A stretch of 59,245 nucleotides of DNA, filler included. It is 4 parts of 4 records of this genome, joined end to end, with 100 filler letters (N's around TTAATTAATTAA, not from the genome) between each part and the next. Parts side by side here need not be neighbours in the genome. Positions count along the whole stretch, not along the records: positions 19,858 to 51,478 come from DRR378314_488; 3 more parts are not named here. One strand, given 5' to 3'. Made by a program: the position numbers and the translations under genes. Below, in pieces: positions 1 through 59,245 of this stretch (its first letter is position 1; each line of letters opens with the position of its first letter). The notes beneath the pieces were generated by a model. The model worked only from the letters and a program-made list of their open reading frames with translations, searched no databases and was not told the DNA's origin.

Positions 1-1
1 C

Positions 2-559
2 GTGATCGAATCCGCCGCCTCCAAAACCGGTAAAGCTCATGTCATAAAGTCTCACCATAATGTGGGTGGCTTGCCGGAAACCATGAAAATGAAGCTGGTG
101 GAGCCGCTGCGGGAGCTGTTCAAGGACGAGGTTCGTCGTATTGGCCTGGAGCTTGGGCTGCCCTACGACATGGTGTATCGCCACCCGTTCCCCGGCCCGG
201 GCCTGGGTGTGCGGATTCTGGGTGAAGTGAAGAAAGAATACGCCGAAATTCTCAGGCGGGCCGATGCCATCTTCCTGGAAGAACTGCACCGGGCCGATTT
301 TTATCACAAAACCAGCCAGGCGTTTGCGGTCTTCCTGCCCGTCAAATCGGTTGGGGTGGTGGGTGATGCCCGCCGCTACGAATACGTGGTGGCATTGCGT
401 GCGGTGGAAACCATTGACTTCATGACGGCGCGTTGGGCGCACCTGCCGTACGATCTGCTGGAAACCGTATCCAACCGCATCATCAACGAGATTGAGGGCG
501 TATCCCGGGTAACCTACGACGTCTCCTCCAAGCCGCCGGCGACCATCGAGTGGGAGTGA
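2..559 (+). CDS. guaA: GMP synthase (glutamine-hydrolysing), C-terminal part (5' truncated by window edge)
   Basis: [24 protein letters not shown] and terminal [10 protein letters not shown] motifs. Confidence 0.98.
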
Positions 560-586
560 GCGGGCATCGTGGCCGGACAGGAACCT

Positions 587-1087
587 ATGGCTGGCAACGC
601 TAATGATGACGCCTGGATGAACCGCGCCCTGCAACTGGCAGGGCAGGCAGGTGTCGCCGGAGAAGTGCCGGTCGGTGCGGTAGTGGTACTGGATGGAAAG
701 GAAATTGGCGCCGGTTTTAACGCTCCGATCAGCGGTTGCGACCCCACCGCCCATGCCGAGATTCGTGCGTTGCGGGACGCCGCCGCGCGAGTGGGCAATT
801 ACCGGTTGCCGGGTGCCACGCTTTACGTCACCCTTGAGCCTTGCACCATGTGCGTGGGCGCCATTGTGCACAGCCGCGTTAGCCGCTTGGTATATGGTGC
901 GGCGGAATCCAAGGCGGGGGCTGTGGCGTCGGCGCGGCAAACGTTGGACGAGCCACACCTGAACTGGCGTGTTGACTCCGTCGGGGGTGTGCTTGAGGAC
1001 CAGTGCAGTCACGTTATCAGCGAATTCTTCGCGCGCCGGCGGGCAGACATCCGCCGCCGTAGGCAACTAGTTTCAGGGAAGGAGTGA
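587..1087 (+). CDS. tadA: tRNA adenosine(34) deaminase
   Basis: EVPVGAV, PTAHAE and TLEPCTMC zinc-deaminase motifs; ATG 587 follows AGGA (ORF track starts at 569). Confidence 0.93.
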   Translation: MAGNANDDAWMNRALQLAGQAGVAGEVPVGAVVVLDGKEIGAGFNAPISGCDPTAHAEIRALRDAAARVGNYRLPGATLYVTLEPCTMCVGAIVHSRVSRLVYGAAESKAGAVASARQTLDEPHLNWRVDSVGGVLEDQCSHVISEFFARRRADIRRRRQLVSGKE

Positions 1088-1096
1088 CGAGCGATC

Positions 1097-2080
1097 ATGA
1101 AAGTTCTGGTAACCGGCGGAGCCGGCTATATAGGCAGTCACGTTGTAAGGCAGTTGGGCGAGGCCGGTCACGACATCGTTGTTTTCGATAACCTGTCCAC
1201 CGGATACCGCTGGGCGGTCACCTGTGGCGAACTGGTGGTCGGAGATCTTGCCGACGAGCAGGCCATTGCAGACCTTTTCAGCCAGCACCGCTTCGAAGCC
1301 GTGCTGCATTTCGCCGCCAACATCGTGGTGCCGGAGTCGGTTGAAAACCCCCTCAAGTACTACAGCAACAATACCCGTAACACGCTGAATCTCTTGAAGG
1401 CCGTTGAAACGCACCAGGTGCCCTACATGGTGTTTTCGTCCACGGCCGCCGTTTACGGTATGCCGGAGGAGACAGTACTGACGGAAGATCTTCCGCTTGC
1501 ACCGATCAACCCCTATGGCGCCTCCAAGATGATGAGCGAGCGGATGATCATGGATCTGGCTGCCGCGTCGTCCCTCAATTATGTGATCCTGCGGTACTTC
1601 AATGTGGCTGGGGCCAATCCGGACGGTTTGTTGGGCCAGGCAACGCCTGAAGCCACGCACCTGATCAAGGTGGCCTGTGAATGCGTGACCGGCAAACGCG
1701 ATGGAATGAGCGTGTTCGGAACCGATTACGACACCCGCGATGGCACCTGTATCCGCGATTACATCCACGTGGAGGACCTGGCGAAGGCCCATGTGATGGC
1801 GCTGGAGTACATGGCGGGTGGTGGTGAGTCGCGCGTGCTCAACTGCGGATATGGGCGTGGCTTTACGGTGCGCGAGGTTATCGACGTGGTCAAACGCCAA
1901 TCGGGCAATGACTTTCCGGTACAGGAAACCGGCCGTCGGGCAGGGGACCCGGCCGCACTGATGGCTGATAATTCGCGGATCAAACAGGTGCTTGGCTGGC
2001 AGCCGGATTACGATGACCTGGATACCATCGTTGGCACGGCCCTGACCTGGGAAAAGATCTGGCAGGACAAGCAAGGCTGA
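1097..2080 (+). CDS. galE: UDP-glucose 4-epimerase
   Basis: GGAGYIGSH Rossmann motif, YGASK catalytic motif, LRYFNVAGA. Confidence 0.95.
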   Translation: MKVLVTGGAGYIGSHVVRQLGEAGHDIVVFDNLSTGYRWAVTCGELVVGDLADEQAIADLFSQHRFEAVLHFAANIVVPESVENPLKYYSNNTRNTLNLLKAVETHQVPYMVFSSTAAVYGMPEETVLTEDLPLAPINPYGASKMMSERMIMDLAAASSLNYVILRYFNVAGANPDGLLGQATPEATHLIKVACECVTGKRDGMSVFGTDYDTRDGTCIRDYIHVEDLAKAHVMALEYMAGGGESRVLNCGYGRGFTVREVIDVVKRQSGNDFPVQETGRRAGDPAALMADNSRIKQVLGWQPDYDDLDTIVGTALTWEKIWQDKQG

Positions 2081-2130
2081 AGCCTTGTGTCCTGGTGCTT
2101 TAAACGAACGCAATTTCAGGGTTTTAGCGG

Positions 2131-3474
2131 ATGAAAATTACTATTTTCGGGACAGGTTACGTCGGGCTTGTGACGGGCGCCTGTCTGGCTGATGTGGGCC
2201 ATCATGTCCTGTGCATGGACGTGGATCAGGGCAAGATCGACAAGCTGAAGAACGGCCACATTCCCATTTACGAGCCGGGTCTTGAGTCCATCGTAAAGCA
2301 TACCGTTGAGGCAGGCCGTCTGGCGTTTACCACGGATACCAAAGAGGCCGTCGCCCATGGCGCGCTGCAGTTCATTGCAGTCGGTACGCCGCCGGACGAA
2401 GACGGTTCCGCCGACCTGCAGTATGTGACGGCCGTGGCGCGCTCCATTGGCCAGTATATGGACGACTACAAGGTGGTGGTGGACAAGTCCACCGTGCCGG
2501 TTGGTACTGGCGACAGGGTCAAGGCTGCGGTGCGCTCCGAACTGGATAAGCGCGGGCTGGAGCTGGACTTCGATGTCGTGTCCAACCCGGAGTTTCTCAA
2601 GGAAGGGGCGGCCATCACCGATTTCATGAAGCCGGACCGCATCATTGTGGGTACCGACAGTGAGCGTGCCAAAGAGATGCTGCACGAGGTGTACTATCCG
2701 TTCAACCGCAACCATGACCGCATGATTTTCATGGATATCCGGTCCGCGGAGCTGACCAAGTACGCCGCCAATTCCATGCTGGCCACTAAGATCAGCTTTA
2801 TGAATGAGATTGCCAACCTGGCGGAGCGCCTCGGGGCCGATATCGAGAACGTTCGCCGGGGTATTGGCTCGGACCCCCGCATCGGCTATCACTTTATCTA
2901 CCCTGGTTGCGGTTACGGCGGGTCCTGTTTCCCGAAAGATGTCCAGGCGCTTGCCCGCACCGCCAGGGACTGCGATTACGAGTCCCGGTTGCTAAACGCT
3001 GTGGAAGCCGTGAACAAGGCTCAGAAGCATGTCTTGTTCGACAAGATCAGTCATTACTTCAATGGCGACCTGAAGGGTAAGGTGGTCGCGATCTGGGGCT
3101 TGGCGTTCAAGCCCAATACCGACGATATGCGTGAGGCGTCGTCCCGTGCCCTGATGCAGGATCTTTGGAATGCCGGCGCCGTTGTGCAGGCGTTTGATCC
3201 GGAAGCCATGGAAGAGACACAGCGTATCTTCGGCGACCAGCCGGGGCTGACCCTGTGCGGCACCAAGGAGCAGGCGCTCAAAGGCGCGGACGTATTGGCC
3301 ATCTGTACCGAGTGGAAGGAGTTCCGGTCACCGGACTTTGAGGCCATTGCTGCAACCCTGAAAGAGCCGGTCGTATTCGACGGACGGAACCTGTACGAAC
3401 CCGAGATGCTGGAACGCCATGGCATGATCTATTACGCCATCGGTCGTGGCCGGAACCAGTTCCACGGGGTCTGA
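2131..3474 (+). CDS. ugd: UDP-glucose 6-dehydrogenase
   Basis: [15 protein letters not shown] and catalytic GGSCFPKD motifs. Confidence 0.95.
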
Positions 3475-3475
3475 T

Positions 3476-3916
3476 ATGAGCAGGGTGGAGCCATCGTTTG
3501 TGTTGCATGAGCGTCTAGAGGCGGACACGATCAGCCTTGGGCAAAGCAGGCTATGCGACATCCGGCTGATGAACGATAGCCATTGGCCCTGGATTCTCCT
3601 GGTGCCCCGAGTAGTGGGCGTCCGTGAAATCTACCAGTTGACGGCGGAACAACAGCGGCAACTGATGGCAGAGTCATCCCTGCTTGGCGAAGGCATGATG
3701 GCGCTGTTTGACGGTGATAAATTCAATGTCGCGGCGCTGGGTAATATGGTGCCGCAACTTCACCTCCACCATATCGTTCGCTTTGAAGGTGACCCGGCCT
3801 GGCCGGGGCCGGTGTGGGGCAAGCTGACGCCCAAACCATACAGTGACGAAGCGTTGGCGGCATTGACGGAGCGCCTGCAGCCGCTGTTGGCGACACTCTC
3901 CACGACTGGCGCCTGA
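3476..3916 (+). CDS. HIT-domain protein
   Basis: NMVPQLHLHHIVRF histidine-triad-like motif and GDPAWPGPVWG; ATG 3476 just after the ugd stop (ORF track starts at 3446). Confidence 0.88.
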   Translation: MSRVEPSFVLHERLEADTISLGQSRLCDIRLMNDSHWPWILLVPRVVGVREIYQLTAEQQRQLMAESSLLGEGMMALFDGDKFNVAALGNMVPQLHLHHIVRFEGDPAWPGPVWGKLTPKPYSDEALAALTERLQPLLATLSTTGA

Positions 3917-3941
3917 TCCGCCTGTTCCGGTGGCGGAAGAT

Positions 3942-4571
3942 TTAGCGTTTGCGTCGGGCGATGGTCCGGGAGCCGACCAGAATCATTCTTAGCTCGGTCT
4001 TGAGCTTCGTTTTCAGCATTTCCTTCTCGGGAGGTGTCGCATCCAGCGCTTCCGCTCCCTGGTTGAACACCAGGGTGACCATGGCTTCAGCCACCAGCTT
4101 TGCATCTGACAACGGCTTGTTCTGCTCGTCGGCGATCCTTGCAAGGTCTGCCGCCAATTCCGTCACGAAGTGATCGATTTCCGCCTTGATGGCGGTGCGG
4201 AAGGGTTTCGATACCCCCGTGCTTTCCCGCAGCATCAGCCTGAACAGATTTGAATTGTTCCCCAGGTATTCCATGAACGTGTCCACGGACGTGCTGATGG
4301 CACTGCCATTGCGCGCAATTCGCTTGCGAGCCTGGCGCATCAGTTGTCGCAAGGCCACGCCGCCTTCGTCCACCAGGGCCAGTCCCAGTTCGTCCAGCTC
4401 TGCGAAGTGTCGATAAAAGGAGGTGGGCGCTATGCCGGCTTCCCGGGCCACTTCCCGCAGGCTCAGGCTGCCAAAGCCACGGTCCGCACTCAACTGGGCA
4501 AGGGCGGCATCCATCAGGGCACGGCGGGTGCGGAGTTTCTGTTCGGCTCTGGCTGACACTGGCGGCTCCAT
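3942..4571 (-). CDS. fabR: TetR-family repressor, FabR-like
   Basis: RAEQKLRTRRALMDAA...SLSLREVAREAGIAPTSFYRHF closely resembles the FabR N-terminus. Confidence 0.85.
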   Translation of the reverse strand: MEPPVSARAEQKLRTRRALMDAALAQLSADRGFGSLSLREVAREAGIAPTSFYRHFAELDELGLALVDEGGVALRQLMRQARKRIARNGSAISTSVDTFMEYLGNNSNLFRLMLRESTGVSKPFRTAIKAEIDHFVTELAADLARIADEQNKPLSDAKLVAEAMVTLVFNQGAEALDATPPEKEMLKTKLKTELRMILVGSRTIARRKR

Positions 4572-4741
4572 GGACGGGTAAAGCCGACTAGTTTAGCGGC
4601 CAAATGTTTTACCGTCACGTGCGGGCACGGATGCCTGATTTTCCCGTTCATTGTGTTTATAATGGGCCGCTTTTGCAGTAGGGTCCGCCAGAACCATTTT
4701 TGCAAACTTTTACGCACACATCAGATACAACGGGAACCGGT

Positions 4742-6547
4742 ATGCGCAGTCATTATTGCGGTGGAATCAACGAATCTCATATTGATCAGGAAGTCACACT
4801 TTGCGGGTGGGTTCACCGCCGGCGCGACCATGGTGGGGTGATCTTTCTGGACCTCCGCGACCGGGACGGCATTTCCCAGGTGGTGTTCGATCCGGATACC
4901 CCCGAAAGCTTTAACCTCGCCGAAAAAGTGCGCAGTGAGTTCGTCATCCAGGTGACTGGCCGTGTTCGCCGTCGTCCTGCCGGTACCGAGAACGCGAATA
5001 TGCCGACCGGTCAGGTGGAACTGTTGGGCAAGCAACTGTCGATTCTGAATGCCGCCGCAACGCCACCGTTCCCGCTGGATGAGCACGTGGATGTGGGCGA
5101 GGACGTTCGCCTGAAGTATCGCTTCGTGGACCTGCGTCGTCCGGAAATGCTGAACCGCTTGCGTTTCCGCTCCAGGGTGACCAGCTACATCCGCAACTTC
5201 CTGGACAGCAACGGCTTCATGGATGTGGAAACCCCGATCCTGACCCGTGCCACGCCGGAAGGCGCCCGTGATTACCTGGTGCCCAGCCGTACCCACGAGG
5301 GGTCGTTCTTCGCATTGCCCCAGTCGCCGCAGTTGTTCAAGCAGCTGTTGATGGTGTCTGGCGTTGACCGTTATTACCAGATCGCCAAGTGTTTCCGAGA
5401 CGAAGACCTGCGTGCCGACCGTCAGCCGGAGTTTACGCAGATTGATATTGAGGCCTCGTTCATCGACGAGGAAACCCTCATGACTCTGAACGAGAACATG
5501 ATCCGTTCCCTGTTCAAGGACGTGCTTGAGGTAGACCTGCCGGAATTCCCGCGCATGCCTTACGCTGAGGCGATGCAACGCTACGGCAGTGATAAGCCGG
5601 ACCTGCGTATTCCGCTCGAGTTGATCGATGTGGGTGATCTGGTCGCCGGCGTTGACTTCAAGGTGTTTGCCGGCCCCGCCAATGACCCCAAAGGTCGTGT
5701 TGCAGCACTTCGCGTTCCGAAAGGCGGCGAACTGACCCGTAAGCAAATCGACGATTACACCAAGTATGTGGGTATCTATGGTGCCAAGGGCTTGGCGTAC
5801 ATCAAGGTGAACGATACCTCTAAGGGCGTTGAAGGCTTGCAGTCGCCGATCATCAAGTTCCTTGGCGACGACGTGGCCCAGGCAGTGATTGAGCGTTCCG
5901 GTGCGGAGGATGGCGACATCGTATTCTTCGGTGCCGACAAGACCAACGTGGTCAACGAGGCGCTGGGAGCGCTCCGCATCAAGGTCGGCCATGACCTGAA
6001 AATGCTCACCTCAGAGTGGGCACCGATGTGGGTGGTGGATTTCCCGATGTTCGAGGAAACGCCTGACGGCAGTCTGACCGCGATTCACCATCCGTTCACC
6101 GCGCCTTCCTGTTCCGGCGAAGAGCTGGAAGCGTCACCGGCGACGGCCTTGTCCCGCGCCTATGACATGGTGCTGAATGGCACGGAATTGGGTGGTGGGT
6201 CTATCCGTATCCATGACGAGAAAATGCAGGAAAGCGTGTTCCGTACCCTCGGTATTGAGCATGAGGAGGCGCGAGCCAAGTTCGGGTTCCTGTTGGATGC
6301 GCTGAAGTACGGTTGCCCTCCCCACGGTGGCCTTGCGTTTGGCCTGGACCGACTGATCATGCTGATGACCGGTGCCAGCTCCATCCGCGACGTGATCGCG
6401 TTCCCGAAAACCCAGAGTGCCACCTGCCTGATGACGCAGGCGCCCGGGGAAGTCGACGACAAGCAGCTGCGGGAGCTTCATATCCGCCGCCGCAAACCGG
6501 TGGCCAAGGCCGGTGAAGGCAAGGAAGACGCTCAAGCAGGTGAGTAA
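4742..6547 (+). CDS. aspS: Aspartate--tRNA ligase (probably non-discriminating Asp/Asn type)
   Basis: MRSHYCG start, [34 protein letters not shown] and [12 protein letters not shown] motifs. Confidence 0.97.
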
Positions 6548-6555
6548 CGCAAAGC

Positions 6556-6580
6556 CGGAGCACACTTCGTGTGTGCTCCG
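6556..6580 (+). other. Intergenic stem-loop between aspS and yebC (10-bp stem, no U tract)
   Basis: CGGAGCACAC-ttcgt-GTGTGCTCCG. Confidence 0.55.
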
Positions 6581-6599
6581 CGACTGAACGGAGTTGATC

Positions 6600-7349
6600 A
6601 TGGCTGGACACAGTAAATGGGCCAACATCAAGCACCGTAAAGCGGCTCAGGACGCCAAACGCGGCAAGATTTTCACCAAGATTATTCGCGAGTTGACGGT
6701 CGCAGCCCGTCAGGGCGGGGGAAACCCGGATGACAACCCGCGGTTGCGGGGTGTGATTGATAAAGCCCTGACCGCCAACATGAAAAAAGACACCATCGAG
6801 CGCGCCGTTGAACGGGGCGCAGGAGATGGTGACGACAGCAACTACGAAGAACTCAGTTACGAAGGTTATGGTCCCGGCGGCGTCGCGGTCTTCGTGGACG
6901 TGATGACGGATAACCGCAATCGCACCGTGGCTGACGTACGCCACGCGTTCAATAAGATGGGCGGCAACCTTGGGACTGACGGCTCGGTAGCGTATCTTTT
7001 CAGTAAGCAGGGTATTATCAGCTACAGTCCAGAGATGGACGAAGATCGGCTGATGGAAGCGGCGCTGGTTGCCGGTGCCGAGGACCTGGCAACGCTCGGC
7101 GACGGCTCCTTCGAGATCGTCACCATGCCCGATCAGTTCCTCGACGTTAAACAGTCCCTGGTGGCGTCCGGCCTGGTGCCCGATAACGCAGAAGTCACCA
7201 TGGTGCCCTCTATGACTGTGGAGCTGGGTGAGGAGGGTGCAGAGCCTGTCCTGAAGCTGATCGATATGCTGGAAGATCTGGACGATGTGCAGAATGTCTA
7301 TCACAACGCCGACATATCGGCGGAGGTGATGGAGGCGCTCCACCAATAA
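6600..7349 (+). CDS. yebC: YebC/PmpR family protein
   Basis: [14 protein letters not shown] start, [21 protein letters not shown]. Confidence 0.95.
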
Positions 7350-7358
7350 GGATGCAAT

Positions 7359-7889
7359 GTGCCGATAATCATGGGGGTGGACCCCGGGTCACGCATTACC
7401 GGTTACGGCATTGTCCGGGCCGAGGGCCGGGTGATTGAGTATATCGACAGCGGGTGCATCCGGGTTGGCGAGAAGCCCATGGCGGAACGCCTGCAAACCA
7501 TATTCCACAGTTTAGCCACGTTGATTGGGGAGTACCGCCCCGGGGAGTTCGCCATTGAACAGGTGTTCATGGCTCGCAACCCGGATTCAGCGCTGAAGCT
7601 GGGGCAGGCGAGGGGCGCGGCGATCGTTGCTGCCGCCAACAGCGGGTTACCCGTTCACGAGTATTCCGCCCGTCAGGTCAAGCAGGCGGTGGTGGGCAAA
7701 GGCGGAGCCGACAAGGCACAGGTCCAGCATATGGTCCAGGTGTTGCTGGCGTTGTCCCGCAAGCCCCAGGCCGATGCGGCAGACGCCCTGGCGATTGCGC
7801 TATGTCATGCTCACATGAGCCAGAGTGTCGCGAGACTGGCGTCCGGAGGCGGCGGGAAAGTGCGCAGCGGCCGGGTTCGAAGACAATAA
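7359..7889 (+). CDS. ruvC: Holliday junction resolvase
   Basis: [20 protein letters not shown] and DAADALAIA motifs; GTG start. Confidence 0.96.
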
Positions 7890-7919
7890 CCGACGTAATG
7901 AAGTCCAGGGAGAAACCCG

Positions 7920-8552
7920 TTGATTGGTCGCATCCGAGGCATCCTGATTGAAAAGTCACCCGCCCAGGCACTGGTGGAATGCGCTGGCCTGGGGTATGAA
8001 GTCGATATTCCCTACACCACCTTTTTCAACCTGCCTGAAACCGGCAACGAGCTGGTTCTCCATACCCATTTTGTGGTCCGTGAGGACGCCCAGAGCCTTT
8101 ACGGATTTTCCTCCCGGTTGGACAGGGACCTGTTCCGGCTACTGATCAAGGTTAACGGCGTGGGCCCCAAACTCGCGGCGGGGATTCTCTCGGGGCTGGA
8201 TGCCAATCAGTTTATCCGCTGCGTTGAGGCCCGTGATGCCAACGCCCTGGTCAAACTACCGGGCGTTGGCAAAAAGACCGCCGAGCGCCTGCTTATTGAA
8301 ATGGCGGATCGTATAGGGCAACTTGAAGGGCAGTTCACGCCTACGTCGCAAAACGCGACGGTTGGTGCCGACCCATCCAGCGCAGGCGCTGTGGCGGGCC
8401 ATGACCCCAGGGAAGAGGCAGAGGCTGCACTGATCGCCCTTGGTTATAAACCGCAGGAGGCCTCAAAGGCCATCAGCAAGGTGACCGAGGAGGGCATGTC
8501 GAGCCAGGAACTGATCCGGTTGGCGCTGCGAGCGATGATCCCCGCCAGTTAA
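7920..8552 (+). CDS. ruvA: Holliday junction branch migration protein A
   Basis: MIGRIRG start (TTG), HhH motifs VNGVGPK and LPGVGKKTAER, ALIALGY. Confidence 0.96.
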   Translation: MIGRIRGILIEKSPAQALVECAGLGYEVDIPYTTFFNLPETGNELVLHTHFVVREDAQSLYGFSSRLDRDLFRLLIKVNGVGPKLAAGILSGLDANQFIRCVEARDANALVKLPGVGKKTAERLLIEMADRIGQLEGQFTPTSQNATVGADPSSAGAVAGHDPREEAEAALIALGYKPQEASKAISKVTEEGMSSQELIRLALRAMIPAS

Positions 8553-8695
8553 CGGTCTGTCATCAATCGCATTCTGGCGCCATATGTGTAGAGAGCGTAA
8601 CGTGACACCCAAAGCGCCGTTTGTACAATTGGGGCATAATGAACCCGATATGAGTGTACAGGCATGTTGTTGATTTCCTCTGAGCGGGTAGTTCA

Positions 8696-9724
8696 ATGAT
8701 TGAATCGGATCGCCTGATTACAGCCCAGGCCGGACAATATGAGGAAGTGCAGGATCGCGCGATCCGCCCCGGTGTGCTCGCCGACTATGTGGGGCAACCC
8801 GCCGTCCGCGAACAGATGGAAATCTTTATTTCCGCAGCGCGGGGGCGCCAGGAAGCGCTGGACCATGTGTTGATCTTTGGCCCTCCGGGCCTCGGCAAGA
8901 CCACGCTCGCCAATATTGTTGCCAATGAAATGGGTGTGTCCATCAAGACCACATCCGGCCCTGTGTTGGAGAAAGCCGGTGATCTTGCCGCCATGCTCAC
9001 CAACCTGGAAGAGGGCGATGTTCTCTTCATCGACGAAATCCATCGCCTCAGCGCCGCCGTGGAAGAAGTGCTCTACCCGGCCATGGAAGATTACCAACTG
9101 GATATCATGATCGGAGAGGGCCCGGCCGCCCGCTCCATCAAGTTGGACCTGCCTCCCTTTACATTGGTGGGCGCGACGACCCGCGCCGGGCTGCTGACAT
9201 CGCCATTGCGGGATCGTTTCGGCATCGTCCAGCGTCTTGAGTTCTATAACACCAAGGACCTGACCGACATTATTCTCCGTTCTGCACGCCTGTCGTCGGT
9301 CACGATCGACAACGGTGGCGCCTACGAGATTGCCCGTCGCTCCCGGGGAACACCCCGAATTGCAAACCGTTTACTGCGTCGGGTTCGTGACTATGCCGAA
9401 GTAAAAGCCGATGGCTGTATCAGTGAATCCATCGCAGACCAGGCCCTTAACATGCTGAAAGTGGATGCTCAGGGGTTCGACCACATGGACCGGCGACTGC
9501 TGCTGGCGATGATTGAAAAGTTCGACGGCGGCCCGGTAGGCGTAGAAAGTCTGGCGGCGGCGATCAGCGAAGAGCGAGGCACCATTGAGGATGTCCTGGA
9601 GCCCTTCCTGATCCAGCAGGGATTCATGGTGCGAACCCCTCGTGGCCGGATGGTGACCTCCAATGCTTACCAGCACTTTGGCGTGGTGCCGTCTGGCTCC
9701 GAGAGGGAGGATCTCTTTGACTGA
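8696..9724 (+). CDS. ruvB: Holliday junction branch migration helicase B
   Basis: Walker [24 protein letters not shown]. Confidence 0.98.
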
Positions 9725-10160
9725 ACGTTATGGTCAATCGTCCGGGCTCTCGGTGCGGGTCTATATTGAGGATACCGATGCCGGTGGCATCGTGTACCAC
9801 GCCAAGTACCTGAATTACATGGAGCGCGCCCGTACTGAGTGGGTTCGGCACCAGGGCGTGGGCCTAAGGGACGGGCTGGCGGACAACATCAGTTATGTCG
9901 TGCAGCGATTGTCTATTCATTATGGCGTGCCGGCAAAGTTGGACGATGAGTTGCGTGTCACCGCTGAGCCTGTGGCATTTGGCCGGGTCTGGATGGAATT
10001 TCGCCAGCAGGTCGTGCGTCGTTCTGACGATACAGTCCTGGCATCCGCCGACGTAAGGGTGGCATGCGTGTCACTGGACTCGGGGCGTCCGCGGCGCCTT
10101 CCCGAGAACATGCTGGCATTGCTCGAAGATTACCGGAAAACCAATTCACACGTTGAATAA
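9717..10160 (+). CDS. ybgC: Tol-Pal-associated acyl-CoA thioesterase
   Basis: [19 protein letters not shown] hot-dog fold motif; located before tolQ; TTG 9717 follows GAGGGAGG. Confidence 0.9.
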
Positions 10161-10174
10161 TCCAGGAGTAGAAG

Positions 10175-10864
10175 GTGGAATCAGAAGTCTCTGTTTGGTA
10201 TCTCATCGCCAATGCCGGTGTTCTGGTACAGCTCGTTATGCTGTTGCTTGCCCTGGCTTCCATTGTTTCCTGGGCTCTTATTTTTCAGCGCCTGAAGATA
10301 TTTCGGCAGGCTAAAAAGGCGCAGTTCGCTTTCGAGGAGCGCTTCTGGTCCGGCATGGACCTGGGCCAGCTGTATCGTGAAGTGAACAGCGACCCGACAC
10401 CGTTTTCCGGCATGGAATCGCTGTTCCGTGCGGGCTTCAAGGAGTTCTCCCGCCTGCGTCAGCAGAGCCGGGATGCCGATGCCGTCATGGAAGGCACTCA
10501 GCGTGCGATGCGAGTGGCGTTCTCGCGGGAGCAGGAGCGGCTGGAAATGCACTTGCCGTTTCTCGCGACGGTTGGTTCCACCAGCCCCTACGTTGGTCTG
10601 TTTGGCACGGTATGGGGCATTATGAATTCGTTCCGTGGGCTCGCACAGGTCCAGCAGGCCACGCTGGCCACGGTGGCGCCGGGTATCTCTGAAGCGTTGA
10701 TCGCCACGGCCATGGGTCTGTTTGCGGCGATCCCGGCGGTCATCGCCTACAACCGCTTCTCGGCCATTTCGGACGCGCTTCTGAAGAACTATGAAACCTT
10801 CGCGGACGAGTTCTCCAGCATTCTCCATCGCCGTGTACACAGCAGCGAGCAGTCGTCGGCATGA
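10175..10864 (+). CDS. tolQ: Tol-Pal protein TolQ
   Basis: SPYVGLFGTVWGIMNSF and APGISEALIATAMGLFAAIPA motifs. Confidence 0.96.
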   Translation: MESEVSVWYLIANAGVLVQLVMLLLALASIVSWALIFQRLKIFRQAKKAQFAFEERFWSGMDLGQLYREVNSDPTPFSGMESLFRAGFKEFSRLRQQSRDADAVMEGTQRAMRVAFSREQERLEMHLPFLATVGSTSPYVGLFGTVWGIMNSFRGLAQVQQATLATVAPGISEALIATAMGLFAAIPAVIAYNRFSAISDALLKNYETFADEFSSILHRRVHSSEQSSA

Positions 10865-10907
10865 TTCAGGGTATCGGTAACGGACAACGGATGGGGAGCG
10901 CAGAGAT

Positions 10908-10997
10908 ATGAAAGGCATGGGAATGATGCCGGCCAGGAGCCGCAAGCCGATGTCGGAAATCAACGTCGTGCCCTACATCGACGTCATGCTGGTGCTG
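10908..10997 (+). CDS. tolR: Tol-Pal protein TolR, N-terminal fragment (truncated by contig end; not in ORF track)
   Basis: Manual translation MKGMGMMPARSRKPMSEINVVPYIDVMLVL; follows tolQ. Confidence 0.92.
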
Positions 10998-11097
10998 NNN
11001 NNNNNNNNNNNNNNNNNNNNNNNNNNNNNNNNNNNNNNNNNTTAATTAATTAANNNNNNNNNNNNNNNNNNNNNNNNNNNNNNNNNNNNNNNNNNNN
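10998..11097. other. Artificial contig spacer
   Basis: 44 N + TTAATTAATTAA (stops in all six frames) + 44 N. Confidence 0.99.
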
Positions 11098-11127
11098 TTT
11101 AATCCGCAAAGATAAACAGACCCTAAT
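11098..11127. repeat. End of an interspersed repeat / MITE-like element (copy 1)
   Basis: TTTAATCCGCAAAGATAAACAGACCCTAAT, 28/30 identical to 51631-51660; both lie at contig starts. Confidence 0.7.
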
Positions 11128-11210
11128 TGTTACTTTTTAATTGCATATAGATTGAATTATGAACCGTGCGGGCATATTAATACGGTAAGAATTCATTTTT
11201 GAGCTTTAAA

Positions 11211-12035
11211 ATGGTTAATGCTTTATTACTTTTCGCACTTGTTATGTTTGTATCTGTTTACTGGTATTGGCCCAAATTGCAACAGCAATTTTGGCTTAAT
11301 AAATACCATGACAGTTCTCTAAACGAGCAGCAAAAAGCACTATTAATAAAATACATGCCAATTTATCGGAATATGACTGATGCAGACCGCGAAAAGCTTG
11401 AGCGTCATATTATTTGGTTTTTAAATGAAAAACGGTTTATTGGTTGTGATGGTTTAAAACTCAATGATGCAATGAAACTGATTGTTGCCGCCGATGCATG
11501 TTTACTCGTATTAAATAAACCATGGCCACTTTATAAGAACGTAAAAGAGATACTACTTTACCCGAGTGCATATTACGCACCTCAAACCTCAACCGATAAT
11601 GCAGGCCTTGTTAGTTATCACAATACCGTGCGCCAAGGGGAGTCTTGGCCCGGTGGTACCTTGGTACTAAGTTGGCATGATGTGCTTGAAGGAAATCGGC
11701 TCCCTAGTGATGGGCATAACTTAGTGTTTCATGAGTTTGCACATCAACTTGACCAAGAAACCGGTAAAACAACGGGCACGCCTGTTTTAACAAAAGCCGT
11801 TGATTACAAAAACTGGGCAAGGGTATTTAGTCGTGCTTATAATCAACTCAAAACACATGTAGCCTACAGCATGCCACATGTTATCCATAGTTATGGTGCG
11901 ACAAACGAAGCCGAATTTTTTGCAGTGATCACTGAAACCTTTTTAGAAAAGCCCGCAGAGCTGCGCCATTACGACCCAGAAATTTACTCTATGCTGGTGG
12001 ATTACTACCAGTTTGATCCAATTAAATGGCATTAA
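11211..12035 (+). CDS. M90/MtfA-family zinc metallopeptidase with N-terminal membrane anchor
   Basis: DGHNLVFHEFAHQLD HExxH motif, YGATNEAEFFAV; hydrophobic N-terminus. Confidence 0.85.
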   Translation: MVNALLLFALVMFVSVYWYWPKLQQQFWLNKYHDSSLNEQQKALLIKYMPIYRNMTDADREKLERHIIWFLNEKRFIGCDGLKLNDAMKLIVAADACLLVLNKPWPLYKNVKEILLYPSAYYAPQTSTDNAGLVSYHNTVRQGESWPGGTLVLSWHDVLEGNRLPSDGHNLVFHEFAHQLDQETGKTTGTPVLTKAVDYKNWARVFSRAYNQLKTHVAYSMPHVIHSYGATNEAEFFAVITETFLEKPAELRHYDPEIYSMLVDYYQFDPIKWH

Positions 12036-12131
12036 CCGCTAAATAAACACACTTCATCAAATATCGCTGGTAAGTTGCTACGCTTTTTGTTGCAATCGTA
12101 TTAATAAACAACAAGAACAAGCGAGAATTCG

Positions 12132-15100
12132 ATGAAAAAACTGCTTCAAACAGCGCTGGCTGTATCAGTGTCGCTAGCAATTAGTACAAATGTGCAAGCT
12201 GCTGACAAATCCGATGAGCAAAAATGGCAAGTTGACGCCCCACAAGGCCAGTTTATTGACGCTGCAATAAGCGTTGATCAAGGCACTTGGATGAACGTTG
12301 ATGTGAGCCCAGATGGCGAAACCATTGTATTTGATTTACTGGGCGACATTTACACTATGCCCATCAGCGGTGGAAAAGCGACTCAGCTTACCTCTGATAT
12401 TGCTTGGCAAATGCAACCACGTTTTAGCCCTGATGGTAAACACATTGCGTTTACCTCAGATCAAGGCGGCGGTGACAATATTTGGCTAATGGATGTTAAT
12501 GGTGAAAACCAAACGGCTGTTACCGACGAAACCTTTAGATTGCTCAATAGCCCAGCTTGGAGTCCTGATGGCGATTATATCGTGGCACGCAAGCACTTTA
12601 CTGCAACACGCTCATTAGGTGCTGGTGAAGTATGGCTTTACCATAAAGCTGGCGGCAAAGGTGTTCAACTAACGAAGCGTGCTGATGATCAAAAAGATTT
12701 AGGTGAACCGATGTTTTCACCTGACGGCCGTTATGTCTATTTTTCCCATGATGCAACGCCGGGTAAAACTTTCCATTACTCAAAGGATTCTGTTGCCGGT
12801 ATTTATAAAATTAAGCGTTTTGACCGTCAAACGGGTGAAATTGAAACCATCATCAGCGGTATGGGTGGCGCTATTAGGCCAACACCGTCACCAGATGGTA
12901 AAAAGCTTGCGTATATTAAGCGTGATGATTTTCAAACTAGTTTATACGTTTATGACTTAACCTCAGGCAAGCACACTAAACTTTACGACAAGCTTGAACG
13001 TGATATGCAAGAAACGTGGGCGATACATGGTGTTTACCCAACGATTGCATGGACACCGGATAATGACGAGCTGGTATTTTGGGCTGGTGGTAAAATTAAT
13101 AAACTCGATGTTGAAGACAAATCTGTCGAGAACATCGCCTTTAATGTAGACACAAATAAAAAAATTCAAACCGCTGTGCGTTTTATACAAGATATTGATA
13201 GTGAAGATTTCGATATAAAAATGCTGCGTAATGTGCAAGTGTCTCCCGATGGCGAAACGGCTATTTTTGAAGCGCTTGGGCATATTTATAAACGCGATTT
13301 AGAGTCAGGCAAGGTGAAGCGTTTAACGCGCCAAGATGATCACTTTGAGTTATTCCCACAGTATTCTCGTGACGGTAAAAAAATTGTATATGTTACCTGG
13401 GACGATAATGAGCAGGGCAGTGTTCGTGTGGTGTCAGCACGAAGTGGTCGCGGCGAGAGCATAACGCAAGAGCCGGGCAAATATGTTGAGCCAACATTTA
13501 GCCCAGACGGTAAAACCGTGGTTTATCGTAAAGCGTCAGGCGGTGGTATTTTAAATCCAGACTGGTCATTACACCCTGGTATTTACGCGGTGAGTGCTAA
13601 AGGCGGTGAGGCTGAATTAATTACTAAAAGTGGCTATCAGCCGCAATTTGGTGCGACCAGTGACCGTATTTTTGTTATGAGCCCGTGGCCAAAACCAAGC
13701 TTAAGCGTGGTTGAGCTGGATTCTAAAAAAGTACAAAAGCTATATGAATCAAAACATGCGACAGAGTTTAGAGTATCACCTAATGGCAAATACTTAGCGT
13801 TTGCAGAGCGCTTTAAAGTGTTTGTAACGCCACTTGTTGAAAATGGGAAAAGCATTAATATTGGCCCGAAAGACAGCCAATTCCCAATTGAACAATTGTC
13901 TGTTCGTGCTGGTGAAAGCATCAGCTGGAGCGCAAACAGTGATAAACTTTATTGGACTTTAGGCCCTGAGCTTTATCATGCCAGTTTAGCGGGTATTTTT
14001 GATATTAACCAAGCCGATGATGCCGATTTTAAAGTAAAAAGCGGTGACAACATCAGCTTAAGCAAAAAAATGGCTGAGCCAGAAGGCATGTTTGCACTAA
14101 CAGGTGCACGTATCATTACTATGCAAGGCGACAAAGTAATAGAAAACGGTGTGCTACTGACTGATGGTAAACATATTAAAGCAGTAGGTACAGCGCAAAG
14201 GGTGTCAATTCCAAAAGGTGCACAAGTCATTGACGTGGCGGGTAAAACCATTATGCCAGGTATTGTGGATGCCCATGCCCATGGCTCGCAAGGTAGTAAT
14301 GAGATTATCCCTGAGCAAAACTGGAAAAACCTAGCTGGTTTATCATTGGGTGTGACCACTATTCATGATCCATCTAACGACACCACCGAAATATTTGCTG
14401 CCAGCGAAATGCAAAAAGCAGGCACCATCGTTGGACCACGTATTTTCTCAACGGGGACCATTTTATATGGGGCAAATATGCCAGGTTACACCTCGCACAT
14501 TGACTCGTTAGAGGATGCTAAGTTTCATTTAGAGCGCTTAAAGAAAGTGGGTGCGTTTAGTGTTAAATCATACAATCAACCGCGACGTGAGCAACGTCAA
14601 CAAGTAATTGAAGCTGGCCGTGAGCTTGAAATGATGGTGGTGCCAGAAGGTGGCTCATTATTACAGCATAACTTAACGATGGTTGTGGATGGTCACACAG
14701 GGATTGAGCATTCAATTCCAGTGGCAAATATTTATGATGATATCAAACAGCTTTGGTCGCAAAGTGACGTTGGTTATACACCGACGCTAGGTGTTGCTTA
14801 CGGTGGTATTTGGGGTGAAAACTATTGGTATGATAAAACCGATGTGTGGAACCATCCACGTTTAAGTAAGTTTGTGCCGAAAAACCAATTGTTACCGCGC
14901 TCTATGCGCCGCGTTAAAGCGCCCGATCATCACTATAATCACTTTAATAATGCACGCGTAGCGAAAGAGCTGCAAGATTTAGGTGTATTAGTGAATCTAG
15001 GTGCGCATGGGCAGCGTGAAGGTTTAGCTGCTCACTGGGAAATTTGGATGTTTGCACAAGGCGGCATGACGCCACTTGAAGCGCTACGCGCCGCAACACT

Positions 15101-15317
15101 CGACCCTGCTAAATACATTGGCCTTGATAAAAACATTGGTTCACTTGAGGTAGGAAAGCTTGCTGACTTAGTGGTTATTGATGGTAATCCGCTGGAGAAC
15201 ATTCGTGATACTGACAAAGTTGACTACACCATGATCAATGGCCGTTTATTCAACGCAGCCACAATGAATGAAGTAGGTGAGAAACAGCGAGATAAGCTTT
15301 ACTTTGAGCAGAAGTAA
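12132..15317 (+). CDS. Secreted TolB-like beta-propeller (PD40 repeats) fused to an amidohydrolase domain
   Basis: Signal peptide MKKLLQTALAVSVSLAISTNVQA; repeated P-x-F/W-SPDG units; MPGIVDAHAH metal motif; GSLEVGKLADLVV. Confidence 0.88.
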   Translation: MKKLLQTALAVSVSLAISTNVQAADKSDEQKWQVDAPQGQFIDAAISVDQGTWMNVDVSPDGETIVFDLLGDIYTMPISGGKATQLTSDIAWQMQPRFSPDGKHIAFTSDQGGGDNIWLMDVNGENQTAVTDETFRLLNSPAWSPDGDYIVARKHFTATRSLGAGEVWLYHKAGGKGVQLTKRADDQKDLGEPMFSPDGRYVYFSHDATPGKTFHYSKDSVAGIYKIKRFDRQTGEIETIISGMGGAIRPTPSPDGKKLAYIKRDDFQTSLYVYDLTSGKHTKLYDKLERDMQETWAIHGVYPTIAWTPDNDELVFWAGGKINKLDVEDKSVENIAFNVDTNKKIQTAVRFIQDIDSEDFDIKMLRNVQVSPDGETAIFEALGHIYKRDLESGKVKRLTRQDDHFELFPQYSRDGKKIVYVTWDDNEQGSVRVVSARSGRGESITQEPGKYVEPTFSPDGKTVVYRKASGGGILNPDWSLHPGIYAVSAKGGEAELITKSGYQPQFGATSDRIFVMSPWPKPSLSVVELDSKKVQKLYESKHATEFRVSPNGKYLAFAERFKVFVTPLVENGKSINIGPKDSQFPIEQLSVRAGESISWSANSDKLYWTLGPELYHASLAGIFDINQADDADFKVKSGDNISLSKKMAEPEGMFALTGARIITMQGDKVIENGVLLTDGKHIKAVGTAQRVSIPKGAQVIDVAGKTIMPGIVDAHAHGSQGSNEIIPEQNWKNLAGLSLGVTTIHDPSNDTTEIFAASEMQKAGTIVGPRIFSTGTILYGANMPGYTSHIDSLEDAKFHLERLKKVGAFSVKSYNQPRREQRQQVIEAGRELEMMVVPEGGSLLQHNLTMVVDGHTGIEHSIPVANIYDDIKQLWSQSDVGYTPTLGVAYGGIWGENYWYDKTDVWNHPRLSKFVPKNQLLPRSMRRVKAPDHHYNHFNNARVAKELQDLGVLVNLGAHGQREGLAAHWEIWMFAQGGMTPLEALRAATLDPAKYIGLDKNIGSLEVGKLADLVVIDGNPLENIRDTDKVDYTMINGRLFNAATMNEVGEKQRDKLYFEQK

Positions 15318-15348
15318 AAAATTAAACATCGAATAGGTGATTATGACT

Positions 15349-15373
15349 AAAAGCGGCTAACAGCCGCTTTTTT
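15349..15373. terminator. Bidirectional intrinsic terminator
   Basis: AAAAGCGGCT-aac-AGCCGCTTTTTT between convergent genes. Confidence 0.85.
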
Positions 15374-15391
15374 ACTTTTTGGGCATAATAT

Positions 15392-15964
15392 TTATGCAAT
15401 AAGTTTTTTAATAATCGTTTTATCAAGCAGCAGTGTTTGAGGCTGTTTACTGACTCTTGCTTGGCAAATAATACCCTCTTTTAATGTCATAAGTAATTTA
15501 CTTAATTGTTCTGCCTCTGCGGGGGATTCTTTAAGTTGCGTTGTAAGTGTAAGCGCATCATAAATAATTTTAAGTACAGTCTGTTTGTGCTCAGAACATA
15601 ATCGAGCAATAGGATCTGTCTCCAGTGGAAATTCAGCGGCTGTATTTATAAAAAAGCAGCCATTAAAATTGCCAAGCTCATCTACTTGATTGTTGATCCA
15701 TAGCGACAATGCATTAAACAGTGCATCAGCCACTTCAAATGGTGTTTTAGCATGAATAAGTTGTGCTTTTAACCACCTGTTAAAGCGTTCATCGCGAACT
15801 ACTAAACACGCACAAATGAGCTCATCTTTACTACTAAAGTGATTATACAGTGTCTTTTTAGCGACTTTAGCAGCCTGTATAACTTCATTAATGCCTACGG
15901 CATGAATACCTTTATTGTAAAAAAGCGCTAAAGCGGTGTTTACAATTTGCGTGCGTTTATCCAT
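15392..15964 (-). CDS. TetR/AcrR-family regulator
   Basis: GIHAVGINEVIQAAKVAKKTLYNHFSSKDEL HTH; NGCFFIN motif. Confidence 0.92.
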   Translation of the reverse strand: MDKRTQIVNTALALFYNKGIHAVGINEVIQAAKVAKKTLYNHFSSKDELICACLVVRDERFNRWLKAQLIHAKTPFEVADALFNALSLWINNQVDELGNFNGCFFINTAAEFPLETDPIARLCSEHKQTVLKIIYDALTLTTQLKESPAEAEQLSKLLMTLKEGIICQARVSKQPQTLLLDKTIIKKLIA

Positions 15965-15988
15965 ATCGACTCCTTTAAAAAAGTAAGC

Positions 15989-16043
15989 TTGACACGGGGA
16001 GACCAGTTTGTCTACTATGTGCCAGGTAGACAGTTCGGTCTAC
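15989..16043 (+). promoter_or_regulatory. sigma70 promoter of the HPP gene overlapped by two TetR-type palindromic operators
   Basis: TTGACA (15989)-N18-TACTAT (16013); GGAGAC-cagttt-GTCTAC (15998-16015) and GTAGAC-agttcg-GTCTAC (16026-16043). Confidence 0.75.
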
Positions 16044-16058
16044 TTTTTGGAGGCCACT

Positions 16059-16529
16059 ATGAATAACGATGCTTTAAAAGCAATAAGTGCAGGGATATTT
16101 TCCGCAATAACTTTAAGTGTATTGGCTTGGTTAGATAACCTAGGAAGTTATGGTATTTGGTTAATGGCGCCTTTTGGCGCCACTGCCGTGTTAGTGTTTG
16201 GCGTACCGTCAAGTCCTTTGGCTAAGGCTAAAAATGTAATTGGAGGGCACTTTTTAACGGCTTTAATAGGGGTTGTTTTTGTTAATTATATCGGTGTAGA
16301 TACAGCCAGCATTGCAGTAGCGACAGGACTTGCTATAAGTATGATGATGTTGACGAACACTGTTCATCCTGCTGCGGGAGCAAATCCTATTTTGATAATG
16401 GTAACGGGGCAAAGTTGGACGTTTTTAATTACGCCTGTACTAATGGGAACGATATTCATCGTTTTATGTGGCTACTTTTCTCAGTGGTTGCTAAAAGAAT
16501 ATTTATTTAAACACAAAAAAACCGCTTAA
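16059..16529 (+). CDS. HPP-family membrane protein
   Basis: MAPFGATAVLVFGVPSSPLA and TVHPAAGA motifs; ATG 16059 follows GGAGG. Confidence 0.88.
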   Translation: MNNDALKAISAGIFSAITLSVLAWLDNLGSYGIWLMAPFGATAVLVFGVPSSPLAKAKNVIGGHFLTALIGVVFVNYIGVDTASIAVATGLAISMMMLTNTVHPAAGANPILIMVTGQSWTFLITPVLMGTIFIVLCGYFSQWLLKEYLFKHKKTA

Positions 16530-16543
16530 CAGCGGTTTTTTTT
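16515..16543. terminator. Bidirectional intrinsic terminator
   Basis: AAAAAAACCGCT-taac-AGCGGTTTTTTT. Confidence 0.85.
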
Positions 16544-16565
16544 ATTTAAAGTGTATCACTTTAAA

Positions 16566-16937
16566 TTACACAACACCGCGTGGTAGGCGACAGTCATGAT
16601 CTTTTTCAGCTAGGTAAACAATCCATAACTCTTCGGCTGTGTAGCCGTCTTCGTTAGCTGTTACAACAGCAAATGGTGCTTTTTTCTCAGCTGGTTTTGC
16701 TGGCGCGGCAGTTTTAGTTTTAGTTTTTTTAGCTGGCGCTTTTACAGCAGGTTGCTCAGCCGTTTTACCAGAAGTAAGCTGTTCAGTTAACTCAGCTACA
16801 TCAGCAAGGCGTAAATTTTTACCGCCGTCGATGCTGTACCAACCAGGTTTAGTGGTAATTTCAGGTTTCTTGCCATTAGCTGCTTCATATGCTGCTTCAA
16901 AGGCATTTAACACTTCTGTTTTGTCTAGTTTGCTCAT
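16566..16937 (-). CDS. Small hypothetical protein with Lys/Ala/Pro-rich linker
   Basis: Open frame, likely ATG at 16937; AVKAPAKKTKTKTAAPAKPAEKKAP segment; flanked by a terminator. Confidence 0.75.
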   Translation of the reverse strand: MSKLDKTEVLNAFEAAYEAANGKKPEITTKPGWYSIDGGKNLRLADVAELTEQLTSGKTAEQPAVKAPAKKTKTKTAAPAKPAEKKAPFAVVTANEDGYTAEELWIVYLAEKDHDCRLPRGVV

Positions 16938-17087
16938 CAGAGACCCTATACGTTGTAAACACAGATAAAGAATACTCATTTATACCTAGTTTTGGCGAAC
17001 TTTTCAATTTTTTGCGATTTTCCTTCCATTTTGGCGTTATAAACGCCAAAATTTGCACAAAATATAATGCAGAGGTAGCAAAGTATT

Positions 17088-17840
17088 ATGCAACGTAGAG
17101 AATTCAACCAATTATTAAATGAGATCTTAAAGCCTGATTCAATTAAAGACTTTTGCCCAAACGGGCTTCAAGTTGAAGGGCAAGAAGAGATTAAAAAGAT
17201 TGTGACGGGTGTCACTGCAAGCCAAGCACTTATTGATGCAGCTATTGCTCATGGAGCCGATACGATTTTAGTGCATCATGGTTATTTTTGGAAAGGTGAA
17301 TCACAACCTATTACAGGAATGAAAAAACGTCGTATTGGTGCGTTATTAGCACATGATATTAATTTGTTTGCTTATCACCTTCCACTTGATGTGCACCCCG
17401 TGATTGGCAATAACGCGCAGCTTGCAGAGCTTCTTGATATCCAGTGGGAAACAGGCCTTGAACCGGTTAATAATAGTGTTGCTGTTAAAGGGCGTTTAAA
17501 AACACCGATGACGGGTGAGCGGTTTGGGGAAAAAATTGCCAAGGTTCTTAATCGTGAGCCGTTAACAAGTCTAGTACGTGATGAACCAATAGAAACGATA
17601 GCTTGGTGTACAGGCGGCGGACAAGGCTATATAGATTTAGCCGCAAGCCAAGGTGTTGACGCTTATTTAACGGGCGAAGCATCAGAGCAAACAATTCATA
17701 GCTCTCGAGAGCAAGGCATAGACTTTTTTGCTGCAGGACATCATGCGACAGAGCGTTATGGAGTTAAGGCCCTTGGTGAGTTGTTATCAGACGACCACGG
17801 CTTTGACGTGACCTTCATTGATATTGATAACCCAGTATAA
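17088..17840 (+). CDS. ybgI: Nif3-like dinuclear metal-centre hexameric protein (YbgI/DUF34)
   Basis: DFCPNGLQVEG, LVHHGYFW, YHLPLDVHP and AGHHATE motifs. Confidence 0.93.
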   Translation: MQRREFNQLLNEILKPDSIKDFCPNGLQVEGQEEIKKIVTGVTASQALIDAAIAHGADTILVHHGYFWKGESQPITGMKKRRIGALLAHDINLFAYHLPLDVHPVIGNNAQLAELLDIQWETGLEPVNNSVAVKGRLKTPMTGERFGEKIAKVLNREPLTSLVRDEPIETIAWCTGGGQGYIDLAASQGVDAYLTGEASEQTIHSSREQGIDFFAAGHHATERYGVKALGELLSDDHGFDVTFIDIDNPV

Positions 17841-17849
17841 ATACAGCCA

Positions 17850-17875
17850 AGGCTACACTTCACTCAGTGTAGCCT
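17850..17875. terminator. Hairpin between convergent genes, probable terminator
   Basis: AGGCTACACT-tcactc-AGTGTAGCCT. Confidence 0.6.
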
Positions 17876-17880
17876 CTTAG

Positions 17881-18648
17881 CTAAAGTGCTTCAGGGTCTA
17901 TCCACCGACGTAGCTTAATCCAAGTCCGGCCTATTATTTCATGCCAAGTAGAAGTTACCGCTTTTAATACTTCAACATTTGGGATGAATAATTTTCGCTT
18001 TGGCCAAGCCGAAAAGTCATAAAAATCTGTTGCTGCTGGTATAACGTCTATACCTTGTGCATAAAAAAGGTCTTTTGCACGGTTCATATGATTTGCTGAC
18101 GTAACTAGGGCCACTTTATAGTCAACCAGTGCTGATGCTAGGAATTTAGCTTCATCAGCAGTATCCATGGCGGCCGGGTTTTGTTGTATACGTTTTGGAT
18201 TAACACCTAAACTAATTGCAGTTTGTGCCATTAAGGCGCTATTTGTGACATTCCCAACACCACCGCCAGACACAATGAGGCGCGCATTAGGGTAATAATG
18301 TGCCAGCCGAAGCCCTTCGACTAATCGACTCTTTGCACAGTTACCTAATTGGCTATTAGCTGTAAGCTTTGGATTTGGGTTTACATCACATCCAAGTACA
18401 ACAATTTTGTCGAGTTGTTGGTGTTTTTTTACGTTAAAGACATATTTTAGTTGTGAGCTGGGATCAATCAATTTTTGTGCGATAAAAGGAGTGCTTATTA
18501 AAAGAAGCGTCGCTACAAAAATAATCCCTACGATAGATGCCAACTTATGGTTTCGCAATGTAAATATAAAGCAAAGTAAGCAAAGAAAACCGAGTAATGG
18601 GAGGGGCATCATTATAGAGCCAATGATTTTTTTAAGTTCAAACATCAC
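17881..18648 (-). CDS. elyC: ElyC/YdcF (DUF218) envelope biogenesis protein
   Basis: LKKIIGSIMMPLP start, two TM helices, IVVLG, LIVSGG, LVTSANHMNRA, WHEIIG. Confidence 0.8.
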   Translation of the reverse strand: MMFELKKIIGSIMMPLPLLGFLCLLCFIFTLRNHKLASIVGIIFVATLLLISTPFIAQKLIDPSSQLKYVFNVKKHQQLDKIVVLGCDVNPNPKLTANSQLGNCAKSRLVEGLRLAHYYPNARLIVSGGGVGNVTNSALMAQTAISLGVNPKRIQQNPAAMDTADEAKFLASALVDYKVALVTSANHMNRAKDLFYAQGIDVIPAATDFYDFSAWPKRKLFIPNVEVLKAVTSTWHEIIGRTWIKLRRWIDPEAL

Positions 18649-18697
18649 AGTAACATCATCAAAATAAGAGTCTCTATGCTACTGTGATTAAATGATT

Positions 18698-19585
18698 TTA
18701 TCGACCATTATTTAGTTTGCAGGTATTTAAAAAATGTCGATAAACTGGGTTATCTTTCATATTTTTCTTCATTGCTAAGTACATTGGACGTGTTAAACCC
18801 AATGCACCAAGCGGAATAGATTTAATTAATCCTTGGCTTTCATAAGGTGTAACAAGCCAATCCGGTAAAGCTGCCACCCCCATTCCTGCACTAACTAATT
18901 GAAAGATAAGTAATCCTTGATCTACATTTTTTAGTGTGCCATCAAAACGTGCATTTTGGATAAAATGTTTGAAAATATCTTGGCGTTCTCGAGGGATAGG
19001 ATACGAAATAATCGTTTCATTTTTAAGATCAAGCGCTGTCACATATGCTTTTTTTGCCAGCTCATGATCTGGAGCCACAATTAATTTTAACTTAAAATCA
19101 AATAGGTGCGCGTATTCTAGTTTATCAGGCTCGCGAATATCTGAAGTAAGCACTAAATCTAACTCTTCATTGAGTAGGTCAGGTATCGCGTCGTAACTAA
19201 AACCACGCTCATAATCAACTTTTATATCCGGCCAAAAGTTATTGAACTCTTTTATCGTCGGTAATAACCAATGAAAACATGCATGGCATTCAACACTCAG
19301 GCGCAATTGCGAAATAGGCTGATTGAGACTCTCTTTTAAACGGCATTTTGTTGCTTCTACACGCGGTAGCACTTCATTTGCAAGTTCTAATAGCAGCATT
19401 CCTTGTGGTGTAAAGCGCACGGGTTGTGTTTTTCTTTCAAACAATTGGCAATCGAGTTTGTTTTCAAGATCTTTGATTTGATGCGATAAAGCAGATTGAG
19501 TTAAAAAGAGTTCACGGGCCGTATTTACCAAAGAGCCAGTCTCTTTCAAGGTTGCAATGGTCTTTAGGTGTTTTACATCAATCAT
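18698..19585 (-). CDS. metR: LysR-family methionine regulator
   Basis: LTQSALSHQI HTH and ECHACFHWL motif typical of MetR; Met boxes upstream. Confidence 0.88.
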   Translation of the reverse strand: MIDVKHLKTIATLKETGSLVNTARELFLTQSALSHQIKDLENKLDCQLFERKTQPVRFTPQGMLLLELANEVLPRVEATKCRLKESLNQPISQLRLSVECHACFHWLLPTIKEFNNFWPDIKVDYERGFSYDAIPDLLNEELDLVLTSDIREPDKLEYAHLFDFKLKLIVAPDHELAKKAYVTALDLKNETIISYPIPRERQDIFKHFIQNARFDGTLKNVDQGLLIFQLVSAGMGVAALPDWLVTPYESQGLIKSIPLGALGLTRPMYLAMKKNMKDNPVYRHFLNTCKLNNGR

Positions 19586-19650
19586 CTTTAAAAATTCTCA
19601 TGCTAAAAGTGTGGTTTACACAGATATTAGACATATTACGCCTTTAATTG

Positions 19651-19674
19651 AGATGCTTCAACGTCTAGATGGCT
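19651..19674. promoter_or_regulatory. Tandem Met boxes (MetJ operator) upstream of metR
   Basis: AGATGCTT-CAACGTCT-AGATGGCT, 8-bp phased, versus consensus AGACGTCT. Confidence 0.75.
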
Positions 19675-19727
19675 AAAATTAGATGGAAGTTCAATCTATA
19701 TCTGTACTAATGACTATAGCACTAAAA

Positions 19728-19743
19728 TTGACAGCGCTGTCAA
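19728..19743. promoter_or_regulatory. Perfect 16-bp palindrome, LacI-family-type operator
   Basis: TTGACAGCGCTGTCAA with central CG. Confidence 0.65.
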
Positions 19744-19757
19744 GTTTATTATTAATA

Positions 19758-19857
19758 NNNNNNNNNNNNNNNNNNNNNNNNNNNNNNNNNNNNNNNNNNN
19801 NTTAATTAATTAANNNNNNNNNNNNNNNNNNNNNNNNNNNNNNNNNNNNNNNNNNNN
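19758..19857. other. Artificial contig spacer
   Basis: 44 N + TTAATTAATTAA + 44 N. Confidence 0.99.
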
Positions 19858-19858
19858 G

Positions 19859-20512
19859 AAAGTTGTAAGCTACGGCTTACATGGCGATGCGGACGTTCAC
19901 GCGTCCGCACTTTCGTGTGACTCTTTGGGGCGGTATGCTTTTACGCTTGTTGAACGTGGCCAAATCCTGGGTGACGTACAGCTGCCCTTGATTGGTAAGC
20001 ATAATGTGAGTAATGCGTTGGCGGCTGCTACGGCGGCTCTCGCATTAGGCGTTACGCCAGAGCAAGTAGTGACGGGGCTATGCGAATTGTCCTCATTATC
20101 TGGTAGGTTAAGCATCGTGCCCGGCGTGCGCAATACGACGTTGTTAGACGACACGTACAACGCAAATCCTGGTGCTGTGAAAGCGGCGTTGGATGCGTTA
20201 GCGAACTTTCCTTCACCGCGCTGGTGCGCGCTTGGCGCAATGGGGGAGCTGGGCAATGAGTCTCATGCCCTACATGCTGAGATCGGTCATTACGCTGCGT
20301 CACTGGGTATCGATACATTACTGACTTTTGGTGATGCCGCCCGTTCAGCAAGTGAAGCCTTCGGTCGCGGGCTGCATTTTGACGACCACGAGACGCTAGT
20401 GCGTCATGTTATTAATACTCTGCCGCCTAACACCACACTGTTGGTGAAAGGATCGCGTAGTGCAGGCATGGAAAATGTCATTGCTGCGCTACGTGCGGAT
20501 GAAACAAGGTAA
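19859..20512 (+). CDS. murF: UDP-MurNAc-tripeptide--D-Ala-D-Ala ligase, C-terminal part (5' truncated)
   Basis: Frame open from the contig start; GKHNVSNALAA, DDTYNANP, GAMGELG, LVKGSR; precedes mraY. Confidence 0.95.
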   Translation, partial: KVVSYGLHGDADVHASALSCDSLGRYAFTLVERGQILGDVQLPLIGKHNVSNALAAATAALALGVTPEQVVTGLCELSSLSGRLSIVPGVRNTTLLDDTYNANPGAVKAALDALANFPSPRWCALGAMGELGNESHALHAEIGHYAASLGIDTLLTFGDAARSASEAFGRGLHFDDHETLVRHVINTLPPNTTLLVKGSRSAGMENVIAALRADETR

Positions 20513-20521
20513 GCGCCGTTC

Positions 20522-21604
20522 ATGTTACTTCACCTGGCGAATTTTCTAGCCCAATATCAGCCTACTTTCCAAGTTTTTAACTATTTAACCTTACGTGTCA
20601 TTCTCGCAGCGTTAACGGCCCTCATGTTATGCCTGTGGCTTGGGCCCTGGGTTATACGCCGGTTAGTGGAAGGCCAGATTGGCCAAGCAATTCGTGATGA
20701 TGGCCCTCAATCTCATTTGTCTAAAGCAGGTACGCCCACGATGGGTGGGGCAATGATATTGTTGGCTATTGCTATCAGCACGCTGGTCTGGGGCGATTTA
20801 ACCAATCATTATGTTTGGGTGGTGCTGCTGGTCACATTAGGCTTCGGGGCTATTGGCTGGGTCGACGATTATCGCAAGGTTGTTGAAAAGAACCCGCGTG
20901 GATTACCCGCTCGTTGGAAGTATTTCTGGCAGTCGGTGGTGGGTATTGGCGCTGCATTGGTGCTTTATCTCACGGCCGCGACACCGGCTGAAACTAGCTT
21001 ATTGATCCCGATGTTTAAAGATGTCGCGTTGCCGCTTGGCGTGTTCTATATCGTGTTGACCTATTTTGTGATCGTTGGCAGCTCTAACGCAGTCAATCTC
21101 ACGGATGGCCTTGATGGCCTGGCGATCATGCCCACTGTGCTGGTGGCGATGGGCTTGTCCGTATTTGCCTATGCAAGCGGGAATGCTGTGTTTGCCAACT
21201 ATTTACATATTCCTTTTATTCATGGGACCGGCGAATTGGCTGTTTTCTGTGCCACTATTGCTGGTGCGGGCCTGGGCTTCTTATGGTTCAACACTTATCC
21301 CGCTCAAGTGTTTATGGGCGATGTAGGGGCGCTGGCGCTAGGTGCCGCACTAGGCGTTGTCGCCGTTATTGTGCGCCAAGAAATTGTGCTGTTTATTATG
21401 GGCGGTATCTTTGTACTTGAAACGGTCTCGGTGATTCTTCAAGTTGGCTCTTATAAGCTTACCGGTCGGCGTATTTTCCGTATGGCGCCGTTGCATCACC
21501 ACTACGAGTTGAAAGGTTGGCCAGAGCCGCGGGTAATTGTGCGTTTCTGGATTATTACCGTCGTACTGGTGCTGTTAGGGTTGGCTACGCTTAAAGTTCG
21601 ATGA
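20522..21604 (+). CDS. mraY: Phospho-N-acetylmuramoyl-pentapeptide transferase
   Basis: [30 protein letters not shown]. Confidence 0.98.
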
Positions 21605-21666
21605 TTAGCAAAGTAATAGCGGCAGTGTTGCCACTATTAGCGTGATGCACAAAGGAGCCGGTCATC

Positions 21667-23058
21667 GTGCGAGTCGCAAATGGAATCACCGTTGTTATTG
21701 GCCTGGGAGTTTCTGGGCAAGCTATTTGTCGGCATTTGGCGCGTCAAGGCGTGCCATTTATGGTGGCAGATACGCGAGCCGAGCCTCCGGGACTACACGC
21801 TTTTCAGAACGAAAACCCCAATGTTGAGGTTTATTGTGGTCCGTTAACGGCGCTTGATTTTACAGATGCCTACGAAGTGGTGGTCAGCCCTGGTGTCGAT
21901 CCTCATTCGCCAGGGCTTGATGGCTTGCTAGAGCGTTATAATCCAGCAACGGGGGAGCCCGTACTGGTAGGTGAGATTGCTTTGTTTGTTCGTGCGGTGA
22001 ATGCGCCGATCGCCGCTATTACTGGCTCTAATGCCAAGTCAACTGTTACGACATTACTTGGCGAGATGGCTAGAGTGGCTGGTGTTAAAGCTGCGGTGGG
22101 GGGGAATTTGGGCACGGCTGCATTGGATTTATTAGCTGAATACCCAGATGCCGAGCTTTACATTCTTGAACTCTCAAGCTTTCAGCTGGAAACAACGCCT
22201 CATTTGGGTGCTAAAGCGGCTGCTTTTTTAAACCTCTGTGAAGATCACTTAGATCGTCATGGAGATATGGTGGGTTACCGCCGCGCTAAGCAGCGTATTT
22301 TTCGTGGTGCGCAATCAGTCATTGTCAACGCGGATGACGCGCTCACTTGGCCAGAGTCGTCTGTTGATCATATAGAGCGTTTCACGGCCTTCGCACCCGC
22401 AGGTAATGACTGGGGGGTAGTTGAAAAAGGCGGCGAGTTAACGCTGTTCCAAGGTGATACTGCTTGGCTTAGCACAGCAGCTCTCAATATGGCAGGGCGG
22501 CATAACTATGCCAATGCACTTGCAGCATTGGCAATGGGCAAGGCGTTGGGCTTCGCAAAAGCACCGATGTGCCAAGCATTAACTGCTTTTAAGGGGCTGC
22601 CCCATCGTAGTGAAGTAATCGCTCGTATCAATGACGTTATGTGGGTGAATGATTCAAAAGGTACTAACGTTGGCGCTACGCTGGCCGCCATTCAAGGCAT
22701 CAGCGCATCGCTGACAGGGAAAGTAATATTATTGGCCGGTGGTGTCGGCAAAGGTGCTGACTTTACCCCTCTGGCGATGCCTCTGGCAGAGAGCGCTAAA
22801 ACTACGGTGCTATTTGGTGCTGACGCACACCGTCTTGAGGCCGCTATCTCATCTGCTGTTCCAGTGCATCTAGTCAACGATTTAACTCAAGCGATGGAAG
22901 TGGCCTGGGAAATAGCTGAACCCGGCGACTGTGTATTGCTGTCACCCGCCTGCGCAAGCCTAGATCAGTTTGTCAATTACCAGGCGAGAGGCGATGCCTT
23001 TCGGGATTGGGTTGAGCAAAAGCATAAACAGCATAATCACTCAGGAGAGAGGTTATGA
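21667..23058 (+). CDS. murD: UDP-MurNAc-L-Ala--D-Glu ligase
   Basis: ITGSNAKST, ELSSFQL, NDSKGTN, LSPACASLD. Confidence 0.97.
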   Translation: MRVANGITVVIGLGVSGQAICRHLARQGVPFMVADTRAEPPGLHAFQNENPNVEVYCGPLTALDFTDAYEVVVSPGVDPHSPGLDGLLERYNPATGEPVLVGEIALFVRAVNAPIAAITGSNAKSTVTTLLGEMARVAGVKAAVGGNLGTAALDLLAEYPDAELYILELSSFQLETTPHLGAKAAAFLNLCEDHLDRHGDMVGYRRAKQRIFRGAQSVIVNADDALTWPESSVDHIERFTAFAPAGNDWGVVEKGGELTLFQGDTAWLSTAALNMAGRHNYANALAALAMGKALGFAKAPMCQALTAFKGLPHRSEVIARINDVMWVNDSKGTNVGATLAAIQGISASLTGKVILLAGGVGKGADFTPLAMPLAESAKTTVLFGADAHRLEAAISSAVPVHLVNDLTQAMEVAWEIAEPGDCVLLSPACASLDQFVNYQARGDAFRDWVEQKHKQHNHSGERL

Positions 23059-24236
23059 GTCGAGTGCAGCGTATCCGCGATACTTTGACAACGCGGCATT
23101 TACCCTCCGATGTATGGTTGATCGTCGCCGCCGTAGCGTTAGCTGGGTTAGGCTGGGTGATGGTAAGTTCGGCATCGGTAGGTCTGCTTGAAAATACCTA
23201 TCACTACTCTCGGCAGCATGGCATTTTTCTATTTCTGGCTATATTGGCTTGTTTTTTTATGCTGTGTGTTCCTTTGGAAGCATGGCGGCAAAACGCAGCG
23301 CTGATTTTGCTAGTGAGCATCATCATGCTAGTGCTGGTGCTCGTGGTTGGTCAGGAAGTTAACGGCAGTAAACGCTGGATTTCACTACCTGGTCCCTTGC
23401 CTAGCCTGCAAGTTTCCGAGCTTGGAAAAATCGGTTTGATTTTTTACATGGCGGCTTTCATGTCCCGATTTACCTATGACCTACGCCAACGGGCATTCAG
23501 TATGTGGCGACCTTTAGCGGTGCTTGCCGTTCCGGCGGGGCTGCTTTTTCTTGCTCCCGATTTTGGCGGCATGGTGGTATATACCGTGTGCGTTATTGGT
23601 ATGTTAATGATGAGCGGCGCTTCACTTACCTTACTATTTGGTAGTGGTGGCGTATTGGCTATTGGCGCCGTCATGATGGTCGTTATGGAGCCTTACCGAT
23701 TAGCGCGGTGGACGAGCTTTTTGGACCCATGGGCTGATCAGTTTGCGACTGGCTATCAGCTTACTCAGGCGCTGATTGCTTTCGGTCGTGGGCATGTGAC
23801 CGGTACTGGTTTAGGTAATAGTGTTCAAAAACTTCACTACCTGCCTGAAGCTCACACCGACTTTATTTTTGCTGTCATCGCAGAAGAGCTCGGCATGATG
23901 GGAGCCATTCTCGTTGTGCTGCTATTTACCTTGCTCATTACCAGGGCAATGTTGATTGGTCGTCGTGCAGAATTGGCAGGCCATTTATTTGGTGCCTATG
24001 TCAGCTATGGCATAGGTTTCGTTATCGCAGCTCAGGCATTTATTAATATGGCGGTAAGCTCGGGGCTGTTGCCAACGAAAGGGCTAACATTGCCGTTGAT
24101 TAGCTATGGCGGTTCAAGTTTATTGGTAACCGGTATGATGATTGGCTTGTTGTTGCGCGTAGATGCGGAGACGCGTCACCGTCCGCGTCGTGTATCGACA
24201 CCCTATAAATCACGCCATGAACCTCGGTTACCGTAA
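23055..24236 (+). CDS. ftsW: SEDS peptidoglycan polymerase
   Basis: YLPEAHTDFIF and PTKGLTLPLISYGGS; dcw position. Confidence 0.96.
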   Translation: MSRVQRIRDTLTTRHLPSDVWLIVAAVALAGLGWVMVSSASVGLLENTYHYSRQHGIFLFLAILACFFMLCVPLEAWRQNAALILLVSIIMLVLVLVVGQEVNGSKRWISLPGPLPSLQVSELGKIGLIFYMAAFMSRFTYDLRQRAFSMWRPLAVLAVPAGLLFLAPDFGGMVVYTVCVIGMLMMSGASLTLLFGSGGVLAIGAVMMVVMEPYRLARWTSFLDPWADQFATGYQLTQALIAFGRGHVTGTGLGNSVQKLHYLPEAHTDFIFAVIAEELGMMGAILVVLLFTLLITRAMLIGRRAELAGHLFGAYVSYGIGFVIAAQAFINMAVSSGLLPTKGLTLPLISYGGSSLLVTGMMIGLLLRVDAETRHRPRRVSTPYKSRHEPRLP

Positions 24237-24254
24237 CTACTCAAGGAGTTGTTT

Positions 24255-25352
24255 GTGACGACGAACGCACGTCGACGCATTTTAATTATGGCAGGAGGTA
24301 CCGGAGGTCATGTTATTCCGGCGCTTTCACTAGCACGTTCGCTCAAAGCCCACAATGTCGACGTTGAGTGGCTGGGAAGCCCAAGAGGGATCGAAAATCG
24401 CCTAGTACCAGAAGCAGGTATTACGCTTCATACCATCGACATAAGCGGTCTGCGTGGCAACGGAGTAACTGGCTGGCTGAAGGCACCGCTGAACCTTTCC
24501 CAAGCCGTACTGCAAGCTCGAAAGGTAATTCGCCGCTTCAATCCTGATGTGGTGGTTGGGTTAGGCGGGTTTGCCAGTGGCCCAGGTGGGCTGGCAGCGT
24601 GGCTTTCCAGGGTGCCATTGGTGATACATGAACAAAATGCTATTGCTGGGCTGACCAATAAAGTGCTCTCAAAATTGGCGACTCGCACATACGCGGCGTT
24701 TGCTGAGGCTTTTGGTGACAAGGCAGAAGTGATTGGCAATCCGGTGCGAGAAGATATTGCTGCACTGGGTGAGCATCCAAGGAGTGCTTCTGAACTGGCC
24801 GTTCGCCCGCTGCGGTTATTAGTTGTTGGTGGTTCGCTAGGAGCGGTCGCACTGAATGAGCGTTTACCGCCCGGGCTGGCGGGCTTGCCGCCAGAGCGAC
24901 GCCCTGATGTTCGCCATCAAGCGGGCAAAGACCGAGATGTGGCGACGGCAAGCGCCTATGTCGAGCAAGGAATTGTGGCAGATGTTACTCCCTTTATTGA
25001 CGATATGGCGGCTGCGTATAAGTGGGCAGATTTAGTCGTTTGTCGTGCCGGAGCGCTAACAGTGGCAGAGCTTGCCGCAGCTGCAAAGCCCGCCTTGCTA
25101 GTGCCGTTTCCATTTGCTGTTGATGATCATCAGCGGGTCAATGCTGACGTTTTAGTAAAGGCCGGGGCAGCACTTTGTGTCACACAGTCTGAGCTGACCC
25201 CCGAGCGATTAACACACTATTTAGATGAGCTATTAGTCCCTAGCGTTTTGTCAGACATGGCTTCTAAAGCCCGCCAGGCGGCCTACTTAGAGGCGACTGA
25301 GCGTCTTACAAAGGGATGTTTAGCGCTGGTTAAACAAGGAGAGACTGCGTGA
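24255..25352 (+). CDS. murG: Lipid II GlcNAc transferase
   Basis: [29 protein letters not shown]. Confidence 0.97.
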
Positions 25353-26818
25353 CCGACTCTATTAATAATGCGTTGCACTCGGGTGTCCGTCCAAGCGGCC
25401 CTGGTATGCGCCGTATTAAGCGTTTGCACTTTGTTGGCATCGGTGGCGCAGGTATGTGTGGAATCGCTGAAGTGCTCGCAAATCAGGGTTACAGCGTCAG
25501 CGGTAGCGATATGAAGGCATCGACTGTTGTTGAGCGCCTTCGACAGTGTGGCGTTAACGTTGCTATCGGTCATGCTGAAGAGAATGTGGTAGGCGCTGAC
25601 GTCGTGGTTGTCTCCAGCGCCATTGATGCAACAAATCCTGAAATCCGTTGGGCTCATGAGCATCGTGTGCCCGTGGTTAGGCGTGCTGAAATGCTGGCCG
25701 AACTAATGCGCTTTCGCCATGGCATTGCTGTCGCAGGAACCCATGGAAAGACGACCACAACCAGTTTGACGGCAACGTTGCTGGCGGAAGGCGGATTGGA
25801 TCCCACCTTTGTGATTGGTGGAAAACTTACCAGTGCTGGCGCTAACGCTCGGTTGGGTGAGGGTGATTATCTAGTCGCTGAGGCAGATGAATCGGATGCG
25901 TCGTTTCTTCATCTGCAGCCAATGGTCTCTATTGTGACGAACATAGATGCAGACCATATGGCGACCTATGGTGGGGATTTTGAGCGCTTAAAAAGCACAT
26001 TCATCGAGTTTCTGCATAATTTGCCGTTTTACGGGCTGGCAGTGCTGTGTATTGATGACGCTAACATTCGGTCGATGCGTGACCAGGTAAAACGTCAGTT
26101 TGTCACCTACGGTTTCGATGAAGATGCTGACTACCGCATTGTGGACTTTACTCAGCAAGGCGGTGAAGTCTCGTTCACCGCAGTGCGTCCTGGGGAAGCT
26201 GCTCCATTGGCTATTCGGCTAGCAATGCCCGGTCGCCACAATGCGTTAAACGCGATGGCGGCGATTGTTGTAGCAACGGATGCTGGGGTAAGTGACGATG
26301 CCATTCTTCGTGGGCTGGCAAGTTTTGCCGGTGTAGGGCGCCGCTTTCAAGTGCATGGCCACTTCAGCGCCCCCAATGCTGATGGCGATATCATGTTAGT
26401 AGACGATTACGGACACCACCCCCGTGAAGTTGACATGGTTATCCAGGCAGTTCGTGCAGGTTGGCCCGAACGTCGATTGGTCATGTTGTACCAGCCGCAT
26501 CGCTACAGTCGCACCCGCGATCTTTATGAAGATTTCGTTCGTGTGCTTTCTCAAGTGGATACGCTCGTTCTATTGGATGTTTATAGCGCTGGGGAAGCTG
26601 TGATTCCAGGCGCGGAGGGTCGCACCCTTGCTGGGTCTATTCGTCAGCGAGGAGAAGTCGATCCATTGTTCGTTGAGCATAAGCAGGAGCTACCTGCGCT
26701 GTTAAGCAAGCTGCTGCGTCCTGGGGATATTTTTATTACTCAAGGCGCTGGTGATGTGGGTGGTATTTCGCTTCGTTTCGCGCATGCCAAATTATCGCTA
26801 GATAAGGTAGAGCTATGA
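25349..26818 (+). CDS. murC: UDP-MurNAc--L-Ala ligase
   Basis: [28 protein letters not shown]. Confidence 0.97.
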
Positions 26819-27756
26819 GTACAGCAATGTCATTGAATGACCCCTTGGCACGCGTTGTTGTTGTTTATGGTGGTACTTCAGCAGAGCGCGAAGTGTCGCT
26901 TAAAAGCGGTGCGGCTGTGCTTGACGCGTTAAAGCGTCAAGGTGTCGATGCCATTGGCTATGATCCAAAAGAAGAGGGTTTGGTAGGGCTAGAACGCCTT
27001 GCCCCAACGGCTATTTTTGTGGCTCTTCATGGTCGTGGTGGCGAAGATGGTACGCTGCAGGGAGCACTAGAGCTTTTAGGGCTGCCTTACACTGGCAGTG
27101 GGGTGCTGGCGTCAGCGTTAGCAATGGATAAGCAGCGTACGAAGCAAGTCTGGCAAGCCGTAGGGTTACCCACCCCTCAAAGCATCATGCTCAGCGAGAC
27201 ATCTGATTGGTCTATGGTGGTGTCGCAATTAGGTTTACCAATGATGGTAAAGCCTGTTCACGAAGGTTCCACGCTGGGGATTAGTATCGTTAAAAGCCAG
27301 GAGGCACTAGAAGCGGCCTATCACGAGGCGGCGAACTATGACGCCCGTGTCATGGCTGAGCGGTTCATTGTAGGTGAAGAGTATACCGTTGCTCTGCTTG
27401 ATAATGACGTGTTGCCGGCAATTCGTGTCGAAGTCCCAGGCGGTTTTTATGATTACGAAGCGAAATACATTGCTAACACTACTCAGTATCACCTGCCCAG
27501 TGGCTTAGCATCTAGTGACGAGCAGGCCTTGGCAGAACTATGCAAGAAAGCGTTTGATGCTGTAGGAGGCGAAGGCTGGGGGCGTGTAGATGTGATGCGC
27601 GATGCGATAGGCAAGTTTTGGCTGATTGAAGTTAATACTGTGCCAGGAATGACGGATCATAGTTTAGTGCCTCAAGCGGCGGCGCATGCGGGCATAGAGT
27701 TTGATCAGTTGGTGTTGCGTATACTGAATACTGCGGTTCAACGCAGTTGCTCATGA
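26815..27756 (+). CDS. ddl: D-alanine--D-alanine ligase
   Basis: [37 protein letters not shown]. Confidence 0.97.
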
Positions 27757-28466
27757 AGAAGCGTAATGCGTGGTTAGGCCTCATATTGCTGGCACTGTTA
27801 CTAGGTGCTGGTGGGCGTGCCTTATGGCTATGGTTAGATAAGCCTATTGAGCGTGTGTCTATTCGTGGCGAGTGGGAATATGTGAGTGCTGATTACCTCC
27901 GTACTCAGCTAGCGCCACTCGTTCAAGAGGCAACCTGGCTCTCGGCAGATTTAGGTGAGCTACGTAGGCGTGCATTGAAAATTGGCTGGCTGGATGAAGT
28001 TAGAATTTCCAGAGAGTGGCCAAATGCACTTGTATTTGAGCTGGTAGAACAAACGCCAGTGGCCCGCTGGAACGATGATTTTCTACTTAACCCCAAAGGT
28101 GAGTCGTTTGCGTTTGCGCCACTAGGTGTGCCTCAGGGGCTTCCAGATTTGGCTGGGCCGACGGGAAGTGGCGAAGAGGTGCTTACCTATTATCGCCGCT
28201 TAACACCTCATTTTCAGGGATTATCGTTGTCACTTTCTCAATTACGCCTAGAGCCTCGTGGTGCATGGCGGCTCCAGTTAAGTAATGGTGCCTGGGTAAT
28301 GTTAGGAAGACGTCAGCATGAAATCCGATTAGCTCGTTTGTCGGCATCGTGGCAGCGTGAGCTTGCTCAGGTTGGGGAGCATATTCGCTATATTGACTTG
28401 CGGTACCCCAATGGTGTTGCAGTTGCCTGGCACGGAGAAAGTGACTTTGCAGAAGAGGATGAGTAA
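27753..28466 (+). CDS. ftsQ: Cell division protein FtsQ
   Basis: Single TM, POTRA region, YIDLRYPNGVAV; dcw position. Confidence 0.92.
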   Translation: MKKRNAWLGLILLALLLGAGGRALWLWLDKPIERVSIRGEWEYVSADYLRTQLAPLVQEATWLSADLGELRRRALKIGWLDEVRISREWPNALVFELVEQTPVARWNDDFLLNPKGESFAFAPLGVPQGLPDLAGPTGSGEEVLTYYRRLTPHFQGLSLSLSQLRLEPRGAWRLQLSNGAWVMLGRRQHEIRLARLSASWQRELAQVGEHIRYIDLRYPNGVAVAWHGESDFAEEDE

Positions 28467-28784
28467 TAAGCGACTTACAATGTGCAAAAAGTAGGTAAAT
28501 GTAAGTGGTTGCCAACAGCGAAAAGCCATGAATAGGGTTTAAATCGCACACAAAGGCGATTATCGTAGGCGTGCGCTAGTCGTATTGTCAGTATTGTTTC
28601 TATACTATGTTATAGCTGATGCTTTTTTATGGGCTTTTTTATTTAATCATGATCAGCATTTGGCTTGATATTACGGTAGCCGTCAATGTTATTCAGCGTG
28701 ATTTTGTATCGCCGTTTTAACAATGTTGGCGCAGTTACGACTAACAAGTTTCTTTTAAAATTTTTCTAGGAGATTATCCGACTC

Positions 28785-30074
28785 ATGGCAGGCTCACCCA
28801 ACGCATCCAATATGGTTGTCGGGCTGGACATTGGAACGTCCAAAGTCGTCGCGATAGTCGGTCAACCCACCGATGACGGCGGGATTGAGATAGCGGGTAT
28901 CGGCTCTCATCCATCACGCGGCATGAAGCGCGGTGTGGTCATTAATATCGAATCAACCGTGCAATCTATTCAGCGTGCTGTTGAAGAAGCGGAATTAATG
29001 GCTGGTTGTGATATTCATTCTGTCTATGTCGGCGTTGCTGGTAGCCATATCAGTTCAATGAACTCAGATGGTGTGGTTGCTATTAAAGAAAGGGAAGTCA
29101 CACCATCCGATATCGAGCGCGTTATTGACTCAGCCCGCGCACGTGCGGTCTCGGAAGGGCAGCGTGTATTACATGTATTGCCCCAAGAGTTCTCAATCGA
29201 TGCTCAAGGTGGTATCCGTGAACCTTTAGGAATGTCAGGCGTTCGTTTAGAGGCGCAGGTTCACCTTGTGACAGCGGCATTGAACGCCGTTCAAAATATT
29301 GAGAAATGTGTTCGGCGATGTGGTCTGGACGTTGACGCAATCATTCTTGAACAGCTAGCTTCTAGTATGGCGGTGCTTACCGAAGACGAGCGAGAATTAG
29401 GCGTTTGCATGGTGGATATTGGTGGGGGAACCACTGATATGGCCATTTTCAGTGAAGGTGCCATTCGCCATACTGCCGTTATACCGATAGCGGGCGACCA
29501 AGTCACTAATGACATAGCAATGGCATTGCGCACGCCAACGCAGCATGCCGAAGAGATTAAAGTTAAATACGCTTGCGCACTGACACAGCTGGCGGCAAGC
29601 GATGAAATGATTAAAGTTCCCAGCGTAGGAGATCGTCCGGCTCGTGATTTATCGCGACAGGCACTTGCTGAAGTGGTTGAGCCGCGTTACGAGGAACTAT
29701 TTACGTTGGTGAGAGACGAATTACGCCGTAGTGGCTATGAAGATATGGTGGCTGCTGGTGTTGTGCTCACTGGTGGCACCTCGCGTATGGAAGGGGTTAG
29801 CGAATTGGCAGAAGAAATTTTTCATATGCCTGTTCGTATTGCATGTCCGCAAAATGTCAAAGGGTTGGCTGATGTGGTACGCAATCCAATTTATGCAACA
29901 GGTGTGGGTTTACTGCATTATGCATTGCAAGAAGCGCGACATGGGCAAGGCCTAGAAAGCCACGGGGAAGTCGTTGCTGCGCATAAAGGACGCAACGAAG
30001 TCGTCAGGCGTGATATCAAGGAAGGTCAATCGGCGCTGGTAAGAATTAAAGGCTGGTTCAAAGGAAATTTCTGA
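28785..30074 (+). CDS. ftsA: Cell division protein FtsA
   Basis: [17 protein letters not shown]-terminal amphipathic WFKGNF. Confidence 0.98.
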
Positions 30075-30108
30075 CAGGGCCGCAAGCGCGGTTCAGGAGA
30101 CGGGGCTT

Positions 30109-31287
30109 ATGTTCGAATTGGTAGATAACGCACCCTCGAGCAGTGCGGTCATCAAAGTGGTCGGTGTTGGCGGTGGCGGTGGCAACGCGGTCAACCACAT
30201 GGTCGAAAGTAATATCGAAGGCGTTGAGTTTATCTGCGCTAACACCGACGCTCAAGCGCTTAAGCGAGTGTCTGCAAAAACAGTCTTGCAGCTTGGTGGT
30301 GAAATCACCAAGGGGCTTGGGGCCGGTGCCAATCCTGAAGTCGGCCGCCAAGCCGCCATGGAAGACCGTGACCGCATCGCTGAGTTATTAACCGGTGCAG
30401 ATATGGTATTCATCACGGCTGGCATGGGTGGTGGTACAGGTACCGGCGGTGCGCCTGTTGTTGCTCAGGTTGCCAAAGAGTTAGGTATTTTGACGGTTGC
30501 CGTGGTAACTCGCCCCTTCCCGTTTGAAGGGCCGAAGCGCATGCGCGCCGCTGAAGAAGGTATGAAAGAGCTTTCTGAGCACGTTGATTCGTTGATCACT
30601 ATTCCCAACGAAAAACTGCTTTCTGTGCTAGGTAAGAACGCCACGCTGCTAACCGCCTTCAGCGCTGCTAACGATGTGTTGTTGGGGGCCGTTCAAGGTA
30701 TCGCAGAGCTGATTACCAGCCCAGGCATTATTAACGTCGATTTTGCTGATGTTCGCACCGTTATGTCCGAAATGGGCATGGCGATGATGGGTACCGGTGG
30801 AGCAACTGGCGAGAATCGTGCTCGCGAAGCGGCTGAAAAAGCCATTCGTAGCCCGCTGCTTGAAGATATTGATCTGCACGGTGCTCGCGGTATCTTGGTC
30901 AATATTACTGCTGGCCCTGACTTGTCGATCGGTGAGTTCAATGACGTAGGTGCTACAGTTCAAGAGTTTGCTTCTCAGGAAGCAACTATTGTGGTGGGTA
31001 CCTCTATCGACATGGAAATGTCCGATGAGCTACGTGTGACCGTGGTGGCTGCTGGGCTGGATGGTAACAAAGGCAAAGTTGCCTCACGTGAGCCAGTGCG
31101 TCGGTCTGCTGCTGAAGCGTCCTCAGATTACCGCAAGTTGCAACAGCCAACTGTCATGCGTCAGCAGGCAACGGCGCGTAAAGAAGCGCCTGAGCCCGCT
31201 GCAAAACCTCGGGCCGAGAAGCGTCGCGCCCCTGATGCAGATGACTATTTGGACATTCCCGCATTTTTACGCCGTCAGGCAGATTAA
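30109..31287 (+). CDS. ftsZ: Cell division protein FtsZ
   Basis: GGGTGTG tubulin signature, terminal [12 protein letters not shown]. Confidence 0.99.
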
Positions 31288-31309
31288 CTGACGCTATCGG
31301 GGTCATTGA

Positions 31310-31354
31310 AACAGCAAACGAGAGTTTTATTGGTTAAAACGCTCGTTTGCTGTT
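31310..31354. other. Long intergenic hairpin between ftsZ and lpxC
   Basis: AACAGCAAACGAG-a-GTTTTA-ttggt-TAAAAC-g-CTCGTTTGCTGTT (19 pairs, one mismatch). Confidence 0.7.
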
Positions 31355-31447
31355 AAAGTGAACACTGTTTCTTAACTTTCTTTCCCCTAGCGGTACTTGT
31401 CGGCACTTTTGCCGGTGACCGCCGTCATTAGAGTTCGACCACTGCCC

Positions 31448-32359
31448 ATGATCAGACAACGCACATTACAAAACGTCATTCGCGCCACCGGAGTGGGTCT
31501 GCACTCTGGCAAAAAAGTCCACTTGGCTTTGCGCCCGGCGCCAGCTAATACCGGAATTGTATTTATCCGGACCGACCTGGAGCCTGTGGTTCACGTGCCG
31601 GCTCGTGCCGAATTGGTGGAAGACACCACATTATGCACCGCGCTTTCTTACCGCGGTGTGAAAGTCGCGACGGTCGAACATTTGATGTCGGCATTTGCTG
31701 GATTGGGCATTGATAATGCCTATGTCGATGTAAGTGCGCCTGAAGTGCCTATCATGGACGGCAGCGCCAGTCCATTTGTGTTCTTAATTCAGTCAGCTGG
31801 CATTTTAGAGCAAGATGCACCTAAGCAATTTATCCGCATTAAGCGCCGTGTTGCCGTCAGTGATGGCGACAAAGAAGCCGTCTTTTTGCCTCATCAAGGG
31901 TTTAAAGTCTCCTTTTCAATCGACTTTAATCACCCTGTATTTGAGCAACAAAAACAAACCGCGTTAATCGATTTTTCAACAACGTCGTTTGTGAAAGAGG
32001 TTTCTCGTGCACGTACCTTCGGGTTTATGCGCGATCTGGAATTTTTGCGATCCAATAATCTTGCGCTTGGCGGTAGCTTAGACAATGCCATTGTTGTCGA
32101 TGATTACCGCATCGTTAACGAAGGTGGCTTGCGCTATGACGATGAGTTCGTCAAGCATAAAGTGCTGGATGCTATTGGTGATTTGTACCAACTTGGCCAC
32201 AGTTTGATTGGTGAGTTCCAGGGGGTTAAATCAGGCCATGCGCTCAACAATCGGTTGTGCCGCGAGTTGTTAGCGCAGCCCGACGCCTATGAAATCGTCA
32301 CCTTTGAAGAAGACAAAGCGGTTGCACCTATCTCTTACTCGGCACCTGCAATGGCATAA
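31448..32359 (+). CDS. lpxC: UDP-3-O-acyl-GlcNAc deacetylase
   Basis: MIRQRTL start, [21 protein letters not shown]. Confidence 0.98.
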
Positions 32360-32401
32360 ATTGCACGCTTGTTGGGCGGGTGAGTGGCATGTGGCAATAG
32401 T

Positions 32402-32430
32402 AAAAAGCACCGCTAAAGCGGTGCTTTTTT
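32402..32430. terminator. Bidirectional intrinsic terminator
   Basis: AAAAAGCACCGCT-aa-AGCGGTGCTTTTTT between lpxC and dciA. Confidence 0.88.
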
Positions 32431-32455
32431 GCGTATTGGCGCTGGCAATGCGTGG

Positions 32456-32932
32456 CTATGAATGTTTGTCATCTGAATGATTAGGTGCATGCGCCGCAAG
32501 ACGCTCCAGGGCGTTTCTAAGCGAGGGGTTGTCAGTGTCTTTAGCGCATTCAGTTAGCGTTTTTCCTGCGTTTTCTGAGAGGATGCGCGTGTAGCGCTTG
32601 GGGCTTTCAATCGGCCGAACGGGCCGCACTTTCAGGGTAAAGCCGGTAACGCTTTCAAACCCTGGCAACTGATGCAGTAGGGTTAGCAATCGCGGCTGTT
32701 CATAGCGTAACCACGTTAACCAGCTTGCTTGGCCACTTATTAACGTCAATCGTCCGTCCCGAAAGCCCCCGACGAAAATATGCTCACGCATTGCTTCAGG
32801 AAGATGGGCGCGTAAATGGCGCTGAGCCTGATCAATTAAGCGGGACTGTCGCATAAGCTGTCCAGCGCTGCCCGACTTAGTCAGCAGTTGGGTAATGGGC
32901 TGTGCGCGGGATCGCTTAACCTTTATACTCAT
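32456..32932 (-). CDS. dciA: DciA (DUF721) replicative helicase loader
   Basis: Position antisense between lpxC and secA; ASWLTWLRY and LRNALERLAAH segments typical of the family. Confidence 0.75.
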   Translation of the reverse strand: MSIKVKRSRAQPITQLLTKSGSAGQLMRQSRLIDQAQRHLRAHLPEAMREHIFVGGFRDGRLTLISGQASWLTWLRYEQPRLLTLLHQLPGFESVTGFTLKVRPVRPIESPKRYTRILSENAGKTLTECAKDTDNPSLRNALERLAAHAPNHSDDKHS

Positions 32933-33043
32933 TAACTTGATTCCTGGAACGTTGCTGGCTGCGCCACACTCTCGGTTGTCACCAGCGTTCTGTATTGTCT
33001 TTTAATTGATAGAGCCTAACACGCTCGGGAGCCAGTCCACAGC

Positions 33044-33412
33044 ATGTCATCAACGCCAGATGTTTTGTCTGCTTCGCCGCGGCGGCAACGCCGAAATGGC
33101 CTAGCGCGTTGGTGGCTGGCAGGCCTCTTAGTGAGCTGTTTGTTACCTGCTAGTTTACATCCTTCAGATGCATTTCGTAGTGGTGAGCGCGGCGTCATCA
33201 TCTGTTTTTGGGTGCCCGCGATGCTGCGTGCCCAATCTGAATGGATCGCCAAGAAGCGCTGTGCGCTGCGCCGCTGGGTACGAAAAAAAACGCGCATCCA
33301 TCCTATCGTCTTGCACGGTTCCCGCTATTTTCTTCATATCCCACGTCGATTGGTTGCCGCGATTGATGTGCTGACCCCTCGTGGTCCGCCAGCTCAGCTG
33401 TCCGTTTACTAA
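33044..33412 (+). CDS. Putative SecM-like secretion-monitor leader protein with C-terminal RGPP arrest motif
   Basis: secM-equivalent position; basic N-region plus hydrophobic WWLAGLLVSCLLPASL; LTPRGPP six residues before the stop. Confidence 0.65.
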   Translation: MSSTPDVLSASPRRQRRNGLARWWLAGLLVSCLLPASLHPSDAFRSGERGVIICFWVPAMLRAQSEWIAKKRCALRRWVRKKTRIHPIVLHGSRYFLHIPRRLVAAIDVLTPRGPPAQLSVY

Positions 33413-33481
33413 ATTTACCCTTATTTGCCTTATATAAAAGGGCGCGCCTGAATGGGGCGCTCGTGAAGATTTGGAACTTTC

Positions 33482-36214
33482 ATGATTAATAATTTGTTAC
33501 GTAAAGTCGTTGGCTCTAAAAATGATCGCGACGTTAAACGCATGCAAAAAAGTGTGCTCAGTATTAACGTTTTAGAGCAGGCGCTTGAAGGGGTGAGTGA
33601 CGCTGAGTTGCAGGAAAAAACAGGGCTGCTCCGTCAAAAATTAGCAGAAGGCGCGTCTGTTGATAGTTTGTTGCCTGAAGCATTTGCCGTCGTGCGAGAG
33701 GCCAGTAAGCGGGTAATGAAAATGCGCCACTTTGACGTCCAGATGGTCGGTGGCATGACGTTGCATCGTGGCCGTATTGCGGAAATGAAAACCGGCGAGG
33801 GTAAAACCCTGGTGGCGACGCTTGCCGTCTATTTAAATGCGCTGCCAAGCAAGGGTGTGCATGTTGTCACCGTTAACGACTACCTTGCTCGTCGTGATGC
33901 TGAGTGGATGCGGCCCTTGTATGAGTTCCTTGGGCTATCGGTAGGCGTTATCTATGCTGGTCAAACGGGTGAAGAGAAGCGCCATGCCTATCAGTGTGAC
34001 ATCACTTACGGTACTAACAATGAGTTTGGTTTCGACTATCTGCGCGACAACATGGCGTTCTCGCTTGAGGATAAAGTGCAGCGTGGCCTGCATTACGCCA
34101 TTGTCGATGAAGTTGACTCTATTTTAATTGATGAGGCCCGTACGCCGTTAATTATCTCGGGCGCAGTGGATGAAAACACTGATTTGTATGGCATTGTGAA
34201 TCGTCTGGCTCAACAGTTAGAGCAAGGTGAAGCCTCTGAAGACAGCGATGCGCCGGTCACGGGAGATTTCCTGCTTGATGAAAAACAAAAGCAGGTAGAG
34301 CTTACCGAGCAGGGACATAACAAAGTTGAAGAGCTAATGCGTGCCGAAGGGTTGTTGGGCGAGGGCGAGTCGCTTTATGCCGCACAAAACCTAAACTTGC
34401 TTCAGCATATGCATTCCGCGCTGCGCGCACGGCATCTTTATCATTTAGACGTTGACTACATCGTGTCTGAAGGCCAGGTCGTCATCGTTGATGAGCATAC
34501 TGGGCGTAGTATGCCGGGACGCCGATGGTCAGAAGGGCTGCACCAAGCGGTTGAAGCGAAAGAAGGGGTGACGGTTCAGCGAGAGAGCCAGACACTGGCA
34601 TCGACTACTTTCCAGAACTATTTCCGTTTGTATGAAAAGCTCGCAGGTATGACCGGCACCGCTGATACCGAAGCGTTCGAATTTCGGCAAATTTATGGCC
34701 TGGATGTGGTCGTTATTCCAACCAACCGACCGCTTGCTCGTAAAGATCTGAATGATTTGGTTTATCTGAGTGCGGAAGAGAAATACGAAGCGATTATTAA
34801 AGATGTGAGGACCGAAACCGAGGCAGGGCGCCCTGTTCTAGTCGGTACGGCATCGATTGAAACCTCTGAGTACCTAGCTCGCCTTATGCGCGAAGCTGGC
34901 CTGGCGTTTAATGTGCTGAATGCTAAACAGCACCAAAGCGAAGCAGAAATCATCGCTCAAGCAGGTCGTCCTGGCGCCATTACTATTGCAACGAATATGG
35001 CGGGTCGTGGTACCGATATCGTTCTGGGGGGGAATTGGGAAGCAGAAGCAGCTAAGCTGCAAAATCCCACCCAAGAACAGGTTGATGCGCTAAAGGCGGA
35101 GTGGCAGAAGCGCCATGACGGTGTTTTAGAGGCGGGTGGTTTGCATGTGATTGGTTCTGAGCGCCATGAGTCCCGTCGTATTGATAACCAGTTGCGTGGC
35201 CGTGCGGGACGTCAAGGTGACCCAGGCTCTACACGCTTCTTCCTCTCGTTAGAAGACAGTTTGATGCGCTTGTTTGGTTCTGACCGAGTGAAGCGCTTGA
35301 TGCTGGCTCTTGGGCTAGAGCGCGGTGAGGCGATTGAGCACAAGATGGTGTCTAACGCTGTCGAGCGCGCCCAGAAAAAAGTAGAGGGGCGCAACTTTGA
35401 TATCCGCAAGCAGTTGCTTGAATACGATGATGTCGCTAACGACCAGCGCCGAGTTATCTACGAACAGCGTAATGAAATTCTTTCCGCTGATGAGGTTTCC
35501 GACGCCGTTATCGGTATTCGTGAAGAAGTCATGGAAGATGCCATCAGTGATTATGTGCCACCTCAGAGCTTGGCTGAGCAGTGGGATTTGCCTGGGTTAG
35601 AGGCGCATCTTAAAACTGAATTCAATCTTGATGCTCCTGTTACGCAGTGGGCGGCAGAGGATGAGCGTTTCAGTGAAGAGAAGCTGCGTGAGCGTTTACA
35701 AACGATGCACCGCGATGCGTATCAAGCCAAAATTGAGGCTGCTGGTGCCACGTTGATTCGCCGTTTTGAAAAACAAGTCATGCTCCAGGTATTGGATACC
35801 CGTTGGAAAGAGCATCTTCAGTCGATGGATCACTTGCGTCGCGGTATTCATTTGCGTGGTTACGCCCAGAAGAACCCTAAGCAAGAGTACAAGCGAGAGT
35901 CCTTCGAGTTGTTCCAGCATCTGCTAACGAACATCAAAGCTGACGTTACGCGTATTTTAAGCCACGTTCAGGTTCGTCAGCCTGAAGAGGTTGATGCGTT
36001 AGAGCAAAAGCGCCGTGAAGAGTCAGTACGTGAACGTGCGACAGCAGCAAGCCGCCACGACGACCCTAACGCCCAGCAGGACGATGTTTCACAGGACGCG
36101 CCAGGGGCTGATGGTCGTCCGCTGCGTCGTGAAGGACCAAAAGTAGGACGCAATGATCCGTGCTCATGTGGGTCCGGTAAAAAATATAAGCAGTGCTGCG
36201 GAAAACTAAGCTAA
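33482..36214 (+). CDS. secA: Preprotein translocase ATPase SecA
   Basis: [33 protein letters not shown]-terminal zinc-binding [18 protein letters not shown]. Confidence 0.99.
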
Positions 36215-36250
36215 TCACGCGTGGCGAAATTGAGCGCAAAGGAGAAAAAC

Positions 36251-37480
36251 ATGGCGGTGGGAAATCTTGCTTTTCCGGAATTGCCACCCCTTAATGGGGT
36301 GCGCCTGGGTAGTGCAATGGCAGGTATTAAAAAGCCGGATCGCCGTGATGTTGTGGTGATTGAGCTACCTGAAACTGCCACGGTAGCTGGGGTTTTTACT
36401 CGTAATGCGTTTTGTGCTGCCCCAGTGGTCGCTGCGAAAGCGCATCTTGAAGCGTGTGCAAGCGCAGGGCGTGTGCCTCGCTACTGGCTGGTAAATACTG
36501 GCAATGCCAATGCTGGTACTGGCGCATCAGGCTTGCAGGATGCTTATGCCAGCTGTGAAGCGCTTGCTGAGCAAATGGGCGTTGATAAAAGCCAGGTCTT
36601 GCCCTTTTCAACCGGCGTGATTGGCGAACCTCTGCCCATGACGCGTCTGCTTGCCGGTATACCCCATGCGCTAAATTCCTTAACGGATACTAGCCTTGCT
36701 TGGCAGCAAGCGGGAGAGGGAATTCTAACCACGGATACCCGCGCCAAGGGCGCAACGGCAACCGTTTCAATTGGCGATCAGCAGGTCACGATCAACGGTA
36801 TTACCAAAGGTTCAGGCATGATTAAGCCTAATATGGCGACCATGTTGGGCTTTGTAGTAACGGATGCGGCGATTGCGCAGCCGTTGTTAGCAAGTTTGTT
36901 ACGTGAAACGGTAGATCACTCCTTTAACTGCATCACTGTCGATAGCGATACATCAACCAACGATGCATGCATGTTGGCAGCGACAGGTACCGGCGCTCGC
37001 ATCGAAAACGAAGAGCAGGTGGCCATTTTCCGCAATGCGCTGCAATGCGTCATGACCGAGCTTGCTCAAGCGATTATTCGTGATGGCGAAGGGGCAACTA
37101 AGTTTGTGACGCTCCAGGTGGATGAAGCGACCACTCGGCAGGAAGCCTTGGATGTCGCTTTTACCGTTGCTCACTCGCCGCTGGTGAAGACTGCGCTCTA
37201 CGCTTCTGATGCTAACTGGGGGCGTATTCTAGCCGCTGTTGGGCGCGCGCCGGTTGAGGCATTCGATGTTAACCAAGTCGTGATTGATTTGGGTGACGTT
37301 CGCTTGGTTGAACAGGGCGGCCGTGCCGACAGTTATACAGAGGCTGCGGGCAGCGCTGTCATGGCGCAGGAAGAGATCATCATTCGCATTAATTTGGGCC
37401 GTGGTGAAGAGAGTGCCACTGTGTGGACCTCGGACCTATCTCATGACTATGTGACTATCAACGCGGATTACCGTAGCTGA
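36251..37480 (+). CDS. argJ: Glutamate N-acetyltransferase / amino-acid acetyltransferase
   Basis: KGSGMIKPNMATML autoproteolysis site, DSDTSTND, DGEGATK. Confidence 0.96.
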   Translation: MAVGNLAFPELPPLNGVRLGSAMAGIKKPDRRDVVVIELPETATVAGVFTRNAFCAAPVVAAKAHLEACASAGRVPRYWLVNTGNANAGTGASGLQDAYASCEALAEQMGVDKSQVLPFSTGVIGEPLPMTRLLAGIPHALNSLTDTSLAWQQAGEGILTTDTRAKGATATVSIGDQQVTINGITKGSGMIKPNMATMLGFVVTDAAIAQPLLASLLRETVDHSFNCITVDSDTSTNDACMLAATGTGARIENEEQVAIFRNALQCVMTELAQAIIRDGEGATKFVTLQVDEATTRQEALDVAFTVAHSPLVKTALYASDANWGRILAAVGRAPVEAFDVNQVVIDLGDVRLVEQGGRADSYTEAAGSAVMAQEEIIIRINLGRGEESATVWTSDLSHDYVTINADYRS

Positions 37481-37583
37481 AGTGCACTGAAAAGTAGCCA
37501 AAAACAGTTGCAGTGACGTGCTAATGCAGCGAGATAGCGTCGTCTTTGGTTAGGGCGGCGCGCAAAAAGTGGGTAAAGACGTA

Positions 37584-38540
37584 ATGAGTGTAATGGTAAA
37601 ACGACGAGTTCATGTCGCGGCGGCTGCAATGATCAGCGCCGATCAGAAGCGGGTGCTGATTGCGCGTCGGCCCTCTAATGTCGATCAAGGCGGCCTATGG
37701 GAGTTTCCTGGGGGCAAGCTGGCGCCTTATGAAACAGGCTTGGAAGGTCTCAAGCGTGAGCTTCACGAAGAGCTTGGCGTCGAAATTGTACGGGCCCGGC
37801 CTCTTATCCGTGTTCATCATGAGTATCCTGATAAGCACATCCTGCTAGATGTTTGGCAAGTCCAAGAGTTTGCAGGTGAGCCGTTTGGCCGTGAGGGGCA
37901 GGCTGTGCGCTGGGTGCCTATGGAAGAGTTGGTGAACTATCCTTTCCCTGCCGCTAACTTGCCTATTTTGCGTGCGGTGATGTTGCCCACCGATTATCTG
38001 ATTACCGGCGAAGAAGCTAACGAAGAGCGTTTCGATAGCTTGTTAGAAAGAGCGCTTAGTGAAGACGGCGTAAGACTCGTACAGCTACGGGCAAAAAATC
38101 TTGATGAAGCGGCATACATTGCCCGTGCTGAGCGCGCGCTGCGCCTTTGCCGTCAGTACGATGCGAAGCTGTTGCTGAATGGCGAGCCTGCATTGCTTGA
38201 CGCTGTTGATGCTGACGGAATCCATTTAACCAGCGCACGGTTAATGGACCTTGAGCGTCGCCCGATTGCTGAAAATAAGTGGCTCTCAGCGTCGACTCAC
38301 GATCAAAAGCAGCTTTCTCAAGCCGCGGTTTTAGGGTGTGATTTTGTTACGCTGTCGCCGTTGCGCACTACGCCTTCTCATCCTGAAGTGGCGCCACTGG
38401 GGTGGCATGACTTCCAGCAGCTAGTGGAGCGTGCTGGTATGCCGGTATTTGCACTGGGTGGTATGACACGTTTTGATGCTAACCATGCACGCGCTGTTGG
38501 TGCTCAGGGAATTGCGTCTATTCGTGATTTTTGGAAGTAA
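37584..38540 (+). CDS. Nudix (MutT) / thiamine-phosphate-synthase-like fusion
   Basis: WEFPGGK...RELHEELG Nudix box; C-terminal VQLRAK, SASTHD, PVFALGG ThiE-like barrel. Confidence 0.88.
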   Translation: MSVMVKRRVHVAAAAMISADQKRVLIARRPSNVDQGGLWEFPGGKLAPYETGLEGLKRELHEELGVEIVRARPLIRVHHEYPDKHILLDVWQVQEFAGEPFGREGQAVRWVPMEELVNYPFPAANLPILRAVMLPTDYLITGEEANEERFDSLLERALSEDGVRLVQLRAKNLDEAAYIARAERALRLCRQYDAKLLLNGEPALLDAVDADGIHLTSARLMDLERRPIAENKWLSASTHDQKQLSQAAVLGCDFVTLSPLRTTPSHPEVAPLGWHDFQQLVERAGMPVFALGGMTRFDANHARAVGAQGIASIRDFWK

Positions 38541-38575
38541 AGCCAATCGCCACACGTTAGCATTTTTGAATGCTG

Positions 38576-38600
38576 CGCCTGCTCTCGATGAGAGCAGGCG
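38576..38600. terminator. GC-rich hairpin between convergent genes
   Basis: CGCCTGCTCTC-gat-GAGAGCAGGCG. Confidence 0.75.
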
Positions 38601-38612
38601 TCTATGTTTTTA

Positions 38613-39515
38613 TCAATCGCGATAACGGCGTGTTAAGTCACCGTAAGCATCAATGCGGCGGTCGCGCAAATAAGGCCAAATACGCCGAGTGTTCTCGCTA
38701 CGCGCCATATCGATGTTGACGACTAGTTGCTGCGTCTCTTCACCTGCATGCGCTAGCATTTCTCCCTGTGGGCCGCATACAAAACTTCCTCCCCAAAACG
38801 CAATGCCGTTACCAACGCCAGAATGGTCGGGTTCAAAGCCGACTCGGTTAGCGACCAGCACGGGCAGCCCGTTAGCGACGCCATGGGAGCGCTGTATAAT
38901 TGTCCAAGCATCTTTCTGACGGGCTTTTTCAGCGTCATCATCACTTGGATCCCAGCCGATGGCCGTGGGGTAGAGAAGCAGCTCCGCACCACTTAGTGCC
39001 ATTAAGCGTGCCGCTTCCGGGTACCATTGGTCCCAACAAACCAGAATACCTAGCCGCCCAACAGAGGTGTCAATAGGCGTGAAGCCTTGGCCACGTCTGT
39101 CGTCAACATCGCCAGGGGTAAAGTAAAACTTTTCGTAAAAGGCCGGATCATCCGGGATGTGCATTTTACGGTACTGTCCTACACGTCCTTTTGCGCGGTC
39201 ATAAACGACGGCTGTATTGTGGTAAAGCCCCGCCGCCCGCTTTTCAAACAGCGACCCCACCAGCACAATATTCAGCTCCTTGGCTAGTTCGGCCAGGTGC
39301 TGACCAGTAGGGCCGTCTAATGGTTCAGCCAAATCAAACAGTGCAGGGTCTTCGTACTGGCAAAAGTAGTGCGTGGCATGCAGCTCCTGAAGCAACACTA
39401 ATTGTGCGCCTTGGCTAGCAACTGAGCGTATGCCTGCTTCGCTGGCAGCAAGACTACGTGCTTTATCTGGCCACGCGGGCTGTTGAACAACACCGACGGT
39501 TAAGCTGTTAGACAT
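38613..39515 (-). CDS. aguB: Carbon-nitrogen hydrolase, N-carbamoylputrescine amidase-like
   Basis: Nitrilase triad LQELH / YRKMHIP / VCWDQW; adjacent to an agmatine deiminase. Confidence 0.8.
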   Translation of the reverse strand: MSNSLTVGVVQQPAWPDKARSLAASEAGIRSVASQGAQLVLLQELHATHYFCQYEDPALFDLAEPLDGPTGQHLAELAKELNIVLVGSLFEKRAAGLYHNTAVVYDRAKGRVGQYRKMHIPDDPAFYEKFYFTPGDVDDRRGQGFTPIDTSVGRLGILVCWDQWYPEAARLMALSGAELLLYPTAIGWDPSDDDAEKARQKDAWTIIQRSHGVANGLPVLVANRVGFEPDHSGVGNGIAFWGGSFVCGPQGEMLAHAGEETQQLVVNIDMARSENTRRIWPYLRDRRIDAYGDLTRRYRD

Positions 39516-39524
39516 GATGGCTCC

Positions 39525-40595
39525 TTAGGATTGACTAAGCGCAGGGGCAAGGGTGCCTTTCGGTAGCTGCATGGTTAAGCAGTGAAGGCTGCCATGCTGG
39601 CGAATGACGCTATTACACTCGATAGGAATCAGGGTGTGTTCTGGAAAGGCAATACTCAACGCTTGCAGCGCGACCAGGTCGGCGGGATCGCCGTAAGTGG
39701 GCACCAGTACGGCATTATTGATAATTAAAAAATTCGCATAGGTAGCCGGGAGGCGATGACCATCTTCAGGATCAAAGCAGGCCTGTGGCCACGGCAAAGC
39801 GATTAACTGGTAGGGCTCGCCGTTGCGCTGGCGAAACGCCATGAGCTCTTGCTCCATTGCGTTTAGCGCTGGATAGTGAGGATCAGTCGGGTCGTCGCAG
39901 CGGACATACGCAATGGTAGAGGGATTGCAAAAGCGCGCGAGCGTATCAACATGACTGTCAGTATCGTCACCTTCAAGATGCCCATTGGCTAGCCATAGGA
40001 CTCGATCGACGCCAAAATCTTCCGCTAACTGGGCTTCAACATCCGTACGCGAAAGTGACGGATTGCGGTTGGGGTTCAGTAAGCAGGCTTCAGTGGTTAG
40101 CAGCGTGCCCTCTCCGTCGGTTTCAATCGCGCCGCCTTCTAGCACCATGCTGCGGGGAGCGATGGGGCAAGTCCACACCCCTGCATCGTCCAGCCATTGA
40201 GTGAGGCGATTGTCATGCTCGGCAGGAAATTTACCGCCCCAGCCAGTAAACGTGTAATCCAGCATGAGTGGCTGCTGCGCTTCGTCCACCACGGTGATCG
40301 GCCCATGGTCTCGGGCCCAAGTGTCATCCGTGGGAGCGACAATGAGCATCAGTTGTTGTTGGGCAATGCCATAGGCCTCAAACGTCGCAGCCAAGCGATG
40401 CTGGGTGGTGTCATCAGGAACGCTGATTAACACGCGCTGATAGCGTGTCGTGGCAATCACGATACGCTCAAGTGTTGCTTCGATGCGCGATAACAGCGGT
40501 GCCCAGTCGCCGTCTGGGCGGGGCCAAGTCAGTTGCAAGCCGTCTTGGGGGGACCACTCGGGCAATAAACGGTAAGTCTTGTTAGCCAACGTCAC
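39525..40595 (-). CDS. aguA: Agmatine deiminase family protein
   Basis: DTWARDHGP, LEGGAIETDG, DTDSHVD, catalytic GSLHCLT; start uncertain (GTG 40595). Confidence 0.82.
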   Translation of the reverse strand: MTLANKTYRLLPEWSPQDGLQLTWPRPDGDWAPLLSRIEATLERIVIATTRYQRVLISVPDDTTQHRLAATFEAYGIAQQQLMLIVAPTDDTWARDHGPITVVDEAQQPLMLDYTFTGWGGKFPAEHDNRLTQWLDDAGVWTCPIAPRSMVLEGGAIETDGEGTLLTTEACLLNPNRNPSLSRTDVEAQLAEDFGVDRVLWLANGHLEGDDTDSHVDTLARFCNPSTIAYVRCDDPTDPHYPALNAMEQELMAFRQRNGEPYQLIALPWPQACFDPEDGHRLPATYANFLIINNAVLVPTYGDPADLVALQALSIAFPEHTLIPIECNSVIRQHGSLHCLTMQLPKGTLAPALSQS

Positions 40596-40794
40596 GAATG
40601 CTCTTAATAGTCGAAAAAATCCTTGCCCTAAAGACAAGCAGAATGGGCGCAATTTAGGGGCTCGCTTAGCAACATGCAAGCGTTACCGTGCTTGAGGGAA
40701 CGCTAGGCAGACTTGTTACTCTAACGCAGCGTTCGTACATGCACCCATGCTAAAAAAACCGTACCATGGACGCTTATTACTAAGGAATGATGCC

Positions 40795-42036
40795 ATGCTT
40801 GATCGTTTGCCTTTTCTGGTGGGGCTGCGCTACGTGCGCGCTAAACGCCGGAACCACTTTATTTCATTTATTTCGCTAACTTCAATGCTGGGGTTAATGC
40901 TTGGCGTGGCAGTGCTGATACTTGTGCTGTCGGTGATGAATGGTTTTGATCACGAGCTGCGTACTCGAATTTTGGGCATGGTGCCTCACACTAAAATTGA
41001 ATCACAAGCAGGGTTAGTTGAGTGGCAGGCGTTAGCAGAGCAGCTTGTTGAGCGAGAGCGAGTCATTGGTGCAGCGCCTTATGTTGAACAGCAAGGTATG
41101 TTTTCAGCGGGTGGTAGAAACCAAGGTGCTATGGTGAATGGCATTCACCCAGACTGGGAAGATCAAGTGTCGATTATTGGTGAGCATATGCGCCAAGGTC
41201 AGCTTTCTGATCTGGTGCCTGGTGAGTGGCACGTAGTGCTGGGGTCTATGCTGGCACGCCGCTTGGGCGTTGGGGTAGGTGATCGCGTCACGCTACTTGT
41301 TCCAGAGGCATCGATTACACCCGCAGGGGTTTTTCCAAGACTCAAGCGATTCACTGTTAGCGGTATCTTTAGTGTAGGCGCTGATTTAGACGCTAATCTG
41401 GCCTATGCCAATATTGAAGATATGCAAACGTTAGCGCGCTTGGGCGACGCGGTGGGTGGCCTACGGCTGGAGCTAGATGACCTGTTCGTGGCTGGCAGTG
41501 AAACGCAAGCGATTGTTAACGAACTTGGCGCAGGGTACCGCGGTACGGATTGGACTGCTTCCCATGGCAGTCTATTTCAAGCGATACAGATGGAAAAGCG
41601 CATGATTGCATTGCTGCTGACGGTCATTATTGCCGTTGCCGCGTTTAATATAGTGTCTACGCTAGTGATGGTAGTGACCGATAAGCGAGCGGATATTGCC
41701 ATTTTACGCACCATCGGTGCCACCCCACGTTCGATCATGGGGATTTTTATCGTGCAAGGGCTCACCATCGGTCTGATAGGTATTGCGATTGGCGTTACTG
41801 TGGGTGTTCTCCTGGCACTGACTGTCTCTGATTTGATCAGTTGGTTTGAAACAACTTTCGGTATTCAGTTCTTGGATGCTGGGGTTTACTTTATTAGTGA
41901 CTTGCCCTCACAACTGCAGTGGGGTGATGTGCGTGATATTGTCATCGCTGCCTTTGGTCTGACCTTCCTCTCGACGCTTTATCCCGCTTGGCGGGCCGCT
42001 CGGGTTCAGCCAGCCGATGTACTGCGTTATGAATAA
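40795..42036 (+). CDS. Lipoprotein-releasing ABC transporter permease (single LolC/E, LolF-like)
   Basis: GLRYVRAKRRNHFISFIS, LSVMNGF, AAFNIVSTL, YPAWRAARVQPADVLRYE. Confidence 0.92.
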   Translation: MLDRLPFLVGLRYVRAKRRNHFISFISLTSMLGLMLGVAVLILVLSVMNGFDHELRTRILGMVPHTKIESQAGLVEWQALAEQLVERERVIGAAPYVEQQGMFSAGGRNQGAMVNGIHPDWEDQVSIIGEHMRQGQLSDLVPGEWHVVLGSMLARRLGVGVGDRVTLLVPEASITPAGVFPRLKRFTVSGIFSVGADLDANLAYANIEDMQTLARLGDAVGGLRLELDDLFVAGSETQAIVNELGAGYRGTDWTASHGSLFQAIQMEKRMIALLLTVIIAVAAFNIVSTLVMVVTDKRADIAILRTIGATPRSIMGIFIVQGLTIGLIGIAIGVTVGVLLALTVSDLISWFETTFGIQFLDAGVYFISDLPSQLQWGDVRDIVIAAFGLTFLSTLYPAWRAARVQPADVLRYE

Positions 42037-42046
42037 GGAAGCAACG

Positions 42047-42757
42047 ATGACCTCAAGTACCCAGCACTCAACCACAGTTATGTTGGAATGTAACAGCCTG
42101 ACACGGGTATATAGTGAAGGCCCTCAAGATCTTACCGTATTAGATCAGCTTGAGCTTAAGGTACATGCTGGAGAGCGTGTTGCCATTGTAGGGAGTTCAG
42201 GCTCGGGTAAAACAACGCTGTTAAACCTGCTGGGAGGGCTTGATCGGCCTAGCGCTGGTAGCGTAGTGATTGCTGGCGAGACGTTGGCCGGTCTTAACGA
42301 AGCGGCACTAGGTCGTTTTCGGAACCGCTATATCGGCTTTGTCTACCAGTTTCATCACCTGCTAGCTGAATTCACTGCGCTAGAGAACGCCGCGCTGCCG
42401 TTAATTATTCGCGGCCAGTCTAAAAAGGCAGCGGAGCAGCGGGCTATGCAGTTGCTCGAACGGGTGGGCATGAAGGCGCGAGCAGATCATAAACCGGGCG
42501 AACTTTCAGGGGGGGAACGTCAGCGGGTGGCCATTGCCCGTGCATTAGTGACAGATCCCCGTCTTGTGCTAATGGATGAGCCAACCGGGAACCTTGATCA
42601 AACCACGGCAGGTACCATTTTAGCGCTTATGGATGAATTGGCTAAAGAGAGTGCCTGCGCGTTTGTTATTGTGACTCATGATGTCAGTTTGGCTGCCCAT
42701 CAGGATCGGGTGTTAAGGCTGGATAGTGGGCGGTTAATTGAGCAGAACAACGACTAA
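42047..42757 (+). CDS. lolD: Lipoprotein-releasing ABC transporter ATPase
   Basis: GSSGSGKT, GFVYQFHHLL LolD motif, LSGGERQR. Confidence 0.94.
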   Translation: MTSSTQHSTTVMLECNSLTRVYSEGPQDLTVLDQLELKVHAGERVAIVGSSGSGKTTLLNLLGGLDRPSAGSVVIAGETLAGLNEAALGRFRNRYIGFVYQFHHLLAEFTALENAALPLIIRGQSKKAAEQRAMQLLERVGMKARADHKPGELSGGERQRVAIARALVTDPRLVLMDEPTGNLDQTTAGTILALMDELAKESACAFVIVTHDVSLAAHQDRVLRLDSGRLIEQNND

Positions 42758-42769
42758 TACCCTAGGGGG

Positions 42770-43321
42770 TTAGTCGTCGAACTCTGATTCAATACAAGCC
42801 CGGCGCTGCCGTCTCTTCAGGCGGCGGCGCTTCCAGTGATGGGAAACATGCCAGCGCCAAATTAGCCGTATGACGATATTGGCAATCATGGCTAATAGTA
42901 AGGCAGAAATTAACGATCCAAGCATTAGCGGTGGCAGGATGTCGTGCATTTGTTCTGCAATCCAGCGCGTGGATATACGCGATGGCGCCTCTCTAACTGG
43001 TGCTTCTAACAGAAACGTGCCAATTCGATAATTAAAATAAAAAATAACCGGCATGGTAAGTGGATTGGTAATCCACACCAATCCTACTGAAAGTGCCAAG
43101 TTACAACGGCTAAATCTAGCTCCCAGTGCCGCAACTACCATTTGAAACGGTATAGGCAGCATGGCGCAAAAAAGCCCCACGCTGAATGCGTTTGCAACGC
43201 TTCGACGTGTTAAAAGCCATAACCCGGGGTCCGCAATTAACGGCGCAATAAAGCGTAGTGAGCGCTGTCGCCTTAATGTGTCGGGTTTGGGCATGTAGCG
43301 CTGCAGGAAACGGCGCGGCAT
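42770..43321 (-). CDS. DUF2062 membrane protein
   Basis: LPIPFQM and WITNPLTMP motifs; usual position between lolD and comEC. Confidence 0.85.
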   Translation of the reverse strand: MPRRFLQRYMPKPDTLRRQRSLRFIAPLIADPGLWLLTRRSVANAFSVGLFCAMLPIPFQMVVAALGARFSRCNLALSVGLVWITNPLTMPVIFYFNYRIGTFLLEAPVREAPSRISTRWIAEQMHDILPPLMLGSLISALLLAMIANIVIRLIWRWHVSHHWKRRRLKRRQRRACIESEFDD

Positions 43322-43417
43322 GTCAGGTACTCTTTCAATTGGTACATCCTATTATCCATATAGCAGCGTGCTTCGGCTATGGCGTGGGTATGAATGACCC
43401 AGTTCCAAGGAGGGGAT

Positions 43418-45685
43418 ATGCAACTAGGCGCTGCACTACCGGCTGCCTTGGCAGTATTGATGGGGGCGCTAGTGGCGTGGATCAGCGGCCCCGAGGCGCA
43501 CCTGCAGGTTTTGTTGCCAGGTGTGCTTGTGGTGCTGCTTTGCTTGGTTGTATATCGGCGTAGCCTATTAATTTGGCTGGTTATTTCAAGCTGGGTTTTT
43601 ATCAGCGTGCAGCAGGAGTGGGGGCACCGTTTGCCACCTGGGCTCAGTGGAGAGGATGTCACTCTGGAGGCCCGAGTAATCAATGTTCAAACGCAAGCGG
43701 AGTCGTCACGAGTGCGCTTGGCAGTGGAATCTTGCCGCTCTCCTGAGGGACTGCCAAGTTGTAGCGCACTGCGTAGCGTGCGAGTAAGTGCCTATGGCAA
43801 CCAGCGTTACCTCGCTGGTGAGCGCTGGCGGATGACGCTGCGGCTCCGCCCGCCCAGTGGCTTTTCTAACCCAAATACGTTTGATTACCAGCAATGGTTA
43901 TGGCGTGAAGGCATACATGCGACGGGCTATGTGCGCCAGGAGCCTACGCCCGAACGCCTGTCGGGGGCTGCGCCGACACTTCGTCAGCGAGCAATGGCGA
44001 CGCTGGCTAGCCAGCCGTTGCAAGAGCGAACCCGGCGCTGGCTTGCGGCGCTGACGCTGGGAGATAGTGAGCAGTTGACTCAAGATGATTGGACCTTGCT
44101 CAATGCAACGGGTACGACGCATTTAGTGGTCATTTCTGGGTTGCATGTTGGGCTGGTCGCTTCATTTGTGCTGTTGTTGGCACGTTTTACTGCCAGGCTG
44201 ATAACGCCCACCAATTGGCGCCTGCGTGCTTGGCCCTGGTGGTTAGCAGGGGTGGCGGCTGTGGGTTACGCCATGTTAGCCGGACTAGCACCTCCTGCCA
44301 TGCGAGCCATGATCATGACGCTGTTAGGCTTGTGGGTGCTTAGCGGACGTCATGCGCCAGGAGCTTGGCAAGCTTGGTGGCTTGCGCTCGGGATAGTGTT
44401 AGTGGTTGATCCGCTTGCACTGTGGAGGCCTGGTCTGTGGCTATCGTTTATTGCGGTAGGCTGGTTGATTATTATTTGGCAAGGCCGCCCCCGCCCACAG
44501 GGTCTAAAAGGGTGGTGCTGGGCGCTACTGCGTTCTCAACTACTCATTGCACCGCTGATGGCGGCTGCAGTGCTATTGGCTTTTGGAAGAGTAGCCCCTG
44601 CGGCCCCGCTGATTAATCTTGTTGCGGTCCCTTGGGTAAGCTCCGTTATGGTGCCTAGTGCGCTATTGGGGTGGGTGCTGTCGCCACTGCCTGGAATAGG
44701 GCTTTTTGTGTGGTGGTGTTTTGAGCAGGCACTGCAGGTTTTTCATCAGTTACTCGTCATTGCCGTGCAGTGGGCACCGCTTTTGCAGCCACCGTCAATA
44801 CTGGTGTTTCCGCTAGTAGGTGCACTGTTATTGATGTCGCTGTGTTGGGGGCTTCCCAATGTCCCAGGATGGTTGCGTGTTAGTGCGACATTATTGCTAT
44901 TAAGCTTTCCATGGTGGTCTGCGGATGAACAGTTTAACCAAGGTGAGCTGCGTGTCATTGTTTATGATGTCGGGCAAGGCCAACTGATTGAATTACGTAG
45001 CGCCAACTACCGATTGTTGTACGACACGGGGCCTCGCTTTCGCAGTGGTTTTATGCCGCTGCAAACCCTTTGGCCCCCAGGCCAATCGTTCGACCACGTC
45101 ATTGTCAGCCATGCTGATACCGATCATGCGGGAGGGATTAGTGCGCTTTTAAAAGACCATCAAGTAACGCAATGGTGGGTTCCCAGTGGAGAGCTTCTGC
45201 CTGTTGCGAGTACAGAGTGTGTTCAAGGGCAGCAGTGGCGACGTGATGGCATTGACTACCAGATACTATGGCCCCCAAAAGGGGAGAACGTGCTCTCCTC
45301 AAATGATCGCTCCTGTGTACTTCAAATAAGCGCGGGTGGGCAGCGTTTGTTGATTACCGGTGACGTTGGTAAGGACGTTGAAAGGAGAATCTTAGCGAAT
45401 GTTATTACGCCGATTGGCGTGTTAGTGGCTGGGCATCATGGGAGTAATACAAGTTCGGGTGTTCAGTTCGTTCAAGTAAGTCGTCCTCAGCATGTCATTT
45501 TTAGTGCCGGGAAAGATAATCCCTTTGACCATCCGGTCGACGCGGTGGTGCGCCGCTTTCGACAACAACAGAGCTGCTTATGGAGTACCGCCCAGGATGG
45601 TGCGCTCGAATTCAGGCTCACAGCGACTCAGCCAATTCAGATCATTCCCATGCGAAAGCAGCAGGGCGTTCGTAAGCGGTGTTGA
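43418..45685 (+). CDS. comEC: DNA uptake channel ComEC/Rec2
   Basis: HLVVISGLHVG competence motif; metallo-beta-lactamase domain DVGQG, SHADTDH, GHHGS. Confidence 0.93.
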   Translation: MQLGAALPAALAVLMGALVAWISGPEAHLQVLLPGVLVVLLCLVVYRRSLLIWLVISSWVFISVQQEWGHRLPPGLSGEDVTLEARVINVQTQAESSRVRLAVESCRSPEGLPSCSALRSVRVSAYGNQRYLAGERWRMTLRLRPPSGFSNPNTFDYQQWLWREGIHATGYVRQEPTPERLSGAAPTLRQRAMATLASQPLQERTRRWLAALTLGDSEQLTQDDWTLLNATGTTHLVVISGLHVGLVASFVLLLARFTARLITPTNWRLRAWPWWLAGVAAVGYAMLAGLAPPAMRAMIMTLLGLWVLSGRHAPGAWQAWWLALGIVLVVDPLALWRPGLWLSFIAVGWLIIIWQGRPRPQGLKGWCWALLRSQLLIAPLMAAAVLLAFGRVAPAAPLINLVAVPWVSSVMVPSALLGWVLSPLPGIGLFVWWCFEQALQVFHQLLVIAVQWAPLLQPPSILVFPLVGALLLMSLCWGLPNVPGWLRVSATLLLLSFPWWSADEQFNQGELRVIVYDVGQGQLIELRSANYRLLYDTGPRFRSGFMPLQTLWPPGQSFDHVIVSHADTDHAGGISALLKDHQVTQWWVPSGELLPVASTECVQGQQWRRDGIDYQILWPPKGENVLSSNDRSCVLQISAGGQRLLITGDVGKDVERRILANVITPIGVLVAGHHGSNTSSGVQFVQVSRPQHVIFSAGKDNPFDHPVDAVVRRFRQQQSCLWSTAQDGALEFRLTATQPIQIIPMRKQQGVRKRC

Positions 45686-45741
45686 TGCGCGTCGCCATAA
45701 GGTAGAATTCTCGCAACTGCACACTATGGCCGGGAGCGCGT

Positions 45742-47478
45742 GTGACTGATTCAGGTTGGGTTCTCTACAAACGATTATTAACTTACGTCAAACCTCACTG
45801 GCGCGCATTCGCGTTAGCGATCGTTGGTTTTATCATTTACGCCGCCTCCAGTACGGCACTAGCTGAAATGATGAAACAACTGATTGATGGCATTCAAAAC
45901 CCTGATGCTGCCTTCCGTTTACTGCTTCCTCTGTTTGTGGTGATCATGTTCGCTTCGCGTGGGCTGGGGACATTTTTAAGCACTTACTTTATGTCTTATG
46001 TCGGACGTTATGTGATTCACACGCTGCGCTGCGATGTATTTGCGCACTTGCTGCATTTGCCTGGGCGTTTTTTCGACCACCATTCCAGTGGCCATTTGGT
46101 ATCTCGAGTAACGTATCACGTTGAGCAGGTCGCGGGTGCTGCCACGAAAGCGGTCACTATTATTCTGCGTGAAGGTCTGTTCGTTATCGGGCTGGTCGGT
46201 TATCTGTTCTGGACCAATTGGATGCTAACGCTGCTATTTCTGGGCGTAACGCCGGTGATTGCTGTTGTGGTGAGCTATGCCAGCAAACGTTTTAGGCGTA
46301 TCTCCAAGCGTATTCAGCACTCCATGGGAGACGTTACTCATGTCGCTTCTGAAGCGCTCTCCGGCTATCGCGTCGTGCGCACGCATGGTGCTGAAGAGTA
46401 TGAAAAACAACGTTTTGAACGGGTAAGCGAAGAAAATCGCCGTCAGAGTATGAAAGAGGCGATGACGCGTGCTGTGAGTTCACCAGTGATCTTGATGCTG
46501 GTAGCGATTTCCATGGCTATTCTGGTTTGGCTTGCCATGGCGCCTGCGCTTATGGAAAACATGACGCCGGGGGAGTTTGTTGCCTTTATTACCGCAGCAG
46601 CGCTAATGATCAAGCCGGTGCGCCAGCTCACAGAAGTGAATAGTGAGATTCAAAAAGGCATTGCGGCGGCTTCGGAGCTATTTGGCTTGCTTGATTTGAC
46701 CCCTGAGCAGGATGAAGGGAAGACAATTCCCCGTCAGCTTACAGGCAGCGTGGTGATTGATAATGTCAGTTTCCGCTACGCTGATGACCAGCCTAATGTA
46801 TTGCACGATATTAATATTAGTGTTGCCCCTGGTGAGCTAGTGGCGATTGTTGGGCGCTCTGGTAGCGGTAAATCAACATTGGTCAGCCTGCTGCCGCGTT
46901 TTTATCGTCCTAGTGAAGGGCGCATTGTGATTGATGGGGTAAATGCCGATGATTATGCGTTGGGCCCTTTGCGTCAGCAAATTGCATTAGTATCGCAACA
47001 AGTCACGCTGTTTAATGCAACCATTGCTGACAACATTGGCTATGGCGTTACCAACCCAGACCCAGCCGCCATTGAAGCGGCCGCTCAGGCGGCGTACGCC
47101 AGTGAGTTTATTGAAAAACTGCCTCAGGGCTATGCCACGGTAGTGGGTGAAAACGGTGTGATGTTATCCGGAGGGCAGCGCCAGCGCTTAGCAATCGCTC
47201 GGGCGATTTTTAAAGATGCACCTATTCTTATCTTGGACGAAGCGACATCGGCACTGGATACCGAATCTGAGCGCTATATCCAGAAAGCGCTGGAGCATGT
47301 GTGTGAAGGGCGTACCACATTGGTCATTGCCCACCGTCTATCCACCATTGAACGGGCTGACCGTATTTTGGTGATGGATCAAGGGCGCATTATTGAGCAG
47401 GGTACCCACCAAGCGTTGCTAGAAGCGGGAGGTGCCTATGCGGCGCTGCATCAGCTTCAGTTTCAGGAGAGTGAATGA
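45742..47478 (+). CDS. msbA: Lipid A flippase
   Basis: TMD plus ABC domain (GRSGSGKS, LSGGQRQR, LDEATSALD); adjacent to lpxK. Confidence 0.95.
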   Translation: MTDSGWVLYKRLLTYVKPHWRAFALAIVGFIIYAASSTALAEMMKQLIDGIQNPDAAFRLLLPLFVVIMFASRGLGTFLSTYFMSYVGRYVIHTLRCDVFAHLLHLPGRFFDHHSSGHLVSRVTYHVEQVAGAATKAVTIILREGLFVIGLVGYLFWTNWMLTLLFLGVTPVIAVVVSYASKRFRRISKRIQHSMGDVTHVASEALSGYRVVRTHGAEEYEKQRFERVSEENRRQSMKEAMTRAVSSPVILMLVAISMAILVWLAMAPALMENMTPGEFVAFITAAALMIKPVRQLTEVNSEIQKGIAAASELFGLLDLTPEQDEGKTIPRQLTGSVVIDNVSFRYADDQPNVLHDINISVAPGELVAIVGRSGSGKSTLVSLLPRFYRPSEGRIVIDGVNADDYALGPLRQQIALVSQQVTLFNATIADNIGYGVTNPDPAAIEAAAQAAYASEFIEKLPQGYATVVGENGVMLSGGQRQRLAIARAIFKDAPILILDEATSALDTESERYIQKALEHVCEGRTTLVIAHRLSTIERADRILVMDQGRIIEQGTHQALLEAGGAYAALHQLQFQESE

Positions 47479-48491
47479 GCCTGGAACAACGCTGGCTTAA
47501 GGCGGCTTACCAGGGGAGCCGATGGCTAACGCCGCTGTATCCGTTGGGTGCTTTATACCGTTATCTTATGGCGCGCCGTAGCTCTCACTATCACGCTGAT
47601 AAAAAGCTAGCTGTTAAAGCATCCGTACCCGTTATCGTGGTGGGTAATATCACTCTTGGTGGAACCGGTAAATCGCCGTTAGTGGCATGGCTGGTCAACT
47701 GGCTGAGGAAGCAGGGGTGGTCGCCGGGTATTATTACCCGTGGTTACGGTGGTAAAGCATCGCACTATCCGTTACGGGTAACTGCAATTACTGACCCTGC
47801 GCAAAGCGGCGATGAGCCATTAATGTTGGCGCAACAAACGGGCTGCCCGGTCGTGGCTGATCCGCGCCGCGCGCGAGGTGCTCAAGCCCTGGTTGATAGT
47901 GGGTGCGACATTATTGTCAGTGATGATGGGTTACAGCATCTGGCGTTAGGGCGTGATATTGAATTGGTTGTTGTTGATGGAGCTAGGGGGCTAGGCAATG
48001 GGCGCTGCTTACCTGCTGGGCCGCTGAGAGAATCGCCCGGTAGATTAGCTCAAGTTGATGCTGTGATTATTAATGGAGAGCAGCGTCGCCCTCTGCCTAT
48101 AGAGGGAGTGGCGATGCAACTAGTGCCGCTAAGCTGGCGCCGAATGCAGGATGGTCAACGTGTGCCACTCACTCCTCTGCCATTTACGCTACCTGTGAAT
48201 GCTGTGGCGGGTATTGGCCATCCTGAGCGTTTTTTTAATACGCTGCGTAGTTTAGGGGTGGACGGCGAGATGCGTCCGCTAGCAGATCATCAGCGTTTTG
48301 ATGACCAAACTTTCCGTTTTAGTCATCAGCGCCCCGTTGTAATGACCGCCAAAGACGCAGTGAAGTGCCAAGCGTTAGCGCCACCCGATAGCTGGGTGCT
48401 AGAGGTAGAAGCCGTGCTTCCGCCAGAGTTTGAACACTGGCTGGCAGCTAAATTGTCAGCGCTTTCTGAAAAGGGATACATCGATGGATAA
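47475..48491 (+). CDS. lpxK: Tetraacyldisaccharide 4'-kinase
   Basis: VGNITLGGTGKSP, DDGLQH, LPAGPLRE. Confidence 0.96.
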   Translation: MSLEQRWLKAAYQGSRWLTPLYPLGALYRYLMARRSSHYHADKKLAVKASVPVIVVGNITLGGTGKSPLVAWLVNWLRKQGWSPGIITRGYGGKASHYPLRVTAITDPAQSGDEPLMLAQQTGCPVVADPRRARGAQALVDSGCDIIVSDDGLQHLALGRDIELVVVDGARGLGNGRCLPAGPLRESPGRLAQVDAVIINGEQRRPLPIEGVAMQLVPLSWRRMQDGQRVPLTPLPFTLPVNAVAGIGHPERFFNTLRSLGVDGEMRPLADHQRFDDQTFRFSHQRPVVMTAKDAVKCQALAPPDSWVLEVEAVLPPEFEHWLAAKLSALSEKGYIDG

Positions 48492-48693
48492 AGAACTACT
48501 GGCAATGCTGGTTTGCCCGCTTTGCAATGGCAAGCTCAAGTATAATCGTGAAGCCCAGGAGCTTTGCTGCCACTACGACGGTTTGGCGTATCCTATTCAA
48601 GCAGGCATCCCTGTGATGCTTCCTGAAGAGGCGCGCGCGATGGATGCCGATGAAAAGTTACCTATCTCGCCTGGTCGTACCGGAGAGGTGTAA
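48484..48693 (+). CDS. ycaR: Trm112-family protein (YcaR)
   Basis: [18 protein letters not shown]...[12 protein letters not shown]; conserved lpxK-ycaR-kdsB order. Confidence 0.9.
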
Positions 48694-49484
48694 TGTCAGT
48701 CGCTAAGACCGAATTTATTGCCGTTGTTCCCGCGCGTTTTGGCTCGTCCCGCTTGCCGGGTAAGCCACTGCTGGATATCGCGGGTGAGCCTATGGTTGCC
48801 CATGTCTGGCGAAGAGCCTGTCAAAGCCAAGCAAGTCGTGTCGTGGTAGCAACTGACGATCCTCGTATACGTGATGCGATGTTGCCCTACGGTGCGGATG
48901 TCGTTATGACACGCGCGGATCATCCTTCTGGTACCGACCGACTGGCCGAAGTGGCAGAGCAGCTCGGGCTAAGCGACGACACTTTAGTGGTGAATGTGCA
49001 AGGCGATGAGCCGCTTATCCCACCGGCCTTAATTGACCAAGTGGCGATGCGTTTAGCCGAAGATCGAGAAGCGGCCATTGCGACGCTTGCTGAGCCTATT
49101 ACTGATGTTGAAACGTTATTTAACGCTAACGTCGTCAAAGTTGTTCGCTCCTTGCAGGGGCGTGCTCTGTACTTTTCTCGTGCTCCCATTCCTTGGGATC
49201 GAGAGCAATTTAAAGTCCAGCCCGCGCTTTTAGCCACCGATGCGTGGTTGCGTCATATTGGTATATACGCCTACCGTGCCAGTTTTCTTGCCGCTTATCG
49301 TGAGCTGGCGCCGTCGAGCCTTGAGCAGTTGGAGCAGCTAGAACAGCTGCGTGCGTTACAGCATGGCTATGCCATTCAAGTTGCGCTAGCCAGCACTATC
49401 AATCCTCCTGGTGTGGATACGCCGGAAGACTTAGCCAGGGTGAGAGCGCTTCTGGCGAGTGAAAGTGAAGGTGGAAGCGAATGA
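48693..49484 (+). CDS. kdsB: CMP-KDO synthetase
   Basis: [35 protein letters not shown]. Confidence 0.96.
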
Positions 49485-49966
49485 AGCGCGTCCTATTTGT
49501 CTGTTTGGGCAATATTTGTCGCTCGCCAACGGCCGAAGGCGTCTTTTGGCACGCTGTTGAAGAGGCTGGCTTAAGTCGTCATATCAGCGTTGACTCTTGC
49601 GGTGTAGGTAGCTGGCATGTCGGAAAAGCGCCAGACAGCCGTGCCCAGGTAGCTGCTTTACAGCGTGGTATCGATATTAGTCATTTGCGCGCTCGCCAGC
49701 TAAGCGCCAGTGACTTTCTTGAATTCGACTATGTGCTAGGCATGGATCGCGACAACCTCAAGGCAATGCGAGCGCTACAGCCGAGTACCAGTCGTGCCCA
49801 TGTGGGGCTCTTGCTAGACTTTGCCGATATGCCTGATGCTGAAGTGCCCGACCCTTATTACGGTGGTGATGAGGGCTTTGAACATGTCCTGAATTTAATT
49901 GAGGCGGCTTCTATAGGGCTAATTGCCCAGCTGAGAAATGACGGGCTGAGAAATGACAGGTTGTGA
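49481..49966 (+). CDS. Low-molecular-weight protein-tyrosine phosphatase
   Basis: [10 protein letters not shown]-loop, VPDPYYG. Confidence 0.94.
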
Positions 49967-49989
49967 AATCACGAGTTGTGAAAGAACTG
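49930..49989 (+). repeat. Degenerate 15-bp tandem repeat (4 units) at the phosphatase/murB overlap
   Basis: GCTGAGAAATGACGG / GCTGAGAAATGACAG / GTTGTGAAATCACGA / GTTGTGAAAGAACTG. Confidence 0.7.
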
Positions 49990-51008
49990 ATAATGATTTG
50001 CTTAGTCGTTGCCAGTCAGTCGATTTAACCTCTGCGAACACGCTGCGTTTACCCTGTCAGGCGGAGCGGTATGTTGCCCCTAAAACGCTAAGTGCACTCC
50101 AGCATGTGGTGCGTGAATCCGTTGCTAAGCAGTGGCACATTACGCTCTTGGGAGGTGGCAGTAATGTGCTGCTTCCCGCTAAGCTGAAAGGCATTGCGAT
50201 TCGGCCTGCTATGCAGCAGTGGTGGCTAGAGAGTTGCGGAGAGTCTGTTGTTGCTCATGTGGGAGCAGGCGTTAATTGGCATTCGTTAGTAATGACGCTA
50301 TCGGCTCGCGGCCTGTGGGGCATTGAAAACTTAGCGCTGATTCCCGGTGATTGCGGCGCAGCACCGGTACAGAACATTGGTGCATACGGTGTCGAGCTTA
50401 AAGACGTTCTGGTAGGGGTGCAGGTAGTAGAGTTGGCGTCGGGTAATGTGCGTTGGTTAAGCGCCGATGCTTGCCAATTTGGTTACCGAGATAGCATCTT
50501 CAAAAAATCGCTAGCGGATAAAGTCGTCATTACTCAGTTGGCGCTTCGGCTATCAAAAACGCCGCTACCAAGACTGGGTTATGGAGATTTAGCTGCCCGA
50601 GTAGCCGCTTCGGCGAATTGCTTGGCGGTGGCTCAAGCAGTGTGTGCTATTCGTCAGGAAAAACTGCCGGATCCTCAGGTGCTCGCAAATGCGGGTAGCT
50701 TCTTTAAAAACCCGCTAGTTAACAGCGATCAGTTATCACGCTTGTTACAGGCATACCCTAGCATGCCATATTTTCCGCAGGTTAACGGTCAAAGCAAACT
50801 GGCAGCGGGGTGGTTAATTGATCAATGCGGGCTGAAAGGGATTCGGCAAGGGGCTTTCGGTGTTCACGCGCGGCAGGCCTTGGTGCTTGTGCATTTTGGC
50901 GGTGGCGATCGGTGTGAGCTACTGCAGTTTGCAGAGCATATTGCCCACCAGGTCTATGATCAATTTGGTGTTGAGTTAGAGCCTGAGCCACGCTTGGTAC
51001 AAGCATAA
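49953..51008 (+). CDS. murB: UDP-N-acetylenolpyruvoylglucosamine reductase
   Basis: LGGGSN, PVQNIGAYG, FGYRDS, NAGSFFKNP, LEPEP; start codon uncertain. Confidence 0.95.
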   Translation: MTGCEITSCERTDNDLLSRCQSVDLTSANTLRLPCQAERYVAPKTLSALQHVVRESVAKQWHITLLGGGSNVLLPAKLKGIAIRPAMQQWWLESCGESVVAHVGAGVNWHSLVMTLSARGLWGIENLALIPGDCGAAPVQNIGAYGVELKDVLVGVQVVELASGNVRWLSADACQFGYRDSIFKKSLADKVVITQLALRLSKTPLPRLGYGDLAARVAASANCLAVAQAVCAIRQEKLPDPQVLANAGSFFKNPLVNSDQLSRLLQAYPSMPYFPQVNGQSKLAAGWLIDQCGLKGIRQGAFGVHARQALVLVHFGGGDRCELLQFAEHIAHQVYDQFGVELEPEPRLVQA

Positions 51009-51032
51009 AAAACCCCGCTTAGCGGGGTTTTT
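51007..51032. terminator. Bidirectional intrinsic terminator
   Basis: AAAAAACCCCGCT-t-AGCGGGGTTTTT between murB and rne. Confidence 0.88.
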
Positions 51033-51056
51033 AGTGCTAGTGTCGAGTGCTAGCGA

Positions 51057-51478
51057 TCACTCATTAGTCGTGTTCTGTGCTTGTTTACGCAGTTCACGAG
51101 GATCGTTATGAGCGCGACGGCGGCGGCGTGGCTTAGGTGCCTCGTCTTGGGTAGAAGTAGCAGGCGCTTGCTTTGCTTCTTCAGGTGCCACTGTTTCGAC
51201 GGGGGCCTCTGGTGAAGGCGTTTGAACCTCTTCATTAGTCGCCAATGTAGGCTGCTCTGTGCTTTCTTGAGCAGCAGCGCTGTCATTCGCGGTTTCTGAA
51301 GCAGCGCTCGTGTCTGAAACAGTTGTATTGCTCACTGCGTCGCTGTCTAAAGAAGATGCTTCCGGCTGCTCAGTGCTCTCCGGAGAGCTTGCTTCAATGC
51401 TAGCTGCTACGCTTTGCGACGGTGTCTGAGTGTTAGCGTCACTGTCGACAGTCTCAGCAGTCTCAGCAGTCTCAGCAG
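51057..51478 (-). CDS. rne: Ribonuclease E, C-terminal disordered tail (5' truncated by contig end)
   Basis: Frame open to the contig edge; acidic A/E/T/S-rich region ending RRRRRAHNDPRELRK; convergent with murB as in related gammaproteobacteria. Confidence 0.78.
51449..51478. repeat. 9-bp tandem repeat (CAGTCTCAG)x3.3, encoding (AET)n
   Basis: Runs into the contig end. Confidence 0.85.
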
Positions 51479-51578
51479 NNNNNNNNNNNNNNNNNNNNNN
51501 NNNNNNNNNNNNNNNNNNNNNNTTAATTAATTAANNNNNNNNNNNNNNNNNNNNNNNNNNNNNNNNNNNNNNNNNNNN
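51479..51578. other. Artificial contig spacer
   Basis: 44 N + TTAATTAATTAA + 44 N. Confidence 0.99.
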
Positions 51579-51660
51579 CACTAGGTTACAATCCTCGCGC
51601 CGCGATTAAACCGCCCATAGCTGAACACATTTTAATCCGAAATGATAAACAGACCCTAAT
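51579..51660. mobile_element. Partial interspersed repeat / MITE-like element (copy 2)
   Basis: Ends in TTTAATCCGAAATGATAAACAGACCCTAAT, shared with 11098-11127; non-coding; at a contig break. Confidence 0.6.
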
Positions 51661-51754
51661 ACAATGATGACTTTAGATATTTTCTTCTTTTAATAAATAG
51701 AGTGCTTTCAATTTACCTACAAGGCACTTAAAATATTGTTTTAAAGGAGTTCGA

Positions 51755-52927
51755 ATGTACCCACCCCAGTCCAAACATACTATTAACTTGCTATTAATCC
51801 TTGCGCTACTTGTGATTTTTTGCCCTTTGGCAATTGATATTTATCTACCCGCATTCCCTACAATTGCACAACAGTTTCAAGTTGGTGAAAAACAAGTTCA
51901 GCAAACCGTGGCTATTTTCATGCTAACGGTAGGACTTGGGCAGTTAATCGCTGGCCCACTAGCAGATAAATTTGGCCGTAAACCAGTTGCGCTCGTTGGC
52001 GTAAGCCTTTATGGCATAGCTTCTTTAGGCGCTTACTTTGCCCCAAACTTCAATACCATGTTAGTAGCACGTGCCGTACAAGGGTTTGGAGCATGTGCAA
52101 CTTTTGTAGTGGCCTTTGCAATTGTCAGAGATAGGTTTGGCAGCGAGCGAAGCGGCCAAATGATCACTTATTTAAATGGTATTGTGTGTTTTATCCCAGC
52201 ATTAGCACCTATTTTGGGTGCTTGGCTTACAGTTCAGTTTGGCTGGCGCATGAATTTTCTATTTTTAGCTGGCTTTGCGTTTCTAGGTCTTATTGTTACC
52301 TTACTTATGTTTAAGGAAACCCGCCCTGCTGATAGTGTTTACGATGGCCATATCCTCGACTTAAGGCGCTTTATTCCAATTATAACAACCCCTATTTTTC
52401 TTTTTAATAGCTTAATTTGCATGATAGCCATGTCTGCAATTTTGGTATTTGTAACGCTGGCACCAGGCTGGCTTATTACAGAGCTTGGCGGAAGTGTTGC
52501 TGATTTCACTTTCTGGTTCACAATCAATGCTGTACTGAGTATTTTAGCAAGCTTCACCATGCCTGTATTTATAAAGAAAAATGCAACTAAAGCGTTAAAG
52601 TGTGGTTTATTGATACTCATAGGCTCTGGCTTTTTGATGATACTGTTGAGTAATCTAAAAACGCCTTTGGCATTAATGACACCTATGTTTATTGCGGCAT
52701 TTGGCTTTGCTTTAACATTAGGCTCTGCGGCTGGAGGTGCGCTCAGCATATTCCCAAAACAAGCGGGAACTGCGTCTGCTTTAATTGGACTTATGCAAAT
52801 GAGCGGTGCAAGTTTGCTCGTATTTTTGACGCAATATCTTAATTTATCGACTCCGCAATTAATTAGTGTTCACTTTTTATTGCTGATCCCTTTTTGCTAT
52901 CTTCTTTTTAGACAGCGCACATCATAA
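51755..52927 (+). CDS. Bcr/CflA-family multidrug MFS transporter
   Basis: PLAIDIYLPAFP motif, MFS motif A GPLADKFGRKP, about 12 hydrophobic segments. Confidence 0.9.
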   Translation: MYPPQSKHTINLLLILALLVIFCPLAIDIYLPAFPTIAQQFQVGEKQVQQTVAIFMLTVGLGQLIAGPLADKFGRKPVALVGVSLYGIASLGAYFAPNFNTMLVARAVQGFGACATFVVAFAIVRDRFGSERSGQMITYLNGIVCFIPALAPILGAWLTVQFGWRMNFLFLAGFAFLGLIVTLLMFKETRPADSVYDGHILDLRRFIPIITTPIFLFNSLICMIAMSAILVFVTLAPGWLITELGGSVADFTFWFTINAVLSILASFTMPVFIKKNATKALKCGLLILIGSGFLMILLSNLKTPLALMTPMFIAAFGFALTLGSAAGGALSIFPKQAGTASALIGLMQMSGASLLVFLTQYLNLSTPQLISVHFLLLIPFCYLLFRQRTS

Positions 52928-53142
52928 GCCTTATTTTCAACAGTCAGTTTGTAAATAAGACGTATGAAATTTTATTTATCCATTTAGACATCTCGATATG
53001 ATTATTAATTATAAAAAATAAAAAAACAGACGTTTTTATTCTTTTTTTGTGCATAATAACCCTTGTACCCACGCATAAATTAACTTATGGTTAAACAATG
53101 TTAACTATAAGTTAATTAATATATACATCTGGGATACAAAAT

Positions 53143-54981
53143 ATGAAAAATAATAAACTTACCTTAGCCGTAATTATCAGTGGACTTTTTGCTGCAAGTA
53201 ATGCATCTGCAGCAAACGACCGATATATCATTCAAGTTGATAATAATAAAAAGGGTGTAGTAAAAGCACTCGCAAAAAAACTAGGGGGTGATATTAAAGT
53301 TGATGGCAATGGTTTTATTGCAGCACAATTCTCTGGGTATGACTTAGCCAGTGTTAAAGGGTTACTCAATAACCCACATATTAAATTAATCGAAGAAGAT
53401 CAAAAACGATTCCCAACAGCGCTTTACAGCGACGATGCTGGAAATGCAATGCAACAACAGCTAACACCTTATGCTGTTTATCAATCCCAAGCTGACCAAC
53501 TGACATTTGACGCGAATGCAGGTATGAAAGTGTGTGTCATTGACTCTGGCCTAGATAGCTCAAACCCTGATTTTATTTGGGGTAATATCACGGGGAATAA
53601 TGATTCAGGCACTGGTAATTGGTTTGATAACGGCGGACCACATGGGACGCATGTTGCAGGTACTATTGGTGCAGCTGACAATAACGTAGGTGTTGTCGGT
53701 ATGGCACCTGGTGTCGCGATGCATATTATTAAAGTTTTCAATGCTGAAGGTTGGGGTTATTCATCAGATTTAGCCCAAGCAGCAAACTTATGTTCTCAAG
53801 CTGGTGCAAACATCATCAGTATGAGTTTAGGCGGTGGCGGTTCAAACAGTACAGAATCAAATGCATTTGAAGCTTTTACAAATGCAGGCGGGTTAGTTGT
53901 AGCCGCTGCAGGAAATGACGGTAACAATGTACGCTCCTACCCAGCTGGATACTCTTCTGTGATGATGATTGGCGCAAATGACGCCAATAATCAAATTGCT
54001 GACTTTTCTCAGTTTCCTAGCTGTTCATCTGGCCGAGGGAAACGTGCTACAAATGACGAAACAATCTGTGTAGAAGTCACTGCAGGTGGTGTAGATACGT
54101 TATCAACCTACCCTGCTGGGATGGCAACGGCAGCTAACTTATCTGCTGATAATGTTGCATTTGATTCATCAGCAATGGAAAACTCAGGTCAAGTCACTGC
54201 TGCTGCCCATTTCATGGGTACCGGCGAAAGCATTGATACTGACGCAGCTGGTAAAGTATGCCTAATTGACCGTGGTAATATCTCTTTTTATGACAAAGTG
54301 GCAAACTGCGAAAACTCAGGTGGTACTGGCGCGGTTATCATTAACAACGAAGCAGGCATGTTATATGCGACGCTGGGTGATACCAATAACACATCTATCC
54401 CAGCTGTAGGTGCTGCATTTGAAGACCGTAATGCACTACTTAACAGTGCCAGTATTAACATTACTATTGGTGCGAGTGATTATGGATTTATGAGCGGTAC
54501 ATCAATGGCCACTCCTGCTGTTTCTGGTATTGCTGCGCTCGTTTGGTCTTTGCATCCTGAGTGTACAGGGACTGAAATTCGTGATGCATTAAAAGCAACC
54601 GCGGAAGATCAAGGCGCGACTGGTCACGATGTATACTTTGGTCACGGTATTGTTAAAGCCGCTGATGCCGATGCTTATTTAACTGCAAATGGGTGTGCCG
54701 GTGGTGACGGAGGGGGTGTAACACCTCCAGGTAATGATGACATTAGCTTATCAGCTTCAGGTTATAAATCTAAAGGTACTAAGTATATTGATCTTAGCTG
54801 GAGTGGAGCAGCAACAAGCCAAGTTGATGTATATAGAAATGGTGCTAAGGTGTCGACTGTCGCAAATACGAACAGCTACACAGATAGTATTTCAGCTAAA
54901 GGTGGTGGTAGCTACACCTACCAAATATGCGAAGCGCAAAGCACAAACGTTTGCTCTAATAACACGACGGTTAATTTTTAA
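53143..54981 (+). CDS. Secreted S8 subtilase with propeptide, PA-domain insertion and C-terminal beta-rich domain
   Basis: Signal peptide; triad VIDSG / HGTHVAG / GTSMATP; GKVCLIDRG PA motif. Confidence 0.93.
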   Translation: MKNNKLTLAVIISGLFAASNASAANDRYIIQVDNNKKGVVKALAKKLGGDIKVDGNGFIAAQFSGYDLASVKGLLNNPHIKLIEEDQKRFPTALYSDDAGNAMQQQLTPYAVYQSQADQLTFDANAGMKVCVIDSGLDSSNPDFIWGNITGNNDSGTGNWFDNGGPHGTHVAGTIGAADNNVGVVGMAPGVAMHIIKVFNAEGWGYSSDLAQAANLCSQAGANIISMSLGGGGSNSTESNAFEAFTNAGGLVVAAAGNDGNNVRSYPAGYSSVMMIGANDANNQIADFSQFPSCSSGRGKRATNDETICVEVTAGGVDTLSTYPAGMATAANLSADNVAFDSSAMENSGQVTAAAHFMGTGESIDTDAAGKVCLIDRGNISFYDKVANCENSGGTGAVIINNEAGMLYATLGDTNNTSIPAVGAAFEDRNALLNSASINITIGASDYGFMSGTSMATPAVSGIAALVWSLHPECTGTEIRDALKATAEDQGATGHDVYFGHGIVKAADADAYLTANGCAGGDGGGVTPPGNDDISLSASGYKSKGTKYIDLSWSGAATSQVDVYRNGAKVSTVANTNSYTDSISAKGGGSYTYQICEAQSTNVCSNNTTVNF

Positions 54982-55000
54982 ATTAGCTTTTTAGCTAAAT

Positions 55001-55024
55001 AAAGCGAGCAAATGCTCGCTTTTT
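55001..55024 (+). terminator. Intrinsic terminator
   Basis: AAAGCGAGCA-aa-TGCTCGCTTTTT. Confidence 0.85.
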
Positions 55025-55076
55025 CTTTTTATGTAAGCTTGTTAATATAGGTTTTTATAGATTACACACGATCATA

Positions 55077-55712
55077 ATGATAAACGTTGAATTTTTATTA
55101 TCTTTCCTCGCAGCCAGTTTTTTAATTGCTGTTGCTCCTGGCCCCTCTAACGCATTTCTTATGGCGCAAACATTTGCTAATGGCCGCGCGGCGGGTTTAC
55201 AAAGTGCATTTGGTTTTGCCCTTGGCGGCGTAGTACACACTTTATTTGCCGTAGTTGGTTTAACGGCTATCTTAAAAGCCTCTGAGACCGCTTATGCGAC
55301 GGTGCAGTATGCAGGCGCTGCCTATCTTTGCTATTTGGGTGCTAGTATGCTTAAGAGCACGTTAAAGGAGCCACAATGCAATAGTGAGGAGAAGCCTCAT
55401 ATCACGACCAAAAAGAAATCCAACGTTATGTTTCAAGCGATGATGACAGAGGTGCTTAACCCAAAAGTGGCGCTGTTTTTTATTGCTTTTATACCGCAGT
55501 TTGTTGATCCCTCCCTATCAAGCTCAACCACGTTTCAACTGGCATTTTTTGGTTTACTCTACCCTATTTTTGCTTTTCCTATCGACTGCACATATATTTA
55601 CTTCGGCGATAAAATTGCACACTACTTTAGAGCACATCCACAAAGCCAGGTTTGGATTGACCGCATAACAGGTGTAGTATTTATCGCACTGGCCATTAAT
55701 TTACTAATGTAA
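55077..55712 (+). CDS. LysE/RhtB-family exporter
   Basis: APGPSN, GAAYLCYLG, LNPKVALFFIAFIPQF. Confidence 0.92.
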   Translation: MINVEFLLSFLAASFLIAVAPGPSNAFLMAQTFANGRAAGLQSAFGFALGGVVHTLFAVVGLTAILKASETAYATVQYAGAAYLCYLGASMLKSTLKEPQCNSEEKPHITTKKKSNVMFQAMMTEVLNPKVALFFIAFIPQFVDPSLSSSTTFQLAFFGLLYPIFAFPIDCTYIYFGDKIAHYFRAHPQSQVWIDRITGVVFIALAINLLM

Positions 55713-55729
55713 TAACAATAAGAGTCAAT

Positions 55730-56194
55730 ATGGAACAAAAATTACAGTCACTCCCAGCGCATAAAAATATCGCTTTGGTTGCCCATGATGGTAAAAAAGC
55801 AGCTCTTCAAGCTTGGTGTAAAAAACACCATGCTAGCCTTAGCCAACATACATTGTATGGTACAGGCACCACAGGACATTTAATCGAACGCACCACCGGG
55901 TTAAACGTTGTAAAACTATTAAGCGGCCCTATGGGGGGCGACCAACAGCTTGGAGCAAAGATTGCTGAGCACGAAGTGCATATGCTTATCTTCTTTTGGG
56001 ATCCACTTGCATCGCAGCCCCATGATCCTGATGTAAAAGCATTGCTAAGATTGGCTGCGGTATGGAATATTCCTGTAGCATGTAATGAAGTCAGTGCGGA
56101 TATGCTATTAAGCTCAACATTAATGAACAGTGAGCTTGAGCGCACCTTGCCGGATTACGAAAAATACCTCGCTACTCGGCAAGTAGATTTATAA
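55730..56194 (+). CDS. mgsA: Methylglyoxal synthase
   Basis: IALVAHD, TGTTG, SGPMGGDQQ, PHDPDVKALLR. Confidence 0.96.
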   Translation: MEQKLQSLPAHKNIALVAHDGKKAALQAWCKKHHASLSQHTLYGTGTTGHLIERTTGLNVVKLLSGPMGGDQQLGAKIAEHEVHMLIFFWDPLASQPHDPDVKALLRLAAVWNIPVACNEVSADMLLSSTLMNSELERTLPDYEKYLATRQVDL

Positions 56195-56205
56195 GTAGGC
56201 ACCGA

Positions 56206-57573
56206 CTACTTATAAAGCATATTTGCCCACTTGGTTAAACCGGCGGTAACACTACCAAAGTGGTCGCCGTTCACCATATTAATATCGCCCAAGTGCTGTT
56301 TGAGTGCCGCTTTTATTAATGGCGACTGTGCACTGCCCCCGGTTAAATAAATAACGTCTGGTACAACGCCAGCCTCTTTAATTGCTTCTTTAGCCAGCGT
56401 CACTATTTGACTTATAGAGTCTTCAACGGCTAACGCGAGATCTCTTAAATCCAATGTTTTAGCTAAATCCGTCGCTAGAAAGTCTAAATTACAGTTGTAA
56501 CTTTGTTCAGAAGATAAGGCTATTTTAGCGGCTTCGCCTTGTTGCACTAGCTGGTGCCCCTGCTTATTTTGTTGTAAATTAATTAAACGTTGGAAAAGCG
56601 CTGGTTCATTTGCATCACGAAGTGCAGTAATGAGCTCACGAGTATGCGCTTGTGCGTAAAATTGGCTTTGTAAATTTACATCGTTAATTTTACATGCCTG
56701 CCAAAAAGGTTGATTGGGCAATGGTAAGCCAGATTTAAACGTACTACCTAAACCGAGTAAAGGCATTAAGCCATGATAGCTCAGCGCAATATCTAGGTCG
56801 TTTCCACCGATACGTTTACCGCTGTGAGCTAAAAAGTCATGATCTCGCTCGCTGTTACCGCGAAAGTCCGGGCCCATTTGCACAAATGAACAATCACTCG
56901 TACCACCACCAATATCAACTACGAGTACTTTTTGGTTTTGAATTAAATTACTTTCGTAATCAATTCCTGCGGCTAAAGGCTCATATAAAAAGGCAACGTC
57001 TTTGAAGCCCGCACGTTTTGCAGCACGCTCTAAAATACCGATTGCTTGCTGATTCGACTCTTCACCGCCCACCGCTTGAAAGTTAACAGGACGGCCAATC
57101 ACAGTGTGAGTTAATGACTGCTTGAGTGACAACTCTGCTCGTTGTTTTATTTTTAAGATCATTGCCGTAGCAATGTCTTCAAAAAAGTTAATTTGGCCTT
57201 GTTTTAAACCAGTTGCACCAAAAAATGATTTCGGTGATTTAACAAAATAGCCTTCTTCAGGGAATTGCACATATTCGCTAATCGCTTCTCGGCCAATAAA
57301 TATACTTTGTTCATCATCCGCTAAATCAAGGTCAGACTTTATGCGTGGCAATGTATTAAGTAAGGCTTGGCGCTGGCTTTTATAATCGTGCTCGAATGGG
57401 GTGCCTGCTAGGTTCTTGGCAACAAAATCAACGACCAATGCGCTATGGTGAGTATAAAGGGTCGATGGCAAGTAATGCTTACCTTGCTCCAATGGTACAA
57501 GTTCAACAAGGTTGTTTGCACCTATAACACCCATTGCACAATTAGAACTACCATAATCAAAACCTACTACCAT
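56206..57573 (-). CDS. yegD: Hsp70-like chaperone YegD
   Basis: GFDYGSSNC, VIGRPVNF, VDIGGGTSD, YLTGGSA; no substrate-binding domain. Confidence 0.88.
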   Translation of the reverse strand: MVVGFDYGSSNCAMGVIGANNLVELVPLEQGKHYLPSTLYTHHSALVVDFVAKNLAGTPFEHDYKSQRQALLNTLPRIKSDLDLADDEQSIFIGREAISEYVQFPEEGYFVKSPKSFFGATGLKQGQINFFEDIATAMILKIKQRAELSLKQSLTHTVIGRPVNFQAVGGEESNQQAIGILERAAKRAGFKDVAFLYEPLAAGIDYESNLIQNQKVLVVDIGGGTSDCSFVQMGPDFRGNSERDHDFLAHSGKRIGGNDLDIALSYHGLMPLLGLGSTFKSGLPLPNQPFWQACKINDVNLQSQFYAQAHTRELITALRDANEPALFQRLINLQQNKQGHQLVQQGEAAKIALSSEQSYNCNLDFLATDLAKTLDLRDLALAVEDSISQIVTLAKEAIKEAGVVPDVIYLTGGSAQSPLIKAALKQHLGDINMVNGDHFGSVTAGLTKWANMLYK

Positions 57574-57637
57574 TGCTTCACCACACTGACGACAAAAAGG
57601 CCGCGCAATTTAGCACATTTAACGCAGCTTTAAAACG

Positions 57638-58504
57638 TTATTCCTGCGGGCGCTCACGTAAAAAGCTAGCAAAACGTGGTAGACCATTTTTTGTATAGCC
57701 ATGGTATCTGTACGTAATAAGAGCACCAATCGCTGGCGGGTGGCGCCTTTGTTTATCACTAAAGCCCGTTCCTATTTTAAATGTAACCCCAGCGTTATTT
57801 TTTACTTTTAAGGCACCAAGCATCCCATGGTATTTTCCTTTGCCTGGATGATGAGCAATGACTGTTGCCTCATCGTCAAAATATGGCTTAAGTTTTAACA
57901 ACGCTGAAGATCGACCACTTTGATGTTTAGCGCTTGCAAGATGCAGCATCACCCCTTCACCACCGCGTTTAGTTATTCGTTCAAAAAAGGCGGTGAGAGC
58001 TTGGTTTGACAAAAACTGGTGCTGTTCTACCCCAATAATATGCGGCTTGTTAATTGCTCTAACTAACTGTTGGTAATTTTTGTAGCGAATACTAAAAGGG
58101 TTTGTCTGATCGGGCATATCAAAAATACGAAACGTCACCCTTTGCCAATCACTGTCGGCTGGATTGGCTGTGCGCACAATGCCACTTAAAGCCGCAAAGT
58201 CATTATGCTTTGTCCAAAGCTCACCATCGAGCCACACTTGAGGCAAAACACGGCTAAACCAGCGAGGAGGTTTGATAGGGTTGCCATTTCGCGTGACAAA
58301 CTCAGCACCAGTCCAAATGGCCCTCACGCCATCAAACTTTTCACTCACTAAGTATTCAGACACATCCACCGTGCTGCTTTCATCATACACTTTTGCAAGC
58401 TGAACACGTGGCGTAACACTTCCCTCATCAGCACTTTGGGCTAAACCAGTTAAGGGCAGTATAATTAGCCATAAATATAATAAGGTATAAAATCCTTTTT
58501 TCAT
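57638..58504 (-). CDS. Minimal ATP-dependent DNA ligase with signal peptide (LigE type)
   Basis: SEKFDGVR (KxDG motif I), LDGELW, EGVML, LLKLK, OB domain FKIGTGF...PRFASF; hydrophobic N-terminus. Confidence 0.9.
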   Translation of the reverse strand: MKKGFYTLLYLWLIILPLTGLAQSADEGSVTPRVQLAKVYDESSTVDVSEYLVSEKFDGVRAIWTGAEFVTRNGNPIKPPRWFSRVLPQVWLDGELWTKHNDFAALSGIVRTANPADSDWQRVTFRIFDMPDQTNPFSIRYKNYQQLVRAINKPHIIGVEQHQFLSNQALTAFFERITKRGGEGVMLHLASAKHQSGRSSALLKLKPYFDDEATVIAHHPGKGKYHGMLGALKVKNNAGVTFKIGTGFSDKQRRHPPAIGALITYRYHGYTKNGLPRFASFLRERPQE

Positions 58505-58534
58505 CGTCGTATCCTTACAAAATAGATACGCAAA

Positions 58535-59197
58535 CTATAGTTTATTTTGTACCCATTGCAAAAACTCTTGTAAATCGACAAGCTGTGCAGTCGCTTTGCT
58601 GAGATCATGATTTAGGGTATGTTTATTAGGCACCGCAACCACAGCGAGCTCTGCATTAAAAGCAGCTGTTACACCGGTATGGGTATCTTCAACCGCAACG
58701 GCATTCGCAGGTTTAATTGCAAGTGTTTGCAGTGCTAATAAATAAGGATCGCCAGCAGGCTTTGGGTTTGCAACATCATCCTTCGTTACTACACAGTCAA
58801 ACAGTTCATAAAAGCCATACCCTTTAAGAATAGGTAGGGCTTCATCCCTTGCACTGCCTGTAACTAACGCCATCTTTAAACCACTTTTTTTAACCGCGAG
58901 CAAGGTTTCTTTTGCAAATGGCATAAGTGGTGGCAAGTGAGTTGTGACAAATTCACTAAAATAATCATACTTACGTTGTGCAAGTGCTTGCGGTGTAATT
59001 GCTAAGTTATAATATGCAACGACTTCTTTGGCCGCTTCTACGGTCGCTTTACCTGAAAAATGCTGACAAAACTCCTCTTCTTCATAGCGAATACCATACT
59101 CGGCTAAAATGTCATTCCAGCAATTAAAATGCACACTTTCAGAGTCAACCAAGGTGCCGTCCATATCAAATAGTATTGCCTGTAAAGTCATCGTCAT
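58535..59197 (-). CDS. HAD-superfamily phosphatase (beta-PGM/CbbY-like)
   Basis: FDMDGTLVDSE motif I, KPAGDPY, VEDTHTG. Confidence 0.9.
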   Translation of the reverse strand: MTMTLQAILFDMDGTLVDSESVHFNCWNDILAEYGIRYEEEEFCQHFSGKATVEAAKEVVAYYNLAITPQALAQRKYDYFSEFVTTHLPPLMPFAKETLLAVKKSGLKMALVTGSARDEALPILKGYGFYELFDCVVTKDDVANPKPAGDPYLLALQTLAIKPANAVAVEDTHTGVTAAFNAELAVVAVPNKHTLNHDLSKATAQLVDLQEFLQWVQNKL

Positions 59198-59245
59198 TCC
59201 TTATTGAACCTGAACTCTGGTTGAGAGATGTACTAGTGTATTGAT

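Follow-up and report, generated by a model that had tools for sequence, protein, structure and literature searches.

What does the short open reading frame immediately upstream of secA do in this genome, and could it tune how much SecA is made? In the window, a 59,245-nt stretch of DNA assembled from four joined parts, this upstream ORF (uORF) runs on the + strand from an ATG at 33044 to a TAA at 33412 and encodes 122 amino acids. The gap to the ATG of secA (33482–36214, +), which encodes the motor of protein export and is the presumed regulated gene, identified from ORF and domain calls, is 69 nt. Domain calls also place argJ (36221–37480) and a Nudix/TMP-TENI fusion (37569–38540) in succession 3' of secA; on the other side lie the divergent dciA (32456–32932, − strand; PF05258, E 5e-9) and, further upstream, lpxC (31397–32359). 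The first-pass annotation had described a 122-codon frame between dciA and secA, co-oriented with secA and ending 69 nt before its ATG, and the coordinates agree with this. The span that it gave to the feature, 33044–33481, starts correctly and ends too late, because it takes in the 69-nt gap.

Several local signals bear on whether this frame is read. A Shine-Dalgarno-like GGGAG (33027–33031, +) lies 12 nt 5' of the start codon, and of the 12 commonest 18-mers at this place, 11 contain GGAG. An in-frame stop in the 33017–33019 region precedes the start, so the open frame is just 130 codons long in the nearest genome. The promoter scan returned no sites, Rfam had no matches within the window, and the two terminator-like matches, both on the − strand, are fewer than expected from shuffles. 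An antisense ORF overlapping the uORF (33016–33297) had no meaningful Pfam match, and we set it aside because selection acts on the + frame.

The encoded protein has a modular layout. Residues 1–43 (33044–33172, +) form a predicted export signal with a long basic n-region, a WWLAGLL core and an A-x-A-like site at residues 41–43; an 11-residue Kyte-Doolittle profile peaks at 2.25 at residue 25, and a published SignalP-6 call for a 122-residue orthologue likewise covers residues 1–43 (PMC10987492). The signal contains a cysteine, Cys32 (33137–33139, +), which is set in an L-V-S-C sequence resembling a lipobox and precedes the putative P-site proline by 83 residues. The spacer that follows is basic (21 K+R versus 5 D+E) and extends for about 70 residues, from 43 to 113. 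Within it, residues 51–62 (33194–33229, +) make up a second conserved, mildly hydrophobic segment, with P58 and R62 at least 90% conserved. This segment could be a regulatory element within the spacer, by analogy with SecM and VemP, for both of which PMC10987492 notes such elements. The chain ends in a candidate arrest segment, residues 103–116 (33350–33391, +), of the form AA-x-DVL-x-x-RGPP, and the RGPP motif itself (residues 113–116; codons 33380–33391, +) lies six residues ahead of the stop. By the toeprint rule of the family discussed below, Pro115 (33386–33388) would occupy the P site and Pro116 the A site, and P-site residue 115 is given for the orthologue (PMC10987492). The basic N-region, hydrophobic stretch, basic spacer and RGPP codons are thus all where the first-pass annotation had put them.

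Homologues of the uORF are widespread within one bacterial family. The single uORF protein as query matched all 25 same-genus genomes and 1 of 16 others, the latter weakly and with stops, whereas a 15-sequence profile found matches in 273 of 301 genomes of the salt-loving Halomonadaceae, spanning 21 of 25 genera; one genome that it missed (G059) was picked up by a wider profile. Outside the family, a weak partial match (E 7.7e-4) occurred in 1 of 292 genomes of the order. We parsed 76 distinct loci, including the window and five from genomes without a match, and found a uORF before secA in 72, with RGPP in 71 of these and RAPP in one. The sole RAPP member (L051; uORF 1498–1875, −) is without the usual D-V-L-x-x run and has a 188-nt gap to secA. 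Three of the four uORF-less loci (L060, L061, L063 and L064) instead carry a 314–329-codon frame that by eye is an M23 peptidase (genera g41, g21 and g19), and one (genus g39) has neither, which fits the earlier suggestion that other gammaproteobacteria often have an M23 peptidase in this slot. Arrest peptide and M23 gene were never found together at the secA-upstream position in the loci seen. In a search of 1.84 billion representatives, a 36-sequence profile matched 32, of which 29 carry RGPP, one carries RAPP and two short ones are without the motif. These proteins are all 75–145 residues long, and on that ground we reject a fragment or fused form of the M23 peptidase.

Both the motif and the signal are under constraint. 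A six-frame reading of the window contains R[GA]PP three times, yet at the uORF the motif is more than chance, being kept in 72 of 72 loci despite synonymous variation in all four RGPP codons. Pairwise counts of 40 same-genus loci against the window gave dN/dS values of 0.06 for residues 21–45, 0.10 for residues 46–70, 0.58 for residues 71–102, 0.08 for residues 103–116 and 0.53 for the tail; only the contrast among these values is meaningful, as the pairs are non-independent and pS is about 0.6. The uORF is therefore a real gene under purifying selection that is concentrated on the signal and arrest segments, and the pattern proposed at the outset, a conserved N-terminus and R-G/A-P-P around a diverging middle, is what the comparison returned.

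The comparison with published arrest peptides that the first-pass annotation had proposed showed that the family is already known, having been catalogued, and a relative shown to stall ribosomes, in 2024. Fujiwara et al. (PMC10987492) define the RQH family and name its secA-upstream Pseudomonadales group uA_RQH_Pseudomonadales, a name carried by 130 rows of their Supplementary file 9. One row of their table is a Halomonadaceae-type uORF of 122 residues with an intergenic width of 69, RGPP at 113, the P site at 115 and a SignalP-6 region of 1–43. This protein differs from that of the window at 14 residues by eye, and a locus in our own set whose protein reads the same (L045) is identical to the window at 108 of 122 positions by alignment. 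The likeness comprises the Halomonadaceae secA uORF itself, the WWLAGLL...CLLP signal and RGPP, leaving only allelic differences. Further secA uORFs in Supplementary file 9 come from Cobetia, Chromohalobacter, Kushneria, Salinicola and Zymobacter; Marinobacter has no entry there.

The window's uORF has the hallmarks by which RQH peptides are recognized. It is a small, unannotated, co-oriented frame right before secA, with an N-terminal signal or transmembrane segment indicated by hydropathy and conservation, a conserved C-terminal RAPP-like motif and a spacer well above the family's >30 residues. RQH peptides are by definition non-homologous to ApcA, ApdA and ApdP, and the groups share no overall similarity with one another (PMC10987492); on this point we compared SecM directly, and the near-identical protein is filed under uA_RQH_Pseudomonadales in the published table. 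RefSeq labels the orthologues 'hypothetical protein', and neither Pfam nor NCBIfam has a matching model, as had been anticipated for annotation pipelines. Among the papers listed by our literature searches there was no later one on the group, and the link between Halomonas and arrest peptides was found in supplements alone, not in the main texts of papers. Reading raw sequence can thus recover a real arrest peptide that databases leave unnamed.

Experimental evidence for stalling comes from a relative. The tested member was built from the fragment uSecA_Halom_huang, with an R109A mutant as control; the uORF of Halomonas huangheensis is also in the table, with 115 residues and R109 (PMC10987492). 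It appears to be a more distant orthologue than the 122-residue row. Translation of this construct was arrested in PURE systems of E. coli as well as B. subtilis, with fAP >0.9; every toeprinted RQH peptide had the third residue of its motif in the P site, and the group is absent from those named as weak in vivo in the available text (PMC10987492). RGPP and RAPP have also been reported to cause robust, EF-P-refractory arrest (PMC12992588). By analogy, the window's own allele very probably stalls ribosomes at RGPP while Pro115 occupies the P site. These data also bear on a simpler account, in which the uORF encodes an ordinary small exported protein, or is conserved but never translated, and RGPP has no special role. 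The lack of any Pfam or NCBIfam family would suit such a protein, but the dN/dS pattern, the retention of the motif near the C-terminus and the published arrest of an orthologue (PMC10987492) make it extremely improbable here, and for the family the published arrest largely refutes it.

We therefore favour, with a probability of roughly 0.8, the reading that the uORF is a Sec-pathway monitoring substrate of the RQH family, group uA_RQH_Pseudomonadales, and very probably one whose stalling of ribosomes adjusts how much SecA is made. Conservation and dN/dS suggest that the uORF is translated, and ribosomes would then stall at RGPP, as they do in the orthologue and the family. Cryo-EM of ApdA and ApdP shows an A-site Pro-tRNA that is accommodated while peptide-bond formation is blocked (PMC10951233), and the same may hold for RGPP. 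The signal precedes the stall site by about 70 residues, which puts it outside the tunnel, and it would engage SecA/SecYEG; pulling would then release the stall, as in SecM and VemP. Lagging export would lengthen the stall, keep the mRNA open and allow more secA translation, which would couple secA translation to Sec activity; folding supports the opening of the mRNA in many relatives, not in the window. We infer secA induction and export-dependent release from SecM and from uDF_RQH_Enterobacterales, an RQH group for which a hairpin/induction design was shown experimentally and, in the available part of the paper, the only new peptide tested for downstream induction (PMC10987492). For uA_RQH_Pseudomonadales, that part reports neither secA induction nor export-dependent release.

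How does this candidate monitor relate to SecM and to other arrest peptides? With E. coli SecM it shares the lpxC-to-secA slot, an export signal, a C-terminal arrest motif and, presumably, the same regulatory logic, and by analogy the uORF may work like SecM. It is nevertheless not a member of the SecM family, from which it differs in motif (RGPP here, FxxxxWIxxxxGIRAGP in SecM) and length (122 versus 170 residues). PF06558, the SecM model, matched neither the uORF protein nor its 15-member alignment and was found in none of 251 genomes of the class, the nearest genome included; the E. coli control matched. None of the genomes sampled carried SecM, which left a single sequence in place of a SecM alignment, and the hhalign comparison of A2, our 36-row uORF alignment, with one E. 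coli SecM (probability 0.14%) is a weak test because its template is a single sequence. The A2 profile likewise found nothing at E. coli secM. Homology to SecM, detected by none of these three routes, is rejected, and together with the published in vitro arrest of an orthologue (PMC10987492) the absence of a PF06558 match supports the original designation of a Halomonadaceae-type arrest peptide distinct from SecM. ApdA and ApdP (RAPP) and ApcA (RAPG) also stall at the third motif residue, and the way in which ApdA and ApdP block the peptidyl-transferase centre is probably shared by the uORF (PMC10951233). They differ in coming, with ApcA, from Actinobacteriota and Alphaproteobacteria, and the apdP example lies upstream of secDF, not secA; similarly, uDF_RQH_Enterobacterales of Alteromonas is found upstream of secDF2 (PMC10987492).

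Cys32 raises the possibility of a variation on export monitoring. It is invariant in all 36 rows of A2, and C-L-x-P is present in 30 of the 32 library representatives, the other two being without an N-terminus. A lipobox regular expression matched 66 of 72 loci. The pattern used to parse these loci itself contains the Cys, but the independent library matches agree (30 of 32 have it), and 24 of the 30 representatives with Cys satisfy the expression. Cys32 might therefore be lipidated or anchor the chain, so that release depends on processing by Lgt/LspA or on a fixed anchor-to-ribosome distance instead of bulk Sec export; the distance from Cys to the P-site Pro is narrow (77–84 residues across loci) although the spacer sequence is poorly conserved. 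We consider this quite unlikely. The h-region is short, with just 8–11 uncharged residues ahead of Cys, in distant members position −2 is F, L or I or position −1 is T, and an A-x-A-like site is common 9–11 residues after it. The SignalP-6 regions in PMC10987492 end at 43–44, not before Cys, in a pipeline that did handle lipoprotein calls, and the gene downstream is secA, not lgt or lspA. If true, such a lipoprotein-type monitor would make secA expression respond to the maturation of lipoproteins or to anchoring in the membrane; among the papers listed by our literature searches, none linked monitoring substrates to a lipobox. A Tat signal is not favoured: the pattern RRx[FGAVML][LITMVF] occurs in 45 of 72 loci and is missing from many distant members, and co-translational arrest fits Tat poorly.

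How would a stall reach secA under the favoured reading? With the RNA blocked up to the leading edge of the ribosome, the predicted cost of opening the secA start fell in 27 of 66 loci by more than 1 kcal/mol and rose in 2, with a median drop of 0.8 kcal/mol; five of the 72 loci were left out for a stall-to-AUG distance above 170 nt, and L049 by an N filter. Because removing sequence itself favours opening, we added a synonymous-recoding control on 40 hand-picked loci of the 72. There, the probability that the secA Shine-Dalgarno (SD) sequence pairs with RNA under the stalled ribosome is P>0.5 for 18 loci and P≤0.5 for 22, the mean pairing is 0.41 versus 0.22 for synonymous recodings, and 23 loci lie above their own recoded mean whereas 17 do not. 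In a consensus of 11 relatives, hand-picked for good alignment, the D-V-L codons pair with the SD, and a GCCAY motif is the partner of the RG codons; the SD helix has no compensatory change.

The window itself behaves differently. A predicted local hairpin (33461–33485, +) masks the secA AUG and holds a weak SD (GGA, 33473–33475) in its loop; with the stall region blocked or not, the SD is predicted to be unpaired (P 0.03–0.13) and the AUG paired (0.95–0.97). The drop in opening cost is 0.6 kcal/mol, and the region has a z-score of −1.0 against shuffles, 36 of 200 of which fold as well.

These results bear on the possibility that the uORF stalls ribosomes with no RNA-hairpin switch of secA in the window's clade, the stall instead holding the secA message at the membrane or raising secA translation constitutively. 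SecM has a cis-localising role. This account fits the lack of predicted stall-dependent opening in the window, the change of less than 1 kcal/mol at most loci of its genus and the distance from stall site to secA AUG, which is 96 nt here and varies from 60 to 231 nt over the 72 loci. Against this, equilibrium folding ignores co-translational refolding; in a consensus of 11 sequences from the subclade to which the window belongs, the RGPP codons pair with a GC-rich element just before the AUG hairpin, and a few of the changes are two-sided; and a relative 85% identical to the window (L002) has its SD predicted to pair with the arrest region at P 0.99. We judge a stall with no switch to be unlikely. 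Taken across loci and window, folding makes a stall-opened RNA switch plausible for the family and leaves it unproven in the window. Both the conserved Cys and an RNA switch that varies among clades offer concrete targets for mutation, and the remaining value is modest.

Some minor features complete the picture. The 69-nt intergenic region (33413–33481, +) has alternative GC-rich stems, at 33427–33465. Several related loci (L007–L014, L044 and L047) have extra hairpins inserted in this region, which lengthen the gap to 89–138 nt, and the last 45 nt before secA are conserved in relatives despite these insertions. Elsewhere, a scaffold gap (19759–19858), made up of N runs that flank a short TTAA linker, puts a LysR/DUF218 block next to the interior of the dcw cluster. 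That cluster lacks its start, and the ORF at 19925–20512, in the murF position, covers no more than the C-terminal portion of a Mur ligase. In three close genomes the match to the window begins only at about 19858, and the junction is an assembly artefact with no rearrangement to interpret. Finally, a 1,061-residue ORF (12132–15317) encodes PD40 beta-propeller repeats joined with an amidohydrolase domain, and its product looks like an ordinary secreted amidohydrolase.
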